From positions 3,122 through 39,141 of the forward strand of contig CAZIHL010000004.1 of assembly GCA_964538815.1 (NCBI GenBank): a stretch of DNA of 36,020 nt, given 5' to 3'. Position 1 is the stretch's first letter, and every line of letters starts with the position of its first letter. The position numbers and the translations under genes are program-made. Positions 1 through 36,020 of this stretch are shown here, piece by piece. The notes below the pieces were generated by a model, which saw nothing but the letters and a program-made list of their open reading frames with translations, did not search any database and was not told the origin of the DNA. The stretch comes from an uncultured Candidatus Saccharibacteria bacterium. GTDB taxonomy: Bacteria; Patescibacteriota; Minisyncoccia; Phycocordibacterales; UBA5272.

Positions 1-771
1 AATTTAATAGCTCTTTTTGGTGGTTTATCTTTAGCTGCTTTTTTGTGGGGATTGGTCAGATTTATTTATGATAGAGCTCGCGGTAATGATAAAGAATTAG
101 CAAGAGACAAAAAAGGAATGATGTGGGGTTTGGGGGCGTTATTTGTATTTGTGACTGTTTGGGGAATTATAGAAATGGCACAAGGAATTTTAGGTATTAA
201 AGGAGATAATAGTATAAATCTTCCAAGGATTTGTACAAATGGATCTTGTGACACTGTAAAATCAGATACTCCAGCTCAAGGTGGAGTCACCGGGACATTT
301 AAGGATAAACCAAAAGTTACTATTGTAGTAGGAGATACTGAGAGTATTAATATACCTGCTGGAGAGGCTTGCACTGCTGGAGCTACAACACAGGGTTTTA
401 TATGTGATATAGGTTTGAGTTGTAGAGATAAAGTCACAGGCGGACCACTATCTTCAGGAGAAGGAATCTGTAAACCTATAGGTATTCAAAAAGGGGAAAG
501 ATGTCTGGCTAGTTTAGTATCAGAGCAAAATATGTGCGGTGAAGGACTATCATGTCAGGATGAAAATAGGATAGAATTAAGAGGTAATAAACAAGGAACA
601 TGTAAACTTGCTTCAGATGCTAATACATCATCAAACAATAAAAAAGCACCAGGCGCTACTTGCACAGTCCTTGCAGGAGGTAATAGTAATACTGAGTGTA
701 CAGAAGGATATTATTGTAAAAGCTCAACACAAGTAGCGGGGTCAAATGGTAAATGTACAATATTACCTTAA
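1..771 (+). CDS. 5'-partial membrane/surface protein with a VirB2/TrbC-pilin-like two-helix hairpin followed by three ~40-aa four-Cys repeats
   Basis: Frame 1 is open from base 1, so the TTG at 43 is probably not the true start. Hairpin LAAFLWGLVRFIYDRARGNDKELARDKKGMMWGLGALFVFVTVWGIIEMAQG is paralogous to those in the ORFs at 793, 2801 and 3556. C-terminal repeats follow GxxC-x(7-10)-C-x3-[LY]xC-x(10-15)-GxC. Confidence 0.6.
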   Translation, partial: NLIALFGGLSLAAFLWGLVRFIYDRARGNDKELARDKKGMMWGLGALFVFVTVWGIIEMAQGILGIKGDNSINLPRICTNGSCDTVKSDTPAQGGVTGTFKDKPKVTIVVGDTESINIPAGEACTAGATTQGFICDIGLSCRDKVTGGPLSSGEGICKPIGIQKGERCLASLVSEQNMCGEGLSCQDENRIELRGNKQGTCKLASDANTSSNNKKAPGATCTVLAGGNSNTECTEGYYCKSSTQVAGSNGKCTILP

Positions 772-792
772 TAATTTAAAATAAATAAAAAT

Positions 793-1800
793 ATGGAAAT
801 AAATAATTTCAAAAAAGTAATAAAATCAATTTCTATTTTTCTTTTTATTTTACTTTTAAATTTAAATTTATCTCTTGCTCAAGATAATGCAAAAGTTGCA
901 AGTCAAAATATTAAAGAAACAGCAGATAATATTACGAATAATATTTTAACTAGTGTAAGTACACTTTTAATGACTGCTGCTTTTGTAGTTTTCTTTTATG
1001 GTGTCGTTATGTTTATTTGGGGAAGAGCAACAGGAAAAGATGGTAATGACCTCAAAAAAGGTAAAGAGTTTATGATGTGGGGACTCATTGCTTTATTTGT
1101 GATGGTCTCTGTTTGGGGAATCATAAAACTTGCTCAAGGATTGCTAGATGTAGAGAGTAATGAAATTAAAATTCAGCCTGTGAAATTTGCAGCACTTGAT
1201 ACATCGAGTTATAGTCGACCAGATACTAATCCTTTAAAACAAAATAATGGAACATCGTCAGGCGATGGCTTTAAGGAATCAAATGTAGGCGTTAAAAAAC
1301 TCGGGGAAGAATGTGTAGGTTTAAAAGGAAAAACATCACAATGTGTAAATGGATTATTTTGTAGAAATGGAAATGGTGGTACAGTAGAAGAAGGTAGTCC
1401 TGGAACTTGTCAAGGGAATCCTACCACAGAAAAAACAACTAAAGGTAGAGATTATATTGTCCCTGGAGATATTTTAGCTCCAGCAACTGAAAATGAATTA
1501 TTTAATGCTTTAAAAAGGTACAATTGTGTACCGTCTAATTTGGGAAGTTTTGGTTATTCTTATGATGAAGGACTGGATTCTCAATATGTAGAAGAATTTC
1601 AAAGAGTAAATGGGTTAATTGCAGATGGTAAAATTGGAGATAATACTTGGGACAAATTAAAATCTATTATTGCTGCTCCAAAATCATGTCAAACCTGTAC
1701 AAATGCTAATGCTTGTGGATTAAATGCTAGCTGTATGACAAAGTCAGGAGTAATTCAGATGGCTAATATTGGAGTGACAGGAGTTTGTATAACTAAATAA
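793..1800 (+). CDS. Secreted/membrane protein: signal peptide, pilin-like two-helix hairpin, four-Cys module, PG_binding_1-like segment, terminal Cys-rich module
   Basis: N-terminal hydrophobic signal ends in SLAQ. Hairpin is FVVFFYGVVMFIWGRATGKDGNDLKKGKEFMMWGLIALFVMVSVWGIIKLAQG. GEECVGLKGKTSQCVNGLFCRN..GTCQG matches the repeats of ORF 1-771. YVEEFQRVNGLIADGKIGDNTWDKL resembles the peptidoglycan-binding domain 1 motif. Confidence 0.65.
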   Translation: MEINNFKKVIKSISIFLFILLLNLNLSLAQDNAKVASQNIKETADNITNNILTSVSTLLMTAAFVVFFYGVVMFIWGRATGKDGNDLKKGKEFMMWGLIALFVMVSVWGIIKLAQGLLDVESNEIKIQPVKFAALDTSSYSRPDTNPLKQNNGTSSGDGFKESNVGVKKLGEECVGLKGKTSQCVNGLFCRNGNGGTVEEGSPGTCQGNPTTEKTTKGRDYIVPGDILAPATENELFNALKRYNCVPSNLGSFGYSYDEGLDSQYVEEFQRVNGLIADGKIGDNTWDKLKSIIAAPKSCQTCTNANACGLNASCMTKSGVIQMANIGVTGVCITK

Positions 1801-1834
1801 TTAATTAATATACTGAATAAAGGGTATTTTCTAC

Positions 1835-1862
1835 TTGACAAAAACTTTTAATTGTGTATACT
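1835..1862 (+). promoter_or_regulatory. Sigma70-like promoter TTGACA-16 nt-TATACT
   Basis: TTGACA at 1835-1840 and TATACT at 1857-1862, upstream of the ORF at 1955. Confidence 0.5.
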
Positions 1863-1954
1863 ACATAAGATATCAACCCGTTCTTTGTATTGAGGTGAAT
1901 ACCTATTCGGAGGGCGGTTTTCTTATTTTTTAAAGCTTTAAAATATTTTATGAG

Positions 1955-2209
1955 ATGAGTAGTGATTTAAACAAAGACAACCTACAGCAAGTTAAGGGGA
2001 TGTTTACCACCGCTGTCATAGGTGTGCTTTTTATGACGGTGGTAGGTGGAGGTATTATTTACACCATCCTCCAAAAAGGAGGCAATATGTTGGCTACAGT
2101 AGTAGCTATACTTATTCTGGGAGTTCCTCTCTCAGGTATTGTCTACGTTAGTATTCTCAAATCTTCTAAACCTGCAAAGGAGGAAAAGAAGGAAGAGAAA
2201 AAGTCTTAA
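1955..2209 (+). CDS. Small two-TM membrane protein with a Lys/Glu-rich tail, hypothetical
   Basis: 84-aa ORF with two hydrophobic helices, downstream of a good promoter. No recognisable family. Confidence 0.5.
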   Translation: MSSDLNKDNLQQVKGMFTTAVIGVLFMTVVGGGIIYTILQKGGNMLATVVAILILGVPLSGIVYVSILKSSKPAKEEKKEEKKS

Positions 2210-2226
2210 CTTTAAAATTTTAAAAA

Positions 2227-2505
2227 GTGCCAGACAAAAAAAAGAATAACGAAATCACACCAAAAGAAGCTATAAAAGAGCTTTATGTTGGTGTAGGGTT
2301 TTTCTTATTTCTTTTAGCTATTTTTTTTCTTTCTATGTTCTCCGGAAGATTCCAGTTTGGAGGCATTAAAAATTTCTTTAATCATTTTCTCAATCATATT
2401 CCATGGAATGGAATATTCAGATTGGGGATTATGATTTTAGTCATTTGGTTTGTCTTTGCAGTACTTTTGAGTACTGAAGGAGACAAAACTAAAAAAAAGA
2501 AATAG
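2227..2505 (+). CDS. Small membrane protein, hypothetical (GTG start)
   Basis: 92-aa ORF with two hydrophobic segments and a lysine-rich tail. The start codon is uncertain. Confidence 0.4.
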   Translation: MPDKKKNNEITPKEAIKELYVGVGFFLFLLAIFFLSMFSGRFQFGGIKNFFNHFLNHIPWNGIFRLGIMILVIWFVFAVLLSTEGDKTKKKK

Positions 2506-2552
2506 GAAAGCTTTAGATAGCTGCTAATTCATACAAAATTATTTAAAATAAC

Positions 2553-2595
2553 ATATCGTCATATGACAAAAACACATGACGATATCAACGTTTTT
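2553..2595 (+). terminator. Hairpin with a 10-bp perfect stem (ATATCGTCAT / ATGACGATAT) and 13-nt loop, followed by CAACG-TTTTT
   Basis: Inverted repeat read directly at 2553-2562 and 2576-2585, with T5 at 2591-2595. It lies 48 nt after the stop of the ORF at 2227. Confidence 0.5.
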
Positions 2596-2734
2596 GATAT
2601 AAGATTGTGTCGAGTTGGCGGCTATTTTTATTTGTATTTTTGACTTTAATTGAAAATTATCTATCTTAGAGAGAGTTTAAAACCGACCTTTTGGGTCGAT
2701 TTTGTGTATAATTGTCTTGCCCTTTATTTTTTAA

Positions 2735-2743
2735 TGATATAAT
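2735..2743 (+). promoter_or_regulatory. Extended -10 element TGaTATAAT
   Basis: Exact TGnTATAAT, 58 nt upstream of the ATG at 2801. Confidence 0.45.
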
Positions 2744-2800
2744 TCTTTTATAGGTTATATTAGTCGATAATCTTAAATTTATTTTATTTATATAAAAATT

Positions 2801-3463
2801 ATGAAAAATTTTATTAAGAAAAATTTTGTTATCTTGGTAATAGTTTTTGCTTTCCTATTTTCATTTACAAGCACTTTCGCACAAAGTGGTCAGCTTTCTG
2901 GTTCAGTTTGTGTGGAATATGTAAAAGATGCAAATGGCAACAACACTAATCAATGTGCTAGATATGTTACTGGTTCTGTAGGGACTGGGGCAACTGGAGG
3001 GAATGGAGCAACTGGAGGGAATGGAGCGGTCTCTTGTCCGACTGGATATATATTAGTAAATGTAAACGGCCAACCAAGGTGTCAGGCAGCAAACACAGGA
3101 AATACTGGGCAAGTTGGTAGTAACCCTGCGTATGTTACAGGACAAAATCAAAGACAAATTGGCTCTCAACAAGTTGATCTTAGTTTGTTTGCTAGTTTAA
3201 TTCAACAATCAAGACAAATTGTTTCTTGGTTACCTCAGCTTTTATTAACATTGGCTGTTGTAGTATTTTTCTTTTATCTTATAAGATATGTTATTGCTGG
3301 TAAATCAGAGCCAAAAGATAAGCAAAAAGCATTAGGGGGTATGATGTATGCACTTATTGCTATATTTATTATGGTATGTTTATGGGGGATAATTGCATTC
3401 TTCGGTGATGCTATTGGTATAAATCCAAATGTTGAAGTTTATGCACCGTCAGTACCTAGATAA
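2801..3463 (+). CDS. Secreted/membrane protein: signal peptide, Gly/Cys-rich N-terminal domain, C-terminal pilin-like two-helix hairpin
   Basis: Signal peptide ends in TFAQS. It has four Cys and an ATGGNG repeat. The C-terminal LAVVVFFFYLIRYVIAGKSEPKDKQKALGGMMYALIAIFIMVCLWGIIAFFG is paralogous to the other hairpins. Confidence 0.6.
   Translation: MKNFIKKNFVILVIVFAFLFSFTSTFAQSGQLSGSVCVEYVKDANGNNTNQCARYVTGSVGTGATGGNGATGGNGAVSCPTGYILVNVNGQPRCQAANTGNTGQVGSNPAYVTGQNQRQIGSQQVDLSLFASLIQQSRQIVSWLPQLLLTLAVVVFFFYLIRYVIAGKSEPKDKQKALGGMMYALIAIFIMVCLWGIIAFFGDAIGINPNVEVYAPSVPR
2991..3026 (+). repeat. Perfect 2 x 18-nt tandem repeat (caactggagggaatggag) inside the CDS, encoding a duplicated TGGNGA hexapeptide (NTGGNGATGGNGA)
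   Basis: Read directly: 2991-3008 is identical to 3009-3026. Confidence 0.9.
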
Positions 3464-3491
3464 ATTAATTTAATAAAAAAGATTATCAAAT

Positions 3492-3519
3492 AAAAAATAC
3501 TATATTAATAGTATTTTTT
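3492..3519. terminator. Bidirectional rho-independent terminator (AAAAAATACTAT-atta-ATAGTATTTTTT)
   Basis: Perfect 12-bp stem flanked by A and T runs. Confidence 0.7.
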
Positions 3520-3525
3520 ATTTTG

Positions 3526-3534
3526 TGATATAAT
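3526..3534 (+). promoter_or_regulatory. Extended -10 element TGaTATAAT
   Basis: Exact TGnTATAAT, 22 nt upstream of the ATG at 3556. Confidence 0.5.
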
Positions 3535-3555
3535 TTTTTATAAATAATATTATAT

Positions 3556-3804
3556 ATGGAAATAATAGATAATACAGTAAATGTTTTACTTTCAGAAATC
3601 ATAAATCCGGCTATTTATTTACTTTCAGCTTTTGCTTTTACTTGGTTTTTATGGGGAGTTTTTATGTTTATTCTTAATAAAAAATCTTCAAATGAAGAGG
3701 GCGTTAAAAAAGGTAAAATTCATATGCTTTGGGGACTTATTGGACTTGTGATAATATATTCAGCGTCAGCAATTTACACATTTTTAACAAGTTTTTTTAA
3801 TTAA
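3556..3804 (+). CDS. Minimal pilin-like two-helix hairpin protein (82 aa)
   Basis: AFAFTWFLWGVFMFILNKKSSNEEGVKKGKIHMLWGLIGLVIIYS aligns with the hairpins of the three larger paralogs. No extra domain. Confidence 0.55.
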   Translation: MEIIDNTVNVLLSEIINPAIYLLSAFAFTWFLWGVFMFILNKKSSNEEGVKKGKIHMLWGLIGLVIIYSASAIYTFLTSFFN

Positions 3805-3806
3805 AT

Positions 3807-5228
3807 ATGAAAGAAAAAGAAGATAATTTAATGATAGAAATAGTTTCTTTTTTAAAAAGTAGAGGATTCGTATTTTCTTCTAGTGAAATATATGGAGGTT
3901 TTAATGGTGTTTATGATTATGGTCATTATGGATATTTACTTTTAAAAAATATAAAAGACGCTTGGATGAAAAGTATGATTCAAGAGAGAGATGATGTTTT
4001 AGCTCTGGACTCTGGGATATTTATGCATCCAATGACCTGGAAAGCTTCTGGGCATGTTGATACCTTTAATGATCCACAAGTAGATTGTAAAAATTGTAAA
4101 GCAAGGTTTCGTGCTGATCATATTCTTGAAGAATATAGAATAAATGCTGATAAAGCTTCATTAGAATTTATAAATTTAGAGCTTGATAAATTACGTGTTG
4201 AAAAAAAACTAGTCTGTCCAAATTGCGGTAAGGCAGAATTAACGGAAGCAAAAATTTTTTCTTTAATGGTTAAAAGCAATCTAGGATCACCAACAGATGC
4301 TTTTTCTTCGGAAAATGTTGTGTATTTACGTCCAGAAACTTGTGGAGGAATATATTTGGAATATAAGAATATAATTGATTCACTTCATCCAAAACTTCCT
4401 TTTGGTATAGCACAAATAGGTAAAGCTTTTAGAAACGAAATAGTGACAAAACAATTTGTATTTCGTACTCGTGAATTTGAACAAATGGAAATGCAATACT
4501 TTTTTAATCCAAAATCTGCCATAGGAGAGGCGACAGAAGAATATTTTAATGGGTGGAAAAGATATAGATGGGATTTTTATTTAAATTATGGAATAAAAGA
4601 AGAATCGCTAAAATTTTATAAGCATGAAAAGCTTGCACATTATGCTAGTGATGCATATGATATTGAATATAAATATAAGATGTTAGGAAACAGTTTTAAA
4701 GAACTTGAAGGTATTCATGCAAGAGGTGATTGGGATTTATCTCAACATTCGAAATTTTCAGGGAAAGATTTATCATATTTTGATGAAGCTACTCGTGAGA
4801 GATTTATCCCGCACATTGTAGAGACTTCTGTAGGAGTTGCTCGTATGATGCTTGCATTTATTGATAATGCTTATACAAAAGAAACAGTAAAAGATGGAGA
4901 AGAGAGAATTGTTTTAAAATTAGATAAAAGACTTTCACCGGTAAAAGTGGCAGTATTTCCATTATTTAAAAAAGAAGAATTATTAGAGCCATCTCGTAAA
5001 ATCTGGAAAGATCTTTCAAAAAAATATTTTACAGAATTTGATATTTCTGGAAGTATTGGGAAAAGATATAGAAGACAAGATGAAATAGGGACTCCATTTT
5101 GTATAACTTTTGACTACGATAGTCTGGAAGATGGTGCTATTACTGTTAGAGATAGAGATAGTATGAAACAAGAAAGAATAAAAATAGATAATATTGAAAA
5201 ATATTTAGAAGAAAAATTTAGATTTTAA
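3807..5228 (+). CDS. glyQS: Glycine--tRNA ligase (dimeric class II GlyRS)
   Basis: Typical GlyQS N-terminus (FVFSSSEIYGGFNGVYDYGHYG), class II motifs (FRNE, FEQMEMQYF) and a C-terminal anticodon-binding domain. Confidence 0.95.
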   Translation: MKEKEDNLMIEIVSFLKSRGFVFSSSEIYGGFNGVYDYGHYGYLLLKNIKDAWMKSMIQERDDVLALDSGIFMHPMTWKASGHVDTFNDPQVDCKNCKARFRADHILEEYRINADKASLEFINLELDKLRVEKKLVCPNCGKAELTEAKIFSLMVKSNLGSPTDAFSSENVVYLRPETCGGIYLEYKNIIDSLHPKLPFGIAQIGKAFRNEIVTKQFVFRTREFEQMEMQYFFNPKSAIGEATEEYFNGWKRYRWDFYLNYGIKEESLKFYKHEKLAHYASDAYDIEYKYKMLGNSFKELEGIHARGDWDLSQHSKFSGKDLSYFDEATRERFIPHIVETSVGVARMMLAFIDNAYTKETVKDGEERIVLKLDKRLSPVKVAVFPLFKKEELLEPSRKIWKDLSKKYFTEFDISGSIGKRYRRQDEIGTPFCITFDYDSLEDGAITVRDRDSMKQERIKIDNIEKYLEEKFRF

Positions 5229-5295
5229 AGAATTGTAATATTTGCAAAAAATAGGAAAATATAGTATATTTCATAAATCATTTATTAATAAATTT

Positions 5296-5451
5296 ATGTC
5301 TCAAGATAAATTAATCAAACTTGTAAATAAGGCAACTGGTACGACTTATATGACAAGAAAAAATAAGAAGTTAGTTACAAGAAAGATTGAACTAAAAAAA
5401 TTCGATAAAAAACTTCGTAAACATGTAATAATGAAAGAGTCAAAGAAGTAG
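5296..5451 (+). CDS. rpmG: 50S ribosomal protein L33
   Basis: MSQDKLIKLVNKATGTTYMTRKNKKLVTRKIELKKFDKKLRKHVIMKESKK matches the L33 pattern (Y.T.KNK...ELKK..P.LRKH). The internal ATG at 5296 is preferred over the track start at 5242. Confidence 0.85.
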   Translation: MSQDKLIKLVNKATGTTYMTRKNKKLVTRKIELKKFDKKLRKHVIMKESKK

Positions 5452-5479
5452 TTTTGTTTTATATAAAAATATTAAAAAT

Positions 5480-6097
5480 ATGTTGTCATTAAATTTTATA
5501 AAAAGAAATAAAGGTGAATCGAAAGAAGGAATGTTGAAGGCTGTATATTATGGTACAAAGCAAAAAGCGGAGTCTATTTTTATAGATACTATTGAATTTA
5601 TAAAACTATATAGACAAACTGGACAATCTTCAGTTATATCTTTAGAAGGTGAAGGAAAAAAATTACAGGCTATGGTACAAGATATATCATATGAACCAGT
5701 AAAATATGAACCAATACATGTTGATTTTTATATTGTAGAAAAAGGTGCCACAATTGATGCTAAGGTACCATTAGAGTTTGTTGGAATATCCGAAGGGGTC
5801 AAAACTTACGGAGGGATACTTGCAAAAGTTATGCATGATATTCATATTGAAGCTGACGCGACACATCTTCCACGCTCTATAGAGGTTGATTTATCTATTT
5901 TAAAAGATGAGAATTCTGTTATCTTAGTAAAAGATATTAAACTTCCAGCAGGTGTAAAATTATATCATGTAGATGAAGAGGAGGTGGTAGCTTCAACCTC
6001 TCCAGCTACAGAAGAAGATCTTTCGGCCCCAATAGATGCAGACCTATCAAACATTGAAGTGGCTGAAAAAGGTAAAAAAGAACAAACAGAAGAATAA
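5480..6097 (+). CDS. rplY: 50S ribosomal protein L25 / Ctc form
   Basis: L25 N-terminal beta-barrel pattern (GKLPAV-type region, IHVDFY) plus a Ctc-type C-terminal extension with an acidic tail. Confidence 0.8.
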   Translation: MLSLNFIKRNKGESKEGMLKAVYYGTKQKAESIFIDTIEFIKLYRQTGQSSVISLEGEGKKLQAMVQDISYEPVKYEPIHVDFYIVEKGATIDAKVPLEFVGISEGVKTYGGILAKVMHDIHIEADATHLPRSIEVDLSILKDENSVILVKDIKLPAGVKLYHVDEEEVVASTSPATEEDLSAPIDADLSNIEVAEKGKKEQTEE

Positions 6098-6105
6098 TAA
6101 TAAAT

Positions 6106-6134
6106 AAAAACTCTATAAATAAAATAGAGTTTTT
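6106..6134. terminator. Rho-independent terminator (AAAAACTCTAT-aaataaa-ATAGAGTTTTT)
   Basis: Perfect 11-bp stem including A/T runs, directly after rplY. Confidence 0.7.
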
Positions 6135-6172
6135 ATTTATTGTTAAGACAAATTCAGACTTAATTATTTGCA

Positions 6173-6181
6173 TGCTATAAT
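6173..6181 (+). promoter_or_regulatory. Extended -10 element TGcTATAAT, only 8 nt from the ATG at 6190
   Basis: Exact TGnTATAAT. The spacing implies a leaderless or near-leaderless mRNA. Confidence 0.5.
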
Positions 6182-6189
6182 TATTTTAT

Positions 6190-7542
6190 ATGAATTTAAG
6201 TAAAAACCATAAGAGATATATCTTATTATCCCTTTTTATTTTGATTTTGACTATTACTTTTAGTTTCCAAAATATAAAAAGCTCTTTTGCTGAAACAAAA
6301 GAAGAAGAAAGAGCTAGACTTCAAGCTGAACTTGCTGATCTTGAAAGACAAATAGCAGATCAACAAAAGGTCATAGCTACCACTCAAGCACAAGGTGCAA
6401 CATTATCTAGAGATATTTCTCTTTTACAAGCACAAATAAATAAAAAGCAATTAGAAATAAAAAAAATAGATGGAAATATTGCTGTTCTTTCAAATAAAAT
6501 AATAGACAAGAATATAGAATTAAATGATTTATCAAATACCTTAGATAAACAAAAAAAGGCATTATCTAATGCACTTAGAAATATGTATATATTTGACGGG
6601 ACAAATAATTTTATAAATTTACTTTTAGATAAAAAAACAATATCAGAATTTTTTGAAGATGCAGATAAAATAATAGCTTTTCAATCAGCTATTAGTGAAG
6701 ACGTGAATAAAATTAGAATTACTACGAATGAAGTAAATATGGCAAAAGCTAATCTTGAAGATAATAAAGATTCACAGATCGCTTTAAAAAATGCACAAAA
6801 AGTAGCTCAAGCAAAGATTGACGCTACGAAATCAGAAAAAAATACTCTTCTAAAAGAAACTAAAGGTCAAGAAGCTCTATATAAAAAAGAACTTGTAAAA
6901 AAACAAGCTAAAGCTGCTGAGATTCGTGCCGCGCTTTTTAGTTTTGCTGGTGGAGAGACAAAAGCAATTCCTTTTGGAGATGCTTTAAATTATGCTGAAC
7001 AAGCAGAAGCTAAAACAGGTGTACCAGCAGCACTTGTGCTTGCTATTCTTACACAAGAATCAGCACTTGGTGCAAATGTTGGGAAATGTTATTTATCTGA
7101 TCTTGAAAGTGGGGCTGGGTATAATATTAATACAAAAGTAAAATATGATAATGTTATGAAGCCTACAAGAGATTTGGAACCTTTTATTTCTATTACAAAA
7201 AAATTAGGATTGGATCCACTTTCTACAGTAGTATCTTGCCCAATACCGTCAGCTGGAGGATATGGAGGAGCTATGGGTCCAGCTCAATTTATCGCATCAA
7301 CATGGATGAGTGTGGAGTCTGGGGCTGGAGTATATAATCCTTGGAATGCAAAAGATGCAATAATGGCTTCATCATATTATCTCGCACAAATAGGAGCTGC
7401 AAGTAGTTATGCTTCGCAAGTAAAGGCAGCTTGTAGATATTATGGTACAGGAGGAAGTACTTGTTCATATGGCACTCAAGTAATGAGTAGAGTAGCCGGA
7501 ATTCAAGATAAAATTGACTATTTAAAACAATATGGTGAATAA
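6190..7542 (+). CDS. Secreted coiled-coil protein with a C-terminal lytic transglycosylase (SLT_2/MltB-like) domain
   Basis: N-terminal TM/signal and a ~230-aa heptad-rich region. C-terminal motifs are LAILTQESALG (catalytic Glu-Ser), GGAMGPAQFIASTW and NPWNAKDAIMASSYYLAQ. Confidence 0.7.
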   Translation: MNLSKNHKRYILLSLFILILTITFSFQNIKSSFAETKEEERARLQAELADLERQIADQQKVIATTQAQGATLSRDISLLQAQINKKQLEIKKIDGNIAVLSNKIIDKNIELNDLSNTLDKQKKALSNALRNMYIFDGTNNFINLLLDKKTISEFFEDADKIIAFQSAISEDVNKIRITTNEVNMAKANLEDNKDSQIALKNAQKVAQAKIDATKSEKNTLLKETKGQEALYKKELVKKQAKAAEIRAALFSFAGGETKAIPFGDALNYAEQAEAKTGVPAALVLAILTQESALGANVGKCYLSDLESGAGYNINTKVKYDNVMKPTRDLEPFISITKKLGLDPLSTVVSCPIPSAGGYGGAMGPAQFIASTWMSVESGAGVYNPWNAKDAIMASSYYLAQIGAASSYASQVKAACRYYGTGGSTCSYGTQVMSRVAGIQDKIDYLKQYGE

Positions 7543-7560
7543 ATTTAAAGACATATAATC

Positions 7561-7589
7561 TTGCTAAAATTTAAAAAATTTGGTAAGAT
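7561..7589 (+). promoter_or_regulatory. Promoter TTGCTA-17 nt-TAAGAT with TGg extension
   Basis: TTGCTA at 7561-7566 and TGgTAAGAT at 7581-7589, 40 nt upstream of rpsB. Confidence 0.5.
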
Positions 7590-7628
7590 AAGAGAACTTT
7601 TAAATAAATATTATAAATTTAACAATAT

Positions 7629-8303
7629 ATGGCAGATATAGAAAATATAAAAATAGAAGATTTAGCTAAAGCTGGAGTTGGTTATGGATATCAAAAAACT
7701 CGCCGTCATCCTTCTACAAAAAAATCAATTTATATCACTCAAAATGGCGTAGATATTATTGACTTAAATAAGACAAAAGAACAGTTAATAGAAGCTACCA
7801 CTTTTTTAAAGTCTTTAAGAGAACAAAAGAAAAGAGTTATTTTTATTGGAGAGAAACCAGAAATAGCACAATCAATAAAAGAAATAGCGTTAGGTTTAGA
7901 TGAAGCATATATTGTTAATAGATTTATTGGTGGTTCTATAACTAATTTTCCTCAAATTAAAAAAAGAATTGAAAAATTACACACAATGTTGGACCAAAAA
8001 GAAAAAGGAGAATGGGCAAAGTTTACAAAAAAAGAACAGCTTTTAATGCAAAGAGAATTAGAAAAACTTGATAAGAATTTTGGTGGCCTTTCCTCACTTA
8101 CAAATCTTCCAGGAGCAATTATAGTTGTGGATTCGAAATATGAAGAAATCCCTGTAAGAGAAGCTGGTATTGCGCATATTCCAGTTATATCTTTATCAAA
8201 TACAGATTGTGATATTTCTACTATTGAGTATCCAATTATCTGCAATGATTCATCAAAATCATCAGTAGAGACTATCTTAAACATTATTAAAAATAATATT
8301 TAA
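7629..8303 (+). CDS. rpsB: 30S ribosomal protein S2
   Basis: S2 signature region (AGVGYGYQKTRRHP) and the conserved rpsB-tsf gene order. Confidence 0.9.
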   Translation: MADIENIKIEDLAKAGVGYGYQKTRRHPSTKKSIYITQNGVDIIDLNKTKEQLIEATTFLKSLREQKKRVIFIGEKPEIAQSIKEIALGLDEAYIVNRFIGGSITNFPQIKKRIEKLHTMLDQKEKGEWAKFTKKEQLLMQRELEKLDKNFGGLSSLTNLPGAIIVVDSKYEEIPVREAGIAHIPVISLSNTDCDISTIEYPIICNDSSKSSVETILNIIKNNI

Positions 8304-8314
8304 TAAAATAATTT

Positions 8315-8788
8315 ATGAGTACAGAAATAATTAAAGAATTAAGAGAAGAAACAGGTCTTTCTCTTGCTGAAATAAAAAAAGCATTAGAATTTGCAGATGG
8401 AGATAAAACTAAAGCTTTAGAGATTCTTTTTGAAAAAGCAAAAGAAGTAGCCGCTAAAAAAGGTGAAAGAGAGCTTGGTGCTGGTGTTGTAGGAGTATAT
8501 ATATATGGCGGTGGAACCGCAGCTGCAATGGTGGAGCTTATGTGTGAGACAGATTTTGTGGCTAAAAATGAAGAATTTAAAGCTCTTGCGAATGATATAG
8601 CATTTCATATTGTAGCTATGAATCCTACTTCCATAAATAATGAAAATGGAGAAAGTGAAGATACAGCATTACTTAAGCAATCTTTTATAAAAGATCCTTC
8701 ACAAACTATTGAACAAAAAATAGAAGCTGCGATACAAAAATTTGGCGAAAATACACAAATAAGAAAGTTTGTTAGATATAGTATCTAG
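8315..8788 (+). CDS. tsf: Translation elongation factor Ts (short form, 157 aa)
   Basis: N-terminal UBA-like LREETGLSLAEIKKALEFADGD and the core MCETDFVAKNEEF motif. It follows rpsB. Confidence 0.85.
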   Translation: MSTEIIKELREETGLSLAEIKKALEFADGDKTKALEILFEKAKEVAAKKGERELGAGVVGVYIYGGGTAAAMVELMCETDFVAKNEEFKALANDIAFHIVAMNPTSINNENGESEDTALLKQSFIKDPSQTIEQKIEAAIQKFGENTQIRKFVRYSI

Positions 8789-8796
8789 CTAAAATT

Positions 8797-8816
8797 ACGA
8801 AGACTAAAGTCTTCGT
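8797..8816 (+). terminator. Hairpin ACGAAGACT-aa-AGTCTTCGT followed by TCTTT
   Basis: Perfect 9-bp stem immediately after tsf. Confidence 0.6.
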
Positions 8817-8827
8817 TCTTTAATTAT

Positions 8828-9244
8828 ATGCAAATTTTTATATACATTACAATCTCAATATTATTTTTTATAATATCTTTTCTTATTGTAAGAGTTAGAA
8901 TGTCATATTTAAATACATATCCAGAAAAATATAATCCATCATATGATGGTCATGAAGTATTTTTAAATAAATTTTTTGCTATTATCAGAATCTTTATAAG
9001 AAGATTTTATGCGGGCTTAAAAATAGTATATAGGAATATATTGCATTGGTGGGTAATGCTTGTAGCAAAAGTATCTACTTATTCTGATAAAATTTATGCA
9101 AAGAGTAGAAATAAATTTATGGAAGAAGTAGTAAAAGATAAAAGAGCTGTACCTCATTTTTGGAATCATCTTAAAAAATACAAAAGAGAAATAGATGAAG
9201 AAAATGAAATAAAAAAAGAAGAAGAATCCGGAAAAGAAATATAA
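8828..9244 (+). CDS. Hypothetical membrane-anchored protein
   Basis: 138-aa ORF with an N-terminal TM helix and a charged C-terminus. No family recognised. Confidence 0.45.
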   Translation: MQIFIYITISILFFIISFLIVRVRMSYLNTYPEKYNPSYDGHEVFLNKFFAIIRIFIRRFYAGLKIVYRNILHWWVMLVAKVSTYSDKIYAKSRNKFMEEVVKDKRAVPHFWNHLKKYKREIDEENEIKKEEESGKEI

Positions 9245-9250
9245 AAATAT

Positions 9251-9278
9251 TTGAAAAAAGTATTTTTTATGATATAAT
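9251..9278 (+). promoter_or_regulatory. Promoter TTGAAA-16 nt-TATAAT with TGa extension
   Basis: TTGAAA at 9251-9256 and TGaTATAAT at 9270-9278, 24 nt upstream of the pseudo-tRNA module. Confidence 0.55.
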
Positions 9279-9301
9279 TAGAAGATAAGGTTAAAGATAT
9301 T

Positions 9302-9410
9302 GCCACTTTAGCTCAGTTGGCATGAGCGTAGCGAGATTGTATACTGACAACGGTTTACAAAACCTACGATAGTTTTTGAAAAAGAGCTGTAAAATTACCA
9401 AGTAAATATT
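9302..9410 (+). other. Chimeric pseudo-tRNA module: first 20 nt of tRNA-Thr, shared linker, altered anticodon-arm hairpin, T-run, spacer
   Basis: 9302-9321 is identical to 9411-9430. It then diverges in the D-loop into CATGAGCGTAGCGAGATTGTATACTGACA, followed by ACGGTTTACAAAACC (tRNA has ACGGTTTTGTAAACCGT) and TTTTTGAAAAAGAGCTG. There is no T-arm and no 3' acceptor strand. Confidence 0.8.
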
Positions 9411-9486
9411 GCCACTTTAGCTCAGTTGGTAGAGCAACGGTTTTGTAAACCGTAGGTCGTCAGTTCGAGCCTGACAAGTGGCTCCA
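9411..9486 (+). tRNA. tRNA-Thr (anticodon TGT), CCA encoded
   Basis: Manual cloverleaf: GCCACTT/AAGTGGC acceptor, GCTC/GAGC D-stem, ACGGT-TTTGTAA-ACCGT anticodon arm, GTCAG-TTCGAGC-CTGAC T-arm, T-CCA. Confidence 0.95.
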
Positions 9487-9491
9487 AGCAT

Positions 9492-9532
9492 AAAAATACT
9501 GGGTGGTGCCGAAGGCATCACCCAGTATTTTT
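9492..9532. terminator. Long bidirectional terminator hairpin with a GCC-GAA-GGC apex
   Basis: AAAAATACTGGGTGGTGCC-gaa-GGCATCACCCAGTATTTTT is a ~19-bp stem flanked by A and T runs. It lies between tRNA-Thr and a convergent CDS. Confidence 0.85.
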
Positions 9533-9577
9533 AATATTCTTATTTCGCAAGCTTATTTTTTATGATATTTTTTTATC

Positions 9578-10315
9578 TTATTTCTTTGTTGTAGTTGGAT
9601 TATTTACTGTACTTGTCGATGTCGTTGCATTTTTTGCTGCTTCTTCTGCTTTGATTCTTTCTTCAGCATATTTTTCTAGATCTGGTAGGGCTAATTTAAT
9701 CTCATTTTCATCTTTAAATCCAGTATACAGCTTATCGTCCATATATAATGCCGGAAGATTTCTATCATCAACTTTGAAAAGTTTAATCAAAGTTTGTAAG
9801 GCAGAAAGATCAAGATTATAATCAAAAGAATAAACACGAAGTTCTGGATACTCATCACGTAATTTACTTAATACTGCAGATTGTTTTACACAATTTGAGC
9901 AATTTTCAAGAGTTGTATAAAAATAGAATATTGGCACAACGGGAACTTTACATTTTGTTTTTATTTGTTGCATTATTAAATAATCTTTAATTTGAAGTAG
10001 TGTATAGTATTTTTTAAGATCTTTAACTTCATCTGTTTTATTAATATTTTGCTCACTATATGATATTTTCTCTGCTAAATTATTTAATTCAGGAGAAAGT
10101 GTAGAGACAGACACATCTTTACAAGAAAATCCTTGAAGTAATTGGAATTGTGTTTCAGAGCTCATTAAATCAATAGATACTTTATCTTGTATGTTTTTTA
10201 TGTCACTCAATTTTCTGTCATTCATAAATGAAGAAAGCCAAACAGCAGTTAAAAAAATAGTAAAAGTTATTAAAAATACAGCTATATAGCGAACCCAATC
10301 TTTTTGTGACATCAT
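9578..10315 (-). CDS. Membrane-anchored thioredoxin-fold protein (CxxC = CSNC)
   Basis: N-terminal TM helix. VPIFYFYTTLENCSNCVKQSAVLSKL...LPALYMDDKLYTGF fits a thioredoxin/DsbA-like beta-alpha-beta CxxC pattern. Thr/Ser-rich tail. Confidence 0.5.
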   Translation of the reverse strand: MMSQKDWVRYIAVFLITFTIFLTAVWLSSFMNDRKLSDIKNIQDKVSIDLMSSETQFQLLQGFSCKDVSVSTLSPELNNLAEKISYSEQNINKTDEVKDLKKYYTLLQIKDYLIMQQIKTKCKVPVVPIFYFYTTLENCSNCVKQSAVLSKLRDEYPELRVYSFDYNLDLSALQTLIKLFKVDDRNLPALYMDDKLYTGFKDENEIKLALPDLEKYAEERIKAEEAAKNATTSTSTVNNPTTTKK

Positions 10316-10352
10316 ATTTTTATTTTAAGTATAAATTTATTATAGCAAAAAT

Positions 10353-11633
10353 CTATCTACTATCAATCTCAGCTGTCCAACTAGGCTCATAATTTCTAAG
10401 AGCATTAATTACAGCTTTTAATAACCAAAATGGAGCTACTATAGCATATATAATAAAAAACCAGATAATACTCAAATCAAATTTCATTTTTCCGTGTAAT
10501 ATTCTATGTCCCATATATAATGAAAAAAATACAGAAGCATATATAAAAATAGAAATAAACATAATAGCAGAAGTGTTTATAAAAAATGGATCCATATTAA
10601 ATTTATAATTTTTAAAATTAAAACCTATAGCTGACAATATTAAAGATTTATTATTTAAATAATTAATTAAGTTAAAAATTACAAAACAAAAAAGGAATAA
10701 AACAGATATTACTGACACGAAACCAGAAGGTAAAGTTATAAAGCCAACATTTCCATATTTTTTCTTAAAAAACAAATGTTTATAATCCAAAGCATTTCTT
10801 ATAAATCCATATATCCATCTCGATCTTTGTTTGTATAAAGCTTTTACAGTTTTTGGGGTATTAGTAAAAACATACGCGTCAGGAGCGTGATCTATTTTCA
10901 TGTGATTATGTTGCATACGTAATGCAATTTCTTGATCTTCTGTTGTGTGAGCATGTCTATACGGACCTATTTTATCAAAAACTTCTTTCCTAAAAATTGA
11001 AAATGGGCCAGGGGTAACATGTATTGCATTTACAAAACTAAGCATTTTTTTAATATATATTTGAAGCTCATAGTCAGCTTTTTGGGCTCTTTGTATAATA
11101 TTATTTTCAGTATTAGAAATAATAGTGGGAGCTACAGCCATAATAGTTGTATCTTCTATAAAATAACTCATTATTCTATTTAATGCTTCAGTATCAACCA
11201 TAGAGTCAGAGTCTAGACACCCCAAAAATGGAGTGGTTGTGTGTTCTAATCCTAGATTTTGTGCTGTGTATTTTCCTCCATTTGGTTTTGTAAATATTTT
11301 TATTTGTGAATGTCCCTCATATCTTTTCATTACTTCCCAAGTCTTACCATTATCAGTACTTCCATCATCTACTAAAATTAAAAATAATTTATTTTTTGGA
11401 TAATTTAATTTCAAAAGTGATTCAACAGTTTTAGATACATTTTCTCCTTCATTATAAGCCGGTATTGTTATGGTTACTCCAGGGTAATCCTCATCTTTTT
11501 CAAAAAGTTTAATTGCTTTTCTTCTTATTTTTAAATTTTTATAATTTTCTAAAAATATAATTAAAAAGTATATTTGTACATATAAAGACAAAAAACTGAA
11601 GCAGTAAAATATAATTTCAAATATTTTTTGCAT
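10353..11633 (-). CDS. Processive family-2 glycosyltransferase (PgaC/NodC/cellulose-synthase-like)
   Basis: N-terminal TM, VDDGSTD, DSDS, the QRSRW (QxxRW) motif, and C-terminal multi-TM region. Confidence 0.85.
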   Translation of the reverse strand: MQKIFEIIFYCFSFLSLYVQIYFLIIFLENYKNLKIRRKAIKLFEKDEDYPGVTITIPAYNEGENVSKTVESLLKLNYPKNKLFLILVDDGSTDNGKTWEVMKRYEGHSQIKIFTKPNGGKYTAQNLGLEHTTTPFLGCLDSDSMVDTEALNRIMSYFIEDTTIMAVAPTIISNTENNIIQRAQKADYELQIYIKKMLSFVNAIHVTPGPFSIFRKEVFDKIGPYRHAHTTEDQEIALRMQHNHMKIDHAPDAYVFTNTPKTVKALYKQRSRWIYGFIRNALDYKHLFFKKKYGNVGFITLPSGFVSVISVLFLFCFVIFNLINYLNNKSLILSAIGFNFKNYKFNMDPFFINTSAIMFISIFIYASVFFSLYMGHRILHGKMKFDLSIIWFFIIYAIVAPFWLLKAVINALRNYEPSWTAEIDSR

Positions 11634-11676
11634 AAATTAGATAATAAATAGAGTTGTTTCTGGTTTAGATTTATAT

Positions 11677-11685
11677 ATTTTAGCA
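11677..11685 (-). promoter_or_regulatory. Extended -10 element TGcTAAAAT (minus strand)
   Basis: Reverse complement of attttagca, 43 nt upstream of the GT2 start. Confidence 0.4.
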
Positions 11686-11715
11686 TATTTTTGACTTATT
11701 AAAAATAAGACTTTA

Positions 11716-11724
11716 TGATATACT
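11716..11724 (+). promoter_or_regulatory. Extended -10 element TGaTATACT
   Basis: 13 nt upstream of the pheS ATG. Confidence 0.45.
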
Positions 11725-11737
11725 TTTATTAAAAATT

Positions 11738-12538
11738 ATGGAAAATATTGATATTAATATTGAAAATAAAGGACATTCACATCCAATCACTATTTTAATA
11801 GACAAGATAATAAATATTTTTACCAAAATGGGTTTTGATGTTGCAGACGGGAGAGAGCTCGAAAGAGAATGGTTTAATTTTGACGCACTCAATGTTCCTA
11901 AAGATCATCCATCTCGCGATATGCAAGATACATTTTTCTTAAAATTGAAAGAGAATGATATGACTGGTAAAGCAGTTTTAAGAACTCATACATCAAGTGT
12001 GCAGATTAGATATATGACAGAAAAGATGCAAGAGATTAAAGATGAAAAATTAAAAGAAGATGATACTTTTCCAATTGCAATAATTTGTCCTGGGAAGGTG
12101 TATAGAAATGAAGCAACAGATGCAACTCATGAAGCACAATTTCATCAAGTTGAAGGACTGCTTGTGGGTGAAAATATTTCTATGGCCAATTTAAAAGCGG
12201 TACTTGAAAAATTTTTCTCAGAATTCTTTTTCAAAAATATTGATATCTTATTCCGATCATCATACTTTCCTTTTGTTGAGCCGGGTCTTGAAGTTGCAAT
12301 GAAATGTTTTAAATGTGATGGAAAAGGTTGTAATATTTGTAAAAATACAGGATATATTGAGATAATGGGAGCAGGAATGGTGCATCCAAAAGTTTTAGAA
12401 AATTGTGGGATAGATTCACGCAAATATTCTGGTTTTGCTTTTGGTTGTGGAATAGATAGGCTTGCAATGCTCAAATATGGTCTAGACGATATTCGTTTAC
12501 TCTACAATGGAGATTTACGAGTTATAAATCAGTTTTAA
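11738..12538 (+). CDS. pheS: Phenylalanine--tRNA ligase alpha subunit (short, lacks the N-terminal coiled coil)
   Basis: HPITILIDKI, DHPSRDMQDTFF, LRTHTSSVQIR, class II motifs and the CxxC..CxxC knuckle (KCFKCDGKGCNICKNTGYIEIMGAGMVHP). Confidence 0.95.
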   Translation: MENIDINIENKGHSHPITILIDKIINIFTKMGFDVADGRELEREWFNFDALNVPKDHPSRDMQDTFFLKLKENDMTGKAVLRTHTSSVQIRYMTEKMQEIKDEKLKEDDTFPIAIICPGKVYRNEATDATHEAQFHQVEGLLVGENISMANLKAVLEKFFSEFFFKNIDILFRSSYFPFVEPGLEVAMKCFKCDGKGCNICKNTGYIEIMGAGMVHPKVLENCGIDSRKYSGFAFGCGIDRLAMLKYGLDDIRLLYNGDLRVINQF

Positions 12539-12544
12539 AAATTT

Positions 12545-12646
12545 ATGACACAAATTATTTATATTTTAACAAATGAATCAATGCCAGATCTTATAAAGAT
12601 TGGTATGACTGATGAGAGAAGAAGAAAGATTGAAGAATTAGAATAA
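12545..12646 (+). pseudogene. 33-codon remnant of a GIY-YIG-like T5orf172/MUG113-type gene
   Basis: MTQIIYILTNESMPDLIKIGMTDERRRKIEELE* matches the characteristic N-terminus (IYILTN..MP.L.KIG.T) of that family, then stops 7 nt before pheT. Confidence 0.4.
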
Positions 12647-12653
12647 TAAATTT

Positions 12654-15149
12654 ATGAAATATTTACACAGCTGGTTACAAGAATATGTTGAAGACAAAAT
12701 TCCAAAAGGAGAGGACTTTGTAAAAGGTGTTTCAACTGATGCTTTTGAAGTGGAAGAATATTTGGAAATAGAAAATAAAATAAATAAAGAAAAAACAGAC
12801 TGGGTTTACGATTTAAACGTTTTACCAAATCGTAGCCATGACGCACTTTCACATTATTATATGGCGAAAGAAATTGCTACTATTTTTAATTTAAAATTAA
12901 AAGATTTAAATTTATTGAGTAGTGAATGGAAAAAAGATTTTAAAATTAAAAAAAATAATGAGGATTTTATAAAAATAAGTGATACAAAATCTTGCAGTAG
13001 ATTTATGGGTGTAAAAGTGAATGGGGTAGCCGTGAAAGAAAGTCCAGAATTTATAAAATACCGCTTAGAAGCAATAGGACAAAAAAGTATAAATAATATT
13101 GTAGATATTACAAATTACATACAATTTTCTTTTAATAAACCAATGCATGCGTACGATGGTGATTTAGTCTCAGGATTCTTAGAAGCAAGATTGGCAAGAC
13201 CGGCAGAACCAATAGATTTGTTAGAACATAAAGCAAATATTAGAGGAGGATTAGAAGTAAACAAAAGTGAAACTAAATTATTGGATGATAAAACTCTCGT
13301 AATCGCTGATGAGAAAAATGTTTTAGCGCTTGCGGGGATAAAAGGCGGTAAATTTTCTGGTATTACCGAGAATACAAAAAATATAATAGTAGAAAGTGCA
13401 AATTTTAATTCAAATTTAATAAGAAAGACTTCTCAAAAGTATAATTTAAAAACAGATTCTAGTAAAAGATTTGAAAATGGTATAGCTGATGATCTAGTAG
13501 AAATTGGACTGATTGAAACTTTAAAACTTTTAAAAGATTTTGCTGATGCTGGTAATATTGAGATAGGCGAAATAGTAGATAATTTTCCAAATGAGAAATT
13601 AAGCGAGTGGAAATATAAAGTATCTGTTTCTATGTCAGAAATAAATAAAGTTTTAGGAACTAATTTAAATAAAGACCAAGTAGAAAATATTTTTGAAAGA
13701 TTTGGATTTAAATATAAATATATTTCTACAAAAGAAAATATTGAAAATTTAATAAAAGAAGTAATTGGAAAACCATATAAAAACCCAAGTAGCATGAGAG
13801 CTGACGCACCGAACGCTTTTTCATGCTCTTCTTTAATTTCATATTTATATGAAGGAGTGTATATGCCATCTATATCGATAGATAAATATTTGTATACAAA
13901 AGATAAAAGTATAGAAAAAGACAATTTAAAATTTGGTGATTTGGTATTTTCGACTGGTGATGGAAAAGTTTATCTTGAGGGAGTTGAGTATAAAAGAGGT
14001 GAGAAGGTGGAAGGTGGAGTCGATCATCTTGGTATTTATGTAGGCGATGGAAAAATTTTACATTCTTCAAGATATTTAGAAAAGGGTACAGAGATAGAAT
14101 CATTTGAAGATTTTATAGAGAAAAAGAATGGAGAAGGTGAAAGAAAAATTGTAGGATATGGAAGAGTCTTAGAAAGTCTTGATGAAGAGAGATTTGTAGT
14201 AGAAATCCCAGCTGAAAGATTGGATTTAAGAATAAAAGAAGATATTATTGAAGAAGTTGGCAGAATATACGGATTAAATAATATTAAAAGCATATTACCA
14301 ATAATAAATAAAAAACCAAGCCAGAATAAAGATTTAATAGAAGAATATATTATTAAAAATATTTTATTAGAAAACGGATTTAATGAGGTAATGAATTATT
14401 CATTACGAAATAAGGGAGATATACAAATAATAAAATCTGTAGCTCAAGATAAAAATTATTTAAGAAATAATCTTTCAGACGGAATTCAAGAAACCATACA
14501 AAAAAATATTTTCAATATGCCACTTTTAAATATTAATGAAATTAAAGTATTTGAATTTGGTAATTGTTTTAAATTAAATGAAAATGGAGAAGAGATTGAA
14601 TGGAGAAGTTTATGTATTGGTATAGATGATGGAAAGAAAAATAAAAATTATACGGATTTAAAAAATAAAATATTATCAGAAATAAAAGAAAAGTTAGTAT
14701 TAGAAAGTATAGATTTTATAGAACATAAAAACGAAAAACAAAAAGAAAATAGATTTGAAATCAATCTTACAAAATTGTTAAATCAAACTAGGAAATCTAT
14801 TTTGAAAACAGATGATTTTATTTTTCCAATAAGGATCGATAGTATTGATTTTAAATATAAATCTTTTGCGTCAACCCCTTTTATAGTCCGCGATATTGCT
14901 TGTTGGGTAAATGGAAGCACAAATGAAGAAGATATAGAAAAAATAATCAGAGAAAATATTTCACCACTTTGTATAAAATTAAATTTGTTTGATAAATTTG
15001 AAAAAGAAATAGATGGAGTTAAAAAGAAATCTTTTGCATTTAGACTTATTTATCAGGATAAAGAAAGAACATTAACTGACGAAGAGGTAAATATTGAAGC
15101 AGATAGGATTTATAAGGCTTTGGAAGAGAGAGGTTATGAAATAAGGTAA
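12654..15149 (+). CDS. pheT: Phenylalanine--tRNA ligase beta subunit with an NlpC/P60-like insertion
   Basis: B3_4 motifs (INNIVDITNYIQFSFNKPMHAYD), the B5 start (VSMSEINKVLGTNL) and the B5 end (IPAERLDLRIKEDIIEEVGRIYGL), plus a C-terminal FDX-ACB-like domain. The ~155-aa insert contains NAFSCSS...HLGIYVGDGKILHSS. Confidence 0.9.
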   Translation: MKYLHSWLQEYVEDKIPKGEDFVKGVSTDAFEVEEYLEIENKINKEKTDWVYDLNVLPNRSHDALSHYYMAKEIATIFNLKLKDLNLLSSEWKKDFKIKKNNEDFIKISDTKSCSRFMGVKVNGVAVKESPEFIKYRLEAIGQKSINNIVDITNYIQFSFNKPMHAYDGDLVSGFLEARLARPAEPIDLLEHKANIRGGLEVNKSETKLLDDKTLVIADEKNVLALAGIKGGKFSGITENTKNIIVESANFNSNLIRKTSQKYNLKTDSSKRFENGIADDLVEIGLIETLKLLKDFADAGNIEIGEIVDNFPNEKLSEWKYKVSVSMSEINKVLGTNLNKDQVENIFERFGFKYKYISTKENIENLIKEVIGKPYKNPSSMRADAPNAFSCSSLISYLYEGVYMPSISIDKYLYTKDKSIEKDNLKFGDLVFSTGDGKVYLEGVEYKRGEKVEGGVDHLGIYVGDGKILHSSRYLEKGTEIESFEDFIEKKNGEGERKIVGYGRVLESLDEERFVVEIPAERLDLRIKEDIIEEVGRIYGLNNIKSILPIINKKPSQNKDLIEEYIIKNILLENGFNEVMNYSLRNKGDIQIIKSVAQDKNYLRNNLSDGIQETIQKNIFNMPLLNINEIKVFEFGNCFKLNENGEEIEWRSLCIGIDDGKKNKNYTDLKNKILSEIKEKLVLESIDFIEHKNEKQKENRFEINLTKLLNQTRKSILKTDDFIFPIRIDSIDFKYKSFASTPFIVRDIACWVNGSTNEEDIEKIIRENISPLCIKLNLFDKFEKEIDGVKKKSFAFRLIYQDKERTLTDEEVNIEADRIYKALEERGYEIR

Positions 15150-15188
15150 AAATACTGGGTGTCGCTGAAGGTGTGGTCTCGTATTTTT
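15150..15188 (+). terminator. Degenerate copy of the 9492-9532 hairpin (AAATACTGGGTG...GAAGG...TATTTTT)
   Basis: It shares the 5' arm AAATACTGGGTG and the GAAGG apex with the tRNA-Thr terminator. The 3' arm is partly mismatched or wobble-paired, and TATTTTT follows. Confidence 0.5.
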
Positions 15189-15201
15189 AAACTTTTTAAA
15201 A

Positions 15202-15210
15202 TGGTATAAT
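15202..15210 (+). promoter_or_regulatory. Extended -10 element TGgTATAAT
   Basis: 32 nt upstream of the ATG at 15242. Confidence 0.5.
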
Positions 15211-15241
15211 AAAAATATTATAAAATAATTAAAATAAATAT

Positions 15242-16234
15242 ATGTCAGAACAAATTAAAAAAGGGGTCAGTCCAAATTTTTTCTTCTTATCACTGGGAGT
15301 TATGGTAACACTTATTACTAGTGTTATAGCAGGTTTGTCATTATTTTTTGAAACTCTGTCTCATAAAATGCCTGATGTACTAAACTCTTATTATGAGTAT
15401 GGATATAGTTCTTATACATATGAAAGTATGAGAACTATGATAGCTATTCTTTTAATTTTCTTTCCAATATTTTTAATACTTTCATATTTTTGGTGGAAAT
15501 ACATTAAAAAAGGTTTTGAAAGTAAAAATGAAAAGTTATTTAAATGGATAATGTATATAATTTTATTTTTAGCTTCTCTTGTTATTGTTATTGATCTTGT
15601 AATTTTAGTAAATTATTTTGTGGCAGGAGAAATTACAAACAGATTTATTTATAAAGTATTAGGTACAGCTTTAATAGCTGGAATGATATGGGTATACTAC
15701 TATTTATCTTTAAAAGATTTTAATATAAGCAAATCAAAAAATATAATCGTAAAAAGAATTTTATCAAATATATCAATTATCATGTTTATTTCTCTTATAA
15801 TATTTGGATTTATGGTTATGGGCAGTCCTAAAATGCAAAGAGCTTGGAGGTTAGACGAAAGAAGAGAAAGCGATCTTCAGTCTATACAATGGCAAATTGT
15901 AAATTATTGGCAGCAAAGAGGGAAAATGCCTATTAGTTTAAATGATCTAAAAGATCCTATAAGTGGAAATTATACACCTCAAGATCCAGAATTTCAACAA
16001 GGTAAAATTTATGAGTATATTTTTAAAGAGAATACATCATTTATTCTTTGTGCTACTTTTTCTGAAGTTTCACAGCAAGGATTAATAGAAAATAATAATT
16101 CAGCAGTGATTGATAATGTAAAAAGTACATCAAATTATATATCTGAAGGAAGCAATTCTTGGAATCATGGTAAAGGTAGAGTTTGTTTTGATAGAACAAT
16201 CGATCCAAAAATTTACAAACCAAATAATCCGTAA
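15242..16234 (+). CDS. Polytopic membrane protein with a C-terminal pseudopilin (GspG/T2SS-G)-like globular domain
   Basis: About 5-6 TM helices, then SDLQSIQWQIVNYWQQRGKMPISLNDLKDP...YTPQDPEFQQGKIYEYIF. This resembles the pilin/pseudopilin head motif (Y...G.yP.sL..L...P.DP....Y.Y). No class III prepilin signal. Confidence 0.5.
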   Translation: MSEQIKKGVSPNFFFLSLGVMVTLITSVIAGLSLFFETLSHKMPDVLNSYYEYGYSSYTYESMRTMIAILLIFFPIFLILSYFWWKYIKKGFESKNEKLFKWIMYIILFLASLVIVIDLVILVNYFVAGEITNRFIYKVLGTALIAGMIWVYYYLSLKDFNISKSKNIIVKRILSNISIIMFISLIIFGFMVMGSPKMQRAWRLDERRESDLQSIQWQIVNYWQQRGKMPISLNDLKDPISGNYTPQDPEFQQGKIYEYIFKENTSFILCATFSEVSQQGLIENNNSAVIDNVKSTSNYISEGSNSWNHGKGRVCFDRTIDPKIYKPNNP

Positions 16235-16255
16235 TTAGAAAATACAAAATAAAAT

Positions 16256-17383
16256 ATGGTTAAGTTCTTATATAAGAAAATAATAAAACCGATACTTTTT
16301 TTGTTTCCAGCAGATTATATACATATTCTTTTTTTGAAAATAGGATCTTTCTTAGGGACGAGAAATATTTATAAGAGATTAGTAAATTACTTATTTTATT
16401 TTGAGAATAAAAATATTTCACAAAATATATTAGGTATAAATTTTAAAAATCCTATAGGGCTTGCTGCAGGATTTGACTATGACGCTGATCTTGTTAATAT
16501 ACTTTGTGATGTTGGATTTGGTTTTCATACTATCGGCACGGTTACTAATATGTATTATAAAGGTAATACGTATCCAATGTTGGGCAGATTACCAAAATCA
16601 AAAGCACTTTTAGTAAATAAAGGGTTTAAAAGTAATGGTATAGATAGTATAATTAAAAAAGGTGTAAATTTTAAAAAAACTATACCTTTGGGTATAAGTT
16701 TAGGAGTTACAAATAAAATATATGAAAATGAGGCTTCTATGTTAGAAGATATTTATGAAGATTTTTTAAAAGCAAATAATACTAATTATTTTGATTATTT
16801 TGAATTAAATATTTCTTGCCCAAATCTTACACATATTCCAGAAGATTTTGAGAAATTTGACACACCAGAAGGATTAAAAAAAGTATTAAAAAAAATAAGC
16901 ACTATCAATATAATTTATCCAATTTTTATAAAAATGCATTGTGAAAAGAGTGTAGAGCAAACTATAACGTTGTGTGAAATAGCTAAAGAATTTAATTTCA
17001 TAAAAGGTTTTATTTTTTCAAATCTTGTAAAAAATAGAGATAATATATCTTTAAATAAAGAAGAATTGAAAAAGTTTGAAAATAAGAAAGGTAATTTTTC
17101 AGGTAAGCCAACAGAAAGTCTTTCTAATAATCTAATAAGTGAAGTATATAAAAAATATAAAGACGAGAACAGATTTATTATTATTGGTTGTGGTGGAGTA
17201 TTTGAAGGGAAAGATGCTTATGAAAAAATAAAAAGAGGGGCTAGCTTGATACAGATGATAACAGGTATGATTTATGAGGGCCCAAGCCAAATAGGGAATA
17301 TTAATAAAGAACTTTCAAAACTCATTAAAAAAGATGGTTATCAAAATATAAAAGAAGTAATAGGTATAAATCATAAACAATAA
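16256..17383 (+). CDS. pyrD: Dihydroorotate dehydrogenase-family protein (PyrD-like)
   Basis: FKNPIGLAAGFDYDADL, NISCPN and IIGCGGV...GASLIQMITGMIYEGP are collinear with E. coli PyrD, including the N-terminal extension. Confidence 0.75.
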   Translation: MVKFLYKKIIKPILFLFPADYIHILFLKIGSFLGTRNIYKRLVNYLFYFENKNISQNILGINFKNPIGLAAGFDYDADLVNILCDVGFGFHTIGTVTNMYYKGNTYPMLGRLPKSKALLVNKGFKSNGIDSIIKKGVNFKKTIPLGISLGVTNKIYENEASMLEDIYEDFLKANNTNYFDYFELNISCPNLTHIPEDFEKFDTPEGLKKVLKKISTINIIYPIFIKMHCEKSVEQTITLCEIAKEFNFIKGFIFSNLVKNRDNISLNKEELKKFENKKGNFSGKPTESLSNNLISEVYKKYKDENRFIIIGCGGVFEGKDAYEKIKRGASLIQMITGMIYEGPSQIGNINKELSKLIKKDGYQNIKEVIGINHKQ

Positions 17384-17410
17384 AACGAGCGCTTAGCGCT
17401 CGTTGTTTTT
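17384..17410. terminator. Bidirectional terminator AACGAGCGC-tta-GCGCTCGTT followed by GTTTTT
   Basis: Perfect 9-bp GC-rich stem between convergent genes. Confidence 0.8.
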
Positions 17411-17596
17411 ATGACATTGGCATTCGGTTATACCATATATATGGAAAAGAAATCTTAACTCTTTCCAATTTTTACATTTCATACATGATACATTTATGCC
17501 TTCATATTCATAAAAACTTAAACTTTTTGCCGACTGTTCTTCCAGAGAGTTTAAAACTTCTTCGGAGAAAAGAGTGAGCTGTTTTTCATTTTTCAT
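17393..17596 (-). CDS. Small Cys-rich hypothetical protein (CxxC ... CxC)
   Basis: Internal ATG at 17596 (MKNEKQLTLF...) is preferred over the track start. It contains CMKC and CQCH. No family recognised, and the 3' end overlaps the terminator stem. Confidence 0.3.
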   Translation of the reverse strand: MKNEKQLTLFSEEVLNSLEEQSAKSLSFYEYEGINVSCMKCKNWKELRFLFHIYGITECQCHKNNER

Positions 17597-17691
17597 AAAA
17601 AGTATTTCTGAATTAAGTATAACAAAAAATAATAAACTAGTAAATTTCACTTTAAAAACACATTTTGTCAAATGAATTTTTATTCAAAAAA

Positions 17692-17700
17692 TGTTATAAT
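17692..17700 (+). promoter_or_regulatory. Extended -10 element TGtTATAAT
   Basis: 35 nt upstream of gyrB. Confidence 0.5.
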
Positions 17701-17734
17701 AATTATATAAAAATACACTTTTTTATTAAAAAAT

Positions 17735-19906
17735 ATGGCAAAAGAAACTAAAAAATCATCATACGGTGCTGAGTCTATTCAAGTTTTAGAAGGTCTTGAA
17801 CCAGTCCGTAAAAGACCAGGAATGTATATTGGATCAACTGGTCCTGATGGATTACATCATTTAATATGGGAAATTTTTGACAACTCTCGTGACGAAGCCA
17901 TGAACGGATATGCGAATAGGATAGAGGTGGCAATTTTACCAAACAATATTATTCGTGTAGTTGATAATGGTCGTGGTATTCCAACTGATATTCATCCCAA
18001 GACAAAAGTTTCAGCACTTGAAACAATTATGACAACACTTCATGCTGGTGGAAAATTTAACAGTGACGGCTATTCTGTATCAGGAGGACTTCATGGAGTG
18101 GGGGCATCTGTTGTGAATGCACTTTCTATATTAACAAAAGTAGAAGTTCATAGAGATGGTAAAATTTTCATACAAGAATATTCAAAAGGTATTGCAAAGG
18201 CCAAAGTAAAAGAAATTGGGAAGACAAAATTTAATGGAACAATAGTTACTTTTAAACCAGATATTGAAATATTTAAGGAAGGTGTGGAATATGAATGGAC
18301 ACGTATAGTGTCTCATTTGCGTCAGCAAGCCTATCTTGTAAAAGGACTAGAGATAGATATCTTAGATTTAAGAAAAAGATACCAAGATCTCTCTGATGAA
18401 AAATCTTCCTTTAATTTTGTGAAAGAAATAGAAGGGGAAAGCTATATTAAAGATTTAGATTATAATAAATTTTCTGGATATAAATCATTTTCATTTTTCT
18501 TTGAAGGTGGATTAAAGAGTCTTGTCTCTCATTATAATTTTAATGATAAACCAATACATAAAAATATCTTTTATGTAGAGAAAAAAATAGATGAGCAAGA
18601 AAATAATGTAGGGGTAGAAATAGCATTACAATATGTAGATGATTATCCTACAAAAATAGTAGCTTTTGCAAACAATATTCCTAATGCAGAAGGAGGAACT
18701 CATGTTTCTGGGTTTAAGACTACACTAACAAGACTTATAAATTCCTATGCTCGTAAAAATAATATTTTAAAAGAAAAAGATGAAAATCTTACAGGAGACG
18801 ATGTTCTCGAAGGATTAACAGCCGTAATTTCTGTAAAGCTTCATGAAATACAATTTGAAGGACAAACTAAAGCAAAGCTTGGATCTATGGAAGCGCAAAC
18901 TGCAGTATCTAGTGTATTCTCACAAGCTTTCTCTGACTTTTTAGAAGAACATCCAGATGATGCAAAAGAAATTATAGGAAAAGGTTTATTAGCTTTGCGT
19001 GCTAGAAAAGCTGCAAAAGCTGCAAAAGATTCTATATTAAGAAAATCTGCATTAGAAGGAATGACTCTTCCTGGAAAGCTTGCCGATTGCCAAAGTAATA
19101 GTGCAGAAGAATCTGAATTATTTATAGTAGAGGGAGACTCCGCTGGAGGATCAGCTAAAATGGGTCGTGATAGAAAGACTCAAGCCATTCTTCCATTAAG
19201 AGGTAAGATTTTAAATGTAGAAAGAGCGAGACTGGATAAAATGCTTGGATCTGAACAGGTTAAAAATTTAGTTTTGGCTATGGGTGCAGCAATAGGAGAT
19301 ACTTTTGATATTAAGAAAATGAGATATCATAAAATAATTATTGCTACAGATGCCGATGTTGATGGAGAACATATACGAACACTGTTATTAACATTTTTCT
19401 TTAGATATTATAAGGAAGTTATCGATAGTGGATTTATTTATATTGCTCAACCACCACTTTATAAAATAATGCAGGGTAAAAAAGTTGATTATGCTTATTC
19501 TGATGTTGAAAAATTTTCTATAGTAGGTGATGTAAATCTTGAAGAGGTAGCAGAAGATGATGATTCTGTAGAAATAAATGAAAATGAAGAACTTTCAGAA
19601 GAATTAAAAGATGCAGGATTTGAAGATACTAATAAAAAATCAAAAGGCAAGAAAGGTAAAGAAAATAAAATTGAAGAAAAGAAAAGTTCTAAAATTAGGA
19701 TACAAAGATATAAAGGTCTTGGAGAAATGAATGCTGAAGAATTATGGGAAACAACAATGGATCCTAAAAATAGAGTTCTTAAACAAGTTTCAGCAAAAGA
19801 TGCAGAAGAAGCAGATAAAATATTTGATATGCTTATGGGTAGCGAAGTAGGGCCAAGAAAAAGCTTTATTCAAACTTACGCGAAGGAGGCGGATATTGAT
19901 TATTAA
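17735..19906 (+). CDS. gyrB: DNA gyrase subunit B
   Basis: GHKL ATPase motifs (GLHHLIWEIFDNSRDE, DNGRGIP), Toprim (EGDSAGG, DADVDGEHI) and the C-terminal YKGLGEMNAEELWETTMDP. Confidence 0.95.
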   Translation: MAKETKKSSYGAESIQVLEGLEPVRKRPGMYIGSTGPDGLHHLIWEIFDNSRDEAMNGYANRIEVAILPNNIIRVVDNGRGIPTDIHPKTKVSALETIMTTLHAGGKFNSDGYSVSGGLHGVGASVVNALSILTKVEVHRDGKIFIQEYSKGIAKAKVKEIGKTKFNGTIVTFKPDIEIFKEGVEYEWTRIVSHLRQQAYLVKGLEIDILDLRKRYQDLSDEKSSFNFVKEIEGESYIKDLDYNKFSGYKSFSFFFEGGLKSLVSHYNFNDKPIHKNIFYVEKKIDEQENNVGVEIALQYVDDYPTKIVAFANNIPNAEGGTHVSGFKTTLTRLINSYARKNNILKEKDENLTGDDVLEGLTAVISVKLHEIQFEGQTKAKLGSMEAQTAVSSVFSQAFSDFLEEHPDDAKEIIGKGLLALRARKAAKAAKDSILRKSALEGMTLPGKLADCQSNSAEESELFIVEGDSAGGSAKMGRDRKTQAILPLRGKILNVERARLDKMLGSEQVKNLVLAMGAAIGDTFDIKKMRYHKIIIATDADVDGEHIRTLLLTFFFRYYKEVIDSGFIYIAQPPLYKIMQGKKVDYAYSDVEKFSIVGDVNLEEVAEDDDSVEINENEELSEELKDAGFEDTNKKSKGKKGKENKIEEKKSSKIRIQRYKGLGEMNAEELWETTMDPKNRVLKQVSAKDAEEADKIFDMLMGSEVGPRKSFIQTYAKEADIDY

Positions 19907-19910
19907 AAAT

Positions 19911-20417
19911 CTAATATCCTATAATAACTATTTCTTTAAGTGGAAGTTTTATTCTGTTGCTTATATATAAAGTTTCCAAGAAAGAATATATTTTTTCAAA
20001 ATCATCATTACCTCTATAATCATTTCTTATTGCTAATACAAGTACTTCCACTTCATGCATCATACTTGCTTGAAATATGTCTTTTAAAAATTGATAGTTA
20101 ACAACCGCTCTTCCTGCTTCAACTTCAAGCACTATTTTTCCATCATCAGATATTCCATCTGCTTCAAAATATTTATCTATATTATTATTTATTCCAAACA
20201 AAACAGGCACTTGAATTTTTTGATCTTTAGATTTTCCCGTTTCTATTATCATTCCTATTTTTTCCAAATCTTTTCTTATTATTTCTAGTACTTCATTACT
20301 ACTCAAAGTATTAGAATCTGAAGTTATTAAATTTTCATGTTTTATAAAACAATTTATTATTTCTTGTGCTTTTTTATCAGTACTTACTGATCTTGGGAAA
20401 GATTGAAATCTTATCAT
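19911..20417 (-). CDS. PD-(D/E)xK nuclease, BamHI/BglII-like restriction-endonuclease fold (orphan)
   Basis: FEADGISDDGKIVLEVEAGRAVVNYQFLKDIF fits D...ExE.G....N....K as in the BamHI/BglII family. Start moved to ATG 20417 because a TGaTATTAT element overlaps the upstream TTG. Confidence 0.45.
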   Translation of the reverse strand: MIRFQSFPRSVSTDKKAQEIINCFIKHENLITSDSNTLSSNEVLEIIRKDLEKIGMIIETGKSKDQKIQVPVLFGINNNIDKYFEADGISDDGKIVLEVEAGRAVVNYQFLKDIFQASMMHEVEVLVLAIRNDYRGNDDFEKIYSFLETLYISNRIKLPLKEIVIIGY

Positions 20418-20431
20418 ATATTTATTTATAT

Positions 20432-20440
20432 ATAATATCA
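20432..20440 (-). promoter_or_regulatory. Extended -10 element TGaTATTAT (minus strand)
   Basis: 14 nt upstream of ATG 20417. Confidence 0.4.
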
Positions 20441-20503
20441 AAAAAATATAGTTAAAGCTATACAGGCTGACGTTTATTAAAAATAAAATATAATAAAAAT
20501 AAT

Positions 20504-20686
20504 ATGTCTACTTTTTATCATCTATATAATTTAACTAAAGACGATTATGTAAAAAAGTGTATGAATTATGAAAAATCTGAATTAAAAGATCTTGTTAAAA
20601 GTCATACATTATTTAGAAGAAAAACCAAAGATAAAATAATTATTATTAAAAGTAAAGATTACATTGAATATAATAATTCTTTTTAA
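20504..20686 (+). CDS. Hypothetical 60-aa protein
   Basis: ORF only. A TATAAT lies 9 nt upstream. The 3' end overlaps the thrS stop by 4 nt. Confidence 0.25.
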   Translation: MSTFYHLYNLTKDDYVKKCMNYEKSELKDLVKSHTLFRRKTKDKIIIIKSKDYIEYNNSF

Positions 20687-22446
20687 ATTTTACTCTCCAC
20701 TTCACTCTTCAATTTCTCTAAAAGTTCATCAATAGTTAATGAAAACTTTTCTCCATTTCTTGATTCAAGTGTAACTTTATTTTCAGCTACTTCTTTATCA
20801 CCAATCACAATCCAGTAAGGATACTTCATTTCTTTTGCATAACGCACTTTTTTGCCAAGACCGTCTTTTCCATCCTCTAGCTCTACTCGGAAATTTTTTT
20901 CATTTAATTTTTCAAAAACATTTTTTGCATATTCTCCATGGATCTCTACATTTACTGGGATAACAGATAATTGTGTAGGACTCATCCAAAGAGGGAAGTT
21001 GCCACCAGTGTGTTCAATATATACAGAAAGAAATCTTTCAAGACTTCCTGCAATAGCGCAATGAATCATTACTGGCATCTCTCTTGCACCAGTTTCATTT
21101 ACATATTCAAGACCAAAATTAGCAGGTTGAATAAAGTCTAACTGAATTGTGGCTACTTGATGTTCTCTTCCAATAGCATCTTCTGCCATAAAGTCTATTT
21201 TTGGGCCATAAAAAGCAGCTTCTCCTTCACCATCTATATAGTTATCTCCAACTCTTTTATTTAATAATTCTTTTATAGCTGTCTCTGCTTTATTCCAAGA
21301 CTCTACATCACCTTTAAACTTTGGGTCATCATTTCTTCGACTAAATCTTATCTTTAAATCTTTAAAATTAAAAGTTTTATAGAATTCTTCTACCATACCC
21401 CAAACATCATTTACTTCTTTTTCTATTTGGCTTTCTCTACAGAAAATATGGGCATCATCTTGAGTAATAGATAATACGCGAGACAGACCATTCAACTCTC
21501 CAGATTGCTCATCACGATAGACCATAGTTGTCTCAGAATATCTGATAGGGAGTTCTTTATAACTTCGCAGTTCTGAAGCATATATTTGTGCATGATGGGG
21601 ACAATTCATCGGCTTCATACAAAGAATATGTCCATCACGAGTTTCTATTTTAAATAAATCTTCTTTGTATTTTTCCCAGTGTCCAGATTTTACATATAAA
21701 TCTTTTTTTGTGAGATGGGGTATTGTAACTTTTCCATAATTATATTTTGAACGTAATGACTGAACAAAATTATCAACTTGATTACGTAAAAATGTCCCTT
21801 TTGGAGTCCAAAGAGGAAGTCCAGGGCCAACAAGATCAGAAAATACAAATAGTCCAAGTTCTCGACCAAGTATTCTATGATCTCTTTTTTTAGCTTCTTC
21901 TTGTTTTTCTTCGTAATTTTTAAGATCTTCTTTAGTATCAAAAGAAAGTCCATATACACGAGTAAGCATTTTGTTTTCTACATTTCCTCTCCAGTAAGCA
22001 CCAGCCGTATGAGTAATTCTAAAACTCTCTGTATCAATCTCTGAGATATCTTCTACATGTCCTCCACGACAAAGATCTGTAAAAGTAGAACTATCACCAA
22101 AGTTTATAGTATAAAGAGTAATTTTTTCTCCTCTTTCTGCTATTTCATTTATAAGTTCTAATTTGTATTTATTATTTTTAAATATTTCTTCAGCTTCAGA
22201 TCTCGTGACTTCTTTATGAGAAAAAACACCACCTTGTTTTATTTTTTCTTGCATTAATTTTGTGAGATTAACAAAGTCTTCCTCTGTAGCAGGTTTTTCA
22301 TTTTTTGTAAAATCTACATCATAATAAAATCCATTATCTATTGCAGGACCAAGCGTTAGAAGCGTCTCAGGATATTTTTCTAGTATGACGCTTGCTAAAA
22401 TGTGAGACAAAGTATGTCTTTTGTGATTTAAATTTTGATTATCCAT
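20683..22446 (-). CDS. thrS: Threonine--tRNA ligase (lacks the N-terminal TGS domain)
   Basis: Begins at the SAD/editing region (HKRHTLSHILA), then class II core motifs (MNCPHH, FRDE-like YRDEQSGEL) and the anticodon-binding domain. Confidence 0.95.
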   Translation of the reverse strand: MDNQNLNHKRHTLSHILASVILEKYPETLLTLGPAIDNGFYYDVDFTKNEKPATEEDFVNLTKLMQEKIKQGGVFSHKEVTRSEAEEIFKNNKYKLELINEIAERGEKITLYTINFGDSSTFTDLCRGGHVEDISEIDTESFRITHTAGAYWRGNVENKMLTRVYGLSFDTKEDLKNYEEKQEEAKKRDHRILGRELGLFVFSDLVGPGLPLWTPKGTFLRNQVDNFVQSLRSKYNYGKVTIPHLTKKDLYVKSGHWEKYKEDLFKIETRDGHILCMKPMNCPHHAQIYASELRSYKELPIRYSETTMVYRDEQSGELNGLSRVLSITQDDAHIFCRESQIEKEVNDVWGMVEEFYKTFNFKDLKIRFSRRNDDPKFKGDVESWNKAETAIKELLNKRVGDNYIDGEGEAAFYGPKIDFMAEDAIGREHQVATIQLDFIQPANFGLEYVNETGAREMPVMIHCAIAGSLERFLSVYIEHTGGNFPLWMSPTQLSVIPVNVEIHGEYAKNVFEKLNEKNFRVELEDGKDGLGKKVRYAKEMKYPYWIVIGDKEVAENKVTLESRNGEKFSLTIDELLEKLKSEVESKI

Positions 22447-22476
22447 AATAATTATTTTTACGCTTGTAATTTATAG

Positions 22477-22485
22477 ATTATATCA
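22477..22485 (-). promoter_or_regulatory. Extended -10 element TGaTATAAT (minus strand)
   Basis: 30 nt upstream of the thrS ATG. Confidence 0.5.
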
Positions 22486-22545
22486 AAAAATTATAAAAAA
22501 CACATATTTTAATTAAATTAAGATTTAGTATTTTAAAAATAAAAA

Positions 22546-22554
22546 TGATATAAT
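22546..22554 (+). promoter_or_regulatory. Extended -10 element TGaTATAAT
   Basis: 28 nt upstream of lemA. Confidence 0.5.
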
Positions 22555-22581
22555 TTATATATAATTTAATTTAATAAAAAT

Positions 22582-23151
22582 ATGTCAACAACTTTAATTC
22601 TCTTAATAATTTTAGCGGTAGTAATTATATATTTTATTGCTGTTTATAATGGTCTTATCACAAAGAAAAATCGTATTGAAAACGCATGGGCTGATATTGA
22701 TGTTCAATTAAAGAGAAGATATGATCTTATTCCAAATCTTATAAATACTGTAAAAGGAGCTGCAAATTTTGAAAGCTCTACTTTGGAAAAAGTTATAGAA
22801 GCAAGAAATTCCGCTATTACTGCACATGATACAGGGGATAAAGAAAAAATTAATCAGGCTGAAAATGCCCTTACAGGTACTCTAAAATCTCTCTTTGCAT
22901 TGTCAGAAAGTTATCCCGATCTTAAAGCTACAGGGAATTTTTCTTCTCTTCAAAATGAATTAACAGATACGGAAGATAAAATCCAAGCCGCAAGAAGATT
23001 TTATAATAATACTGTTATGGACTTTAATACAGCTATAGCAGTATTTCCAAAAAATATTTTAGCTAATATGTTTGGATTTAAAGCTGAAGAAATGTTTAAA
23101 CTTTCAGAAGCTGAAAGTGCTGCAAGAAATCCAGTAGAAGTGAAGTTTTAA
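22582..23151 (+). CDS. lemA: LemA family membrane protein
   Basis: N-terminal TM plus YNGLITKKNRIENAWADIDVQLKRRYDLIPNLINTVKG and RRFYNNTVMDFN, typical of LemA. Confidence 0.9.
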   Translation: MSTTLILLIILAVVIIYFIAVYNGLITKKNRIENAWADIDVQLKRRYDLIPNLINTVKGAANFESSTLEKVIEARNSAITAHDTGDKEKINQAENALTGTLKSLFALSESYPDLKATGNFSSLQNELTDTEDKIQAARRFYNNTVMDFNTAIAVFPKNILANMFGFKAEEMFKLSEAESAARNPVEVKF

Positions 23152-23155
23152 TTTT

Positions 23156-24103
23156 ATGGAAAATTTAACTATAAATAGTGGTAAAAAAGATTCTAATAAA
23201 TTTCAAGTTGTAGATCTAAAATCTAATGAAAAAATAAATAGACCTAGCAATGAACAGATTAAAGGTAATAGATGGATTCTTGCTACTTATTATAGAGCAG
23301 AAGTCTTAAGATTAAGAATTCAAGGAAAAAGAGGTTCTGAAGAAGAAAAGGAGTTTCTAGAAAAATTAAAAGAAGTTTCTGGTAAAAATGAAAAAGATTT
23401 AAATAGTATTGGCTCACAATTTGTAGGACTAGAAAGTGAATCATATTATGCAGAGAGTATAGCTCACTCTTTAAAAGAGGGAGAGCATATTTGTATGTGT
23501 TACAATTTTGACGCAGAAGCTCAAATAGATTTTATAAAGCTTAAATTAAGTGAAGATAAAAGAGATATAGAAAAAGTGGTATTTATTCAAATAAAAAGTA
23601 GTGACAATAAATCTGAATTTGAAGTAAAAGATGTGCACGAAAATCAACTTCGCAGTTCTTATGAAGATCATTTGCACACTCTTCAAGAGTATAGAGAAGA
23701 ATTTTCTAAATTCTCAGATAAGTTAGATGAAAGTGGAGCAAGAGAATTCTCGGAGGGGTGGGCAAGCGATAATATTTCCTCAGAGATTAATGGAGATGGT
23801 TTATATCTTTTATCTAGAAATATTATTGAAAAAAATAATATCATAAATGCAGAAAAATTTTACTCTCAAACAGTTAGAGTCTATAGAGATGAAAAAGATA
23901 GACCTAACAAAATAGAAGAAGTGAAAGAGGAAGAAATATTTTTGTCTGAAAAGTTTCAACTCATGAATATTCAAAAAGAAATAGATAAATTAGAAGCTCA
24001 AATATTAAAGCGTCCAGATAGCCCCGCAAATATGTTTATAAAAAAGAAAATAGAGTCTTTAAAATTAAAGAAAGAATATATAGAAGAGCCAGCAGAAATA
24101 TAG
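23156..24103 (+). CDS. Hypothetical soluble charged protein, possible Mrr_cat-like PD-(D/E)xK core, translationally coupled to lemA
   Basis: 4-nt gap after lemA. AESIAHSLKEGEH...FDAEAQIDFIKLKL...KVVFIQIKSS resembles the E...D.ID...QxK pattern of Mrr-type nuclease domains. Coiled-coil C-terminus. Confidence 0.45.
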   Translation: MENLTINSGKKDSNKFQVVDLKSNEKINRPSNEQIKGNRWILATYYRAEVLRLRIQGKRGSEEEKEFLEKLKEVSGKNEKDLNSIGSQFVGLESESYYAESIAHSLKEGEHICMCYNFDAEAQIDFIKLKLSEDKRDIEKVVFIQIKSSDNKSEFEVKDVHENQLRSSYEDHLHTLQEYREEFSKFSDKLDESGAREFSEGWASDNISSEINGDGLYLLSRNIIEKNNIINAEKFYSQTVRVYRDEKDRPNKIEEVKEEEIFLSEKFQLMNIQKEIDKLEAQILKRPDSPANMFIKKKIESLKLKKEYIEEPAEI

Positions 24104-24105
24104 AC

Positions 24106-24134
24106 TTGCACTTTCTTTAAAAATATGGTATAGT
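24106..24134 (+). promoter_or_regulatory. Promoter TTGCAC-17 nt-TATAGT with TGg extension
   Basis: TTGCAC at 24106-24111 and TGgTATAGT at 24126-24134. Confidence 0.5.
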
Positions 24135-24169
24135 AGTATAAGAAGTACATTTAATCTTAAATTAAAGAT

Positions 24170-24439
24170 ATGAAAATACAAAATCTAACAAATGAAGAGT
24201 TGATTATGAAAACCCAAGAACAAATCACTCTCTTAAAAAATGGTCTGAGTAGTTTGAACTCTGATTTTTCTTTAAAACAACTTTATAAAGAATTTCATAA
24301 AAGATATATATTTCCAAAAGGGGAATATAAAAAAATATTGAAAGAATTTAATGAAGAAAAGATTTCAGGAAAAGAGTTTAAGGAAAAATTTGTTTCTCTA
24401 TGCAGAGAGGAGAGAGCTGGGCTTGGAATTATAATTTAA
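24170..24439 (+). CDS. Hypothetical 89-aa protein
   Basis: ORF with its own promoter. No family recognised. Confidence 0.4.
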   Translation: MKIQNLTNEELIMKTQEQITLLKNGLSSLNSDFSLKQLYKEFHKRYIFPKGEYKKILKEFNEEKISGKEFKEKFVSLCREERAGLGIII

Positions 24440-24484
24440 GAATTTTAATTCAATAAAACTGGATTAATTTCTGGTTTTTTTCTT

Positions 24485-24631
24485 ATGTTAAAATATATAC
24501 ATATGAAAAAATGGAATAATTTTTATGGCTCTATATTTAATAGTATTTTATTACTAATTTTAATTTGTCTTATGATAGTTGCGCTTTACTATATGAGACA
24601 AAATCCAGATATTTATTTTCCAGGCAAATAA
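24485..24631 (+). CDS. Possible 48-aa single-TM peptide
   Basis: MLKYIHMKKWNNFYGSIFNSILLLILICLMIVALYYMRQNPDIYFPGK, read from the sequence. It is below the ORF-track cut-off. Confidence 0.25.
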   Translation: MLKYIHMKKWNNFYGSIFNSILLLILICLMIVALYYMRQNPDIYFPGK

Positions 24632-24680
24632 GATAAAATTAAGATTACTCTTTACATATATTTCATTTATTGGCTAATTG

Positions 24681-24689
24681 TGATATATT
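24681..24689 (+). promoter_or_regulatory. Extended -10 element TGaTATATT
   Basis: 18 nt upstream of htpX. Confidence 0.4.
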
Positions 24690-24707
24690 ATAGTAATATT
24701 TAACTTT

Positions 24708-25637
24708 ATGTCCAAATCTAATTCTTTATATAAAGAACAATCAAACAACGTCTTCAAAACATGGCTCTATATGGCTTTGTTTGCAGGTATTTTTGCAGCA
24801 ATTGGATTATTCTTAGCTTATTATTTTAATAATGTAAATATTTTTTATTTTGCTATTATATTTTCTTTAATCACAAATATTTTTTCATATTGGTACTCTG
24901 ATAAGGTCGCATTAAGTATGGCAGGAGCGACAGAAGTTAAAAGTAAATCTCAGTATCCAGAATATTGGAATGCAGTAGAAAACTTATCTATAACGGCAGG
25001 ACTACCAATGCCAAAAATTTATGTAATTAATGATCCAATTCCAAATGCTTTTGCTACAGGTAGAAATAAAAATCATTCAGCGATTGCTGCCACTTCAGGA
25101 CTTCTTTCAATGCTTAATAAAAATGAATTGGAAGGTGTCATAGCACATGAATTATCACATATAGGTAATAGAGATATATTACTTTCAACCATTGTAGTTA
25201 TTATGGTTTCTGCTATATCATTTTTATCACAAATGTTTTTTAGAGTTAATATGTTTTCTTCTAATGATAGCGAAGACAGAAAAGGTCTTGGAATATTTAT
25301 GCTTATCGCTTCTATTTTAGCTTTAATACTTGCTCCAATAGCCGCAACAATTATACAACTTGCAATATCAAGAAAAAGAGAATTTTTAGCTGATGCATCA
25401 GGTGCTATTTTAACAAGATATCCAGAAGGTTTAGCGTCAGCTCTACAAAAAATTTCTCAATTTTCACAACCTTTAAATAAAGCTAATAATGCCACAGCAC
25501 ATATGTATATAGTTAATCCTATGGGTTTAAACGGGATTAATAATACAGAGAAGAAAATATCTTGGTTTACTAAATTATTTATGACTCATCCACCAACTTC
25601 TGAAAGAATTAAAGTTTTAATGAGTATGGATAAATAA
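24708..25637 (+). CDS. htpX: Zinc metalloprotease HtpX (peptidase M48)
   Basis: Four TM segments, HELSHI zinc motif, and the REFLADASGA and THPPTSERI C-terminal motifs. Confidence 0.9.
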   Translation: MSKSNSLYKEQSNNVFKTWLYMALFAGIFAAIGLFLAYYFNNVNIFYFAIIFSLITNIFSYWYSDKVALSMAGATEVKSKSQYPEYWNAVENLSITAGLPMPKIYVINDPIPNAFATGRNKNHSAIAATSGLLSMLNKNELEGVIAHELSHIGNRDILLSTIVVIMVSAISFLSQMFFRVNMFSSNDSEDRKGLGIFMLIASILALILAPIAATIIQLAISRKREFLADASGAILTRYPEGLASALQKISQFSQPLNKANNATAHMYIVNPMGLNGINNTEKKISWFTKLFMTHPPTSERIKVLMSMDK

Positions 25638-25653
25638 TTAAATATTATATTAT

Positions 25654-26196
25654 ATGAAATTAAATTTTAAAAAAATTTTTCATAATCTTTTTTCTGTATT
25701 TTTGATTGTATACATTGGATTTATGCTTTATCATACAGCAAGTTTTTCTGGTATGTTTGACATTTCTTTTTGTCTAATAGGTTTTATTTTAGCTGTTTTT
25801 GCTCATGCTAGAAAAAATTATATAACTATAATTTTATTTTTAATACATATGAGTATAGAATGGTTTGAATGGAGTCAAAAAGGTATTAATTTTAATTTAA
25901 GCTCAAGTATTTTTAATTTAGCACATGTGATTATGGATTTTGTATTTTTATCACATGAGTTATCTGCACATATTAAAAAGAAAAAAAGTTTAATTTTTTT
26001 CATTGTTGTATTATTGTTAATAACAGTTTCTTTTTTGGGACATTTTATAATTCCAAAATCAGAAGAGGTTATAGAAATAATAGAACCATTTGTGATAGGG
26101 GGAATATTGGGGTGTGTAATCTCTCACTCTTTAATTCATTTAAAATATTTTAATAAATCTAAATTATTGAAAAATAAAAAAGAAGAATGTTTATAA
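25654..26196 (+). CDS. Hypothetical polytopic membrane protein
   Basis: 180 aa with ~5 hydrophobic helices. Confidence 0.45.
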   Translation: MKLNFKKIFHNLFSVFLIVYIGFMLYHTASFSGMFDISFCLIGFILAVFAHARKNYITIILFLIHMSIEWFEWSQKGINFNLSSSIFNLAHVIMDFVFLSHELSAHIKKKKSLIFFIVVLLLITVSFLGHFIIPKSEEVIEIIEPFVIGGILGCVISHSLIHLKYFNKSKLLKNKKEECL

Positions 26197-26224
26197 AAAA
26201 TCTGAGACGAGTCTCAGATTTTTT
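26195..26224. terminator. Bidirectional terminator AAAAAATCTGAGAC-ga-GTCTCAGATTTTTT
   Basis: Perfect stem flanked by A6 and T6, between convergent genes. Confidence 0.85.
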
Positions 26225-26231
26225 ATAAAAC

Positions 26232-26657
26232 TTATTTATTATTTTTATTATTATTTTTTAATAATCCTAAAATAATAAAAGCACACACCATTAAAGCTAG
26301 ATTTTTTATTATGTATTGACCTTCCATACTAGGAATTAAAAATCCAGTCCAGGTTTCTTTGGTTAATAATATAAGAGGTCCAAGAGTGGTCAGTATGTGA
26401 ATTGTAAATAAAGATAGTGCTATTTTTTCGACTCCTTTTATTAAAAATAGAATACCTATAATACATTCAAATACTCCAAAACCTATTAAAAATGAATTAA
26501 AAGACATAAAAGGAATTGTCTTTTCAAATAAATTTTTAACCAATTCGCTAGCAGGAGATAGTTCTAAAACTTTTAAAAACCCAAACCAAAAATAGATAAT
26601 AAATAAACTTATTCTTGAGAATGAAATTAATCTTTTATATGAATATAAATTTTTCAT
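26232..26657 (-). CDS. Hypothetical four-TM membrane protein (DoxX-like?)
   Basis: 141 aa with four hydrophobic helices. The family assignment is tentative. Confidence 0.4.
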   Translation of the reverse strand: MKNLYSYKRLISFSRISLFIIYFWFGFLKVLELSPASELVKNLFEKTIPFMSFNSFLIGFGVFECIIGILFLIKGVEKIALSLFTIHILTTLGPLILLTKETWTGFLIPSMEGQYIIKNLALMVCAFIILGLLKNNNKNNK

Positions 26658-26683
26658 ATCAATTTAATAAATTTGATAGAGAT

Positions 26684-27364
26684 TTAATCATTTGCAAAAT
26701 TCATTATTTCACCATCTTTTAGATTAAGCATCAAGTTATTTCCGTCTATTTTATAACTAATTACATTATTTAATTGCTCAGCGTAAATATTTTCTTGAGT
26801 ATCTTGGCAGTACATTTTAGTACTAGCAAGAGAATTAAAAGTTAATTTATTATTTTCTTCTACTTTATATTCGGCCATAATATTATTACAATCAGTTGTG
26901 CTTGTAATGCGGCCACCTTCATTGAAAGTTATAGCAAAATCATCTTTTTTGGGAGTTATAATATCACCATTTTTAGTTTTGGTATTTTTCCAAACCCATG
27001 TGTTAATTATTGAGTTATCTTTTATTTTTTCTTCGTTAATTTTACCAATAAATACATCTTTTCCATCTTTAGAAATAGTTACTTCTCCTTGATGTTCCCA
27101 AAATACTAAACTTTCATCAGCATTAGTATATCTTGCACCACTACCAGAAATAGCAGAAGATAAAGTATTTGTTCCTAGTTTTTCTTCAGTGAAAGTTACA
27201 GTTCCAACATTATTATCAAAAGTAGCGTTAATAGTTTCTTCAGAATTAGAATAACTAACATTAACTATATTTTCAGTTGAAGAAGCATTTTGATTTGTTA
27301 AGTTATTATCAACTTTATTTTTTTTCATTAAAGTGTAAGCAAATATAATGATTATTAATATCAA
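26684..27364 (-). CDS. Exported protein with MliC-like and META (HslJ-like) domains
   Basis: SGARYTNADESLVFWEHQGEVTI is MliC-like. ITFNEGGRITSTTDCNNIMAEYKV...LASTKMYCQD...LNNVISYKIDGNNLMLNL is META-like. The start is uncertain (see finding at 27364-27390). Confidence 0.6.
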   Translation of the reverse strand: MILIIIIFAYTLMKKNKVDNNLTNQNASSTENIVNVSYSNSEETINATFDNNVGTVTFTEEKLGTNTLSSAISGSGARYTNADESLVFWEHQGEVTISKDGKDVFIGKINEEKIKDNSIINTWVWKNTKTKNGDIITPKKDDFAITFNEGGRITSTTDCNNIMAEYKVEENNKLTFNSLASTKMYCQDTQENIYAEQLNNVISYKIDGNNLMLNLKDGEIMNFAND

Positions 27365-27715
27365 AACAACCCATAGTATATTTTTTTCATATCTTTATTT
27401 TATTTTTTAATTTTATACTTATAATTTTAATTTATTCATTATAACATTTATAATAATATTTGTCTTTTATTTTTTTTATTACTCTTATTTCAAGTAATTC
27501 TACTCATTTTTTGAAAAATAGTTAAAATAAAAGCTTAAAATAATCAAAATATAAAAACTTTCGTTAAATTAGTTACAAAAAGAAATATTGATATAATAGA
27601 AAGTAATACCAGTCTAAGAACTAATCTTTTATCCATATGCCCTCTTTTATTATATTGAATACCTTTTTAAGGTTTTTTACTGACATACTTTAAAGTATAC
27701 TATATAATTCAATTT

Positions 27716-27807
27716 TGGCGGAGGATGAGGGATTTGAACCCTCGAACGAGTTTGACCCCGTTGCCACCTTTCCAAGATGGTGCACTAAACCGCTATGCGA
27801 ATCCTCC
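27716..27807 (-). tRNA. tRNA-Ser (anticodon GGA), long variable arm, CCA encoded
   Basis: Manual fold of the reverse complement: GGAGGAT/ATCCTCC acceptor, CCATC-TTGGAAA-GGTGG anticodon arm, 20-nt variable arm, GAGGG-TTCAAAT-CCCTC T-arm, G-CCA. Confidence 0.9.
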
Positions 27808-27839
27808 AAATAAAATTTTATTTAAAACTTTTGAATTAT

Positions 27840-27848
27840 ATTTTATCA
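27840..27848 (-). promoter_or_regulatory. Extended -10 element TGaTAAAAT (minus strand)
   Basis: 33 nt upstream of the tRNA-Ser 5' end. Confidence 0.45.
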
Positions 27849-27902
27849 TTTTTATAATATTGAAACCAACTTTGTAAAAGACTTTTAAAAAAAGTTTTTT
27901 TT

Positions 27903-27911
27903 TGATATTAT
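27903..27911 (+). promoter_or_regulatory. Extended -10 element TGaTATTAT
   Basis: 19 nt upstream of tRNA-Ile(TAT). Confidence 0.45.
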
Positions 27912-27929
27912 ATATTTGTTATTTAATAA

Positions 27930-28003
27930 GCTCCCATAGCTCAGTTGGTTAGAGCACACGGCTTATATCCGTGGGGTCCTAGGTTCAAGTCCTAGTGGGA
28001 GCA
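27930..28003 (+). tRNA. tRNA-Ile (anticodon TAT), no encoded CCA
   Basis: GCTCCCA/TGGGAGC acceptor, GCTC/GAGC D-stem, CACGG-CTTATAT-CCGTG anticodon arm, CTAGG-TTCAAGT-CCTAG T-arm, discriminator A followed by CAT. Confidence 0.85.
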
Positions 28004-28005
28004 CA

Positions 28006-28755
28006 TTAATGTGCGAGCGCAAAGCCAAAAATATTTTCTCTTTTTGTTCCAAAATCTATTAAAGTTTTTCTTGCTTCATAAAATGTGGCGCCAGTTGTTG
28101 TGATGTCATCAAATAAAATAATTATTTTATTTTGAAGAAAATCTTTTTGATATTTTTTATTTACTTTAAATGCATCTTTTATTAGATTTTCTCTGTCGTA
28201 TGAAGAGTGGGTGTGGGAGAATTTTATAGTGTGTTTTTGTTTTTGAAGTAAATCGGTAAGAATATTTTCTTCGGTAATTTTTGTTTGACGGCAGGGCTGG
28301 CCGAAGGCCAGCCCTGCCGTATTAAATACAATAATCTCTTTTATAATCTCTTTTATCAATACTTCACTTTGATTATAATTTCTTTCAATTAATCTTTTTT
28401 TGGAAATAGGAATCGGGACAATTATAACATTTTCAATAGTTTGATTTGTCTTTTCTAAAATTTCATTTATAAAATTTAAAAAATCTTTATACACTAATTC
28501 TGCTAAATATTTCGCTACAGCTTTTACATAATAGTATTTAAGTTGAAATATACTCTTTTTAAGAATCTCATTTTTATATAAAAGAGGAGATTTTACCCAG
28601 TCTATACTTTTAGTATTTTCTAAATCTTTATGATTGATTTTTTCTTTATTTAATATTTCTAATTTACATTCTTCACAAAGCATAATTCCATTTTTTTGGC
28701 AACCTATACATTCTTCAATAAATAGAAAATTTAAAAATTTATATAAATTTAACAT
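28006..28755 (-). CDS. comFC: ComF family protein (ComFC-type phosphoribosyltransferase-fold competence protein)
   Basis: N-terminal Cys cluster CIGCQKNGIMLCEEC and the C-terminal PRTase motif IIILFDDITTTGATFYEA. Confidence 0.8.
   Translation of the reverse strand: MLNLYKFLNFLFIEECIGCQKNGIMLCEECKLEILNKEKINHKDLENTKSIDWVKSPLLYKNEILKKSIFQLKYYYVKAVAKYLAELVYKDFLNFINEILEKTNQTIENVIIVPIPISKKRLIERNYNQSEVLIKEIIKEIIVFNTAGLAFGQPCRQTKITEENILTDLLQKQKHTIKFSHTHSSYDRENLIKDAFKVNKKYQKDFLQNKIIILFDDITTTGATFYEARKTLIDFGTKRENIFGFALAH
28288..28320. repeat. 33-nt GC-rich perfect palindrome (15-bp arms, GAA loop) inserted in frame in comFC
   Basis: ACGGCAGGGCTGGCC-gaa-GGCCAGCCCTGCCGT has 25 of 33 positions G/C in a very AT-rich gene. 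It spans exactly 11 codons (TAGLAFGQPCR). Confidence 0.9.
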
Positions 28756-28763
28756 GTTATAAT
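28755..28763 (+). promoter_or_regulatory. Extended -10 element TGtTATAAT
   Basis: 17 nt upstream of pilM. It overlaps the divergent comFC start codon. Confidence 0.5.
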
Positions 28764-28780
28764 TATATTATATAAAATTT

Positions 28781-29854
28781 ATGTTTTTATTTGGATCTAA
28801 TAATAAAGAAGTCATAGAAAGTTGTGTTGGTATAGATATAGGAACCTATTCTATAAAAGTATTGCAAATTAAAAAAAGTAATAATCAAATTTATCTTGAA
28901 ACATATGGAGAACTTGAAATCGCTGCTTATGATGATTTACCACCGGGGTCTATAGCTAATATAGGAGAAGATAAAATGATAAAAGCTCTAAAAGACTTAT
29001 TGATTGCTTCAAAAATAACAGCAGAAAAGATTGTATTTTCTATACCGATGCAAGATTGTTTTATATCTTCAATAACTATACCAAGAGTATCAGATAAAGA
29101 ATTAGCCAGCTTACTTCCAATAGAAGTTAGAAAATATTTACCTATGCCTATATCAGAAGTTAAATTAAATTATTGGAGAGCAGATCTTGGAGATAAAATT
29201 ACAGATACAAATGACACTATAATGATAGCTGCTGTTAAAAATACCACTTTTGAATTATATGAGAAATATGCAAAGAGATTAGGATTGAAAGATTATTCTT
29301 TTGAAATTGAAAGTTTATCTCAAGCAAGAGCAATTTTACAAAATTTAAAAGATGAAAAACCAATAATTAGCATTGATATAGGTGGAAAAGTTTCTTTTGT
29401 TAGTTTAATATATGGAGGAAACTTAAAAGCTACAAATATTATTCAAAAAGGTTCTTATGATAATACTTTACAAATTGCAAAAGTATTGAGTTTATCTGTA
29501 GATGTAGCAGAGGAAGCAAAAAGAGTATTTGGTTATTTAGGAGATGATTCTTCTCCACATTTAGCTGAAGTTATGGGATTAGCAAGTTTTCCACTTTTTG
29601 ATGAAATAAAACATCTTTTATTTGGGTATGAAAGAAAGTATAATATGATTATAGAGAAAGTTGTTATTACTGGAGGAGGTTCTTTACAAAAAGGAATTAA
29701 AGATATCCTCTCAGAATTTTTAAATAGAGAAGTAGTTTTATTGGATATATTTTCGAAATTATCTATACCAGAAAATTTAAGAAATCCTTTAGACAATTTA
29801 AATGAAAAATATGCGGTAGTAACGGGTTTAGCACTTAAAAACTATTTCAAATAA
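28781..29854 (+). CDS. pilM: Type IV pilus assembly protein PilM (actin-like ATPase fold)
   Basis: VGIDIGTYSIKVLQI phosphate-1 motif, DIGG, and ITGGGS near the C-terminus. It heads a pil cluster. Confidence 0.85.
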   Translation: MFLFGSNNKEVIESCVGIDIGTYSIKVLQIKKSNNQIYLETYGELEIAAYDDLPPGSIANIGEDKMIKALKDLLIASKITAEKIVFSIPMQDCFISSITIPRVSDKELASLLPIEVRKYLPMPISEVKLNYWRADLGDKITDTNDTIMIAAVKNTTFELYEKYAKRLGLKDYSFEIESLSQARAILQNLKDEKPIISIDIGGKVSFVSLIYGGNLKATNIIQKGSYDNTLQIAKVLSLSVDVAEEAKRVFGYLGDDSSPHLAEVMGLASFPLFDEIKHLLFGYERKYNMIIEKVVITGGGSLQKGIKDILSEFLNREVVLLDIFSKLSIPENLRNPLDNLNEKYAVVTGLALKNYFK

Positions 29855-29858
29855 ATTT

Positions 29859-30707
29859 ATGATCAATAATATAAAAATAACGAATGAAAAAGATACAGGA
29901 ACTTTTAATCAATTTGTAGCACCGATAGCTACAGATGAATTATCTCCTAAAAAAGATACAGTAAAAATATTTTTAATAGTAATTTTAATAATTGTAATTT
30001 TAGTTTCTGTATTTGCATTTTTTTATTTGGATGTTTTAACTAAAGAAGTAGAAGAAAAAGAATCAGTTTTAAAATCTTATGATTCTAATCCCACCTTAGT
30101 TCAATTTGAAGGTCATTTACCAGATATGAGGATTTTATCTCAAAGATTAAAATTATTAAATTCCGTGTATGACAGTCGTATATATGTTTCTCAAATGATG
30201 TTTCCTATATTAGAATCTGTGGTAGAGTCTAGTAGAAATAGTTATGTTTACTTTAATAAATTTAGTTTGAAAAAAGAAATAAATTCCAACATTTCTTCTT
30301 TAAGTATCAGTGGAATGGCTTTAGATTATCCAACTCTTTATAGACAATTAAATAATTTTAGATCTGGTCTTTATACAGAATTTATTAAAGATTTTAAATT
30401 GACAAGTTTTTCTTTAAATGAAAAAGGAACTGTAGAATTTGATATTACTTTTGATATAGACATAAGCACTACAGCATTTCTTAAATATTTAAATATAATA
30501 AATCCTAATAATTTTCAAACTCAAGATGATAATATTGTTAATTCTGGACCTCTTTTTAATAGTGCTCCTGCAACAAGCATATCAACAACAACTTCTACCA
30601 CAATTAATTCTGAAAACGAAAATAGTTTATTTCCTAGTCGATCAAATTTAAATACTGAAAATTCATCCTCAGCAAATATAGAAAATGATACAGAACAAGG
30701 TAATTAA
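29859..30707 (+). CDS. Bitopic membrane protein in the PilN position (divergent), with a Ser/Thr/Asn-rich tail
   Basis: Follows pilM by 4 nt. One TM helix then a coiled-coil segment. The canonical N-terminal INLLP motif is not seen, so the call is positional. Confidence 0.45.
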   Translation: MINNIKITNEKDTGTFNQFVAPIATDELSPKKDTVKIFLIVILIIVILVSVFAFFYLDVLTKEVEEKESVLKSYDSNPTLVQFEGHLPDMRILSQRLKLLNSVYDSRIYVSQMMFPILESVVESSRNSYVYFNKFSLKKEINSNISSLSISGMALDYPTLYRQLNNFRSGLYTEFIKDFKLTSFSLNEKGTVEFDITFDIDISTTAFLKYLNIINPNNFQTQDDNIVNSGPLFNSAPATSISTTTSTTINSENENSLFPSRSNLNTENSSSANIENDTEQGN

Positions 30708-30722
30708 TGATACAATAAATAT

Positions 30723-31325
30723 ATGCATGGTGAAAGATTAAAAAATAAAATATATGTAAATCTATTATTAATATTATTTATATTTGGTATTATCTATATT
30801 TTTACATATCCTCTTTATTCTGGAAAAGGTTCTATTTATAAACCTAAGAAAAGTATATCTACATATATAGAAGAAAAGAAAAATTTAACAGACGCCATAA
30901 ACATATTGGAAAAATATAATATGAAATTAGCTGAGGCAAATTCTGCATATTTTAATGCTAGTAATAATTTACCTCAAGATTTAGAAAAAATATTACCTAA
31001 TAATGCAGATCCTGTCATAATTGTGTATGAATTAACAAATATAGCTAAGTCTGCAGGTTCTCAAATGTTATTAGCTACCCCAAGAGTGACTGATGATGGT
31101 AATACTGATAGTAGTCAAGCAAAAAAATATAATACAATATCTGTAAGTTTTAATCTGGAAGGAACTTATGAAAATATTAAACATTTCTTAAAGGATTTGG
31201 AAAACTCTAAAAGAATATATAATGTAAAAAGTTTGGATTTCACGACAGAACAAAATAGTGTAGGCACAACCGTAAATAAATATGCATTAGTCGTAGAAAC
31301 TTATTATTTAAAGACAAACAAATAA
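30723..31325 (+). CDS. pilO: PilO-like type IV pilus assembly protein
   Basis: TM helix, coiled coil, then ISVSFNLEGTYENIKHFLKDLENSKRIYNVKSLDF. This matches the PilO core pattern (l.l.G.Y..l..Fl..le...R...i..l). Confidence 0.55.
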   Translation: MHGERLKNKIYVNLLLILFIFGIIYIFTYPLYSGKGSIYKPKKSISTYIEEKKNLTDAINILEKYNMKLAEANSAYFNASNNLPQDLEKILPNNADPVIIVYELTNIAKSAGSQMLLATPRVTDDGNTDSSQAKKYNTISVSFNLEGTYENIKHFLKDLENSKRIYNVKSLDFTTEQNSVGTTVNKYALVVETYYLKTNK

Positions 31326-31329
31326 AAAT

Positions 31330-31635
31330 ATGAGTAATATAGGATCAAAAAAAATAAATACAAAAATATTCCTGCCTATTATTTTAATAGTTATAATTGT
31401 TGGAGGATATTTTTTATATAACACTATTTTTATTTCAACTGAAGCAGTATTAGACAATGCAAATAATGCTTATGTTTCAAAAACTAAAGTTGGACAATAT
31501 ATAGATATCTTAAATAAAGAAAATTTAGTGTTTAATACAAATATAAACAATGAATTAATTATTAATGCTAAAGATTTTTCTGTAAATATAAATCCTAGTG
31601 GCGGAATTGGAAGAAAAAATCCATTTTTACCATAA
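31330..31635 (+). CDS. Small bitopic membrane protein in the pilus cluster (PilP position)
   Basis: 101 aa with one TM. The call is positional only. Confidence 0.35.
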   Translation: MSNIGSKKINTKIFLPIILIVIIVGGYFLYNTIFISTEAVLDNANNAYVSKTKVGQYIDILNKENLVFNTNINNELIINAKDFSVNINPSGGIGRKNPFLP

Positions 31636-31661
31636 TAATTTTTAAATAATATTTTTTTTGA

Positions 31662-31670
31662 TGATATAAT
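31662..31670 (+). promoter_or_regulatory. Extended -10 element TGaTATAAT, 6 nt before the pilB ATG
   Basis: The predicted transcription start coincides with the A of ATG 31677. Confidence 0.45.
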
Positions 31671-31676
31671 CATAGT

Positions 31677-33473
31677 ATGATTTTATTAAATTTATTAGTA
31701 TCTCAAAATGTTATAACAGAACTTGAATCTAGAGCTATAGAAGAAGAAACTAAATCTTCTAATATGCCAATAGACGAAATTTTATCTGAACATAATGTCT
31801 CTGAGGCAGCAGTTTTAACAGCTAGAAATGCTTTATATGGTATACCAGTTTATAATGGAGATAAAGAATTAGCAGATAAGGCACTTTATACAATTTTTGA
31901 TAAAGATAAAGCAGAAAGATATTTAACCATACCATTAGGATTGCGTCCATTAGAGGATGAGTTTGATATAAATAATTTAGAGTTACGTAATGAAATTCAA
32001 AAAAGTGGAGAATTTATAAAAAATAAAGAAATAGTAGATGAAGTATTGGTTGGAGTGGTTGATCCGGAAAGGAAAAATGTTTTAGATGCCCTTCAATTTA
32101 TACTAACTTCCGCCGGAGTATCATATAAAATATATCTTATTTCTTTAAGTGAATTTAAAAGAAGGTTTGAAGGATATTCTTTATCTGGTGAGAAAATATC
32201 TCCTCAATATTCTAGAAAAAGAGAAAGTTCAGAAGATGTAAAAGAAGATGTTATGGATATAACAGGTGAAGATGATACTTTGCTAGAATCTTTAGTTGAT
32301 TCTATACCTATGGTTAAAATGATGAATATTATTTTAAAAAATTCTATAATAAATATAGCTTCTGATATACATATAGAAAATATAGGAGATACAGTGAGAG
32401 TACGTACCCGTATAGACGGTGTATTGGCAACAAGATTTACAATACCTGGAGTTAGACATTCGGCTATGGTTGCTAGAATAAAAATTCTTTGTGGTCTTAA
32501 ATTGGACGAAAAAAGAAAACCGCAAGATGGTAGATTTTCAGTAAAATATGATGGCCATAAAATAGATTTTCGTGTATCTACTTTTCCTGCATATTATGGT
32601 GAAAAGGTGGTAATAAGAATTTTGGATAGTTATAGAGGAGTTAAAAAGCTTGAAGATATAGGACTATCTGATTTTCATATGGCCCAAATTCGTAGAGCTT
32701 TAACTAAACCATATGGTATTATTTTAATTTCTGGTCCAACAGGATCAGGTAAAACCACTACTTTATATTCTATGCTTAATGAAGTGGATAGAGAAAAGAA
32801 AAATGTGGTATCTTTGGAAGACCCTATTGAATATAATATTCCAAGTATGAATCAATCTCAAATATTTCCAGAAATTGGTTATACATTTGCAAATGGTCTT
32901 CGTTCTATTTTGCGCCAAGACCCAGATGTAATAATGGTAGGAGAAATTCGTGACTCGGAAACAGCTCAACTTGCTATTCAGGCAGCACTTACTGGACATT
33001 TAGTATTTTCAACAATACATACAAATAATTCTATTGGTGTAATTACTCGTCTTCTTGATATGGGAGTAGATCCTTTCCTTATTGCTCCAACTTTAAATCT
33101 GGCTATTGCCCAAAGATTAACTAGAAAAATAGCAGATAATTGTAGACAAGAGATAGATGATAAAGGTATAGAAGCCATAATTCAAAATAGTTTTAAAGAT
33201 TTAGGAGAAGAATTTAAGAAAGATCTTTTACTCGATCAAAAACCACACAATGCAGTACCATCATCAACAAATCCTTCAGGACTCAAAGGTAGAATGCCTG
33301 TTTTCGAAATGTTAGAAGTAGACGGCGAAATAGAAAATTTGATTCTAAATAGAAAATCAGAAGATGAAATATGGCAAGCCGCAAGAAAGAAAGGAATGAT
33401 AAATATGAAAGAAGACGCAATGCTAAAAAGTATTAAAGGAATTATTCCTTTCACTGAAGTTGAAGGCGTATAG
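31677..33473 (+). CDS. pilB: Type IV pilus assembly ATPase PilB (GspE family)
   Basis: N-terminal MshEN/T2SS-E_N-like domain, Walker A GPTGSGKTTT, Asp box, Walker B DPDVIMVGEIRD, His box GHLVFSTIHTN. Confidence 0.9.
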   Translation: MILLNLLVSQNVITELESRAIEEETKSSNMPIDEILSEHNVSEAAVLTARNALYGIPVYNGDKELADKALYTIFDKDKAERYLTIPLGLRPLEDEFDINNLELRNEIQKSGEFIKNKEIVDEVLVGVVDPERKNVLDALQFILTSAGVSYKIYLISLSEFKRRFEGYSLSGEKISPQYSRKRESSEDVKEDVMDITGEDDTLLESLVDSIPMVKMMNIILKNSIINIASDIHIENIGDTVRVRTRIDGVLATRFTIPGVRHSAMVARIKILCGLKLDEKRKPQDGRFSVKYDGHKIDFRVSTFPAYYGEKVVIRILDSYRGVKKLEDIGLSDFHMAQIRRALTKPYGIILISGPTGSGKTTTLYSMLNEVDREKKNVVSLEDPIEYNIPSMNQSQIFPEIGYTFANGLRSILRQDPDVIMVGEIRDSETAQLAIQAALTGHLVFSTIHTNNSIGVITRLLDMGVDPFLIAPTLNLAIAQRLTRKIADNCRQEIDDKGIEAIIQNSFKDLGEEFKKDLLLDQKPHNAVPSSTNPSGLKGRMPVFEMLEVDGEIENLILNRKSEDEIWQAARKKGMINMKEDAMLKSIKGIIPFTEVEGV

Positions 33474-33475
33474 AT

Positions 33476-34000
33476 ATGAACCTATATAAAGTTTTTAAAA
33501 ATAAAATAAATATTAAAGTATTTTTATTTTTTATGTTTATTTTTAGTTTGCTTTATTTTGTTTTTAAAAATCTAGGAAGTGCTATAAATATTCTAAAAGT
33601 CCCACTTTTTACTTTTCAAGAAAAATTAAACTTATTTTTTCTATCTCTTTTTGATGTTAGTGAACTTAAAAGCATTTCAATGTTTATTTTAGTTTTACTT
33701 TTTATCTTTTCTATATCTTTATTTTGTCTTTTATTATTTATTTTATTTAAAGAAAGTAAAAAGATAAATCATAAGAAAAGCTTCTTAAATACATTTTCTA
33801 TTTTTATTTCTATTTTAGGTCTTTCTTGTGCAAGTTGTGGAATTGGTTTACTCGCTTCTATACTTTCATTTTTTGGAGTATCTTCTTTAATTACTTATTT
33901 TCCACTCCATGGTGCAGAGCTTGGATATTTAGGAGTTATATTTTTAAATATCAGTAATTATTTTCTACTTAGAAGGCTAAAAAGTCCATATACTTGCTAA
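33476..34000 (+). CDS. Polytopic membrane protein with an intramembrane CxxC (CASC), coupled to pilB
   Basis: 2-nt gap after pilB. ~5 hydrophobic helices, LSCASCGIG in a helix, and a C-terminal Cys. Confidence 0.45.
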   Translation: MNLYKVFKNKINIKVFLFFMFIFSLLYFVFKNLGSAINILKVPLFTFQEKLNLFFLSLFDVSELKSISMFILVLLFIFSISLFCLLLFILFKESKKINHKKSFLNTFSIFISILGLSCASCGIGLLASILSFFGVSSLITYFPLHGAELGYLGVIFLNISNYFLLRRLKSPYTC

Positions 34001-34029
34001 AAATTAGGATTGTTTAAATTCTATTTTTG

Positions 34030-34038
34030 TGTTAAAAT
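34030..34038 (+). promoter_or_regulatory. Extended -10 element TGtTAAAAT
   Basis: 33 nt upstream of tRNA-Ile(GAT). Confidence 0.45.
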
Positions 34039-34071
34039 GTTCCTATCTTTTAAGAATACTTAAAAGTGTTT

Positions 34072-34148
34072 GCGCGATTAGCTCAGCTGGCTAGAGCATT
34101 CGACTGATACTCGAAAGGTCCTTGGTTCAAGTCCAAGATCGCGCACCA
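34072..34148 (+). tRNA. tRNA-Ile (anticodon GAT), CCA encoded
   Basis: GCGCGAT/ATCGCGC acceptor, GCTC/GAGC D-stem, TTCGA-CTGATAC-TCGAA anticodon arm, CTTGG-TTCAAGT-CCAAG T-arm, A-CCA. Confidence 0.95.
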
Positions 34149-34167
34149 GAAATAATAGAAAGTAAAA

Positions 34168-34188
34168 GTGGCTCCCGATGGGAGCCGC
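34168..34188 (-). terminator. Hairpin GCGGCTCCC-atc-GGGAGCCAC followed by TTTTACTTT (minus strand)
   Basis: 9-bp stem (one G-U pair) with the T-run on the minus strand, downstream of the ORF at 34209-34565. Confidence 0.6.
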
Positions 34189-34208
34189 TTAGCTTTGAGT
34201 ATTAAAGC

Positions 34209-34565
34209 TTACTTTACAATTGTTGTAGGTAAAAGCATTGAATAAGATCCTTTACTTTTAATTTTTCGATGAAAAATATTGTGAGGGAATTCTCTTGTAT
34301 TGCCGCGTAACCAGTTCAACATTTCCGTCGAAATGACAGGGAAGCAAGTTAACCGCTCTCCTTTGTAATTGATTGGTATCATACTATTATTTGAATTTCT
34401 AGCGTTCAAATAATTAGAGATACCATTTTGGGCAGTATTGTTTTCAGTGTGAACAAGAAATTCCTCATCTCTAAATTTTAATTTAGGGAAATTTCTTTTA
34501 GTTAAAGTATTTTTATTTTTGGCTCCTTTTTTTAAAAGAGCTTGCATTATTTTTTCTGATTGCAT
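34209..34565 (-). CDS. Hypothetical 118-aa protein
   Basis: ORF with its own terminator. No family recognised. Confidence 0.4.
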   Translation of the reverse strand: MQSEKIMQALLKKGAKNKNTLTKRNFPKLKFRDEEFLVHTENNTAQNGISNYLNARNSNNSMIPINYKGERLTCFPVISTEMLNWLRGNTREFPHNIFHRKIKSKGSYSMLLPTTIVK

Positions 34566-34660
34566 TTTTAAAATGTTTTAGGTGAAGAATATAATACGTT
34601 TCCAACATACATTATACCACTTATTTAGTAGAAAAGCAATAGTAAAAGACAAAGCTGTTA

Positions 34661-34669
34661 TGTTATTAT
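34661..34669 (+). promoter_or_regulatory. Extended -10 element TGtTATTAT
   Basis: 11 nt upstream of rsmI. Confidence 0.4.
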
Positions 34670-34680
34670 AAATTCAAAAT

Positions 34681-35370
34681 ATGTCTCAATTCTATATAGT
34701 TGGTACTCCAATAGGCAATCTTGAAGATATGACTTTTCGTGCTGTACGGATTTTAAAAGAAGTAGATTTAATATTATGTGAAGATGTTTCTAATGCACAA
34801 AAACTTTTTAAACATTTTGAAATTTCTACAAAAGCAACAAACTATTTTGCAAATTCTAAATTATCGAAAATAGATAGTATATTAAAAGATTTAGAAGAAG
34901 GTAAAAATATTGCACTCATTTCTGATGCTGGTATGCCGACTATATCAGATCCAGGAAGTCTTTTAATAAAAAAAATTTATGAAGCAAAAGACAAATATTT
35001 AGATGTAGATATAAAAGTTATACCAGGAGTAACAGCTTTAACTTCAGCCTATGCTCTTTCAGGATTTACTGGAAATGAATTTACTTTTTATGGTTTTCTT
35101 CCACATAAAAAGGGGAGAGAAACAATTTTTAAAGAAATTGCAGAAAGTAAGCGGATCTCTATTTTTTATGAGTCGGTTCACCGCATAGAAAAATGTATTG
35201 AAAGTTTATCAAAGATTTTAGGAGAAAATAGAATGGTAGTGATAGCAAGAGAATTGACAAAAATTTATGAAGAAGTGATTAGAGGAAATGTTATAGAAAT
35301 AAAAAAATATTTTGAAGAAAATAAAACTAAAATTAAAGGGGAGTTTGTGATAATTGTAGACGGAAAATAA
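34681..35370 (+). CDS. rsmI: 16S rRNA (cytidine1402-2'-O)-methyltransferase RsmI
   Basis: FYIVGTPIGNLEDMTFRAVRILKEVDLILCEDV and SDAGMPTISDPG are typical of RsmI (tetrapyrrole-methylase fold). Confidence 0.9.
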   Translation: MSQFYIVGTPIGNLEDMTFRAVRILKEVDLILCEDVSNAQKLFKHFEISTKATNYFANSKLSKIDSILKDLEEGKNIALISDAGMPTISDPGSLLIKKIYEAKDKYLDVDIKVIPGVTALTSAYALSGFTGNEFTFYGFLPHKKGRETIFKEIAESKRISIFYESVHRIEKCIESLSKILGENRMVVIARELTKIYEEVIRGNVIEIKKYFEENKTKIKGEFVIIVDGK

Positions 35371-35405
35371 TTATTTTGTTATACTTTAAAAGTTAAATAA
35401 AAATT

Positions 35406-35564
35406 ATGTCAAAAAGATTTTTTCAAAGATTAATAGCGATTTTAATTATAGTTATAATTTTATTTATAGATATTCCAAATGTATTTAAAGATGTTATTTT
35501 TATTATTTTTTCAATAGCTCTATTTTTATCAACATTTGATATTCGTAGAAATAAAAGGATATAA
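35406..35564 (+). CDS. Possible 52-aa two-TM peptide
   Basis: MSKRFFQRLIAILIIVIILFIDIPNVFKDVIFIIFSIALFLSTFDIRRNKRI, read from the sequence. It is below the ORF-track cut-off. Confidence 0.3.
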   Translation: MSKRFFQRLIAILIIVIILFIDIPNVFKDVIFIIFSIALFLSTFDIRRNKRI

Positions 35565-35591
35565 AAATCTTTTGCAAATAAAAAGAATTTT

Positions 35592-35600
35592 TGTTATAAT
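35592..35600 (+). promoter_or_regulatory. Extended -10 element TGtTATAAT
   Basis: About 18 nt upstream of the first pseudo-tRNA module. Confidence 0.5.
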
Positions 35601-35617
35601 TATTTAACAATAAATAT

Positions 35618-35670
35618 TTCGCGACCGCTCAATGGTAGGAGCGTAGCGAGAATAATTAAAAACAAAATAT
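35618..35670 (+). other. Short pseudo-tRNA module: D-arm of an unidentified tRNA (GCTCAATGGTAGGAGC), shared linker GTAGCGAGAATAAT, leader AAAACAAAATAT
   Basis: Read directly. The linker start GAGCGTAGCGAGA is identical to that of the tRNA-Thr module at 9324-9336. Confidence 0.7.
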
Positions 35671-35785
35671 TCCGTGGTAGCTCAGCGGCAAGAGCGAAGC
35701 GAATATAAATGACAGTTGCGCCAACTGCGACTTTTAAGAAAAGAGTTGGTTGAAATTAAAATCGTAAAAATTGAAAACAAAATAT
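35671..35785 (+). repeat. Pseudo-tRNA-Asn module, copy 1 (115 nt)
   Basis: The first 18 nt equal the tRNA-Asn 5' end. It continues as CAAGAGCGAAGCGAATATAAATGACA, hairpin CAGTTG-cgc-CAACTG, CGACTTTT, and GAAAAGAGTTGG...AAAACAAAATAT. Confidence 0.85.
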
Positions 35786-35897
35786 TCCGTGGTAGCTCAG
35801 CGGCAAGAGCGCGAATATAAATGACAGTTGCGCCAACTGCGACTTTTAAGAAAAGAGTTGGTTGAAATTAAAATCGTAAAAATTGAAAACAAAATAT
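35786..35897 (+). repeat. Pseudo-tRNA-Asn module, copy 2 (112 nt)
   Basis: Identical to copy 1 except for a 3-nt AAG deletion in the linker (GAGCG-CGAAT). Confidence 0.85.
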
Positions 35898-35972
35898 TCC
35901 GTGGTAGCTCAGCGGTAGAGCAGTTGGCTGTTAACCAATTGGTCGCAGGTTCGATCCCTGCCCACGGAGCCA
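35898..35972 (+). tRNA. tRNA-Asn (anticodon GTT), CCA encoded
   Basis: TCCGTGG/CCACGGA acceptor, GCTC/GAGC D-stem, GTTGG-CTGTTAA-CCAAT anticodon arm, GCAGG-TTCGATC-CCTGC T-arm, G-CCA. Confidence 0.95.
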
Positions 35973-36020
35973 AGTAGAAAAAACAGGGTTTAAAGGCTCT
36001 TTAAGTAAATATATAGAGAT

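Follow-up and report, generated by a model that had tools for sequence, protein, structure and literature searches.

A probable remodelled partial duplicate of tRNA-Thr in the leader of its own gene in an uncultured Patescibacteria bacterium

The tRNA-Thr unit and its upstream module

The window analyzed here is the whole stretch of 36,020 nucleotides from an uncultured Candidatus Saccharibacteria bacterium, within the Patescibacteria and resembling Nomurabacteria or Paceibacteria, and its context is that of a core genome, with rpsB, tsf, aminoacyl-tRNA synthetase genes, gyrB, and pilus genes; its tRNA genes number one per anticodon. All features described below lie on the + strand. The tRNA-Thr unit starts with its main sigma70-type promoter, P1 (TTGAAA-16-TATAAT with a TG extension, positions 9251 to 9278; 11/12 in the promoter scan), an equivalent of which was found in all orthologous tRNA-Thr loci. 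It ends with the functional tRNA-Thr(UGU) gene with its encoded CCA (9411 to 9486; ARAGORN and Rfam, 71.8 bits) and an intrinsic terminator recovered by the terminator scan (9491 to 9533; a 20-bp stem and a T tract). Between P1 and the tRNA sits a module of 109 nt (9302 to 9410) that is therefore part of the tRNA 5' leader and that we read as a remodelled partial duplicate of the unit, i.e., a pseudo-tRNA followed by a leader copy. The terminator scan found no intrinsic terminator between this Thr module and the tRNA. Likewise, an intrinsic terminator or attenuator within the modules was sought on the + strand and not found.

The module starts inside a direct repeat that consists of ATATT and nt 1 to 19 of tRNA-Thr, with copies at 9297 to 9320 and 9406 to 9429 that are identical over all 5 + 19 nt. 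The preliminary description was right that this repeat is exact but had extended its tRNA part to 20 nt, and position 20 is C in the module and T in the tRNA. The D-loop reads GGCA where tRNA-Thr has GGTA. It had also been thought that the module leaves the tRNA sequence right after the GG of the D-loop. This is refuted by a complete D-arm-like hairpin with the GGCA loop variant, which can be read from the sequence at 9311 to 9327 (GCTCA, 9311 to 9315, and TGAGC, 9323 to 9327). It appears in the minimum free energy (MFE) fold of the whole precursor and is absent from that of the module alone; some hairpin is possible in the D-arm region of every module, in differing registers. A 29-nt linker, CATGAGCGTAGCGAGATTGTATACTGACA (9321 to 9349), is common to this module and to those at tRNA-Asn described below, and GCGTAGC inside it matches GCGNAGC, a known DNA mini-hairpin motif (PMC13037366).

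Across the D-loop and the linker, the promoter scan recovered TTGGCA-17-TATACT (9317 to 9345; 10/12), as had been proposed, in addition to the stronger P1 upstream. This candidate promoter, P2, combines near-consensus -35 and -10 hexamers with a spacer in the 16- to 18-nt range of sigma70 promoters, and both hexamers and their spacing are identical in the window and in the two relatives that carry the module (L006 and L046). P1 is intact in every lineage, and P2 is therefore unnecessary for transcription. The 17-nt spacer is near-invariant too, beyond what a promoter alone requires; both points count against the reading that we favor below.

At 9350 to 9364, the module carries ACGGTTTACAAAACC, an inverted copy of the tRNA-Thr anticodon arm (nt 29 to 43, GGTTTTGTAAACCGT). 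It is complementary to the tRNA gene at 15 of 15 positions (9439 to 9453) and is unchanged in all three lineages (window, L006, and L046). The earlier observation of a flipped triplet holds insofar as TGT of the tRNA is matched by ACA in the module, but the flip is not confined to the triplet, since the entire 7-nt loop reads as the reverse complement. Template switching at inverted repeats, a documented mutational process, inverts loops or spacers in this manner (PMC8794818, PMC8604942), and the module shares with it the unaltered stems and the exactly reverse-complemented loop. Unlike in a simple loop inversion, the inverted stretch may run on into the 5' strand of the T-stem, as adjoining positions 9343 to 9351 are complementary to 9456 to 9464 at 8 of 9 positions, so that an inverted duplication, rather than a flip in place, may lie behind it. 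The exact inversion seen as a "flipped anticodon" carries the mark of hairpin inversion by template switching.

A long imperfect hairpin is predicted at 9327 to 9368 (outer stem CGUAG/CUACG, inner stem UUGUAUACUG/CGGUUUACAA, loop ACAA at 9347 to 9350; MFE of -11.7 kcal/mol, z = -2.1). It is followed by a second hairpin, AUAGUUUUU/AAGAGCUGU (9369 to 9390), that is found in the window and in L006 and is replaced in L046. The module tail (9379 to 9410) is a copy of the ancestral tRNA-Thr leader, matching an extra leader copy that L006 has upstream of its module (z = 4.2). As described before, a T-arm and a 3' acceptor strand are lacking, and the module is not a canonical tRNA: ARAGORN reports 9411 to 9486 alone in the region, and Rfam RF00005 has no match on 9302 to 9410, even at E<=10. 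A similarity to YrlA or Y RNA-like RNAs (RF02553) was dismissed, as the score of 24.3 bits over 9344 to 9466, against a gathering threshold of 69 bits, arises because the span includes most of the real tRNA. A small peptide was likewise rejected, since the ATG at 9322 that opens a 16-codon frame is ACG in L006 and L046. A sigma54-like reading of TGGCAC-N5-TAGC in these two relatives was also set aside; the Asn modules of L037 and L039 do not conserve the motif.

Modules at tRNA-Asn and the origin of the repeat

The functional tRNA-Asn(GUU) gene (35898 to 35972; ARAGORN and Rfam) has its own P1 (TTGCAA-17-TATAAT with TG, 35572 to 35600) and is preceded by 2.5 homologous module copies, the number of complete ones, two, being that given by short-read assemblies. 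Such modules had been reported at 35618 to 35897. Their presence is confirmed, and their coordinates are corrected as follows. The outermost copy, Mod0 (35618 to 35670), is an older module that has decayed and been truncated; its acceptor-like strand differs, and the module ends in GAGCGTAGCGAGA and a shortened tail. M1 (35671 to 35785, 115 nt) comprises nt 1 to 18 of tRNA-Asn, the linker, the hairpin CAGTTG-CGC-CAACTG, and a tail copied from the leader and the -35 region of the promoter. M2 (35786 to 35897, 112 nt) has lost 3 nt inside GAGCGAAGCGA and otherwise equals M1, the two being 100% identical over 105 nt.

The Asn modules are built the same way as the Thr module and, as had been suggested, are homologous to it: aligned locally, the non-tRNA parts reach a score of 38, versus 19.0 +/- 3.4 for shuffled sequences (z = 5.6, 0/2000). 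GAGCGWAGCGA occurs three times in the window versus 0.08 times expected, and across 204 kb of DNA from relatives, the linker was found at the modules only. The idea that it arose when the D-arm was duplicated internally was considered and rejected, the alignment being no better than shuffles (z = 0.2 to 1.2). Complementarity of the Asn modules to their own tRNA amounts to just 9 nt, and they have no equivalent of P2 (the best -35 match at the right spacing is 2/6, and the scan yielded nothing better than a 9/12 site, in the tails). The Asn hairpin with a TTTT after it is not kept in L037 and L039.

At every locus, the repeat unit measures 109 to 115 nt, about the length of a 75- to 76-nt tRNA plus a leader of 30 to 40 nt (for Asn, 75 + 37 = 112). 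The tails match local promoter and leader sequence. The Asn tail of the window aligns with the Asn promoter and leader of L042 (z = 8.0), apart from a 16-nt deletion that removes the -10; the L046 tail aligns with its own P1 and leader (z = 6.0), and the first leader of L006 aligns with the Thr tail, as mentioned above. Taken together with the unit length and with the phylogenetic pattern, which fits one gain followed by losses, these tails indicate a partial tandem duplication that was remodelled later, with a unit of gene plus flanking spacer placed head to tail with the functional copy. The duplicated part comprises some of the promoter and leader and the 5' two-thirds of the tRNA. The preliminary description held that this was not simple decay of a duplicated tRNA. 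We agree that there is more to the module than passive decay, given a conservation far above neutral, but not with the dismissal of a duplicated-tRNA origin, in view of the tails. A point against our account is that duplication does not explain the linker common to the Thr and Asn modules.

Tandem duplication followed by random loss is known to leave tRNA pseudogenes, a pattern best documented for the mitochondrial genomes of animals (PMC4223735, PMC3326299). As in that pattern, a copy with its spacer stands head to tail, one copy is functional, the other has lost arms and the cloverleaf, and copies are deleted. Unlike the mitochondrial pseudogenes, the module lies on a bacterial chromosome, includes promoter and leader sequence and an inverted arm, has a core conserved far above neutral, and shares its linker between two different tRNA loci.

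Conservation and loss among relatives

Orthologous loci in relatives were reached through EF-Ts and RsmI; a search for contigs encoding the 138-amino-acid open reading frame (ORF) beside the module found none. The gene tree reads ((window, L046), (L006, L048)), L009, (L047, L012), with bootstrap values of 199 to 200 out of 200. The Thr module is present in the window, L046, and L006, three of the four sampled lineages of one clade. The comparison of orthologous tRNA-Thr loci that had been proposed revealed clean empty sites in the fourth member, L048, and in the outgroups L009 and L012. An assembly artefact, considered earlier, can be set aside, as the Thr module recurs in three assemblies of relatives (L006/L007 and L046). 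Mod0 and the start of M1 recur in another assembly of the same species (L035); L036, of 1319 nt, is the other contig of that species.

The Thr modules of the window and L006 are identical at 108 of 109 positions, with one substitution and one 1-nt indel. Between the same genomes, identity is 85% for the tsf gene and 79% for the adjacent ORF, third codon positions are 30 to 40% different, and the 57 nt of intergenic sequence just upstream of the module show 15 mismatches (26%) and, with a 33-nt indel, 36 gap columns. The probability of one substitution or fewer in 109 nt is 8e-10 at p = 0.2. In other words, the Thr module does not evolve without constraint, as a tRNA pseudogene would. Between the window and L046, the 5' part of the module differs at 7 of 66 positions (P = 0.001 at the third-codon rate), and nt 20 to 65 show 3 variable positions across the three lineages. 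The L046 substitutions at nt 46 and 47 (ACAA to GUAA) land in the predicted tetraloop and are the sole changes within the long hairpin, while the 3' 44 nt of the L046 module have been replaced.

Some of the data count against our reading. The L006 tRNA-Thr differs from that of the window at 3 positions, and an anticodon-stem pair in L006 has changed from C-G to U-A, a change that the L006 module did not track. Covariation in register was not found across seven module sequences, in which the D-arm hairpins pair in different registers, although seven distinct sequences are too few for a strict analysis. Module similarity is also discordant with the gene tree, the window being near-identical to L006 in the module yet closer to L046 in its genes, which fits a lineage-specific relaxation in L046 and also a recent transfer between lineages. 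At tRNA-Asn, the module is 90% identical between L037 and L039 and the neighbouring rsmI gene 94%, which is close to neutral, and the module is absent from L042, a contig of the same genome as L006. Given the loss in L048, the missing Asn module in L042, and the swapped 3' part in L046, the module is dispensable.

When the Thr precursor is folded as a whole, its MFE is -60.3 kcal/mol (z = -3.5), in a structure where the acceptor strand of the module is bound to the 3' strand of the tRNA and the inverted arm to the anticodon arm. Compared with folding the two parts separately, joint folding gains -9.1 (window), -6.1 (L006), and -9.8 (L046) kcal/mol; shuffled modules gain about -2 and reach the observed value in 3, 6, and 1 of 100 cases, respectively. 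For Asn, the gain is not significant (5 to 13 of 100 shuffles). A leader RNA able to pair with the anticodon region and the acceptor 3' strand of its tRNA, as suggested initially along with this co-folding comparison, thus holds up for Thr as a thermodynamic prediction and lacks significance for Asn.

Further copies were sought with the pattern GAGCGWAGCGA-N(1-6 or 0-8)-TATANNTGACA in species-representative genomes, JGI metagenomes, and IMG/VR, and with two further linker patterns in IMG/VR. These pattern scans found no further tRNA-linked module; what matched was chance similarity in coding sequences or another small hairpin motif that is widespread. Nor did the scans of genomes and metagenomes recover the modules of the window and L006 themselves, though both match the pattern. 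Both collections therefore lack these organisms, and the negative result is weak with respect to relatives, while the IMG/VR scan could have revealed only a viral source of the linker. A literature search on the linker sequence and on tRNA-leader pseudo-tRNAs in Patescibacteria found nothing relevant.

Possible roles of the module and competing explanations

Given that the Thr module is nearly unchanged in relatives, it probably helps to express or process tRNA-Thr and is not an inserted mobile element. We favor, with a probability of about one in two, a partial tandem duplicate of the tRNA-Thr unit that is specific to the clade, has been inherited vertically and remodelled, and serves as a cis-acting promoter/leader element that selection would keep as part of the tRNA gene. 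In the most likely mode of action, the D-loop change from GGTA to GGCA would, together with the linker, create P2 as a second sigma70 promoter, and its predicted transcripts, starting near 9350 to 9353, would have a structured leader. Whether a transcript comes from P1 or from P2, its inverted arm may pair with the tRNA anticodon arm over 15 bp; in transcripts from P1, the duplicated acceptor strand might also compete for the tRNA 3' strand. Conceivably, either pairing slows or gates maturation by RNase P for as long as the leader stays attached.

Parts of this scheme are reminiscent of familiar systems. In stable-RNA operons with tandem promoters, such as E. coli rrn with its P1 and P2, two sigma70-type promoters 60 to 120 bp apart lie upstream of a stable RNA gene, and the tRNA-Thr unit looks alike if the predicted P2 is counted. 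Unlike rrn P2, the candidate P2 is made from a pseudo-tRNA D-loop and the linker, and the Asn modules lack an equivalent. In T-box leader RNAs, a codon-displaying specifier loop reads the tRNA anticodon, and the Thr leader similarly has a hairpin that exposes ACA, the cognate codon, and could contact the tRNA. In contrast to T-box leaders, it has no T-box sequence, terminator/antiterminator pair, or Rfam match (gathering, E<=10), and it precedes a tRNA gene rather than an aminoacyl-tRNA synthetase or amino-acid gene. Beyond 3 nt, the Asn module has no codon display comparable to that of the Thr leader.

The module might instead be debris without a function, left by a partial tandem duplication and now drifting toward loss, which we deem rather unlikely. 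The patchy presence with clean losses, including that of the Asn module in L042, the replaced 3' part in L046, the decay of Mod0, the disagreement between module similarity and gene tree, and the failure to find covariation would all be expected of debris, as would an Asn module that evolves slightly faster than its adjacent gene. The near-identity of the window and L006 would then have to stem from recent exchange between lineages that occur together or from chance rate variation. Against debris, this near-identity amounts to 1 substitution in 109 nt versus 26 to 40% at neighbouring noncoding and third-codon, neutral-like sites (P < 1e-9), and the low variability of nt 20 to 65 extends to a third lineage. 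Any exchanged tract must coincide with the module boundaries, because the upstream 57 nt have diverged and the tRNA differs at 3 positions. In addition, a repeat between direct repeats of 24 to 30 nt should vanish fast unless selected.

A miniature nonautonomous mobile element or integration scar aimed at the 5' part of the tRNA, with the linker as its conserved scaffold, was one of the candidates originally put forward and now seems improbable to us. Flanking repeats would arise upon its insertion, and the non-tRNA part is indeed flanked by direct repeats; however, these consist of lineage-specific local promoter/leader sequence, and their lengths (19 + 5, 18 + 12, 10 + 19, 11 + 9, and 11 + 14 nt) vary from 20 to 30 nt, unlike the target-site duplications of MITEs or IS elements, which have a fixed length. 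One linker in the modules of two, perhaps three, tRNAs (Thr, Asn, and Mod0), near-identical copies in genomes that are 20% diverged, and tandem copies at Asn all have a mobile flavor. Also, tRNA genes do act as integration sites here, with a large serine recombinase gene overlapping the tRNA-Asn 3' end in L039/L040 and foreign GC-rich DNA after tRNA-Thr in L006. Against this, the tails are copied from the local promoter/leader, the distribution fits one gain plus losses, and the linker, over 204 kb of relatives' DNA, is confined to the modules. Terminal inverted repeats were not found, nor was a recombinase, transposase, or reverse transcriptase among the window ORFs scanned. The collection scans yielded no further module either, an argument weakened by the makeup of those collections.

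Att-site tRNA fragments usually represent the 3' part of the tRNA, unlike the 5' part repeated here. The tRNA gene fragments that integrating elements produce through att-site duplication (PMC9897764) are likewise partial copies identical to part of the neighbouring tRNA, at tRNA genes that serve as integration targets, as they do in L039/L040. Such fragments flank an integrase-encoding element, whereas the roughly 85 nt between the module repeats hold no ORF and the window no recombinase. The intervening DNA is local promoter/leader and rearranged tRNA sequence, unlike an att-bounded element.

An independent small RNA, freed by RNase P and acting in trans as an anti-tRNA or decoy that binds mature tRNA-Thr through the 15-nt complement, is to our mind very improbable. 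Its appeal lies in the perfect complementarity to tRNA nt 29 to 43 and in a conserved structured core with its own promoter-like site, and there is precedent in E. coli, where spacer fragments of tRNA precursors, such as the 3'ETS-leuZ sponge, act as regulatory RNAs. The target, however, is a closed stem-loop within a folded, modified tRNA, a terminator that would separate the module from the tRNA was not found, the Asn modules offer just 9 nt of complementarity, and the L006 module did not follow the change in its tRNA.

A broader form of the cis-acting promoter/leader element that we favor is quite unlikely, namely that the clade carries a family of cis-encoded pseudo-tRNA leader RNAs, in which one scaffold has been copied between tRNA genes and controls maturation of the cognate tRNA. 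The shared scaffold would be the GGCA D-loop, the GAGCGWAGCGA linker, and the hairpin, with tRNA-specific acceptor and anticodon-stem segments, and acceptor-strand competition plus the antisense arm could produce an alternative "super-cloverleaf." The new noncoding RNA family suggested earlier could now be meant solely in this sense of a clade-restricted cis element. A relation to TIGR arrays and their box C/D-like tigRNAs was rejected: those arrays have units of about 36 nt, with two spacers of about 9 nt between alternating 8- to 12-nt repeats, beside a Nop-domain Tas gene (PMC12045711), and the modules are units of 109 to 115 nt, with no Nop-domain protein among the window ORFs scanned.

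In summary, the module is a clean natural example of hairpin inversion in tRNA-derived sequence, and it cautions annotators that a tRNA-like fragment beside a tRNA gene need not be an att scar. The presence of one linker in the modules of two tRNAs could hint at a way of copying between tRNA loci that has so far gone unrecognised. If the conservation of the Thr module reflects function, a bacterial tRNA pseudogene would have been reused to regulate its parent gene, with a promoter built from a D-loop and a leader antisense to its own tRNA, in organisms that have minimal genomes, apparently single-copy tRNA genes, and little known regulation.

Architecture of the Thr module

ARAGORN and Rfam place five tRNA genes in the window, among them tRNA-Thr(UGU) (9411-9486) and tRNA-Asn(GUU) (35898-35972). 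Directly before the former lies a 109-nt element, the Thr module (9302-9410), which opens with an exact copy of the tRNA start: 9297-9320 equals 9406-9429, that is, ATATT plus tRNA-Thr nt 1-19, one nucleotide fewer than the preliminary description had counted. Nor does the copy switch to other sequence after the D-loop GG, as proposed there. A D-arm-like hairpin is retained in full (GCTCA/TGAGC, with GGCA replacing the GGTA of the tRNA), and only then does the linker CATGAGCGTAGCGAGATTGTATACTGACA begin (9321-9349). It is followed by the inverted arm ACGGTTTACAAAACC (9350-9364), a U/A-rich hairpin (9369-9390), and a tail finishing in AAATATT. The GCGTAGC inside the linker matches the GCGNAGC DNA mini-hairpin motif (PMC13037366).

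The inverted arm had been described as a near copy of the anticodon arm in which the central triplet alone was flipped. The inversion is real, but it extends to the entire 7-nt loop, which is reverse-complemented between unchanged stems. A repeat finder scored 9350-9364 and tRNA-Thr 9439-9453 as a 15/15 inverted repeat, so the flipped triplet amounts to the whole anticodon hairpin read off the opposite strand; 9343-9351 is also complementary (8/9) to the T-stem 5' strand at 9456-9464. The arm bears the signature of hairpin or spacer inversion through template switching, which has been documented as a source of mutations (PMC8794818, PMC8604942).

Because P1, the main near-consensus sigma70-type promoter (TTGAAA-16-TATAAT with TG, 11/12; 9251-9278), lies upstream of the module and a strong terminator (9491-9533) lies 3' of tRNA-Thr, the module falls within the transcription unit of the tRNA, in its 5' leader. 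The terminator hairpin has a 75% identical copy after pheT at 15147-15198, which suggests a shared terminator sequence family. Nearby genes include rpsB, a short tsf, several aminoacyl-tRNA synthetases, gyrB, rsmI, and type IV pilus genes; a scan of window ORFs turned up no integrase, transposase, reverse transcriptase, or Nop-domain protein. The closest EF-Ts and RsmI homologues belong to MAGs labelled Candidatus Nomurabacteria, Paceibacterota, or Patescibacteria, and EF-Ts (8315-8788) is merely 157 aa long, a length identical in all close relatives. The phenylalanyl-tRNA synthetase beta subunit (12654-15149) carries an NlpC/P60 peptidase-domain match (aa 385-473, E = 4e-9) between its B3/4 and B5 domains; the match recurs, weak or faint, in two orthologues (L009 and L012). 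A tRNA-Ile(UAU) at 27930-28004 adjoins tRNA-Ser(GGA), and a tRNA-Ile(GAU) is present at 34072-34148. UAU isoleucine tRNAs are uncommon in bacteria, where AUA is mostly decoded by a lysidine-modified CAU tRNA.

Kinship with the Asn modules and origin by duplication

Downstream of the Asn P1 (35572-35600) come a truncated module, Mod0 (35618-35670), and two full modules, M1 (35671-35785) and M2 (35786-35897), which differ solely by a 3-nt deletion and lead into tRNA-Asn. The proposed homology of Thr and Asn modules holds up: their non-tRNA parts align over the full length (z = 5.6, 0/2000 shuffles), and GAGCGWAGCGA occurs three times in the window versus 0.08 expected. Thr and Asn modules each bear the acceptor strand, as previously described, and the anticodon-stem 5' strand of their own tRNA; Mod0 is the exception, with a different acceptor-like strand. 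The GGCA loop and a linker of the pattern RARCG-KAG-YGAGA are common to all aligned modules, including Mod0 and the diverged Asn modules of L037 and L039, contigs from relatives. So many derived features in common speak against independent origins: the linker arose once and now sits in pseudo-copies of two, perhaps three, different tRNAs. Ectopic conversion via nearly identical D-arms, or a copying mechanism since lost, are candidates for its spread; an internal D-arm duplication was rejected for want of statistical support in an alignment test.

Copying of similar -35 regions into each may account for the post-hairpin resemblance of the Thr and Asn modules (TTTTnGAAAAAGAG). An A-run/T-run palindrome around -35 is common to the tRNA promoters of this genome (9243-9280, 27878-27912, and 35726-35760; before tRNA-Ile it reads GACTTTTAAAAAAAGTTTTTTTTTGATATTATA) and may be a partial source of the module similarity. 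Similarity to the tRNA-Ile(UAU) promoter is seen in the Asn tail as well (z = 3.5); the window Thr tail gave no match to its own P1 in the alignment test (z = -0.6).

The module tails copy local promoter/leader sequence. The window Asn tail aligns with the Asn promoter and leader of L042 (z = 8.0), in the order -35 region and part of the spacer, a 16-nt deletion removing the -10, and leader, while the tail in the relative L046 aligns with the -10 region and leader of its own P1 (z = 6.0). In L006, another relative, a second, diverged leader copy stands upstream of the Thr module (z = 4.2). The flanking direct repeats combine 10-19 nt of tRNA with leader sequence particular to each lineage and vary in length among genomes, and module units measure 109-115 nt everywhere (for Asn, a 75-nt tRNA plus a 37-nt leader). 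Taken together, the local leader tails, variable repeats, and unit length point to partial tandem duplication of a promoter-leader-tRNA unit; the copied tails and variable repeats speak against the integration scar or tRNA-targeting element suggested earlier. On this sequence evidence, we regard the Thr module as a partial duplicate of the tRNA unit that is confined to one clade and has been remodelled, with inversion of a hairpin. The known kind here is the tandem-duplication tRNA pseudogene, of which the Thr module is a variant with unusual conservation.

Rfam returned no family match for the modules. A YrlA reading was rejected, as the match scores 24 bits against a threshold of 69 and its span takes in the real tRNA-Thr. 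TIGR arrays, known from parasitic bacteria and their phages, are built of 36-nt units and come with Nop-domain proteins (PMC12045711); neither is present here. The Thr module likewise lacks the defining features of a T-box, an att-scar, or a MITE.

In a metagenome scan, unrelated organisms yielded a small hairpin motif in which a variable stem closes the loop GAGCG(A/T)AGCGA, with TTATAATTGACA or TATAnnTGACA after it (L020 1560-1800, minus strand; also L004, L022, L024, and L025). We take this motif to be an 'RFARND'-type repeat seen in many hypothetical proteins. In L020, one copy lies on the -35 of the tRNA-Met promoter, and the hairpin alone (GTCATTGCGAGCGAAGCGAAGCAA) is found just 3' of tRNA-Met, at the end of the region read. 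In L001 (3950-4260, minus strand), a high-GC MAG, 18 nt of the tRNA-Pro 3' end are duplicated between tRNA-Pro(GGG) and tRNA-Ala, after several AGCGAG-type repeats, among them GAGCGAAGCGAG-CTATACGTGACA; the arrangement resembles an att-type scar.

Distribution and conservation in relatives

Orthologous Thr loci were retrieved via EF-Ts and Asn loci via RsmI. A neighbour-joining tree from three genes flanking the Thr locus gave ((window, L046), (L006, L048)), L009, (L047, L012), with bootstrap values of 199-200/200. The Thr module is present in the window, L046, and L006 (and in L007). The search for empty sites advised in the preliminary description succeeded in L048, L009, and L012: there, a short leader separates P1 from tRNA-Thr. 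A single gain, basal to the clade of four, and one loss account for this pattern. At the Asn locus, L037/L044 and L039/L040 each have one homologous, diverged module; L042, from the same genome as L006, has none, only a 37-nt leader matching the module tail. Mod0 and the first part of M1 are also found in an independent assembly (L035), whose contig breaks within the repeat.

L039 (5097-6629) and L040 (1305-2837, minus strand) also encode a 510-aa large serine recombinase (Resolvase and Recombinase domains) whose gene overlaps the tRNA-Asn 3' end and precedes a DNA methylase gene; this looks like an element integrated at that end in a relative. In L006 (11197-11304), tRNA-Thr has no encoded CCA, and from there the contig runs out in GC-rich DNA, in contrast to the otherwise AT-rich genome, which could be an integrated-element edge or an assembly join.

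The window and L006 lie on opposite sides of the deepest split of the clade, with flanking genes 80% identical and third codon positions 30-40% different; the adjoining 57 nt on the upstream side show 15 mismatches and a 33-nt indel. Within the 109 nt of the module there is one substitution and one 1-nt indel (P ~8e-10 at a 20% substitution rate), which agrees with the earlier view that this is not simple decay. In the comparison with L046, there are 7 differences within the first 66 nt (P = 0.001 at the third-codon rate), and the last 44 nt are replaced. Across the three genomes, nt 20-65 (linker and inverted arm) vary at three positions: nt 22, where the spacer of P2, a candidate internal promoter, begins, and nt 46-47, in the tetraloop predicted for a long hairpin (9327-9368). 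The Thr-lineage module is unusually well conserved. Repeats flanked by 24-30-nt direct repeats should delete easily, as in L048, so its survival would argue for retention by selection. The near identity of the window and L006 modules nevertheless conflicts with the gene tree, where the window is nearer L046; lineage-specific relaxation or recent transfer are therefore candidate explanations. Between L037 and L039, the Asn module (90% identical) shows no excess of conservation over the neighbouring gene (94%), and both Thr and Asn modules have been lost in some genomes.

Possible role in tRNA-Thr expression

The promoter-like motif noted earlier within the Thr module, P2 (TTGGCA-17-TATACT, 9317-9345), was recovered in a promoter scan at 10/12. 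The GGTA-to-GGCA change lifts its -35 match from 4/6 to 5/6, and the spacer of exactly 17 nt and the TATACT hexamer come from the linker. P2 transcripts would start near 9350-9353, with the inverted arm at their 5' end. As P1 is intact everywhere, P2 is at most an addition.

The whole Thr precursor has a predicted MFE of -60.3 kcal/mol (z = -3.5), in a fold that pairs the acceptor strand of the module with the 3' strand of the tRNA and the inverted arm, as a 15-bp duplex, with the anticodon arm, the T-arm folding normally. The suggested co-folding of module and tRNA is supported in silico for Thr, with joint folding gaining -9.1, -6.1, and -9.8 kcal/mol over separate folding in the window, L006, and L046; shuffled modules gained about -2 and reached the observed value in 3, 6, and 1 of 100 cases, respectively. 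In the same comparison, the gain of Asn modules with tRNA-Asn was not significant. Covariation gives no support for the pairing, since a compensatory C-G to U-A change in the L006 tRNA-Thr is unmatched in the module.

A minority reading holds that the modules are a genuine family of pseudo-tRNA leader regulators. P2 and the complementarity to the tRNA are specific to the Thr module, and both are kept in three lineages (window, L006, and L046), which leads us to favor a cis-acting promoter/leader role for the Thr module in its own gene. The partial duplicate has thus probably been co-opted as a promoter/leader element of tRNA-Thr, in which precursor pairing might act as a brake on RNase P maturation of the tRNA.

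Follow-up and report, generated by a model that had tools for sequence, protein, structure and literature searches.

Among the closest described counterparts of the domain reported here are YkfC-type enzymes – cytoplasmic NlpC/P60 cysteine peptidases with a Cys-His-His triad and an oxyanion-type tyrosine (PMC2954226; PMC9928106). The triad histidines of YkfC, His291 and His303, are 12 residues apart, its accessory SH3b domain is packed on the catalytic domain, and canonical gamma-D-Glu binding relies on the Asp237/Arg255 pair (PMC2954226). The host protein has counterparts in the phenylalanyl-tRNA synthetase (PheRS) beta subunits of Staphylococcus haemolyticus (2rhs_B), Escherichia coli (3pco_B) and Thermus thermophilus (1pys), and a monomeric PheRS – a chimera of the alpha catalytic module and B8 – is known from mitochondria (PMC3275996). 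Domains that belong to a synthetase in one setting and form a separate gene in another are exemplified by AlaX, YbaK and the B3/B4-derived canavanyl-tRNA deacylase CtdA (PMC12449066). All three have known editing folds, and their deacylation of aminoacyl-tRNA is established.

Our analysis concerns a 36,020-nucleotide stretch of DNA (the window) whose pheT gene combines elements of these systems. A sequence-only reading had proposed that the beta subunit carries an NlpC/P60-like Cys-His-His domain within its B5 region. The 831 amino acid pheT product contains every peptide on which that reading was based, and the features of the locus are listed in Table 1.

Table 1. Features of the PheRS locus, with window coordinates and PheT residue numbers.
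Feature	Coordinates	Strand	PheT residues	Description
GT2 membrane glycosyltransferase	10353..11633	-		Divergent from pheS; Pfam Glycos_transf_2
pheS	11738..12538	+		PheRS alpha, minimal 266-aa form without N-terminal coiled-coil
pheT	12654..15149	+		PheRS beta with nested NlpC/P60 domain, without B2 (tRNA_bind)
B3/4 editing domain	12993..13544	+	114-297	Pfam B3_4, E 2.6e-47
B5, N-terminal half	13611..13712	+	~320-353	Last strand FKYKYI; alignment with 2rhs_B extends to residue 443 of the chain
NlpC/P60 (MEROPS C40) domain in B5 hairpin	13713..14177	+	354-508	Pfam PF00877, Foldseek, alignment to 2rhs_B
Family-specific pre-Cys loop Y375-KNPSSMRADA-P386	13776..13811	+	375-386	Invariant columns; gap relative to 7cfl
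S390-C391-S392-S393	13821..13832	+	390-393	Cys391 nucleophile (predicted) after Ser; canonical residue is Asp
P405-S406	13866..13871	+	405-406	Ser406 where the canonical PR motif has its conserved Arg (Arg255 in YkfC)
His458, catalytic histidine (predicted)	14025..14027	+	458	Motif VDHLGIY; invariant in 119/119 and 30/30
His470, third triad residue (predicted)	14061..14063	+	470	Invariant in 119/119 fused proteins
B5, C-terminal half	14178..14279	+	509-542	Pfam B5 at residues 507-540
B6/B7 catalytic-like module	14283..14858	+		Pfam tRNA_synthFbeta at residues 544-664
B8 / FDX-ACB anticodon-binding domain	14874..15146	+	741-831	Pfam FDX-ACB, E 2.5e-21

An NlpC/P60 domain nested in the B5 domain of PheRS beta

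The pheT product is collinear with bacterial PheT through B1, B3/4, B5, B6/7 and B8. It also keeps the motifs for editing along with the acidic motif of B5, and it is encoded immediately downstream of pheS. The HAYD, GIKGG, ESANF and TDSSKRFE motifs of B3/4, which supply its conserved His, Gly-Gly, Glu and Thr elements, are at least 95% conserved across 119 relatives. B5, B6/7 and B8 follow in the expected order, with B5 split by the insert; its C-terminal half carries the acidic motif D524-x5-D530-x2-E533-E534, which, following the UniProt annotation of PheT, we take to be the Mg2+ site that the beta subunit has in common with alpha.

Two features set this protein apart from bacterial PheT – a 155-residue catalytic domain in the B5 hairpin and a missing B2, for which a Pfam domain search of the 831 residues returned no tRNA_bind match. 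Against TIGR00472 the protein gives an E-value of 1.8e-102 from profile position 137 onward, but its 344 bits fall short of the equivalog cutoff of 402.65, and because of such scores some public records of the family appear under the name ‘C40 family peptidase’ or as ‘beta subunit-related protein’. The low score and the missing B2 look like lineage-specific reduction plus the insert, rather than evidence against orthology. The pheS product matches Pfam tRNA-synt_2d from profile position 9 (E 2.2e-95) and scores 293.9 bits on TIGR00468 (pheS), above its cutoff. On the other side of pheS, the GT2 protein has weaker matches to Chitin_synth_2 and Glyco_transf_21 besides its main one. Most related loci have its gene next to pheS, arranged in one of three ways; it is thus a conserved neighbour of the PheRS locus whose membership in the system is uncertain.

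Alignment to S. haemolyticus PheT fixes the borders of the insert. PheT residues 48-353 align to residues 160-443 of the 2rhs_B chain and residues 509-831 to residues 446-800, and since these flanking alignments meet there, ~155 residues (354-508) stand where 2rhs_B has a two-residue hairpin turn. The borders first proposed (13722-14190) lie within 13 nt of those obtained in this way. A Pfam search of the whole protein recovered B3_4, the split B5, NLPC_P60, tRNA_synthFbeta and FDX-ACB. The NLPC_P60 match, at residues 385-473, scores 36.7 bits (gathering cutoff 23); searched alone against PF00877, the insert scores 42.2 bits (E 8.3e-11), and free-standing relatives described below reach 49-53 bits.

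Structure prediction is consistent with the profile match. The AlphaFold model of residues 316-545 (pLDDT 91.3, pTM 0.87), in which the N-terminal half of B5 forms strands E6-11 and E38-43, has a papain-like alpha+beta fold, and the top 35 Foldseek matches in the PDB are all NlpC/P60 enzymes, led by 7cfl_A (target TM-score 0.84, rmsd 2.9 Å, probability 1.0). In the full-length model, pLDDT is ~90-97 for the insert together with its two junctions (92-95 at the junctions themselves), and the domain is predicted to be nested and packed rigidly on B5, which takes the accessory position that SH3b has in YkfC. With a profile score above the cutoff, a confident model and an invariant triad (see below), the B5 insert is a complete NlpC/P60 papain-like domain in an otherwise functional PheRS beta subunit, in line with the sequence-only reading.

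This architecture is widespread. The B5-nested NlpC/P60 domain is found in 119 of the 120 top homologues, in 36 species-representative genomes and in 152 clusters at 50% identity. The same in-frame arrangement recurs in more than 100 independent Patescibacteria assemblies (NCBI, JGI, ENA and Logan), and the insert is thus a lineage-wide trait in a large group of these ultra-small bacteria, not a peculiarity of the window genome. It is conserved as strongly as the core PheRS domains: between the window protein and a distant relative, identity is 50% in the insert, 36% in B6/7 and 50% in B8, with B3/4 the most conserved domain. We found no published description of an NlpC/P60 domain nested in PheRS in the searchable literature, in agreement with the sequence-only reading, which knew of none, and the combination is apparently undescribed so far.

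So unusual an architecture could in principle stem from chimeric assembly, from a frameshift that joined two genes or from an intein-like mobile insertion, though nothing beyond that unusualness points to an artefact. Recurrence in more than 100 assemblies refutes this explanation and leaves it a practically negligible probability. In addition, the insert does not stand out in base composition, the sequence shows no residues typical of intein junctions, and the two B5 halves flank the domain on both sides even in free-standing genes.

Predicted catalytic residues and a remodelled substrate pocket

Cys391, His458, His470 and Tyr375 line up with the catalytic residues of solved NlpC/P60 enzymes – a Cys-His-(His/Asn/Gln/Asp) triad together with an oxyanion-type tyrosine. 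The codons assigned to the triad at the outset, including 13824-13826 for Cys391, proved correct, and the spacing of the two histidines equals that of His291 and His303 in YkfC. None of the 119 full-length relatives (42-100% identity) departs from the triad at any of its three positions. In an alignment of the window module with 29 free-standing proteins, the Cys391 and His458 positions are invariant in all 30 rows, and the His470 position holds His in 27 and Gln or Asp in three, which papain-like triads tolerate (PMC2954226). That the triad is juxtaposed in three dimensions is implied only by the 2.9 Å superposition on 7cfl. Judged from these conserved positions, the nested hydrolase is apparently catalytically competent.

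We considered a non-catalytic role – structural, regulatory or RNA/protein-binding – in which the domain would, for example, make up for the absence of B2 and of the coiled-coil in alpha, and triad conservation would be incidental. This PheRS does lack both B2 and the N-terminal coiled-coil of the alpha subunit, the domain is modelled as packed rigidly on B5, and inactive NlpC/P60 domains exist (e.g., RipD, as named in an NCBIfam model). Such inactive members have lost the triad, however, whereas here the cysteine and first histidine are invariant in ~150 sequences down to ~40% identity, with only H, Q or D as the third residue. The acidity of the domain and its retention as a separate protein after the loss of PheT argue against this explanation as well, and we regard it as highly improbable.

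The surroundings of the triad depart from the canonical pattern. While the triad aligned as the sequence-only reading had it, the NlpC/P60 motif that it described is canonical only in part: FSCSS stands in place of FDCSG, the ‘GG’ is missing and four residues are inserted before the cysteine. This pre-Cys loop contains the invariant Tyr375, the four-residue insertion NPSS and, likewise invariant, Asp384, Ala385 and Pro386, as well as Arg382; its pLDDT is 69 in the isolated module and ~90 in the full-length model. The best match, 7cfl (phmmer E 1.3e-8, profile E 3.1e-15, 26% identity), is the catalytic domain of Acd24020, a Clostridioides difficile autolysin; it differs in being a secreted enzyme that hydrolyses the cell wall and in having the FDCSG and PR motifs in canonical form, and it lacks both the four-residue loop insertion and a 13-14-residue hairpin between GDLVF and the catalytic histidine.

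Profile alignments to five structures (7cfl, 8v3w, 3i86, 3pbi and 4fdy) place Ser390 at the position of YkfC Asp237 and Ser406 at that of Arg255, with MPS facing I/L-P-R. Ser390, Ser406 and Arg382 are each invariant in the module alignment and at least 90% conserved in the full-length set. The signature of gamma-D-Glu-specific DL-endopeptidases published by Xu et al. in 2010 (PMC2954226) is thus present only in part: Y375, M381 and S392 correspond to Tyr226, hydrophobic residue 228 and Ser239, and the Asp237 and Arg255 equivalents are gone. The domain also falls outside the YkfC subfamily, whose members are specific for a free N-terminal L-Ala, because a Pfam search of PheT found no SH3b domain (the supplier of Tyr118 in YkfC) and because Asp256 has no equivalent, the residue after Ser406 being Ile407. 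Further differences from YkfC are the extended pre-Cys loop with new invariant residues and the setting, inside an aminoacyl-tRNA synthetase. The Asp/Arg to Ser/Ser change and the new loop that lines the site, with Arg382 and Asp384 in it, speak against canonical binding of the usual L-Ala-gamma-D-Glu-diamino-acid stem peptide as substrate.

These observations bear on whether the domain is a canonical peptidoglycan DL-endopeptidase that cleaves gamma-D-Glu-diamino-acid bonds, as YkfC and MepS do, in recycled cytoplasmic murein peptides or in the wall after release. All of its nearest sequence and structural relatives are such enzymes. NlpC/P60 domains had been described at the outset as normally extracytoplasmic, yet YkfC-type enzymes act on murein peptides in the cytoplasm, also in reduced genomes (PMC2954226; PMC9928106), and two modules lie beside peptidoglycan genes (see below). 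Weighing against this assignment are the family-wide Ser390 and Ser406 at two of the most conserved gamma-D-Glu-site positions and the features that separate the domain from YkfC. Action on the intact wall is implausible, since PheT is cytoplasmic: the NlpC/P60 domain is internal to it, no signal peptide, lipobox, membrane anchor or wall-binding domain was found, and free-standing forms begin directly with a B5 strand. We consider this assignment improbable, and the moonlighting cell-wall activity once suggested for the domain is weakened in its canonical form.

A free-standing module and its peptidase-like partner

One clade carries a mitochondrial-type single-chain PheRS (PheS::FDX-ACB) and encodes B5::NlpC/P60 as a separate gene product of ~200 amino acids. 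The single-chain protein combines tRNA-synt_2d and FDX-ACB in 375-400 residues and scores 240 bits on pheS_mito, just under the cutoff of 258. Its architecture is that of mitochondrial monomeric PheRS, but mitochondria have no B5::NlpC/P60 gene, whereas the bacterial clade retains one. In the single-chain loci examined, this module is the only other piece of PheT found, with no B3/4. Of the 11 species loci with a free-standing module, 10 have it beside the gene for PheRS, and in two (L053 and L054) it is co-directional with and abuts PheS::FDX-ACB. Because the single-chain PheRS sits in the ancestral pheS-pheT locus with the same GT2 and gyrB neighbours, it is probably of independent, in-situ origin.

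The free-standing forms are monophyletic and keep the triad. The acidic D-x5-D-x2-EE motif of B5, which reads DDEE in 111 of 119 fused proteins, is degenerate in them. B5::NlpC/P60 thus behaves as one evolutionary module – fused within PheT in most lineages and a separate gene in one clade.

The module is repeatedly paired with a cytosolic Peptidase_C39_2-like protein that exceeds the Pfam cutoff, has an invariant cysteine and a conserved histidine (at least 85%), and shows no signal peptide. The pairing takes several forms: the C39_2 gene lies downstream of pheT on the same strand in 21 of 36 fused loci, it is immediately next to a free-standing module in L005-7, L053 and L054, and the two are fused in P0160 and P0162. 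No C39_2-like gene was found in the available sequence of the window and its closest subclade (L008-L014, L017 and L040).

Away from the PheRS locus, the modules of L051 and L056 (the latter fused to C39_2) lie beside S11 carboxypeptidase, MraY and MurG genes. These two loci share synteny, and the peptidoglycan-gene neighbourhood is effectively one evolutionary event.

Proposed function and implications

We propose that B5::NlpC/P60 is an autonomous cytoplasmic cysteine amidase/esterase carried on B5, which acts on a small peptide-like substrate and does not replace editing; as a whole, this proposal has in our judgement an even chance of being right. Catalysis would proceed via a thioacyl-enzyme intermediate, with Cys391 as the putative nucleophile, His458 as general base, His470 orienting it and Tyr375 as the oxyanion-type residue. 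The activity would stand on its own, turning over a small peptide-like or acyl-amide compound, in a step probably shared with the accompanying C39_2-like cysteine peptidase. B5 would serve as scaffold and anchor, and B3/4 editing would continue alongside, because B3/4 has kept its motifs and exceeds all other domains in conservation. Counting against the proposal, the catalytic domains that aminoacyl-tRNA synthetases have gained elsewhere are, to our knowledge, either hydrolases for editing or transferases that depend on aminoacyl-tRNA, and not peptidases of a general kind. The lack of a C39_2-like gene in the available sequence of the window and its closest subclade and the single event behind the peptidoglycan-gene neighbourhood count against it as well. 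In addition, the free-standing module mostly stays by the PheRS gene and its B5 remains recognisable, a pattern that may reflect a role tied to PheRS or tRNA and not gene order kept by descent.

An alternative is a tRNA-directed enzyme. Cys391 would form a thioester from a (mis)charged tRNA(Phe) ester or from the aminoacyl-adenylate, followed by hydrolysis (a second proofreading site) or by transfer of the amino acid to an acceptor; in the single-chain clade the free-standing module would do so in trans, like AlaX, YbaK and CtdA. The domain is embedded in PheRS in more than 100 lineages, and its separate gene is kept exactly where B1-B4 and B6/7 were lost, mostly beside PheS::FDX-ACB. PheS here has no tRNA-binding coiled-coil, the S1 site has been remodelled away from gamma-D-Glu recognition, and the NlpC/P60-LRAT superfamily includes ester-to-thioester acyltransferases. 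B5 itself, a ‘DNA binding-like’ domain of the helix-turn-helix type, may be able to bind nucleic acid (PMC3275996).

Several observations speak against action on tRNA. An editing role would be redundant in all fused forms, whose B3/4 motifs are intact, and the insert is mildly acidic (pI 5.5). Once free-standing, the module loses the acidic motif of B5; the L051 and L056 modules are nowhere near PheRS genes; and the persistent partner is peptidase-like, not tRNA-related. Gene order retained from an ancestor is enough to explain why the module adjoins pheS. Finally, unlike AlaX, YbaK and CtdA, the nested domain has a papain-like fold, which Foldseek places apart from known editing folds and which is not known to act on aminoacyl-tRNA in any other case. 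On balance we regard a tRNA-directed role, in cis or in trans, as a minority possibility, doubtful but to be taken seriously. The earlier suggestion of editing-linked hydrolysis belongs here; in a form that would replace B3/4 editing, it has against it the intact B3/4, an acidic insert, a detached module with a decaying acidic motif in B5 and the C39_2 partner.

A more far-reaching scheme can also be outlined. A second active site, papain-like in kind, would act on the aminoacyl ester of tRNA(Phe), either as a new form of proofreading or as a Phe-transferase working through a Cys391 thioester; the module would be a trans factor for single-chain PheRS, and the C39_2-like protein, possibly with GT2, would act downstream on the released or transferred product. 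We think this wider scheme rather unlikely.

The nesting of a conserved, apparently active papain-like hydrolase in PheRS is a combination new to us, and the enzyme concerned is essential in a bacterial group that is very large and little understood. The accompanying single-chain form of PheRS was previously described only for mitochondria (PMC3275996), and the clade that carries it provides a natural dissection of the synthetase. Sub-cutoff scores and ‘C40 family peptidase’ names attached to an essential PheT could distort metabolic reconstructions and marker-gene estimates of genome completeness. Depending on its activity, the nested domain would either tie translation to peptide or cell-envelope metabolism of Patescibacteria in a new way or add a new chemistry to proofreading.

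An NlpC/P60 domain nested in the B5 domain of PheT

The sequence-only reading had proposed that the window's PheT, the PheRS beta subunit, carries an NlpC/P60-like Cys-His-His domain within its B5 region. Pfam annotation of the 831-aa protein recovered B3_4 (the editing domain), a split B5, NLPC_P60 and FDX-ACB (see table), and the insert alone matched NLPC_P60 with 42.2 bits (E 8.3e-11). Aligned to S. haemolyticus PheT (2rhs_B), residues 48-353 correspond to chain positions 160-443 and residues 509-831 to positions 446-800. Approximately 155 residues (354-508; nucleotides 13713-14177) thus stand in place of a two-residue B5 beta-hairpin turn.

Coordinates of the genes and protein domains considered in this analysis
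Feature	Position	Strand	Remarks
GT2 glycosyltransferase, multi-pass	window 10353-11633	-	weak Chitin_synth_2 and Glyco_transf_21 matches
pheS	window 11738-12538		upstream of pheT; minimal, 266 aa
pheT	window 12654-15149	+	831-aa product; contains all peptides quoted in the sequence-only reading
B3_4	PheT residues 114-297		Pfam
B5	PheT, split		Pfam
NLPC_P60	PheT residues 385-473		Pfam; 36.7 bits (cutoff 23)
Catalytic-like module (B6/7)	PheT residues 544-664		Pfam
FDX-ACB (B8)	PheT residues 741-831		Pfam
DUF5671 multi-pass membrane protein	window 15242-16234	+	downstream of pheT
Dihydroorotate dehydrogenase-like gene	window 16256-17383	+	downstream of pheT
gyrB	window 17735-19906	+	downstream of pheT
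Single-chain PheRS (PheS catalytic core fused to FDX-ACB/B8)	L001:6821-7963	-
Single-chain PheRS (PheS catalytic core fused to FDX-ACB/B8)	L053:4884-6029	+
Single-chain PheRS equivalents	L005-7, L044-L050, L052, L054
C39_2-like gene	L025:7467-8036
C39_2-like gene	L031:7458-8030
C39_2-like gene	L053:6602-7174
C39_2-like gene	L005:8608-9219

Consistent with the insert being a genuine NlpC/P60 domain, PDB sequence searches (phmmer and profile) matched NlpC/P60 enzymes only, the best being 7cfl_A (E 1.3e-8 with the single sequence, 3.1e-15 with the profile). An AlphaFold model of residues 316-545 (pLDDT 91.3, pTM 0.87) gave the same picture: Foldseek's 35 best PDB matches were all NlpC/P60 hydrolases, and the superposition on 7cfl_A had a target TM-score of 0.84 and an rmsd of 2.9 A. 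Both insert junctions have a pLDDT of 92-95 in the full-length model (pLDDT 86, pTM 0.65), which indicates a rigid attachment of the domain to B5. Cys391, His458 and His470 fall at the catalytic positions of solved enzymes and form the predicted triad; their 12-residue His-His spacing equals that of His291/His303 in YkfC (PMC2954226). From these combined lines of evidence, we conclude that the insert is a genuine NlpC/P60 domain. Between its GDLVFS motif and the catalytic His lies a beta-hairpin of ~13-20 residues (window 13950-14015, ~residues 433-454) that is missing in canonical NlpC/P60 enzymes (a gap relative to 7cfl). Three free-standing relatives (P0028-P0030) also lack this hairpin, so the fold can do without it.

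The domain recurs across relatives. Of the 120 best-matching PheT homologues, 119 (776-839 aa, 42-100% identical) contain PF00877; they are drawn from NCBI, JGI, ENA and Logan assemblies and labelled Pacebacteria, Paceibacterota, Nomurabacteria, Parcubacteria and similar. When 119 full-length sequences were aligned, the triad residues proved invariant. An exhaustive profile search, covering 1.84 billion representatives, returned 152 clusters at E <= 1e-30, mostly PheTs of ~770-840 aa with the B5::NlpC/P60 module at ~residues 295-510. Comparison of the window protein with relatives less than 55% identical to it gave identities of 50% for the insert, 36% for B6/7, 50% for B8 and 59% for B3/4. 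We ruled out an assembly chimera, a frameshift or an intein because the same in-frame architecture is found in >100 assemblies, base composition is unremarkable across the insert, and the domain lies between B5 halves even where it has a gene of its own. The NlpC/P60 insert is thus a lineage-wide, selected feature. Matches of intermediate length (390-670 aa) mostly begin mid-domain and represent truncated gene calls; the only genuine extra architecture among them is that of P0160 and P0162, while 524-543-aa proteins ordered B5::NlpC-B6/7-B8 are either real or truncated. The census also returned an unrelated giant protein (P0158, 1183 aa) with nine or ten tandem NlpC/P60 repeats and faint phage-tail-like matches, each too weak to count as a domain match by itself.

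The window's PheRS is reduced (11738-12538 and 12654-12983). PheS lacks the N-terminal coiled-coil, which aids tRNA binding in T. thermophilus (PMC3275996), and Pfam detected no tRNA_bind (B2) domain in PheT, so we take B2 to be absent. PheT matched NCBIfam pheT_bact (TIGR00472) from model position 137 onward with an E-value of 1.8e-102, though its 344 bits fall below the equivalog cutoff of 402.65. Some homologues (P0051, P0109, P0117, P0042, P0067, P0079) are publicly named 'C40 family peptidase' or 'phenylalanine--tRNA ligase beta subunit-related protein'. These names are an annotation hazard and arise because the proteins score under the TIGR00472 cutoff; the homologues so named appear to be their organisms' PheT.

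A remodelled substrate pocket

We compared the putative active site with five solved enzymes by profile alignment. The gamma-D-Glu S1 site of NlpC/P60 enzymes comprises, in YkfC numbering, Tyr226, Trp228, Asp237, Ser239, a small residue at 257 and the conserved Arg255 (Xu et al., PMC2954226). Tyr375, Met381 and Ser392 of the insert occupy the positions of Tyr226, Trp228 and Ser239. In contrast, Asp237 is replaced by Ser390 (FSCSS versus FDCSG) and Arg255 by Ser406 (MPS versus I/L-P-R), and both serines are invariant in the module alignment and at least 90% conserved in the full-length set. The loop preceding the Cys is longer by four residues; Asp384, Ala385 and Pro386 within it are invariant, and Arg382 is invariant in the module alignment and at least 90% conserved in the full-length set. 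Other YkfC features missing from the protein are the SH3b domain and an Asp256 equivalent.

Judged from these alignments, the insert is a distinct NlpC/P60 subfamily with a predicted remodelling of the S1 pocket, and canonical DL-endopeptidase specificity is not supported. Cleavage of murein peptides in the canonical manner is therefore improbable, given serines at the Asp237 and Arg255 positions. The chemistry is expected to be that of canonical enzymes, with a thioacyl-enzyme on Cys391. Weak LRAT Pfam matches covered the His motif only and were not counted as a sign of acyltransferase function.

Free-standing modules, single-chain PheRS and a C39_2-like partner

Taken by itself, the insert is most closely related to 193-234-aa proteins in which both B5 halves surround an NlpC/P60 core. 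Among species-representative genomes, PheT is fused to the module in 36 loci and the module is a free-standing gene in 11. A tRNA-synt_2d plus FDX-ACB protein (375-400 aa) directly adjoins the free-standing gene in 10 of these 11 loci and in seven metagenomic loci (L001-L007). Mitochondrial monomeric PheRS joins the alpha catalytic module to B8 in one chimeric chain (PMC3275996), and this bacterial single-chain PheRS, which scores just under the cutoffs of pheS_mito and 'SrmL mystery ligase', has the same architecture. It occupies the ancestral pheS-pheT locus in a clade of Zambryskibacteria type and shares GT2 and gyrB neighbours with the window, which suggests that it arose in place.

GT2 membrane glycosyltransferase genes adjoin pheS in most of the compared loci (L001-L054), in three arrangements: divergent as in the window, GT2>pheS>pheT(>C39) in others, and, in the single-chain clade, pheS::FDX-ACB>GT2 with the genes ~30 bp apart. 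This adjacency may reflect functional linkage or merely conserved gene order. gyrB also lies downstream of the free-standing module in L001-L007, which supports descent of these loci and the window from one ancestral locus. An Rfam scan of the window identified tRNAs only, with no leader or riboswitch near pheST. Among the window's tRNAs is a tRNA-Ile with a UAU anticodon (27930-28004, +), alongside tRNA-Ile(GAU) at 34072-34148. UAU-anticodon tRNA-Ile is uncommon in bacteria, where AUA is usually read by a lysidine-modified CAU tRNA.

In a neighbour-joining tree built from 148 modules, the free-standing ones form a monophyletic group. Their Cys and first His are invariant, and H, Q or D occupies the third position. 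The B5 D-x5-D-x2-EE motif, which we take to be the Mg2+ site shared with the alpha subunit, reads DDEE in 111 of the 119 fused proteins and is degenerate in the free-standing ones. Retention of the Cys and first His while the B5 motif degenerates argues for selection on the hydrolase rather than on the canonical alpha-beta contact; that the module has a non-catalytic role seems very improbable.

A second cysteine-peptidase-like protein recurrently accompanies the module, as judged from locus scans with a locally built HMM and from Pfam. A Peptidase_C39_2 domain is fused to the module in two cluster representatives, P0160 and P0162 (the latter L056:6001-7194). In L005-7, L053 and L054, a separate ~190-aa C39_2-like gene abuts the free-standing gene or overlaps it; in 21 of the 36 fused loci such a gene lies downstream of pheT on the same strand, directly adjacent in about half of these. 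The proteins score 49-55 bits (Pfam cutoff 24); their Cys is invariant and their His conserved (>=85%). They begin directly with a conserved VPYYSQ motif and so lack a signal peptide; the partner is accordingly predicted to be cytosolic. Sequence searches found no solved relative. No C39_2-like ORF was found anywhere in the 36-kb window, nor in the available sequence of its closest subclade, and a weak match downstream of pheT in L013 was a false positive, a dihydroorotate dehydrogenase.

Two related organisms of higher GC content carry the free-standing module (L051, 5893-6657; L056, 6001-7194) away from any PheRS gene, after genes for an S11 D-Ala-D-Ala carboxypeptidase, MraY and a CAP-domain protein. 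L056 (precomputed Pfam matches), where the module is joined to C39_2, has MurG, ScpA and ScpB further upstream, and L051 (assigned by eye from translations) has VanW-like and DUF218-like ORFs downstream. Association with C39_2 thus survives in three distinct genomic settings, whereas association with PheRS is breakable.

Candidate roles of the module

The most conserved domain of PheT is B3/4, whose HAYD, GIKGG, ESANF and TDSSKRFE motifs are at least 95% conserved, and the insert is mildly acidic (pI 5.5). These features argue that the NlpC/P60 domain does not replace editing in fused proteins. The sequence-only observation of such a domain in PheT is confirmed, and the interpretation given with it is supported in part. 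Retention of the module beside PheRS without B3/4 in the loci examined would fit a second, distinct activity directed at tRNA, as a hydrolase or transferase; this is the main rival, which we nonetheless consider unlikely. The likeliest reading, to which we give about an even chance, is that the module acts autonomously as an active cysteine amidase or esterase in the cytoplasm; B5 would serve as its scaffold, and together with the C39_2-like enzyme it would process a small substrate resembling a peptide.

Judged by titles and abstracts, we found no paper combining NlpC/P60 with phenylalanyl-tRNA synthetase, broader searches giving unrelated papers only, and only unrelated papers on monomeric bacterial PheRS or Peptidase_C39_2. 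The domains of module-bearing PheT are already annotated in public databases. A synthetase with an added catalytic domain is of a known kind; the fold is unprecedented for that role.

Follow-up and report, generated by a model that had tools for sequence, protein, structure and literature searches.

The window, by which we mean the whole 36,020-nucleotide stretch of DNA analysed here, has a GC content of about 28% and encodes a short EF-Ts, GyrB, PheT and type IV pilus proteins, along with an RsmI whose close homologues are named as Candidatus Nomurabacteria or Paceibacteria. From its GC content, gene content and RsmI homologues, we conclude that the window belongs to a Paceibacteria-like genome of the CPR/Patescibacteria. 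An intact tRNA-Asn(GTT) gene with an encoded CCA end is located at 35898-35972 on the + strand (ARAGORN; 71.5 bits with the Rfam tRNA model), downstream of a sigma70-type promoter on the same strand (TTGCAA-17-TATAAT with a TG element, 10/12, 35572-35600). The space between them is occupied at 35618-35897 by a tandem array of one short and two long units, the latter of 115 and 112 nt.

Both long units start with a 30-nt copy made up of the leader AAAACAAAATAT and of TCCGTGGTAGCTCAGCGG, the latter being nucleotides 1-18 of tRNA-Asn(GTT). In long unit 1 (35671-35785, + strand, 115 nt), these tRNA-Asn nucleotides run into the shared core GGCAAGAGCGAAGCGA, which is followed by a CAGTTG-CGC-CAACTG hairpin (35713-35727), a second hairpin formed by a U-run and GAAAAGAG, and an A/T-rich tail with AAAACAAAATAT at its end. 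Long unit 2 (35786-35897, + strand, 112 nt; hairpin at 35825-35839) is unit 1 minus AAG, this indel of 3 in 115 positions being the sole difference between the two. Tandem Repeats Finder independently reports a repeat at 35654-35923 with a period of 112, 2.4 copies, 95% matches and a score of 494. The preliminary description of this DNA had already listed two tandem units of 115 and 112 nt that are distinguished by AAG alone, each opening with the leader and the first 18 nt of tRNA-Asn and each containing the hairpin; unit comparison, Tandem Repeats Finder, direct reading of the sequence, ARAGORN and Rfam agree with it on these points.

The short unit (35618-35670, + strand) reads GCTCAATGGTAGGAGC and then GTAGCGAGA, and comprises a degenerate pseudo-5′ fragment with GAGCGTAGCGAGA and a truncated tail (AATAATTAAAAACAAAATAT). 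An nhmmer profile of the modules aligns to it along model positions 2-40 at E=0.19. Its junction with the linker start that is also present at the tRNA-Thr locus was correctly recognized at the outset: the motif GAGCGWAGCGA occurs at three sites in the window (9324, 35639 and 35692) against 0.08 expected from shuffled sequences, and three occurrences were reached in 0 of 100 shuffles.

That other locus carries a single homologous module (9302-9410, + strand), composed of nucleotides 1-19 of tRNA-Thr, a core and a tail, immediately upstream of an intact tRNA-Thr(TGT) gene (9411-9486, + strand; ARAGORN and the Rfam tRNA model) and downstream of a strong promoter (9251-9278; 11/12, with TG). Its core is a 47-nt non-tRNA segment (9320-9366, + strand). 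Positions 9343-9364 of the module form an inverted copy of nucleotides 29-54 of tRNA-Thr (22/26 identical; as good a match in 0 of 1,000 shuffles), preceded by a T-loop-like motif. The linker, which the preliminary description had already placed at tRNA-Thr, is found there in relatives as well as in the window; no such unit lies upstream of the remaining three tRNA genes of the window.

Two observations bear on whether the array is real. An RsmI identical to that of the window was found solely on short Logan contigs, one of which (L001), an independent contig, runs through the promoter and the short unit as far as nucleotide 13 of unit 1, where it ends inside the repeat. Relatives furthermore contribute at least 10 independent assemblies with a single homologous module each, and together with L001 these show that the array is not an assembly quirk of the window. 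For the second long copy taken by itself, an artefact in which an AAG indel variant of the population was threaded twice through the repeat would be in keeping with the probable origin of the window from a metagenome-assembled genome, with the breakage of short-read contigs of the same organism at the repeat and with the occurrence of at most one full unit in relatives. However, the units are shorter than typical reads, and the two long units meet at a junction (ATTGAAAACAAAATAT and then the unit start) unlike the one at which the short unit gives way to unit 1, so that read support of its own is needed for it; we consider such an artefact very unlikely.

The units were initially described as tRNA-derived sequences that are not themselves tRNAs and belong to no described RNA family, and this holds. 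Neither ARAGORN nor the Rfam tRNA model (RF00005) made a call on any unit, the calls falling instead on the intact genes at 35898-35972 and 9411-9486, and an Rfam search of the units matched no family even at E<=10. The units lack a T arm and a 3′ acceptor strand. Split or permuted tRNA halves were rejected, as the T-loop motif and 3′ acceptor strands in the window are confined to its five intact tRNAs. A T-box leader was likewise rejected on the grounds that Rfam gave no T-box match at E<=10 and that the gene downstream is a tRNA; no codon-presenting specifier loop and no terminator/antiterminator pair were found at the units. Repeats of the type III toxin-antitoxin RNA class (ToxI-like) do not fit an arrangement in which tRNA-Asn comes after the units and the next genes vary in relatives. 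The linker was also considered as a box C/D-like, K-turn or T-box-like element, an idea dropped because the defining motifs are absent by eye. A coding role of the Thr core was dropped as well, as its reading frames show no coding-type conservation. A 14-codon open reading frame in the Asn units is not retained in the relative L038, as read from its sequence.

Asn loci of relatives were retrieved through RsmI homologues of 77-82% identity; for the Thr loci, homologues of the 138-aa protein encoded upstream were used instead. A metagenome scan with RsmI returned relatives of at most 61% identity, with which synteny is not shared. All retrieved Asn loci keep the order rsmI, 52-aa open reading frame, promoter and tRNA-Asn, and the orthologous promoter after the 52-aa frame was identified in L035, L038, L041, L126 and L127. 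Within this constant setting, copy number varies among relatives, and the states include absence, stub, rearranged fragment and one copy. The module is absent from L126, and L041 has an 11-nt stub (AAATATTCCGT) followed by 17 nt. In L127 and L128, a 5′ fragment, TCCGTG.TAGCTCA, is present, and behind it the TATAAT-ttttgag promoter occurs a second time. One unit homologous to those of the window is present in L035/L036 and in five further independent assemblies (L038, L039, L040, L124 and L125). These homologous units have in common GGCA after the D-loop GG, the strings AAATG.CAGTTG...CCAAC.GC and GTTGGTT.A, and a tail of the form GTAAAATT...AAAATAT; the relatives' units are without the GAGCGWAGCGA motif. 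On the 3′ side, tRNA-Asn is a hot spot at which L035 carries a serine-recombinase island, and gene content directly after tRNA-Asn differs among strains with identical RsmI.

Sequence comparison of the Asn modules points to an absence of constraint. Between L035 and L038, the module beyond nucleotide 11 is 88.1% identical and the adjacent intergenic DNA 89.7%, compared with 95.5% for rsmI (94% at third codon positions) and 97-100% for several other intergenic regions. Between the window and L035, the module retains 69% identity versus 64% at third codon positions. Judging from these identities, the Asn modules appear to drift like unconstrained, neighbouring non-coding DNA; the two long units of the window are too recent for constraint to be judged from them. 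The first 11-20 nt of the module are identical to the resident tRNA even where the remainder has drifted. This identity could be due to gene conversion or to selection, and is presumably maintained by recombination with the adjacent gene.

The Thr locus has a different history. The module is absent from L133 and L142 and present once each in L139/L140, L267-L271, L272 and L273, with L139 having an additional 7-nt stub (ATTGCCA). Across five lineages the 47-nt core is near-invariant, with 0-3 differences per pair and three substitutions overall, two of which convert the loop of the hairpin TTGTA.ACTG/CGGT.TACAA from ACAA to GTAA. In the same comparison, third codon positions of rpsB and tsf are 60-73% identical, the 40 nt upstream of the module 50-62% and the module tail 51-83%. 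Three substitutions set against such divergence of third codon positions and tails show that the Thr core is under strong purifying selection on its sequence, and "junk" is therefore insufficient as an account of the entire module family. Furthermore, the Thr modules of the window and L139 are 98% identical through core and tail, with upstream flanks of approximately 52% identity and tRNAs that differ at 3-4 nt, which indicates that the module was probably exchanged between lineages recently, by recombination. In view of the near-invariant Thr core and the apparent exchange of one module, a portion of the family probably serves a function, be it as promoter, as antisense leader or both. The Thr core itself may act as a promoter, as an antisense or decoy leader, or as both, and is a concrete candidate for an element that controls, in cis, how the tRNA is expressed or matured, a subject on which very little is known for these uncultivated bacteria.

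Several features tie the modules of the two loci together. All of them share a derived change of GGTA to GGCA and a linker of the form G.A.CG.AG..A, always placed after the D-loop GG. Beyond its first 18 nt, the Asn module has no significant similarity to tRNA-Asn, either inverted (p = 0.08) or direct (p = 0.39), and its interior fits the reverse complement of tRNA-Thr at least as well as tRNA-Asn. The Asn module of L035 moreover has a Thr-like D-loop (AGTGGCAC). On the strength of the common core, the linker, the GGTA to GGCA change and this D-loop, we infer a common origin of the modules at the two loci, from a core that would have arisen once, as a scrambled tRNA copy.

The preliminary description went further, joining the linker to the 5′ fragments of at least three tRNAs at the D-loop boundary and treating the D-arm of the short unit as foreign to tRNA-Asn. 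Two of these tRNAs stand, with the junction after the D-loop GG and the GGTA to GGCA change; the third finds no support. The 5′ part of the short unit and the Asn pseudo-5′ part form a gapless alignment with 17 of 26 positions identical; of the nine differences, eight are transitions. The simplest reading is that the short unit is an older, diverged and internally deleted Asn unit and does not come from a third tRNA. A tRNA-Gly-like source may also be considered.

The earlier proposal that the unit moves or recombines between tRNA genes holds in part: patchy presence and exchange between lineages are borne out, and autonomous mobility is not. A profile built from nine modules, searched against 394 kb of sequence from the window and its relatives, found full-length copies solely at the known positions next to their cognate tRNAs. 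A non-autonomous mobile element that targets the 5′ parts of tRNAs and moves between tRNA loci and genomes would account for the patchy presence, for stubs that resemble imprecise loss, for one core at two different tRNAs, for near-identical Thr modules between dissimilar flanks in the window and L139, and for the integration hot spot at tRNA-Asn in relatives with its serine-recombinase island and variable genes. On the other hand, the direct repeats that flank the modules are locus-specific, being 24-30 nt of local leader plus tRNA and not a fixed target duplication, no terminal inverted repeats were read at the unit ends, and no recombinase linked to the modules was found. The island in L035 is on the 3′ side and unrelated to the module, and its serine recombinase has no relatives in IMG/VR. 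Extra copies are absent from the 394 kb, and the exchange is explicable by ordinary homologous recombination through conserved tRNA segments. We hence regard such an element as quite improbable.

Wider searches yielded no convincing match. A scan of a genome collection for GCTCAN{2,5}GGYADGAGCGWAGCGA, a pattern outside which the common GGCAC variant falls, gave 32 matches that we attribute to chance, as they lie in high-GC genomes and without tRNA context. In viral contigs, a loose pattern gave chance matches only, the exact Thr core gave none, and the hairpin pattern gave two, in GC-rich coding DNA; phage BLAST returned no match. A MITE or another IS-derived non-autonomous element was rejected for want of terminal inverted repeats, a fixed target duplication and dispersed copies. 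Compared with the att sites of integrative elements, the modules do have direct repeats, but these consist of the tRNA 5′ end and leader, and they enclose a tRNA-derived insert of approximately 85 nt without an integrase remnant. No partial duplicate of a tRNA 3′ end of at least 12 nt was found in the flanks, and no orphan tRNA 3′ halves were found in the window.

Folding predictions address whether the modules act as RNA. Read-through transcripts were folded thermodynamically, a procedure that takes account neither of tRNA tertiary structure nor of folding during transcription. At 5 of 5 module-bearing loci, the minimum-energy fold is predicted to pair the pseudo 5′ strand with the real 3′ acceptor strand, and these folds are 2.7-12 kcal/mol more stable than separate folding. 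At the Thr locus, the inverted segment is predicted to pair also with the real anticodon arm (-60.3 versus -53.2 kcal/mol for separate folding). The short unit contains the hairpin UUUCGC...GCGAGA around CGCUC/GAGCG, with a fold of -15.1 kcal/mol (z -3.77), and the L035 and L038 units have z values of about -3. In these three, a 5′ hairpin sequesters the pseudo 5′ end, and only there does such sequestering exceed shuffled sequences (p = 0.005-0.02), which hints at selection on RNA folding. A universal P1 helix between the leader or 5′ end and the linker was dropped, as it is not significant in the Thr or the window Asn units. Fold energies are otherwise unremarkable against shuffles (z -0.64 to -1.97 for individual units and -0.25 for the Thr core), and comparison of the modules revealed no compensatory pair changes.

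These predictions would suit a functional cis-acting leader RNA, namely a tRNA-derived decoy or antisense that controls the folding or maturation of the tRNA in the same transcript by competing for its 3′ acceptor strand; the Thr module could in addition pair with the anticodon arm. The near-invariance of the Thr core, its antisense relation to nucleotides 29-54 of tRNA-Thr, the acceptor pairing at all five loci and the pseudo-5′-end hairpins in L035, L038 and the short unit argue for it. They are countered by the drift of the Asn modules at the rate of flanking non-coding DNA, by the ordinary fold energies and the absence of compensatory changes, by the existence of relatives without modules (L126, L133 and L142) and by the simplifications of thermodynamic folding. 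As an account of the array, a leader RNA of this kind seems to us rather unlikely, though worth entertaining.

Promoter signals offer another perspective. The preliminary description placed the whole array downstream of one promoter and in one transcript with tRNA-Asn; the promoter at 35572-35600 is present and co-transcription is plausible, yet each long unit has a -10-like box of its own. This box belongs to a promoter-like TTAAGA-17-TAAAAT sequence (+ strand, 9/12) at 35734-35762 in unit 1 and 35846-35874 in unit 2. By eye, 13-17 nt separate the -10-like TAAAAT or TAAAAAT from the tRNA 5′ end that follows, a spacing also seen for promoters in relatives that lack the module, and the fixed distance of 12-17 nt between the -10-like box and the tRNA start suggests that the unit tail could be a copy of the native -10/leader promoter region. 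The suggestion is weakened by an identity of approximately 60% between the tail and module-less promoters, no better than controls. In the Thr core, the promoter scan finds TTGGCA-17-TATACT at 9317-9345, and the match is 10/12 in each lineage scanned. Intrinsic terminators or attenuators in the units were dropped from consideration: no terminator-like site was found inside the units on the + strand, and look-alikes occur on the minus strand only.

Tandem promoter amplification, in which a tRNA gene present in single copy gains an extra promoter with each unit and the tRNA fragment is carried along as a passenger, is encouraged by the nine promoter-like sites in the region (3.3 +/- 1.9 in shuffles), including the one in each long unit, by the clear second TATAAT-ttttgag promoter after the 5′ fragment in L127 and L128, and by the Thr core sequence, whose -35 box is improved by the GGTA to GGCA change. 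Such matches are, however, common in DNA of 28% GC. In the Asn units, the boxes are weak, at 9/12 and without TG, and none was found in the L035 module; a promoter also leaves the invariant 17-nt GC-rich spacer and the conservation for 20 nt past the -10 box of the Thr core unexplained. Overall, we find this account unlikely for the array.

We hold it somewhat more likely than not that the Asn array consists of tolerated, drifting and rearranged duplicates of the promoter-proximal region of the tRNA gene, generated as a by-product of template switching and unequal recombination. The array appears, from its sequence relationships, to belong to a small, lineage-specific family of pseudo-tRNA leader modules in a Paceibacteria-like clade of the ultra-small CPR bacteria. 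Each module comprises the leader and first 11-20 nt of the resident tRNA, identical to the neighbouring gene; a shared core after the D-loop GG, probably derived from a scrambled and partly inverted tRNA interior; and an A/T-rich tail in which the -10/leader region appears to recur. Modules would be born by replication template switching at a tRNA gene, and the core common to the Thr and Asn loci was presumably copied between the two. Unequal recombination or slippage between the direct repeats of approximately 30 nt would then shift copy number among none, a stub, one copy, and two copies with a relic, and the window array would have been amplified recently by unequal recombination between its 30-nt direct repeats. 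The array would be transcribed from TTGCAA-17-TATAAT as a long 5′ leader of the pre-tRNA and removed by an RNase P cut at the true tRNA 5′ end. The Asn modules would have no sequence-specific function of their own, their likely sole effect being on the yield of tRNA-Asn, through extra -10-like boxes and through additional 5′ acceptor strands able to compete for the one 3′ acceptor strand.

A bolder scenario, which we put forward as speculative and on balance improbable, is that of a domesticated tRNA rearrangement. A leader that combines a sense 5′ strand with an antisense anticodon and T-stem segment (an "anti-tRNA" leader), possibly with its own promoter, would gate tRNA folding and RNase P processing; it would have been selected at tRNA-Thr(UGU), spread to tRNA-Asn and been exchanged between CPR lineages through conserved tRNA segments.

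In annotation, the units should be labelled neither as foreign-tRNA pseudogenes nor as a mobile element. They are the mark of a tRNA locus prone to recombination, and short-read assemblies can break at them. Given that CPR genomes are streamlined, a repeat of approximately 280 nt before a single-copy tRNA gene is unusual among them. The stepwise series from no module through a stub and one copy to an array would show stable-RNA genes being reshaped by template switching and unequal recombination.

Individual features of the modules recall several known systems. Like the tandem P1-P2 promoters of stable RNA genes, the region has at least two sigma70-like promoters in series upstream of a stable RNA gene, but the internal boxes are candidate promoters, and to our knowledge classical tandem promoters contain no fragments of the downstream RNA gene. 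With spacer RNAs of the 3'ETS-leuZ type, T-boxes and the thrS operator, the modules would share an RNA that acts within a tRNA-related transcript or is set free from it, and whose specificity comes from sequence that is tRNA-like or complementary to a tRNA; they differ in matching no Rfam model and in that the regulated gene would be the tRNA itself. The scars of integrative elements (attL/attR and cis-mobilizable remnants) are similar in having part-tRNA direct repeats around an insert, patchy presence and a hot spot at tRNA-Asn. In scars of this kind it is usually the 3′ portion of a tRNA that is duplicated, whereas the present modules duplicate the 5′ part and leader around an insert of approximately 85 nt that is itself tRNA-derived, with no 3′ duplicate of 12 nt or more.

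The inverted anticodon arm beside a direct copy in the Thr module resembles the outcome of short-range template switching (quasipalindrome formation), which is a mutational mechanism rather than an element family and leaves the conservation of the Thr core unexplained; PMC7954356 and PMC5941160 review this mechanism.

The closest described analogue, and by its architecture an analogue rather than a homologue, is the set of 178-bp tRNA-linked repeats downstream of tyrV in Escherichia coli. We checked the tyrT/tyrV locus (rttR/tpr) and found three 178-bp units, the last of which extends 19 nt into the 3′ end of tyrV. Tandem units that adjoin a tRNA gene and that each carry a terminal tRNA fragment characterize tRNA-linked tandem repeats in general, and are found in the present array as well. 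The two systems would further agree in co-transcription with the tRNA, which in our case is predicted, and in a copy number shaped by unequal recombination. In E. coli, the units carry a 3′ fragment and lie downstream of the gene, whereas those described here carry the 5′ end and leader and lie upstream, include a rearranged and inverted tRNA interior, are associated with two tRNAs and occur in a different phylum.

The non-tRNA core of the module preceding tRNA-Thr(TGT), 47 nt in length (window 9320-9366), has counterparts in the related contigs L139, L267, L272 and L273, and is nearly invariant across these five lineages, whereas the identity of the same lineages at the flanks and at third codon positions is only 50-73%. 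Within this core lie a TTGGCA-17-TATACT motif as well as a copy, in inverted orientation, of nt 29-54 of tRNA-Thr. Beyond the tRNA-Thr gene itself, an unusually GC-rich stretch begins immediately and extends to the contig end in L139 (6687-6791), as also seen in L140, appearing foreign against a genome of ~28% GC; it could represent an insertion or a chimeric assembly.

Short-read contigs from several samples (L267-L272, L141 and the Logan contig L001, the last from the same organism as the window) terminate inside or just past the second copy of the leader and tRNA 5' repeat. Modules carrying this repeat systematically break de Bruijn assemblies.

Each of the two long units upstream of tRNA-Asn contains a 14-codon ORF (MTVAPTATFKKRVG; window 35709-35753 and 35821-35865) with no obvious ribosome-binding site. 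Its L035 counterpart has 13 codons and the same GGT TGA ending, and that of L038 only 8 codons; the ORF probably arose by chance.

On the other side of tRNA-Asn, directly downstream of nt 73/74 of the tRNA, gene content differs among the related strains L127-L132 despite an identical RsmI protein. The encoded CCA is missing in some of them; the tRNA-Asn 3' end in these strains is a recombination or island junction. In L035 (11097-18158) and likewise L036, tRNA-Asn is followed directly on its 3' side by an island that codes for a large serine recombinase of 510 aa together with a DNA methylase and an HTH protein; the end of the recombinase ORF overlaps the 3' half of the tRNA gene. A search of IMG/VR found no relatives of the L035 recombinase.

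Elsewhere in the window, PheRS beta (pheT; 12654-15149) carries an inserted stretch at aa 371-474 with weak NlpC/P60- or RipC-like similarity, and EF-Ts (tsf; 8315-8788) is only 157 aa long. A tRNA-Ile with a TAT (UAU) anticodon (27930-28004) is kept in all relatives examined; in most bacteria, AUA is decoded by a lysidine-modified CAU tRNA rather than by a UAU tRNA.
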